The notes below the pieces were generated by a model. That model did no database searches. It had not been told where the DNA came from and was given only the letters and a program-made list of their open reading frames with translations. The translations under genes and the position numbers were made by a program. A DNA stretch of 64,000 nucleotides. Origin: Escherichia coli. Lineage in GTDB: Bacteria; Pseudomonadota; Gammaproteobacteria; Enterobacterales; Enterobacteriaceae. Positions 1 to 64,000 of the stretch are shown one piece after another. Numbering within the stretch: position 1 is the stretch's first letter; each line of letters begins with the position of its first letter. The stretch lies in the NCBI RefSeq assembly GCF_003334405.1, contig NZ_QOWM01000001.1; one strand, given 5' to 3'.

Positions 1-17
1 CCGTGAGGCTTAACCTT
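1..17 (+). rRNA. rrlG: 3' terminal fragment of 23S rRNA (window begins inside the rrn operon)
   Basis: Sequence ccgtgaggcttaacctt matches the conserved 3' end of E. coli 23S rRNA; followed by the short spacer and 5S rRNA. Confidence 0.75.
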
Positions 18-109
18 ACAACGCCGAAGCTGTTTTGGCGGATGAGAGAAGATTTTCAGCCTGATACAGATTAAATCAGAACGCAGAAGCGGTCTGATAA
101 AACAGAATT

Positions 110-229
110 TGCCTGGCGGCCGTAGCGCGGTGGTCCCACCTGACCCCATGCCGAACTCAGAAGTGAAACGCCGTAGCGCCGATGGTAGTGTGGGGTCTCC
201 CCATGCGAGAGTAGGGAACTGCCAGGCAT
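110..229 (+). rRNA. rrfG: 5S ribosomal RNA
   Basis: 120-nt sequence tgcctggcggc...ctgccaggcat is the canonical E. coli 5S rRNA; assigned to rrnG because kgtP lies immediately downstream. Confidence 0.95.
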
Positions 230-243
230 CAAATTATGCGAAA

Positions 244-268
244 GGCCATCCTGACGGATGGCCTTTTT
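244..268 (+). terminator. rrn operon rho-independent terminator
   Basis: GC stem ggccatcc/ggatggcc with 4-nt loop followed by TTTTT directly after 5S. Confidence 0.8.
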
Positions 269-552
269 GCATTGGCGCAGAAAAAAATGCCTGATGCGAC
301 GCTGCGCGTCTTATACTCCCACATATGCCAGATTCAGCAACGGATACGGCTTCCCCAACTTGCCCACTTCCATACGTGTCCTCCTTACCAGAAATTTATC
401 CTTAAGCTCCTCAATAACCATTTTCCTGCTAACTAAATTCATGGTTAAGGTTGCATAATGATATGCAACAAATGTATAACATTTCCTTTACCAAAAAAAA
501 TAAACAAAAGCGACCGACAAAAGCATCGGATTACGGCAGGAGACATAATGGC

Positions 553-1851
553 ATGGCTGAAAGTACTGTAACGGCAGACAGCAAACTGACAAGTAGTGAT
601 ACTCGTCGCCGCATTTGGGCGATTGTGGGGGCCTCTTCAGGTAATCTGGTCGAGTGGTTCGATTTCTATGTCTACTCGTTCTGTTCACTCTACTTTGCCC
701 ACATCTTCTTCCCTTCCGGGAACACGACGACTCAACTACTACAAACAGCAGGTGTTTTTGCTGCGGGATTCCTGATGCGCCCAATAGGCGGTTGGCTATT
801 TGGCCGCATAGCCGATAAACATGGTCGCAAAAAATCGATGCTGTTATCGGTGTGTATGATGTGTTTCGGATCGCTGGTTATCGCCTGCCTCCCAGGTTAT
901 GAAACTATAGGTACGTGGGCTCCGGCATTATTGCTTCTCGCTCGTTTATTTCAGGGATTATCTGTTGGCGGAGAATATGGCACCAGCGCCACCTATATGA
1001 GTGAAGTTGCCGTTGAAGGGCGCAAAGGTTTTTACGCATCATTTCAGTATGTGACGTTGATCGGCGGACAACTGCTAGCCCTACTGGTTGTCGTGGTTTT
1101 ACAACACACCATGGAAGACGCTGCACTCAGAGAGTGGGGATGGCGTATTCCTTTCGCGTTAGGAGCTGTGTTAGCTGTTGTGGCGTTGTGGTTACGTCGT
1201 CAGTTAGATGAAACTTCGCAACAAGAAACGCGCGCTTTAAAAGAAGCTGGATCTCTGAAAGGATTATGGCGCAATCGCCGTGCATTCATCATGGTTCTCG
1301 GTTTTACCGCTGCGGGCTCCCTTTGTTTCTATACCTTCACTACTTATATGCAGAAGTATCTGGTAAATACTGCGGGAATGCATGCCAACGTGGCGAGTGG
1401 CATTATGACTGCCGCATTGTTTGTATTCATGCTTATTCAACCACTCATTGGCGCGCTGTCGGATAAGATTGGTCGCCGTACCTCAATGTTATGTTTCGGT
1501 TCGCTGGCAGCCATTTTTACCGTTCCTATTCTCTCAGCATTGCAAAACGTTTCCTCGCCTTATGCCGCTTTTGGTCTGGTGATGTGTGCCCTGCTGATAG
1601 TGAGTTTTTATACATCAATCAGTGGAATACTGAAGGCTGAGATGTTCCCGGCACAGGTTCGCGCATTAGGCGTTGGTCTGTCATATGCGGTCGCTAATGC
1701 TATATTTGGTGGTTCGGCGGAGTACGTAGCGTTGTCGCTGAAATCAATAGGAATGGAAACAGCCTTCTTCTGGTATGTGACCTTGATGGCCGTGGTGGCG
1801 TTTCTGGTTTCTTTGATGCTACATCGCAAAGGGAAGGGGATGCGTCTTTAG
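553..1851 (+). CDS. kgtP: alpha-ketoglutarate:H+ symporter, MFS family
   Basis: ORF-track protein from [11 protein letters not shown] matches KgtP (432 aa); AGGAG Shine-Dalgarno upstream of ATG at 553; track start at 451 is an upstream extension. Confidence 0.95.
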
Positions 1852-2171
1852 TGACGGGTCAGTTGCCAGACGGTATAGCCGGTGCTTGCACCGGCGACAT
1901 CCCAGGCCAAATCCTTCCAGCTCCAGCCGCTCCCTTCGGGGCGGCTATCCCAAAGCTCTTTTGACGCCCCCAAACTGACAGAGAACATCAATCCAAACAT
2001 GGCACTGCGATCCCGGCTCATCCCCTGATGCTGTGAATATTCATTTCCGGCGGCGGAAAGCATCGCCGAGGCGATAAAGTGTTGAGCTTTATCCTGCCCG
2101 CTCCAGCTATCGTTAGCCATATGGCTGCATCCAGAAAGTAACAATAGCGAACAGACAAAAAGAATACGCAA
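1848..2171 (-). CDS. yfiM: small lipoprotein YfiM
   Basis: Lipobox LLLLSGC near N-terminus; 107-aa product if started at the in-frame TTG; start codon uncertain (track ORF extends to 2192). Confidence 0.75.
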
Positions 2172-2180
2172 AACGTGGCC

Positions 2181-2212
2181 TCCAAAAAACAAACCCCGTA
2201 CAGGACGGGGTT
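2181..2212 (-). terminator. rho-independent terminator after pssA
   Basis: 8-bp stem aaccccgt/acggggtt followed by a T-run on the minus strand, immediately 3' of the pssA stop. Confidence 0.6.
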
Positions 2213-2216
2213 GTGA

Positions 2217-3572
2217 TTACAGGATGCGGCTAATTAATCGGTCGATGCGGATACGGCGCAAACGGCGGATGAGTTTACGAACCTTCACCGGATAATCGGC
2301 AATACTTTGCAGATCGCGATAGTGCTTAACGATGGTGGTATGCTCGCGGATCAGCTCCAGTTCTTTCTCTCGCTGTGGCGCCAGCTCAAGTTGCGGATCG
2401 TGGATCAAAATGGCGTTTTCCAGATCCAGACGCCAGGCGCGCGGGTTCAGGTTATTACCGGTGATCAACATCCACTTATCATCAACCCACATCCCTTTCA
2501 GGTGATAGGTGTTGTCGTCATCTTTCCATAACCGAACCACTAGCTGGTCAGTATTGACGTAATACTGCAAACGGCTCAGGAAACGACGCAGATTGATCTC
2601 ATAGAGATAAGGCAATGCGCCAATTATCTTGAAAGGTTCATCTTCCGGAATGTAGAAGTCATTCGCGGTTTTATCACCAACAATAATTTCGACCTTTTTC
2701 CCTTCGCGCAGCAACTGGATAATATTGCGCACAAGGATTGCTGGCAGGTTGAAGTATGGCGTACAGATGGTTAGTTTCTGCTCGGCACAAGGCATAAGAT
2801 GGAAAATGGTCTTGTTCAACAGACTCGATTTCCCCAGCCCCACTAGCGGCGTTACAGAAAGCTGATCGTTGTCGGCATCGCCCTGGAAATGATAAGCGGC
2901 ATCACGCAGCTCCTGGCGGAACAGACGAATATCGTTCTTGATTTCCGGGCTTTTTGGCCGATTAACATCATCCAGACGATTAACGCCGCGGCCATTCATA
3001 ATATTCTGTGTAACCCATTCAAACATAATGTCTGACATCTTACGGTTACGGATCAGATGATAACGGTCGTAGCGATATTTATCGTGCTGATGCAGGTAAA
3101 CATCGTTCAGGCTGGCACCGCTATAAAGTACGCTATCGTCGATGATAAAGCCTTTAAAGTGCAGAACACCAAGGGCTTCACGAGTATTGATTGGAACGCC
3201 ATAAACCGGAACATCTACGCCCGGATTTTCCTGCGCCATGCGGCAGTACCAGTCAGCGTTAGTGTTAGATGCCGCAGCGCCAATGCGTCCACGTTGTGCA
3301 CGATGCCAGTCGACCAGCACCCGCACATCCAGTTCCGGACGCTGCCTTTTAGCCTCATACAACGCGTTCAGAATGCCTTTGCCACCGTCATCCTGTTCGA
3401 GATACAGGGCGACAATGCAAATGCGCTGCTTCGCGCTGGCTATTTTTTCCAGCAGCGTCTCCCGGAAGTCGGCGGGAGCGTAAAAGAAATCGACATCATC
3501 AACTGATTGAGAAATCTTGGGTAGTTGGGCAAGGTGTTGTTGATGTTTATTACGCTTAAATTTTGACAACAT
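2217..3572 (-). CDS. pssA: CDP-diacylglycerol--serine O-phosphatidyltransferase (phosphatidylserine synthase)
   Basis: 451-aa product MLSKFKRNKHQQ... matches PssA; two PLD-like HKG motifs visible in the translation. Confidence 0.95.
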   Translation of the reverse strand: MLSKFKRNKHQQHLAQLPKISQSVDDVDFFYAPADFRETLLEKIASAKQRICIVALYLEQDDGGKGILNALYEAKRQRPELDVRVLVDWHRAQRGRIGAAASNTNADWYCRMAQENPGVDVPVYGVPINTREALGVLHFKGFIIDDSVLYSGASLNDVYLHQHDKYRYDRYHLIRNRKMSDIMFEWVTQNIMNGRGVNRLDDVNRPKSPEIKNDIRLFRQELRDAAYHFQGDADNDQLSVTPLVGLGKSSLLNKTIFHLMPCAEQKLTICTPYFNLPAILVRNIIQLLREGKKVEIIVGDKTANDFYIPEDEPFKIIGALPYLYEINLRRFLSRLQYYVNTDQLVVRLWKDDDNTYHLKGMWVDDKWMLITGNNLNPRAWRLDLENAILIHDPQLELAPQREKELELIREHTTIVKHYRDLQSIADYPVKVRKLIRRLRRIRIDRLISRIL

Positions 3573-3685
3573 CACAGTGCATTTCTTCTCTGTTCATTGA
3601 AGGGTCCTCTGTGCAATGCAGACGACATAAGCGGGCAATAATAACACCAGTCCCGATTAAGTGGTCAACATTTCCAGTACCTTAC

Positions 3686-6346
3686 TCATGATTCCTCGCG
3701 CTGGGCAAGATTTAGCGTAAGCCCAACGATCCCCTCTTCGAGCTGGATATCAACGTTAAACCCGAGCTTGCGGGCTAGCGCCACCATGCCACGATTGTTT
3801 GGCATCGTAATACCATTCAGACGTTGTAGTCCGTGATCTCGCGTATAGGTAATCAACTTTTCCATTAAGCGTCGACCTAAGCCTAACCCTTTGAGATCCG
3901 AGCGAACCAGTACAGCAAATTCGGCATCGATGTTATCAGGATCGGAAATCGCACGCGTGACGCCGAGGATCTCTTCCGTTTGATCAATACGTCGTACCGC
4001 TACAAACGCCATTTCCCGATCGTAGTCGATCTGTGTCATGTTGGCTAAATCTTCATGGGTAAATTCGTTGATCTCGCTAAAGTAGCGGTAATAAAGATCT
4101 TCTTTGGTGACTCGCGAAATGAATTGCTGAAGTTGTGGCTCATCTTCTGGCAAAATCGGGCGGAACAAGCAGCGTTCACCGTTTTTCAATTCTACCCATT
4201 CTTCCAGCTGATGCGGATAAGGGCGCACTGCCAGCCGACTCTCGTTATCGCCTTCAAACGGCGAGATATCCAGCGTGACATCCAGCGCGGTAAATTCACT
4301 GCCAGAAGCCAGCAAAGGATGAATATCCAGACGCTGAATTTCCGGGCAATCGACAATCAAGTTGGAAACCTGCACCAGAAGCTGGCTCAAGCCTGCAACA
4401 TCCAATGGGCGTAGCGCACTGCGCGCACGAATCTTTTTACTTTTGATCCCCTGAATAACCAGATAGCGGGCCAGGTTCATGTTCAGCGGCGGCAGTGCGA
4501 CGACGGCTTGATCTTCAGGACGCCACTCCACACCGCCTTCACCCAGCATGATCAACGGCCCGAAAACCGGATCGTGCTCAACCACAACCCGCAACTCCTG
4601 AGCGCCAGCACGGTTAGCCATACTTTGCACCAACAGGCCGTGGACCCGCGCCTGTGGCCAGGCCATTTTTACGCGATCGAAAATAGCGTTCGCCGCTTGC
4701 TGGACTTCATTGGCTGTACGCAGGTAAAGCATGACGCCCTGAACTTCCGATTTATGTGGAATATCCGGCGAACGCAATTTCAGCGCCACCGGATAACCAA
4801 TCTGTTCGGCAATATGCACCGCTTCGGTGCTATCGCAGGCAATCCAGGTAGGGAGCGTGTTCATGCCATACGCTTGCAGGATGGGCTGAACTTCATGGGT
4901 ATCGAGCGACGTAGCCCCTTCGGCAATCGCCTGTTGCAACAGAAGATGCGCTTCTGCGGTATTGGAAGTCAGATTGCTGGGCAACGCCGGCGTTTCGCGT
5001 AGTTGCTTCTGATTACGCCGGTACTCCACCATATGCATAAAAGCAGTGATGGTTCCTTCCGGGGTACGGTAGGTCGGCAGCCCGGCTTCGCTGAATAAAC
5101 GTCGTGCCTCTTGCGAGGAGTGCTCGCCGCACCAGTTCGTCAGCAAAGAGACATATTTGCTGCGGGGATGATGCTTTACCGCTTCAATTAATACTTGCGC
5201 GCTTTCTGTTGCGGGAGCAGCGGCGCTGGGCGAATGAATAACCATCAGCGCGTCAAAATCCTGGCTGTGGAGCAGAATATCCAGCGTTTTAATATAGTGC
5301 TCACTGCTGGCGTCATCGCGTAGATCGAGCGGGTTAGATATTGCCACATGTTCTGGCAGTGCATCGCGCAGTTTCTGGCAGGTTTCTTCGCTTAGCGTTG
5401 CCAGCTTGCCATTGCGTGACCATAAGGCATCCAGCGCCAGCGCGGCAGGCGCAGCACCGTTGCTGATAATCATCAGCCGGTCGCCACGTAGCGGGCGCAT
5501 ATGGCTAAGGGTTTCCACCGCCGAAAACAGCTCGTGGGTGTCCTGTACCCGCAACAAACCGGCACGCTGAATAGCCGCATCCCATGCCGGGTCCATTCCT
5601 GCCGTCGTGTTGAGCAGTCGCTGTGCCGCCGGGCTACGTCCGCTTTTAATCACCAGAATCGGTTTATTACGCGAGGCACTACGGGCCGCCGAAACAAAGC
5701 GTCGCGCGTCGCTTAACTGTTCGAGATAGAGCAGGATGGCGCTGGTTTTACTGTCGCGTGCCAGATAGTCAAGCAATTCATCAACGTCGATATCCAGGCT
5801 GTCGCCGAGCGCAATAAAGTAGGAAAAGCCCATCTTACGCTGTTGCGCCCAGTCGAGGATGGTGTTGGAGACGGCAGCCGATTGCGAAATAAACGCCAGC
5901 TTGCCGCGTTTAATCGGCACAGGCGAAAAGCTGGCATTCAGACCTTGCCAGGGAGCCAGTAAACCCAGACTGTTTGGTCCAAGCAGGCGCATGTTATGGC
6001 GCAGGGCGCAGGCGCGGAGATCTTCGTGTTGCGATGCCGGGGCGGAAAGAATAATGCAGGTTTTACAGCCTTTCTCGCCGAGCTCTTCCAGAAGAGCAAG
6101 ATTACGGCTGGCATTGGTACATAAAACCGCAAGGTCGGGTGTAAAGGGCAAGCTGGCAATATCCGGCCAGGCCAACACACCCAACACCGCTTTCCAGGCT
6201 GGCGTCACCGGGAGTACCGGTCCGTTAAAGCCTCCCGCCAGCAGGTTACGCATCATCAGGTAACCTGCGCGATTGGGTTTCATCGACGCGCCAATTACCG
6301 CTATCGATTTTGGTCGCAGTAGTGCTTCCAGTCCTCGCTGACTCAT
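3686..6346 (-). CDS. patZ: protein lysine acetyltransferase (acyl-CoA synthetase-like domains + C-terminal GNAT)
   Basis: 886-aa product MSQRGLEALLRPKSIAVIGAS... matches PatZ/YfiQ/Pka. Confidence 0.95.
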   Translation of the reverse strand: MSQRGLEALLRPKSIAVIGASMKPNRAGYLMMRNLLAGGFNGPVLPVTPAWKAVLGVLAWPDIASLPFTPDLAVLCTNASRNLALLEELGEKGCKTCIILSAPASQHEDLRACALRHNMRLLGPNSLGLLAPWQGLNASFSPVPIKRGKLAFISQSAAVSNTILDWAQQRKMGFSYFIALGDSLDIDVDELLDYLARDSKTSAILLYLEQLSDARRFVSAARSASRNKPILVIKSGRSPAAQRLLNTTAGMDPAWDAAIQRAGLLRVQDTHELFSAVETLSHMRPLRGDRLMIISNGAAPAALALDALWSRNGKLATLSEETCQKLRDALPEHVAISNPLDLRDDASSEHYIKTLDILLHSQDFDALMVIHSPSAAAPATESAQVLIEAVKHHPRSKYVSLLTNWCGEHSSQEARRLFSEAGLPTYRTPEGTITAFMHMVEYRRNQKQLRETPALPSNLTSNTAEAHLLLQQAIAEGATSLDTHEVQPILQAYGMNTLPTWIACDSTEAVHIAEQIGYPVALKLRSPDIPHKSEVQGVMLYLRTANEVQQAANAIFDRVKMAWPQARVHGLLVQSMANRAGAQELRVVVEHDPVFGPLIMLGEGGVEWRPEDQAVVALPPLNMNLARYLVIQGIKSKKIRARSALRPLDVAGLSQLLVQVSNLIVDCPEIQRLDIHPLLASGSEFTALDVTLDISPFEGDNESRLAVRPYPHQLEEWVELKNGERCLFRPILPEDEPQLQQFISRVTKEDLYYRYFSEINEFTHEDLANMTQIDYDREMAFVAVRRIDQTEEILGVTRAISDPDNIDAEFAVLVRSDLKGLGLGRRLMEKLITYTRDHGLQRLNGITMPNNRGMVALARKLGFNVDIQLEEGIVGLTLNLAQREES

Positions 6347-6377
6347 ACCGGTCTCCCGCAGAAGTGACCGAATGATT

Positions 6378-7076
6378 TTAAACGCTTTCTAACTGTTCTG
6401 CTGTGATGCTACCCAGATGTTGCGTTTTTCCTGCCAGATAGCGTGTTTTAAAGCGGGTAAAATGCTCGCCTAACCCTGCCGCCGCCCCGGTATCGCCGGC
6501 CATATCTAACAGTGCGATGGCTACCTCGGCAGTACAATATTGGCCTTCAGCCTGGGCTTCACGCAGGCGATAGGCAGAAAGCCGGGAAAGATCGACGGAA
6601 ATGACGGGAAGATTATCCAGATACGGACTTTTACGAAACATCTTGCGAGCTTCCGGCCAGGTACCATCGAGCATGATAAACAGCGGTGGCTTACCGGCAG
6701 GTGGTGTGAAGATCACTTCCCGTTGCTCATCAGCATACGAAGCGGGAAAGACCACCATTGGCTGATAGTCCGGGTTTTGCACCAACTCCAGCAAATCCTG
6801 CGAGGGTTCGGTACGCGACCATTGAAACGCAACGGTATCAGGCAAAATATCAGCAATGAGACGCCCGGTATTACTGGGCTTCATTGGCTCGGTGTCGAAC
6901 ATCAGCAAACAGAAGCGACTTTTTGCTTGTGCTGGGGTAATTGTCGAACAGAGACATAATTTCTCTGGCAAAAGACAGCGTTGGCAGCGACGAACGCGAT
7001 TACCGCGGGCAAGAAAAGGACGTGTTGCGCGCGCAATACGCTCGGCGCGTAACTGGAGAACAGCGTTTTCGGTCAT
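6378..7076 (-). CDS. yfiP: DTW-domain tRNA-uridine aminocarboxypropyltransferase
   Basis: 232-aa product from MTENAVLQLRAERI...; DTW motif (MLDGTWPEA) and N-terminal Cys cluster; track ORF extends 17 codons upstream. Confidence 0.88.
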   Translation of the reverse strand: MTENAVLQLRAERIARATRPFLARGNRVRRCQRCLLPEKLCLCSTITPAQAKSRFCLLMFDTEPMKPSNTGRLIADILPDTVAFQWSRTEPSQDLLELVQNPDYQPMVVFPASYADEQREVIFTPPAGKPPLFIMLDGTWPEARKMFRKSPYLDNLPVISVDLSRLSAYRLREAQAEGQYCTAEVAIALLDMAGDTGAAAGLGEHFTRFKTRYLAGKTQHLGSITAEQLESV

Positions 7077-7144
7077 AAGAGAGCGTCGAAAAAACGCCAT
7101 TGTCGCAGAGGAGAAAACGGGGCACAAGATGCGCCCCGGTAAGA

Positions 7145-7564
7145 TTAAAGAGATTCGTTCAGCCAGCTATCGAACGGCGCTTTCGGTACTGCGCCATTAA
7201 GCATGTCGACAACCTGACCGTTTTTGAAAATCATGATCGTCGGTATACTACGAATTCCAAAGCGACTGCTCAATTCACGTTCAGCTTCGGTATTCACTTT
7301 CACAAAGCGCACTTTACCGCTACGCTCTTGCGCGACATCTTCAAAAATTGGTGCGAAATTACGGCAGGGGCCGCACCACGGTGCCCAGAAGTCGATCACC
7401 ACAGGTAGATCATCCTTCAGCAATTTGTCGAGTGTTTCACCGGTCGCATTAATCACCTCTCCGTCAAACAAGTCGTGACCGCAGCGTCCGCATTTTGCCG
7501 CATCTTCGATCCGATCGTCGGGAATGCGATTGATGGCCTGACAATGGGTACAAACGGTATTCAT
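7145..7564 (-). CDS. trxC: thioredoxin 2
   Basis: 139 aa; N-terminal zinc-finger cysteines (CTHC...CGRC) plus WCGPC active site. Confidence 0.95.
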
Positions 7565-7770
7565 AACTAACCTCGGGATGAGTAAGGAGACTTATCGGCA
7601 ACGACGCCGGTATGTTTCTAATATGTTACATATTATCGGGGACATTGTTCCAGACAACAATCTGTTTTATTCAATAGGTATGATAGTCGCAGGCTTTGGT
7701 ACGAAATCATGGCGAACCGCGCGGACTTCGGGTAATCTGCGCGCTTCGCGCAGCGCTGGTGGAGAAAAGC

Positions 7771-8808
7771 ATGAACGATGAAATGAAAGGTAAAAGCGGC
7801 AAGGTCAAAGTGATGTATGTCCGCAGTGATGATGATTCTGATAAACGTACCCACAACCCGCGTACCGGGAAAGGGGGCGGGCGTCCAGGAAAATCTCGTG
7901 CTGACGGTGGCCGTCGCCCCGCCCGCGATGACAAACAGAGTCAGCCCCGTGACCGCAAGTGGGAAGATTCGCCGTGGCGCACGGTTTCCCGCGCGCCGGG
8001 TGATGAGACGCCGGAAAAGGCCGATCACGGTGGCATCAGTGGTAAAAGTTTTATTGATCCGGAAGTGTTGCGTCGTCAGCGTGCGGAAGAAACCCGCGTC
8101 TACGGCGAAAATGCATGTCAGGCACTTTTCCAGAGCCGTCCGGAAGCGATTGTTCGCGCCTGGTTTATCCAGAGTGTAACGCCGCGTTTTAAAGAAGCTT
8201 TGCGCTGGATGGCAGCAAACCGCAAAGCGTACCATGTGGTGGATGAAGCGGAATTGACAAAAGCGTCAGGCACGGAACATCACGGCGGCGTTTGCTTCTT
8301 GATCAAAAAGCGTAACGGTACAACCGTGCAGCAGTGGGTAAGCCAGGCAGGCGCGCAGGATTGCGTTCTGGCACTGGAAAACGAATCTAACCCGCATAAC
8401 CTGGGTGGCATGATGCGCAGCTGCGCGCACTTCGGCGTGAAAGGTGTCGTGGTGCAGGATGCGGCACTGCTGGAGTCGGGGGCGGCTATCCGTACCGCAG
8501 AAGGCGGCGCAGAGCACGTTCAGCCGATTACTGGCGACAACATTGTTAACGTGCTGGATGATTTCCGTCAGGCAGGTTACACCGTAGTGACCACTTCCAG
8601 CGAGCAGGGTAAACCGCTGTTCAAAACTAGTCTGCCAGCGAAAATGGTACTGGTGCTGGGTCAGGAATATGAAGGGTTACCGGATGCCGCACGCGATCCG
8701 AACGATCTGCGCGTGAAGATTGACGGTACGGGCAACGTTGCCGGGCTGAATATCTCTGTCGCAACCGGCGTTTTGCTTGGTGAATGGTGGCGTCAGAATA
8801 AAGCCTGA
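7771..8808 (+). CDS. yfiF: SpoU/TrmH-family RNA 2'-O-methyltransferase with basic disordered N-terminal extension
   Basis: 345-aa product from [11 protein letters not shown]... at ATG 7771; C-terminal SpoU methyltransferase domain. Confidence 0.9.
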
Positions 8809-8855
8809 TAAATCAGCCGGGTGGCAACTCTGCCATCCGGCATTTCCCCGCAAAT

Positions 8856-9545
8856 TTACTCACTCTCTGCCGGTAATACTGGCATCCAGTCAATCGGCGT
8901 CTCGCCACGTTGTTCCAGCCACTGATTTGCCAGCACAAAATGGTTGCAGCCAAAGAATCCACGATGCGCCGAAAGCGGCGACGGATGCGGTGCTTTCAGT
9001 ACATGATGGCGTTGCTTATCTATAATCGCCCCTTTCTTTTGCGCATGCGATCCCCACAACAAAAACACCACGCCTTCGCGATGCTGGTTAATCAGGCTGA
9101 TCACTTTATCGGTGAAGGTTTCCCAGCCGAGGCTGGCGTGGGAATGCGCCTGACCTGCGCGTACCGTCAACACAGTATTGAGTAGCAGAACGCCCTGACG
9201 CGCCCAGCTTTCAAGATAACCATGATTAGGGCGGGTGAAGCCCGGAATAGTATTTTCCAGCTCTTTATACATATTCAATAATGACGGAGGAATGGCAATG
9301 CCGGGACGAACGGAAAATGCCAGACCATGCGCCTGTCCCGGTCCGTGATAAGGATCCTGGCCGAGAATCACCACTTTAACGTCACCCAACTCTGTAAAGC
9401 GGAACGCGTTAAAGACATCTTTTTGTGGTGGGTAGATAGTGACGCCGGACTGCCGCTCGCTGGCGACGGTCTGAAGGGTATTAAGAAAATAGGGTTGCTG
9501 CTTCTCTTCAGCCAGCACGTCATGCCAGGTTAATTCGTTAGCCAT
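8856..9545 (-). CDS. ung: uracil-DNA glycosylase
   Basis: 229 aa, [20 protein letters not shown]..., GQDPYH motif. Confidence 0.97.
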
Positions 9546-9849
9546 CTCGCTCTCCTGCGAATCTTCAATCCGCCTAGCTTAACTGCTTCTTTCTACAGAA
9601 CAAAATCATGCTCATTTTTTAGACTTAAACGAGTGCAAAAAAATGTAAATTGGTAAAATTTCACACCCGCATAAGTTGATATAAAACAATAAAATCCATT
9701 TGCGACCATACTTGATGTGTGGTTTTTATTGATTTAAATCAAAGATTCAAGGGTGTTTGAGGAGTATATATACACTCAAGCAACAATGGTTTTACCAATT
9801 GGCCGCGACAGGCTGAACAAATCAAATAATTTTGCCGGGGAGGCATCAC

Positions 9850-10233
9850 ATGATTACAGGTATCCAGATTACTAAAGCCGCTAACGACGATCTGCTGAAC
9901 TCTTTCTGGCTGCTGGACAGCGAAAAAGGCGAAGCGCGTTGCATCGTTGCAAAAGCAGGTTGTGCAGAAGATGAAGTGGTTGCAGTAAGCAAACTGGGTG
10001 ACATTGAATACCGTGAAGTTCCAGTAGAAGTGAAACCAGAAGTTCGCGTTGAAGGTGGTCAACACCTGAACGTTAACGTTCTGCGTCGCGAAACTCTGGA
10101 AGATGCAGTTAAGCATCCGGAAAAATATCCGCAGCTGACCATCCGTGTATCCGGTTATGCAGTTCGCTTTAACTCTCTGACTCCGGAACAGCAGCGCGAC
10201 GTTATCGCTCGTACCTTTACTGAAAGCCTGTAA
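9850..10233 (+). CDS. grcA: autonomous glycyl radical cofactor (stress-induced alternate PFL subunit)
   Basis: 127 aa from [16 protein letters not shown]...; glycyl-radical motif RVSGYAV; GGGGAGG Shine-Dalgarno upstream. Confidence 0.95.
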
Positions 10234-10254
10234 GGCTTAAGTAGCAAGTTACTA

Positions 10255-10287
10255 AGCGGAAGAGGGCGACCTCTTCCGCTTTTTTTC
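10255..10287 (+). terminator. grcA rho-independent terminator
   Basis: 11-bp stem agcggaagagg/cctcttccgct followed by TTTTTTT. Confidence 0.75.
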
Positions 10288-10288
10288 G

Positions 10289-10876
10289 TTAATAGAAAAT
10301 GCGTACCGCGCAATAGACCAGCAACAGGGCAAGCACGATATTTAACTGGCGACCATACTGGCGAAACAATCGCTGAAACAGATGCCCCGCCAGCGCCCAG
10401 CACACATTGCCAAACGTCCCAATCATCGCCAGCAAAACGCTGACGCCAACTACCCAGCTTAACGCCTGTGTTTGCGGCAGAACAAACGTCGACAGTGCCG
10501 TAACACCGTACAAAATGATTTTGACGTTCACAAACTGCAAAGCAAAGCTGGCCCAAAAGCTGATTGGTTTTGCCTGAAGTCCGTCTTCCTTTGTTGGGCT
10601 GGTGGCGATTTTCCACGCCAGCCAGACAATATATGCCGCCCCCGCCCAACTCAAAAGGTGTACCGCTGCCGGGTCAATCACTGCCAGTGAAAATGAAATG
10701 CCCGCACACAGTAACATCACAATCAAAAATCCCAGACTCATCCCTGCCAGCACGCGGGTACTTTGACGAAATCCATGCGACGTAGCAGAGCTAAGGGCGA
10801 GAATATTGTTCGGTCCTGGCGTCATAGCGGTAATCAGGGTGTAAGTCCAAAAAGCACTTAAAAGGGTCGGTGTCAC
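10289..10876 (-). CDS. eamB: cysteine/O-acetylserine exporter, LysE/RhtB family
   Basis: 195-aa hydrophobic protein MTPTLLSAFWTYTLITAMTPGPNN...; start codon appears to be GTG. Confidence 0.9.
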   Translation of the reverse strand: MTPTLLSAFWTYTLITAMTPGPNNILALSSATSHGFRQSTRVLAGMSLGFLIVMLLCAGISFSLAVIDPAAVHLLSWAGAAYIVWLAWKIATSPTKEDGLQAKPISFWASFALQFVNVKIILYGVTALSTFVLPQTQALSWVVGVSVLLAMIGTFGNVCWALAGHLFQRLFRQYGRQLNIVLALLLVYCAVRIFY

Positions 10877-10978
10877 TTGTTATCTCCTCTGTTTTGGTAG
10901 ACAGTACCCGACACGGAACATTTAAAAAAATGAATGTTTTTATATTCTAGATTCGATATTTTCGATAGGTTTGGGGTT

Positions 10979-40791: not shown

Positions 40792-42045
40792 ATGTTAAAG
40801 CGTGAAATGAACATTGCCGATTATGATGCCGAACTGTGGCAGGCTATGGAGCAGGAAAAAGTACGTCAGGAAGAGCACATCGAACTGATCGCCTCCGAAA
40901 ACTACACCAGCCCGCGCGTAATGCAGGCGCAGGGTTCTCAGCTGACCAACAAATATGCTGAAGGTTATCCGGGCAAACGCTACTACGGCGGTTGCGAGTA
41001 TGTTGATATCGTTGAACAACTGGCGATCGATCGTGCGAAAGAACTGTTCGGCGCTGACTACGCTAACGTCCAGCCGCACTCCGGCTCCCAGGCTAACTTT
41101 GCGGTCTACACCGCGCTGCTGGAACCAGGTGATACCGTTCTGGGTATGAACCTGGCGCATGGCGGTCACCTGACTCACGGTTCTCCGGTTAACTTCTCCG
41201 GTAAACTGTACAACATCGTTCCTTACGGTATCGATGCTACCGGTCATATCGACTACGCCGATCTGGAAAAACAAGCCAAAGAACACAAGCCGAAAATGAT
41301 TATCGGTGGTTTCTCTGCATATTCCGGCGTGGTGGACTGGGCGAAAATGCGTGAAATCGCTGACAGCATCGGTGCTTACCTGTTCGTTGATATGGCGCAC
41401 GTTGCGGGCCTGGTTGCTGCTGGCGTCTACCCGAACCCGGTTCCTCATGCTCACGTTGTTACTACCACCACTCACAAAACCCTGGCGGGTCCGCGCGGCG
41501 GCCTGATCCTGGCGAAAGGTGGTAGCGAAGAGCTGTACAAAAAACTGAACTCTGCCGTTTTCCCTGGTGGTCAGGGCGGTCCGTTGATGCACGTAATCGC
41601 CGGTAAAGCGGTTGCTCTGAAAGAAGCGATGGAGCCTGAGTTCAAAACTTACCAGCAGCAGGTCGCTAAAAACGCTAAAGCGATGGTAGAAGTGTTCCTC
41701 GAGCGCGGCTACAAAGTGGTTTCCGGCGGCACTGATAACCACCTGTTCCTGGTTGATCTGGTTGATAAAAACCTGACCGGTAAAGAAGCAGACGCCGCTC
41801 TGGGCCGTGCTAACATCACCGTCAACAAAAACAGCGTACCGAACGATCCGAAGAGCCCGTTTGTGACCTCCGGTATTCGTGTAGGTACTCCGGCGATTAC
41901 CCGTCGCGGCTTTAAAGAAGCCGAAGCGAAAGAACTGGCTGGCTGGATGTGTGACGTGCTGGACAGCATCAATGATGAAGCCGTTATCGAGCGCATCAAA
42001 GGTAAAGTTCTCGACATCTGCGCACGTTACCCGGTTTACGCATAA
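40792..42045 (+). CDS. glyA: serine hydroxymethyltransferase
   Basis: 417 aa from [22 protein letters not shown]...; PLP-lysine motif TTTTHKTL. Confidence 0.98.
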
Positions 42046-42084
42046 GCGAAACGGTGATTTGCTGTCAATGTGCTCGTTGTTCAT

Positions 42085-42182
42085 GCCGGATGCGGCGTGA
42101 ACGCCTTATCCGGCCTACAAAACTTTGCAAATTCAATATATTGCAATCTCCGTGTAGGCCTGATAAGCGTAGCGCATCAGGC
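42085..42182. repeat. BIME: two inverted REP elements
   Basis: Same REP sequences as at 11919-12016, inverted pair; followed by hairpin aaggcttcc-ttcg-ggaagcctt at 42204-42225. Confidence 0.85.
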
Positions 42183-42242
42183 AATTTTTCGTTTATGATC
42201 ATCAAGGCTTCCTTCGGGAAGCCTTTCTACGTTATCGCGCCA

Positions 42243-43436
42243 TCAAATCTGTCGTAACTGCGCCTCAACATACAAATAGCCAATTCCCAGCACCTGTTGT
42301 GCGCGGCTTAATTGCCCAAAGCCAATTTGCGTCGCTTTCACGCTCGGTCCTTCGTCGCGGTCGAACGGGTTAAATCCTGTCTGGCGAATAATAGTATTAA
42401 GCCAGTTCTCACCAAAGGCACAACTGCGACCGTACAACCAAATCTGATTAATATTGAGGATGTTGAGGAAGTTATACAGACTCAAACCAATGGCATTGGC
42501 AGAGCGATCAACCCAGCTGGTGATCCACGGTTCTCCACTTTGCCAGGCAGCGATTAACTGCGCTGTAGTCAGTTTTTCAGGATCAAGTTGAGTACTAACC
42601 GGTTGTGATTTTAGCCATACCCGCGCCTGTTTTTTTAATGCGCTTAACGAGGCGACGGTTTCCAGGCAGCCATAACGTCCACAGTCGCAGACGACGCCAT
42701 CCGGATTAACGATGGTGTGACCAATCTGTCCGCTACCATACAAACTGCCGCGATAAATTTGCTCGTTAATCACGAACGACGAGCCAATGCCGTAATCAAC
42801 GTTGATCACGCAGAAATCCCGTTCCTGCGAATTATTTTGCCATTTCTCCGCCAGCGCCAGCATCACGCAGTCATTATCGACCATCACCCGAATGCCGAGC
42901 TTCTCTTCCAGCAGATATTTCACCTCCACCGGCGTTGTCCACGGCGCTTGCGGCATGGTTTGCGACACGCCGGTCACAGGATCAACCTGACCGTGGATTG
43001 CCAACGCCAGGTTGATGGTATGGTCCGGCCACAATTTACGGTGGCGATGCCAGCATTTTTCGATTTCGGACAGCAGCGCCTGCGGCGTCGGTGCATCAAT
43101 CTGTAAATACTCAAATTCACCTTTCGGACTTAAACAAGCATTAGCAACCTGACACTCAATACTGGTGGGCGTCACGTTCAGGCACAGCGTCCAGTCACCT
43201 TCCGGCGCAATCAGCCATGTACCGCTACTATGCCCGCGCGTCTGGCTTTCATCGTCAATATTCACCACCCGTTTTTCGCTTTCCAGTTCCTGCAAAATAT
43301 TACTGACTGCCGGAATCGAAATTTGCGCCAGCCGGGCCAGCGTTGATTTATTGGCGCGCTTTTGCCGGTACAGCAGTTCCAGAATCACGCATTTGTTATG
43401 GTGGCGAATCTGTTGATTATTAATGCAGGCTCTCAT
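42243..43436 (-). CDS. yphH: ROK-family (NagC/Mlc-like) transcriptional regulator
   Basis: 397 aa from MRACINNQQIRHHNKCVILELL...; N-terminal HTH, ROK sugar-kinase-like fold with CxCGxxGC motif. Confidence 0.88.
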   Translation of the reverse strand: MRACINNQQIRHHNKCVILELLYRQKRANKSTLARLAQISIPAVSNILQELESEKRVVNIDDESQTRGHSSGTWLIAPEGDWTLCLNVTPTSIECQVANACLSPKGEFEYLQIDAPTPQALLSEIEKCWHRHRKLWPDHTINLALAIHGQVDPVTGVSQTMPQAPWTTPVEVKYLLEEKLGIRVMVDNDCVMLALAEKWQNNSQERDFCVINVDYGIGSSFVINEQIYRGSLYGSGQIGHTIVNPDGVVCDCGRYGCLETVASLSALKKQARVWLKSQPVSTQLDPEKLTTAQLIAAWQSGEPWITSWVDRSANAIGLSLYNFLNILNINQIWLYGRSCAFGENWLNTIIRQTGFNPFDRDEGPSVKATQIGFGQLSRAQQVLGIGYLYVEAQLRQI

Positions 43437-43553
43437 CTTCACTAAACCTTGTTTAGTTAATTGCGTGATTATTCCGCGAAAACATTGCCAGATTGTTCAA
43501 TACACTGCCACAAATCTTTTAATTCAGTATGTCTTGTTAATATTGAGGGCACC

Positions 43554-46500
43554 ATGACTCCAGTAAAAGTGTGGCAAGAGCGCGTTGAGATCCCGACCTA
43601 TGAAACCGGGCCGCAGGATATACATCCCATGTTCCTGGAAAATCGCGTTTATCAGGGATCGTCCGGCGCGGTTTATCCCTACGGCGTGACCGATACGCTG
43701 AGCGAGCAGAAAACCCTGAAATCCTGGCAGGCGGTGTGGCTGGAAAACGACTACATCAAAGTGATGATCCTGCCGGAACTGGGCGGTCGGGTGCATCGCG
43801 CGTGGGATAAAGTGAAACAGCGCGATTTTGTTTATCACAATGAAGTCATTAAACCTGCGCTGGTGGGGCTGCTGGGGCCGTGGATTTCCGGTGGGATTGA
43901 GTTTAACTGGCCGCAACATCATCGCCCGACCACCTTTATGCCCGTTGATTTCACCCTCGAAGCCCATGAAGACGGTGCACAGACGGTGTGGGTAGGCGAA
44001 ACGGAGCCGATGCATGGTTTACAGGTGATGACAGGTTTCACCCTGCGCCCTGACCGGGCGGCGCTGGAAATCGCCAGCCGCGTCTATAACGGGAACGCCA
44101 CGCCGCGTCATTTCTTGTGGTGGGCCAACCCGGCAGTGAAAGGGGGGGAAGGGCATCAGAGCGTCTTCCCGCCGGATGTAACGGCGGTGTTTGATCACGG
44201 CAAACGGGCCGTCTCCGCTTTCCCCATCGCTACCGGCACTTACTACAAAGTGGACTACTCCGCTGGAGTGGACATTTCTCGCTATAAAAATGTGCCTGTT
44301 CCAACCTCATATATGGCCGAAAAATCGCAGTACGATTTTGTCGGCGCGTGGTGTCACGATGAAGATGGCGGTTTGCTGCACGTTGCCAACCACCATATTG
44401 CGCCAGGTAAAAAACAGTGGAGTTGGGGACACAGTGAATTTGGCCAGGCGTGGGATAAGAGTCTGACCGACAATAACGGCCCGTATATCGAACTGATGAC
44501 CGGTATTTTTGCCGATAACCAGCCCGATTTTACCTGGCTTGATGCTTACGAAGAGAAGCGTTTTGAGCAGTATTTCCTGCCTTATCATTCTTTGGGCATG
44601 GTGCAAAATGCCTCCCGCGATGCGGTGATAAAACTCCAGCGTAGTAAGCGGGGGATTGAGTGGGGGCTGTATGCCATCTCTCCGTTGAACGGATACCGCC
44701 TGGCGATCCGCGAAATCGGTAAATGCAACGCGTTACTTGATGATGCCGTGGCACTGATGCCTGCGACCGCCATCCAGGGCGTGTTGCACGGTATCAATCC
44801 TGAAAGGCTGACCATTGAGCTCTCCGATGCCGACGGCAATATTGTACTGAGTTATCAGGAACATCAGCCGCAAGCGTTGCCGTTACCGGACGTCGCCAAA
44901 GCGCCACTGGCAGCACAAGACATTACCAGTACAGATGAAGCCTGGTTTATCGGTCAGCATCTGGAGCAATATCATCACGCCAGCCGTTCACCGTTCGATT
45001 ACTACCTGCGCGGCGTGGCGCTGGACCCGCTGGATTATCGCTGTAACCTGGCGCTGGCGATGCTGGAATATAACCGCGCAGATTTCCCGCAAGCGGTGGC
45101 GTATGCCACTCAGGCTCTGAAACGCGCACATTCGCTGAACAAAAATCCGCAGTGCGGACAGGCGAGTTTGATTCGCGCCAGTGCTTACGAACGTCAGGGA
45201 CAATATCAACAAGCCGAAGAGGATTTCTGGCGTGCGGTCTGGAGCGGCAACAGCAAAGCCGGTGGCTATTATGGCCTGGCACGACTGGCGGCGCGTAATG
45301 GTAACTTCGACGCTGGTCTGGATTTTTGCCAACAAAGTCTTCGCGCCTGCCCAACCAATCAGGAAGTGCTTTGCCTGCATAATCTGCTGCTGGTGTTAAG
45401 TGGTCGTCAGGACAACGCGCGTGTGCAGCGCGAGAAACTGCTGCGCGATTATCCGCTGAACGCCACTCTGTGGTGGCTGAACTGGTTCGATGGTCGTAGC
45501 GAATCAGCTCTCGCGCAGTGGCGCGGTCTGTGTCAGGGACGCGACGTTAACGCCCTGATGACCGCCGGGCAACTGATTAACTGGGGAATGCCCACCCTGG
45601 CGGCAGAGATGCTGAACGCACTGGACTGCCAGCGCACGCTGCCGCTTTACCTGCAAGCCAGCTTGCTGCCGAAAGCCGAACGTGGCGAACTGGTCGCAAA
45701 AGCCATTGATGTCTTCCCGCAGTTTGTCCGTTTCCCGAATACGCTGGAAGAAGTGGCGGCGCTGGAGAGTATTGAAGAGTGCTGGTTTGCTCGCCATTTA
45801 CTAGCTTGCTTCTACTACAACAAACGTAGCTACAACAAAGCCATTGCCTTTTGGCAACGTTGCGTAGAGATGTCGCCGGAGTTTGCCGACGGCTGGCGCG
45901 GGTTAGCGATCCATGCGTGGAATAAGCAACACGATTATGAGCTGGCCGCGCGTTATCTTGATAATGCTTATCAGCTTGCGCCGCAGGATGCACGTCTGCT
46001 TTTCGAACGGGATTTGCTGGATAAGTTAAGTGGAGCCACACCGGAGAAACGACTGGCGCGTCTGGAAAATAATCTGGAAATTGCGCTGAAACGCGACGAC
46101 ATGACCGCAGAACTGCTCAATTTGTGGCATCTCACGGGTCAGGCAGACAAAGCGGCGGACATTCTCGCCACGCGCAAATTCCACCCGTGGGAAGGCGGGG
46201 AAGGGAAGGTCACCAGTCAGTTTATCCTCAACCAGTTATTACGCGCCTGGCAGCATCTTGATGCCAGACAGCCGCAGCAGGCCTGCGAACTGCTTCATGC
46301 CGCGCTGCATTATCCGGAGAATTTAAGCGAAGGCCGTTTACCGGGGCAAACTGATAACGACATCTGGTTCTGGCAGGCGATATGCGCCAACGCGCAGGGC
46401 GATGAAACTGAAGCGACGCGTTGTTTACGTCTGGCGGCGACCGGCGATCGCACTATTAACATTCACAGTTATTACAACGATCAGCCGGTTGATTATCTCT

Positions 46501-46835
46501 TCTGGCAAGGGATGGCGCTGCGACTGCTGGGCGAACAACAAACCGCACAGCAACTGTTTAGTGAAATGAAACAGTGGGCGCAAGAGATGGCGAAAACCAG
46601 TATCGAAGCGGATTTCTTTGCCGTCTCGCAACCTGACTTGTTGTCGCTGTATGGCGATTTACAACAGCAGCATAAAGAAAAATGCCTGATGGTGGCGATG
46701 CTGGCGTCCGCGGGACTCGGGGAGGTTGCGCAATATGAGTCTGCTCGCGCTGAATTGACGGCGATTAATCCGGCTTGGCCGAAAGCGGCATTATTCACCA
46801 CCGTGATGCCTTTTATTTTTAACCGCGTTCACTAA
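43554..46835 (+). CDS. yphG: large uncharacterised protein, N-terminal domain of unknown function plus C-terminal TPR repeats
   Basis: 1093 aa from MTPVKVWQERVEIPTY... at ATG 43554 with GAGGG Shine-Dalgarno; track ORF from TTG 43461 gives 1124 aa; start uncertain. Confidence 0.82.
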   Translation: MTPVKVWQERVEIPTYETGPQDIHPMFLENRVYQGSSGAVYPYGVTDTLSEQKTLKSWQAVWLENDYIKVMILPELGGRVHRAWDKVKQRDFVYHNEVIKPALVGLLGPWISGGIEFNWPQHHRPTTFMPVDFTLEAHEDGAQTVWVGETEPMHGLQVMTGFTLRPDRAALEIASRVYNGNATPRHFLWWANPAVKGGEGHQSVFPPDVTAVFDHGKRAVSAFPIATGTYYKVDYSAGVDISRYKNVPVPTSYMAEKSQYDFVGAWCHDEDGGLLHVANHHIAPGKKQWSWGHSEFGQAWDKSLTDNNGPYIELMTGIFADNQPDFTWLDAYEEKRFEQYFLPYHSLGMVQNASRDAVIKLQRSKRGIEWGLYAISPLNGYRLAIREIGKCNALLDDAVALMPATAIQGVLHGINPERLTIELSDADGNIVLSYQEHQPQALPLPDVAKAPLAAQDITSTDEAWFIGQHLEQYHHASRSPFDYYLRGVALDPLDYRCNLALAMLEYNRADFPQAVAYATQALKRAHSLNKNPQCGQASLIRASAYERQGQYQQAEEDFWRAVWSGNSKAGGYYGLARLAARNGNFDAGLDFCQQSLRACPTNQEVLCLHNLLLVLSGRQDNARVQREKLLRDYPLNATLWWLNWFDGRSESALAQWRGLCQGRDVNALMTAGQLINWGMPTLAAEMLNALDCQRTLPLYLQASLLPKAERGELVAKAIDVFPQFVRFPNTLEEVAALESIEECWFARHLLACFYYNKRSYNKAIAFWQRCVEMSPEFADGWRGLAIHAWNKQHDYELAARYLDNAYQLAPQDARLLFERDLLDKLSGATPEKRLARLENNLEIALKRDDMTAELLNLWHLTGQADKAADILATRKFHPWEGGEGKVTSQFILNQLLRAWQHLDARQPQQACELLHAALHYPENLSEGRLPGQTDNDIWFWQAICANAQGDETEATRCLRLAATGDRTINIHSYYNDQPVDYLFWQGMALRLLGEQQTAQQLFSEMKQWAQEMAKTSIEADFFAVSQPDLLSLYGDLQQQHKEKCLMVAMLASAGLGEVAQYESARAELTAINPAWPKAALFTTVMPFIFNRVH

Positions 46836-46931
46836 ACCCTATTAACTGTAATATTTGAGCGGCACGCGCTGCCGCTCATCACAAAATAATTAGAATAAGC
46901 CGTTGTTAATAAAAACCCTACAGGAGGCTCT

Positions 46932-47915
46932 ATGCCTACAAAAATGAGAACAACCCGTAATCTATTATTAATGGCTACGCTATTAGGTAGCGCACTATTT
47001 GCCAGGGCTGCGGAAAAAGAAATGACCATTGGCGCAATATACCTTGATACTCAGGGATACTACGCTGGAGTGCGTCAGGGCGTTCAGGATGCGGCAAAAG
47101 ATTCCTCAGTACAAGTTCAGTTAATAGAAACTAACGCCCAGGGTGATATTTCGAAAGAAAGTACCTTTGTTGATACCCTCGTGGCGCGTAATGTCGATGC
47201 CATTATTTTATCGGCAGTGTCTGAAAATGGCAGTAGCCGTACCGTTCGTCGCGCCAGTGAAGCGGGCATTCCGGTGATTTGCTACAACACCTGTATTAAT
47301 CAAAAGGGGGTCGATAAATATGTCTCGGCGTATCTGGTCGCCGATCCGCTGGAATTTGGTAAAAAACTGGGTAACGCTGCCGCTGATTATTTTATTGCCA
47401 ATAAAATTGACCAGCCGAAAATTGCCGTCATCAATTGCGAAGCCTTTGAAGTTTGTGTGCAGCGACGTAAAGGATTTGAAGAAGTTTTAAAATCCCGCGT
47501 TCCCGGCGCGCAAATTGTCGCTAATCAGGAAGGGACTGTTTTAGATAAAGCGATTTCCGTTGGTGAAAAACTAATTATCTCCACGCCGGATCTCAACGCC
47601 ATTATGGGGGAATCGGGCGGTGCGACACTCGGCGCGGTAAAAGCGGTACGTAATCAAAATCAGGCCGGAAAAATTGCTGTTTTCGGTTCGGATATGACAA
47701 CCGAAATTGCTCAGGAGCTGGAAAACAATCAGGTGCTGAAAGCGGTAGTGGATATTTCCGGTAAGAAAATGGGCAATGCTGTTTTCGCGCAAACATTGAA
47801 GGTTATCAATAAACAAGCCGACGGTGAAAAAGTGATTCAGGTGCCTATCGATCTCTATACCAAAACGGAAGACGGTAAACAGTGGCTGGCAACGCACGTT
47901 GATGGTCTGCCCTAA
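46932..47915 (+). CDS. yphF: ABC transporter periplasmic sugar-binding protein
   Basis: 327 aa with signal peptide; ribose/galactose-binding-protein-like. Confidence 0.88.
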   Translation: MPTKMRTTRNLLLMATLLGSALFARAAEKEMTIGAIYLDTQGYYAGVRQGVQDAAKDSSVQVQLIETNAQGDISKESTFVDTLVARNVDAIILSAVSENGSSRTVRRASEAGIPVICYNTCINQKGVDKYVSAYLVADPLEFGKKLGNAAADYFIANKIDQPKIAVINCEAFEVCVQRRKGFEEVLKSRVPGAQIVANQEGTVLDKAISVGEKLIISTPDLNAIMGESGGATLGAVKAVRNQNQAGKIAVFGSDMTTEIAQELENNQVLKAVVDISGKKMGNAVFAQTLKVINKQADGEKVIQVPIDLYTKTEDGKQWLATHVDGLP

Positions 47916-47937
47916 TCGCTGATTCGCAGAGGTCCCT

Positions 47938-49449
47938 ATGTTCACGGCAACAGAGGCAGTCCCGGTAGCAAAAGTGGTGGCAGGAAATAAGCGTTATCCC
48001 GGCGTCGTTGCGCTGGATAACGTTAACTTCACGCTCAATAAAGGCGAAGTTCGTGCGCTGTTAGGTAAAAACGGCGCGGGCAAATCGACTCTCATTCGAA
48101 TGCTTACCGGCAGCGAACGCCCGGATAGCGGTGATATCTGGATTGGCGAGACGCGACTGGAAGGTGACGAAGCTACGCTGACTCGCCGTGCCGCTGAACT
48201 GGGGGTGCGCGCGGTTTATCAGGAGTTAAGTCTGGTGGAAGGGCTGACAGTGGCGGAAAACCTCTGCCTCGGTCAGTGGCCCCGCCGCAACGGCATGATT
48301 GATTACCTGCAAATGGCGCAGGATGCCCAACGTTGCTTACAGGCGCTGGGCGTTGACGTTAGTCCTGAACAACTTGTTTCAACGCTAAGCCCGGCGCAAA
48401 AGCAGCTGGTGGAAATTGCGCGGGTGATGAAGGGCGAGCCGCGCGTGGTCATTCTTGATGAACCTACCAGTTCGCTTGCGAGTGCGGAAGTTGAACTGGT
48501 GATCAGCGCGGTGAAAAAGATGTCGGCACTGGGCGTGGCGGTGATTTATGTCAGCCACCGGATGGAAGAAATTCGCCGCATTGCCTCCTGTGCCACCGTT
48601 ATGCGCGATGGTCAGGTGGCGGGCGATGTGATGCTCGAAAACACCTCCACGCATCATATTGTGTCGCTGATGCTCGGGCGCGATCACGTTGATATTGCGC
48701 CGGTAGCCCCTCAGGAAATTGTGGATCAGGCCGTGCTGGAAGTCCGTGCGTTACGCCATAAGCCCAAGCTGGAGGATATCAGTTTTACGCTACGTCGTGG
48801 CGAAGTGCTCGGCATTGCTGGTCTGCTGGGGGCAGGGCGCAGTGAATTGCTGAAGGCGATTGTTGGGCTGGAGGAGTATGAACAGGGCGAAATTGTTATC
48901 AACGGCGAGAAAATCACGCGCCCCGATTACGGCGACATGCTGAAACGCGGCATTGGCTATACGCCAGAAAACCGCAAAGAAGCGGGGATCATTCCCTGGT
49001 TGGGCGTTGACGAAAATACAGTGCTGACCAATCGGCAAAAAATCAGCGCCAACGGTGTGCTGCAATGGTCCACCATCCGCCGCCTGACCGAAGAGGTGAT
49101 GCAGCGGATGACGGTCAAGGCCGCCAGTAGCGAAACACCCATCGGCACGCTTTCTGGTGGCAATCAGCAAAAAGTGGTGATCGGTCGTTGGGTCTATGCT
49201 GCCAGCCAGATTTTGTTGCTCGACGAGCCAACGCGCGGCGTCGATATCGAAGCCAAACAGCAGATTTACCGTATTGTCCGTGAGCTGGCTGCCGAAGGAA
49301 AAAGCGTGGTGTTTATCTCCAGTGAAGTGGAGGAGTTGCCGCTGGTGTGTGACCGCATCCTGTTATTACAGCACGGCACGTTCTCGCAGGAGTTTCACGC
49401 TCCGGTCAATGTGGATGAGCTGATGTCCGCCATTCTGTCTGTGCACTGA
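47938..49449 (+). CDS. yphE: ABC transporter ATP-binding protein (duplicated ATPase, sugar-importer type)
   Basis: 503 aa; Walker A GKNGAGKST, LSGGNQQK signature. Confidence 0.9.
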   Translation: MFTATEAVPVAKVVAGNKRYPGVVALDNVNFTLNKGEVRALLGKNGAGKSTLIRMLTGSERPDSGDIWIGETRLEGDEATLTRRAAELGVRAVYQELSLVEGLTVAENLCLGQWPRRNGMIDYLQMAQDAQRCLQALGVDVSPEQLVSTLSPAQKQLVEIARVMKGEPRVVILDEPTSSLASAEVELVISAVKKMSALGVAVIYVSHRMEEIRRIASCATVMRDGQVAGDVMLENTSTHHIVSLMLGRDHVDIAPVAPQEIVDQAVLEVRALRHKPKLEDISFTLRRGEVLGIAGLLGAGRSELLKAIVGLEEYEQGEIVINGEKITRPDYGDMLKRGIGYTPENRKEAGIIPWLGVDENTVLTNRQKISANGVLQWSTIRRLTEEVMQRMTVKAASSETPIGTLSGGNQQKVVIGRWVYAASQILLLDEPTRGVDIEAKQQIYRIVRELAAEGKSVVFISSEVEELPLVCDRILLLQHGTFSQEFHAPVNVDELMSAILSVH

Positions 49450-49473
49450 TGAATTTTACCGAGGAACCTGAAG

Positions 49474-50472
49474 ATGTCTGCTTCGTCATTACCATTGCCG
49501 CAGGGCAAGAGCGTCTCGCTCAAACAATTTGTCAGTCGCCATATTAATGAGATCGGTTTGCTGGTGGTGATTGCCATTCTTTATCTGGTCTTCTCCCTGA
49601 ACGCGCCTGGCTTTATCTCATTGAATAACCAGATGAACGTGCTGCGCGATGCCGCCACCATTGGGATTGCCGCCTGGGCGATGACGCTGATTATTATCTC
49701 CGGTGAAATTGATGTCAGCGTTGGGCCGATGGTGGCTTTTGTCTCGGTGTGCCTGGCATTTTTGCTGCAATTTGAAGTTCCGCTGGCGGTGGCGTGCCTG
49801 CTGGTGTTGCTGTTAGGCGCGCTGATGGGAACGCTGGCCGGGGTGCTGCGCGGCGTGTTTAATGTACCAAGTTTCGTTGCCACACTGGGGCTGTGGAGCG
49901 CCCTGCGCGGAATGGGGCTGTTTATGACGAACGCACTGCCAGTGCCGATTGATGAAAACGAGGTGCTGGACTGGCTGGGCGGACAATTTCTCGGTGTGCC
50001 GGTATCCGCGCTGATCATGATTGTGTTGTTTGCGCTGTTTGTGTTCATCAGCCGCAAAACCGCCTTCGGGCGCTCGGTTTTTGCCGTTGGCGGTAATGCT
50101 ACGGCGGCGCAGTTGTGCGGCATCAACGTTCGTCGGGTGCGCATTCTTATCTTTACCCTTTCGGGATTATTAGCGGCGGTGACCGGCATTTTGTTGGCGG
50201 CGCGCCTCGGTTCTGGTAACGCAGGTGCCGCAAACGGTCTGGAGTTTGACGTCATCGCCGCGGTCGTGGTCGGCGGTACGGCACTTTCCGGCGGTCGCGG
50301 TTCCCTGTTCGGTACATTGCTTGGTGTGCTGGTGATTACGCTAATCGGTAACGGTCTGGTGCTGCTCGGTATTAACTCCTTTTTCCAGCAGGTGGTACGC
50401 GGCGTCATCATCGTGGTGGCGGTGCTGGCGAATATCTTGCTGACCCAGCGAAGCAGTAAAGCGAAACGCTAA
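49474..50472 (+). CDS. yphD: ABC transporter permease
   Basis: 332 aa polytopic membrane protein, RbsC-like. Confidence 0.88.
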   Translation: MSASSLPLPQGKSVSLKQFVSRHINEIGLLVVIAILYLVFSLNAPGFISLNNQMNVLRDAATIGIAAWAMTLIIISGEIDVSVGPMVAFVSVCLAFLLQFEVPLAVACLLVLLLGALMGTLAGVLRGVFNVPSFVATLGLWSALRGMGLFMTNALPVPIDENEVLDWLGGQFLGVPVSALIMIVLFALFVFISRKTAFGRSVFAVGGNATAAQLCGINVRRVRILIFTLSGLLAAVTGILLAARLGSGNAGAANGLEFDVIAAVVVGGTALSGGRGSLFGTLLGVLVITLIGNGLVLLGINSFFQQVVRGVIIVVAVLANILLTQRSSKAKR

Positions 50473-50537
50473 ACCTTAACGCCCCTGGCGCGGGTGCGGC
50501 AGGGATGAAAATTAATCGTATTGTTAATGAGGGATTT

Positions 50538-51599
50538 ATGAAAACGATGCTGGCAGCTTATTTACCAGGAAATTCGACCGTCGATCTGCGGGAAGTTGCG
50601 GTGCCGACGCCGGGGATTAACCAGGTACTGATCAAAATGAAATCCTCCGGGATTTGCGGAAGCGATGTCCACTATATCTATCATCAACACCGTGCCACAG
50701 CGGCGGCACCCGATAAACCGTTATACCAGGGCTTTATCAACGGTCATGAACCGTGCGGGCAGATTGTGGCGATGGGGCAAGGCTGCCGCCATTTTAAAGA
50801 GGGCGACCGCGTGCTGGTGTATCACATTTCTGGCTGTGGTTTTTGCCCGAACTGCCGTCGCGGTTTTCCTATTTCTTGTACTGGCGAAGGAAAAGCGGCT
50901 TACGGCTGGCAGCGTGACGGCGGTCATGCCGAATACTTGCTGGCGGAAGAAAAAGATCTGATCCTCCTGCCGGATGCGCTGAGCTACGAAGATGGTGCGT
51001 TTATCAGTTGCGGCGTTGGTACAGCGTATGAAGGAATTTTGCGCGGCGAAGTTTCCGGCAGTGATAACGTGCTGGTGGTCGGTCTGGGGCCAGTCGGCAT
51101 GATGGCGATGATGCTGGCGAAAGGTCGCGGTGCAAAACGGATCATCGGCGTTGATATGCTGCCGGAACGTCTGGCGATGGCAAAACAGTTAGGGGTGATG
51201 GATCACGGCTATTTAGCAACCACCGAAGGTCTGCCGCAGATTATCGCCGAACTCACCCACGGTGGCGCGGATGTTGCGCTCGATTGTTCCGGTAATGCCG
51301 CAGGTCGCTTGCTGGCACTGCAATCCACCGCTGACTGGGGACGGGTGGTTTACATTGGTGAAACCGGAAAAGTGGAATTCGAGGTCAGCGCCGATCTGAT
51401 GCACCATCAACGGCGGATTATCGGCTCCTGGGTGACCAGTCTGTTCCATATGGAAAAATGCGCCCATGATCTGACGGACTGGAAGCTGTGGCCGCGTAAC
51501 GCCATTACCCATCGCTTCTCGCTGGAACAGGCAGGTGATGCCTATGCGCTGATGGCGAGCGGCAAATGCGGGAAAGTTGTGATTAACTTCCCGGATTAA
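50538..51599 (+). CDS. yphC: Zn-dependent medium-chain dehydrogenase/reductase (polyol/sugar dehydrogenase-like)
   Basis: 353 aa from MKTMLAAYLPGN...; GHEPCG zinc motif; Rossmann GLGPVG. Confidence 0.88.
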   Translation: MKTMLAAYLPGNSTVDLREVAVPTPGINQVLIKMKSSGICGSDVHYIYHQHRATAAAPDKPLYQGFINGHEPCGQIVAMGQGCRHFKEGDRVLVYHISGCGFCPNCRRGFPISCTGEGKAAYGWQRDGGHAEYLLAEEKDLILLPDALSYEDGAFISCGVGTAYEGILRGEVSGSDNVLVVGLGPVGMMAMMLAKGRGAKRIIGVDMLPERLAMAKQLGVMDHGYLATTEGLPQIIAELTHGGADVALDCSGNAAGRLLALQSTADWGRVVYIGETGKVEFEVSADLMHHQRRIIGSWVTSLFHMEKCAHDLTDWKLWPRNAITHRFSLEQAGDAYALMASGKCGKVVINFPD

Positions 51600-51610
51600 G
51601 GAGTTAGCGG

Positions 51611-64000: not shown

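Follow-up and report, generated by a model that had tools for sequence, protein, structure and literature searches.

The yfiF gene of Escherichia coli encodes a SpoU-class RNA methyltransferase that is among the last orphan enzymes of its class in this organism, and the feature that sets YfiF apart from its characterised paralogue, RlmB, is a charged N-terminal tail. What this tail is made of, whether it belongs to the functional protein and what it may contribute are the questions raised by the yfiF locus in a 64-kb stretch of E. coli DNA (hereafter, the window, to which all positions refer). The initial annotation of the locus, made from the sequence alone, described the tail as a strongly basic, low-complexity extension, predicted to be disordered and atypical for TrmH/SpoU enzymes, and suggested that it may determine specificity.

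The existence of the charged N-terminal tail is not new, as it was already described by Tkaczuk et al. 2007 (PMC1829167), who assigned YfiF to COG0566B as a gammaproteobacterial RlmB paralogue and found all residues characteristic of 2'-O-methyltransferases to be conserved in it. The curated YfiF model of NCBIfam (NF008117 / PRK10864) also spans the tail. According to a 2012 survey of large-scale datasets, ribosomal proteins and rRNA-modification enzymes co-purify with YfiF, which was proposed there as a candidate ribosome-biogenesis factor (PMC3384335). In 2024, the full-length protein was recovered as an RNA-binding protein in vivo by OOPS and iCLIP, with crosslinks to rRNA, tRNA, CsrB/C, ArrS, ChiX and its own mRNA; its RNA binding changed with growth phase, and ΔyfiF had the strongest growth defect among eight knockouts tested (PMC11066096). 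Neither the tail nor disorder is mentioned in this study, the most recent one dedicated to YfiF, and methylation of rRNA or tRNA by YfiF is only hypothesised in it, in line with the remark of the initial annotation on the substrate. The m6A2030 modification is retained in a ΔyfiF strain (PMC3936739).

The yfiF coding sequence occupies positions 7771-8808 on the plus strand (345 aa plus stop), within the gene order tapT–trxC–yfiF–ung–grcA–srmB. Its neighbours yfiP/tapT (6378-7127), trxC (7145-7564) and ung (8856-9545) lie on the minus strand, as does the DEAD-box helicase gene srmB (12069-13403). The encoded protein shows 100% identity to cluster P0001 (E. coli YfiF) and matches the NF008117 equivalog with 667.6 bits over aa 1-345. 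Using a 1.5-kb query spanning the ORF, yfiF was found in 5426/5426 complete E. coli genomes, which makes it a core gene, annotated there as 'yfiF: tRNA/rRNA methyltransferase'. Reportedly, GeZi et al. linked YfiF to replication timing in 2021. The peptide quoted in the initial annotation for positions 7771-8055 (plus strand) is an exact match to the translation and corresponds to codons 1-95 of the 345-codon ORF.

If the start codon were mis-annotated, with translation beginning at Met15 or later, or if the tail were a neutrally drifting leader, the extension would not be part of the functional protein. Some database entries do begin at Met15 (the 331-aa forms P0037, P0038 and P0113), and the region is compositionally odd and overlapped by an antisense ORF of 200 aa (7633-8235). 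The latter was rejected as a real gene: it is broken in close relatives and interrupted even in other Escherichia species. Against a later start, a Shine-Dalgarno sequence, GGTGGAG (7758-7764, plus strand), lies 6 nt 5' of ATG 7771 and is conserved. The AGGTGGAG/GGTGGAG core is found upstream of yfiF in nearly all aligned Enterobacterales, with two Pantoea sequences having GGAGG only, and a GGAG(G) core precedes the conserved start codon in 20/20 aligned upstream sequences. The N-terminal pattern M-x-D/E-x-x-K/S-x-K-x-G-K-V is present in 77/80 orthologous loci from genomes of Enterobacterales species (in the remaining three, the match simply begins one residue in), and the N-terminal sequence is retained in essentially all of them. 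Met-starting ORFs are intact in 78/78 coding sequences (the 77 orthologous loci and the window), with lengths of 340-394 aa.

Selection on these first codons is visible as well. In a Nei-Gojobori count over the 78 orthologous coding sequences (400 pairs pooled), pN/pS amounted to 0.18 (codons 1-5) and 0.20 (codons 6-38), and residues 2-14 are kept while their codons vary synonymously. The motif 'G.VKVMYVR' near the N-terminus is kept in homologues with only 41-56% overall identity, and N-terminal variants such as MSDNFISKKGNVKVMYVR are recognisable down to 41%. The tail alone (aa 1-107) scores 141 bits against positions 1-106 of the NF008117 profile. The initial annotation had named a downstream start, with the extension not expressed, as one finding that would overturn it; the conserved Shine-Dalgarno sequence and the selected codons 2-14 instead back ATG 7771. 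Taken together, the comparative data indicate that ATG 7771 is the real start codon and that the tail is translated and selected. A mis-annotated start or a non-functional leader is effectively refuted by the same data, and the entries starting at Met15 are alternative gene calls that give no evidence for a later start.

The extension comprises aa 1-107 (7771-8091, plus strand); it contains many charged and few hydrophobic residues, and disorder is predicted for it to about aa 93. In the Pfam search, no domain was found in aa 1-109. The extension is followed on the same strand by an L30e-like RNA-binding domain (Pfam SpoU_sub_bind, PF08032; aa 110-181, 8098-8313, E 1.2e-14), which aligns with the N-terminal domain of RlmB, and by a SpoU (TrmH-class) methyltransferase domain (PF00588; aa 199-336, 8365-8778, Pfam E 1.6e-31). 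The closest solved structure is that of RlmB (1gz0), the 23S rRNA Gm2251 2'-O-methyltransferase, which has the same combination of L30e-like and SpoU domains and shares 28% identity with YfiF over 247 aa as well as motifs 1-3. Unlike YfiF, RlmB begins directly at the L30e-like domain, without a tail, and has a known substrate. The alignment with the RlmB crystal sequence starts only at YfiF aa 108, and residue 5 of E. coli RlmB (243 aa) corresponds to YfiF residue 110, so the extension is about 107 aa long, slightly more than the 95 residues first proposed. The comparison with RlmB and TrmH N-termini suggested in the initial annotation bears out the difference, since the NCBIfam profiles of RlmB, TrmH and TrmL start only 3, 18 and 9 positions, respectively, before the matched domain.

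The core behind the tail has the features expected of its class. Motif 1 (N..R), motif 2 (E) and motif 3 ((S)LN.S) of the SpoU class align with RlmB, with YfiF N207, R216, E299 and N327 corresponding to conserved motif residues. Residues N207, R216, R241, N327 and S329 are invariant across the 78 YfiF orthologues, and position 299 is Glu in 70 of them and Asp in 8. The motif-3 Ser of the SpoU domain is Gly in Escherichia. The position of the L30e-like domain, N-terminal to the SpoU domain, corresponds to the RlmB-like architecture (COG0566B/C). At the level of equivalogs, YfiF exceeds the cut-off of its own model by far (667.6 bits vs 267 for NF008117) and falls below those of the RlmB models TIGR00186 (117.8 vs 160.15) and NF008386 (92 vs 366). 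Judging from these alignments, YfiF is an RlmB-paralogous SpoU-class 2'-O-ribose RNA methyltransferase with an L30e-like domain and a knotted SpoU domain.

The tail has an extreme composition. Residues 1-105 contain 14.3% R, 12.4% D, 12.4% G, 10.5% K, 8.6% S and 7.6% P; 42% of them are charged, with 26 K+R vs 18 D+E, resulting in a net charge of +8 (+0.076 per residue), and only 15/105 (14%) are hydrophobic. The tail has a pI of 10.1 and a GRAVY of -1.69, compared with 6.1 and -0.24 for the remaining 240 residues. When all 95-aa windows (n=14,367) were ranked across the 50 ORFs of the 64-kb window that reach 200 aa or more, the YfiF tail had the lowest hydrophobic fraction (0.105 vs a median of 0.337) and the second-highest charged fraction, the highest being that of the C-terminal tail of SrmB, the only other stretch in the window that is as charged. 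The description of the tail as strongly basic and rich in K, R and G therefore stands as far as its net charge is concerned but has to be corrected for the 18 acidic residues (17% of the tail), Asp being as frequent as Gly; the strongly basic part is confined to aa 31-60 (net +7).

Several predictions agree that the tail lacks a stable fold. In the Uversky charge-hydropathy plot, it falls on the natively unfolded side (normalised hydropathy 0.31 vs a boundary of 0.44), whereas the core, at 0.47 vs 0.42, lies on the folded side. Two AlphaFold2 runs, based on different alignments (84 diverse homologues vs 47 orthologues with a well-aligned tail), gave a pLDDT of about 30-52 for aa 1-90, essentially without secondary structure; the core had a pLDDT above 90 in the first run. 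In both runs, residue 97 is the first of a helix (97-106 in the better of the two models) that leads into the L30e-like domain. No similarity between the tail and solved structures was detected at E ≤ 10, and the structure searches found none that covers YfiF itself. Low hydrophobicity, high charge and the lack of predicted stable structure are the hallmarks of disorder, and the Pfam boundaries, the composition and both models are consistent with the earlier view of a disordered extension ahead of the SpoU methyltransferase region. The tail is probably an unfolded polyampholyte with a net positive charge.

Disorder does not imply uniformity, and the column entropy of 108 Enterobacteriaceae protein clusters, together with pN/pS, divides the tail into alternating segments, all on the plus strand. 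Motif A (aa 6-38, 7786-7884), which includes KVKVMYVR, has an entropy of 0.27 and a pN/pS of 0.20, and is followed by a semi-conserved basic stretch (aa 39-52, 7885-7926; 0.80 and 0.43) and by a hypervariable spacer of Arg, Asp, Lys and Glu (aa 53-66, 7927-7968; 1.91 and 0.69). Motif B (aa 67-76, 7969-7998), with a PW core, has an entropy of 0.17 and is the most constrained segment of YfiF (pN/pS 0.06); its PW core recurs in distant homologues. A second variable spacer with the sequence GDETPEKA (aa 77-84, 7999-8022; 1.26 and 0.62) separates it from motif C (aa 85-107, 8023-8091; 0.13 and 0.18), which contains the predicted helix 97-106. For comparison, the values are 0.13 and 0.08 for the L30e-like domain (here aa 108-181) and 0.55 and 0.245 for the SpoU domain (aa 199-336). 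The tail is thus modular: its three motifs (pN/pS 0.06-0.20) are constrained as much as the catalytic domain (0.245) or more, and the spacers between them are near-neutral (0.6-0.7). About 60% of the tail consists of highly conserved linear motifs, and the label 'low-complexity' does not apply to it uniformly.

The first spacer varies in length from 12 to 46 aa within Enterobacteriaceae, E. coli being among the shortest, and it expands by tandem repeats. In Enterobacter and Lelliottia these are 15-nt units encoding DDRKR/DDRPR, in Superficieibacter there is a run of RD dipeptides, and Sodalis has ten RGDAP-type units. We found no description of this modular substructure, with three constrained motifs and repeat-driven spacers, in the papers on YfiF that we consulted, and we regard it as new. 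The tail of E. coli YfiF does not belong to the RGG-box class, given that it contains neither RGG nor the RG dipeptide and only two GGR (in GGGR and GGRR). Genuinely RGG-rich sequences do occur among distant YfiF homologues, P0159 and P0162 being examples.

To what extent such tails occur outside Enterobacterales was addressed by exhaustively searching 1.84 billion cluster representatives, which yielded 355 proteins with E < 1e-30. The core domain is present in 148 of the top 150 of these 355 matches, and 148/148 of these core-bearing proteins obtain a better score with the YfiF core than with E. coli RlmB. Among 126 non-fragmentary YfiF-like representatives, 64 have an extension of at least 50 aa (the longest of 367 aa) and 36 one of less than 20 aa. 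Pooled, the 64 tails contain 16.8% R, 10.7% P, 9.1% D, 9.0% G, 8.2% S and 7.6% E; their median charged fraction is 0.38, and 59/64 are net positive. The PW dipeptide is found in 15/64 tails, vs 5.0 expected and a maximum of 12 in 1000 composition-preserving shuffles, usually as [S/D/K]PW followed by basic residues. Named homologues with a tail come from Xenorhabdus, Brenneria, Sodalis, Pseudoalteromonas, Alkalimonas, Arsukibacterium and Arenimonas, and measured lengths are 199 aa in Zophobihabitans, 270 aa in Permianibacter and 162 aa in a Bdellovibrionota MAG; a Dongiaceae MAG encodes a tail-less homologue. The distant tail-bearing homologues are mostly metagenomic proteins.

With 64/126 representatives tailed and 59/64 of the tails positive, a charged, net-positive N-terminal arm is common but dispensable in the YfiF-like subfamily, and since about half of its members have little or no tail, the arm is not required for the core activity of the family. 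The initial view that the tail is atypical holds for SpoU enzymes in general but not for this subfamily, in which it is common and is included in the NF008117 model. Tail sequences are lineage-specific, and the differences between tails, in length as well as in sequence, are very large, in contrast to the conserved L30e-like and SpoU domains; this pattern speaks for a role in affinity or targeting through docking motifs peculiar to each lineage and against the tail alone choosing the modified nucleotide.

The surroundings of the gene add little. Genomic context was not informative as a clue to tail function: a genome scan for yfiF loci returned Enterobacterales only, the order trxC-yfiF-ung is specific to this group, and distant homologues lie in unrelated contexts, except for an arrangement of cca, the yfiF-like gene and an rsmF-like gene in Permianibacter-type genomes. 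At the RNA level, an Rfam search of the yfiF region gave no family above chance, the predicted folding of the 5' leader is no better than that of shuffled sequence (z = 0.31), and a small GC hairpin near yfiF lacks covariation and is lost in Pantoea.

Known systems offer analogies for the tail. The closest precedent for how it may work is Trm10, a SPOUT m1G9/m1A9 tRNA methyltransferase with a positively charged N-terminal extension of about 80 residues, invisible in crystals, ahead of its SPOUT domain. This disordered extension is needed for tRNA recognition (PMC3874184), so that a requirement for function has been shown in Trm10 and would extend to YfiF by analogy at most. The two proteins have no sequence similarity, and Trm10 differs from YfiF in that it belongs to another SPOUT branch, is a monomeric base methylase and occurs in eukaryotes or archaea. 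In TrmH, TrmJ and TsnR, too, RNA binding or activity depends on terminal extensions (PMC9508554).

In the window itself, the C-terminal tail of SrmB is likewise a charged extension of low hydrophobicity on an RNA-remodelling protein of ribosome biogenesis. Basic tails of DEAD-box ribosome-assembly helicases tether the enzyme to structured RNA. The SrmB tail is, however, Lys-rich, far more basic, C-terminal and attached to an unrelated fold, and it lacks both PW and KVKVMYVR; the two tails show no similarity (E 1.8), and a relationship between them was rejected. The mitochondrial enzymes MRM1/Pet56 and MRM3/RNMTL1 are RlmB-like and have positive N-terminal extensions, which in eukaryotes include a mitochondrial import signal. 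Such an import role is impossible for a bacterial protein. On account of their extensions, both enzymes were grouped with YfiF by Tkaczuk et al. (PMC1829167). Mimicry of the ribosomal protein uL2 (motif WR.V...DH.HGG..G..F) was also considered. BLAST pairs WRTVSRAP... of the tail with WRGVRPT...DHPHGGGEGRNF of uL2, the uL2 sequence used not being a database entry; at a pairwise BLASTP E of 2.6, this weak lead is not significant and was rejected, and Pfam found no Ribosomal_L2_C match in YfiF.

Considering the SPOUT analogies (Trm10; TrmH, TrmJ and TsnR) and the near-universal net-positive charge of the tails, we hold with moderate confidence that the YfiF tail acts as an auxiliary arm tethering the enzyme to RNA or pre-ribosomes, equipped with lineage-specific docking motifs. 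The basic stretches would raise the rate and affinity of the encounter with a large structured RNA, and the three invariant linear motifs (KVKVMYVR..., B and C) would fold when bound and thereby form specific contacts. Spacers rich in Arg and Asp would only set the reach, their length being free to change. The L30e-like and SpoU domains would then position the target ribose. In such a scheme, the tail would provide affinity and targeting, and the choice of nucleotide would not be made by the tail alone. Several points speak against an RNA tether, among them the many YfiF-like proteins with little or no tail. With 17% acidic residues and a net charge of +8, the tail falls short of classic basic RNA-binding tails, the SrmB tail being far richer in K/R, and the RNA crosslinking of YfiF could stem entirely from the L30e-like and SpoU domains. 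Conserved short motifs in a disordered region are equally typical of protein docking. Moreover, the 2'-O-methyl sites catalogued in E. coli rRNA and tRNA are all, to our knowledge, credited to enzymes other than YfiF, which leaves the tether with no assigned target.

A first alternative is that the tail is mainly an arm for protein docking or assembly, RNA contact being secondary. Its motifs would bind protein partners, for instance RNase E or other degradosome components, RNase R, RluC, PhoL and ribosomal proteins, or would direct YfiF into ribonucleoprotein bodies of the RNase E type. Short invariant motifs amid disordered variable spacers are indeed the classic signature of linear protein-interaction elements, and a polyampholyte with Arg/Asp repeats may be akin to sequences found in condensates. 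Physical interactions of YfiF with Rne, Rnr, RluC and PhoL are on record (PMC11066096); in 2026, YfiF was among the proteins that crosslinking/SEC-MS showed to be enriched together with RNase E (PMC13106914), and it co-elutes with FkpB (PMC7353009). These interaction data are, however, all high-throughput or database-derived, may be RNA-bridged and do not assign a partner to the tail. The net-positive tails of distant lineages (59/64) are more easily explained by a common nucleic-acid ligand, and the motif sequences are not common to the neighbouring SrmB tail. We regard protein docking as the main role of the tail as rather unlikely.

A second alternative is that the tail regulates YfiF itself, as an autoinhibitory arm over the RNA-binding surface or active site, as a determinant of turnover or solubility, or as part of the binding to its own mRNA. 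The crosslinks to that mRNA and the growth-phase-dependent shift in RNA binding (PMC11066096) are compatible with it, the acidic patches DDDSD, WEDS and GDETPE could fold back onto basic surfaces, and motif C continues as a predicted helix straight into the first domain. In neither AlphaFold2 model, however, is the tail docked on the core (pLDDT below 50), no sequence feature points specifically to autoinhibition or a degron, and self-regulation leaves the near-universal net-positive charge of distant tails unexplained. We consider this role improbable.

Returning to the tether, the lack of an assigned target could be accounted for if the tail motifs were a docking code. They would bring YfiF to a defined but short-lived site, for instance a pre-50S assembly intermediate or a particle associated with RNase E, where the enzyme would install substoichiometric or condition-specific 2'-O-methylation missed by current E. 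coli maps or would act as a methylation-independent assembly factor. We put this idea forward as a speculative one that is unlikely to be correct as it stands.

The existence of the tail and its charged, disordered nature were known before this work, and its role is something we infer by analogy. What is new is the map of its motifs and the evidence of selection on them, which makes the question of the role of the tail directly testable. If the docking code were true, the tail, and not the catalytic core, would explain why the substrate of YfiF has escaped detection for decades.

The hypervariable spacer of the YfiF tail, the Arg/Asp/Lys/Glu-rich segment between conserved motifs A and B (aa 53–66), is lengthened by in-frame tandem repeats, as in the homologous loci L016 (3176–3273) and L039 and in the protein cluster representative P0318. 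The repeated unit differs among lineages: Enterobacter and Lelliottia carry 15-nt units coding DDRKR/DDRPR, Superficieibacter a run of RD dipeptides, and Sodalis ten RGDAP-type units. One Sodalis protein gave a match to the Pfam pentapeptide-repeat family (PF05671).

The tail-coding DNA also contains an out-of-frame ORF (7817–8179, +1 frame), and several database 'proteins' (P0121, P0124) begin with its translation, fused to the true YfiF sequence. Rather than genuine isoforms, such entries seem to be gene calls that shifted frame where the DNA coding for the tail is rich in G.

At the other end of the protein, SpoU motif 3 reads ESLNVS in 64 of the 78 YfiF orthologues; Escherichia and Kluyvera have Gly in place of its Ser (aa 325, window 8743–8745), giving AGLNIS. 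In most Enterobacteriaceae, 'ID' replaces the usual 'IP' of this motif.

In the window, the only stretch matching the YfiF tail in charge is the Lys/Arg-rich C-terminal tail (especially 12069–12320) of SrmB, a DEAD-box helicase with a role in 50S assembly (12069–13403, minus strand). Together with tapT/yfiP, yfiF and yfiC (13415–14272, plus strand), srmB makes up a group of four RNA-modification or ribosome-biogenesis genes within ~8 kb, which do not form an operon. In Permianibacter-type gammaproteobacterial genomes (L001 2142–6536; L085 2489–7125), a long-tailed yfiF-like gene is flanked by genes for a CCA-adding-enzyme-type protein (PolyA_pol + HD) and an RsmB/F-type methyltransferase; no such RNA-metabolism neighbourhood was seen in Enterobacterales.

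Two conserved sites were found between trxC and yfiF. The first, ATGTTTCTAATATGTTACATATTATC (7613–7640), is strongly kept throughout Enterobacteriaceae and is probably a promoter or regulator site of trxC. The second, CA.C.GGTAATCT[G/T]CGCGC, lies in the yfiF 5' leader (7718–7766) immediately 5' of the Shine-Dalgarno sequence and shows no change across Escherichia, Erwinia, Pantoea and Edaphovirga, the remaining intergenic sequence being divergent. A small GC hairpin (7737–7753) lies within the leader; it showed no covariation, its 3' arm is missing in Pantoea, and comparison of the leader with Rfam gave no match. The block looks less like an RNA structure than like a DNA element, in which a -10-like TAATCT would precede a GC-rich discriminator. 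It may bear on the interaction reported between YfiF and its own mRNA (iCLIP crosslinks, PMC11066096).
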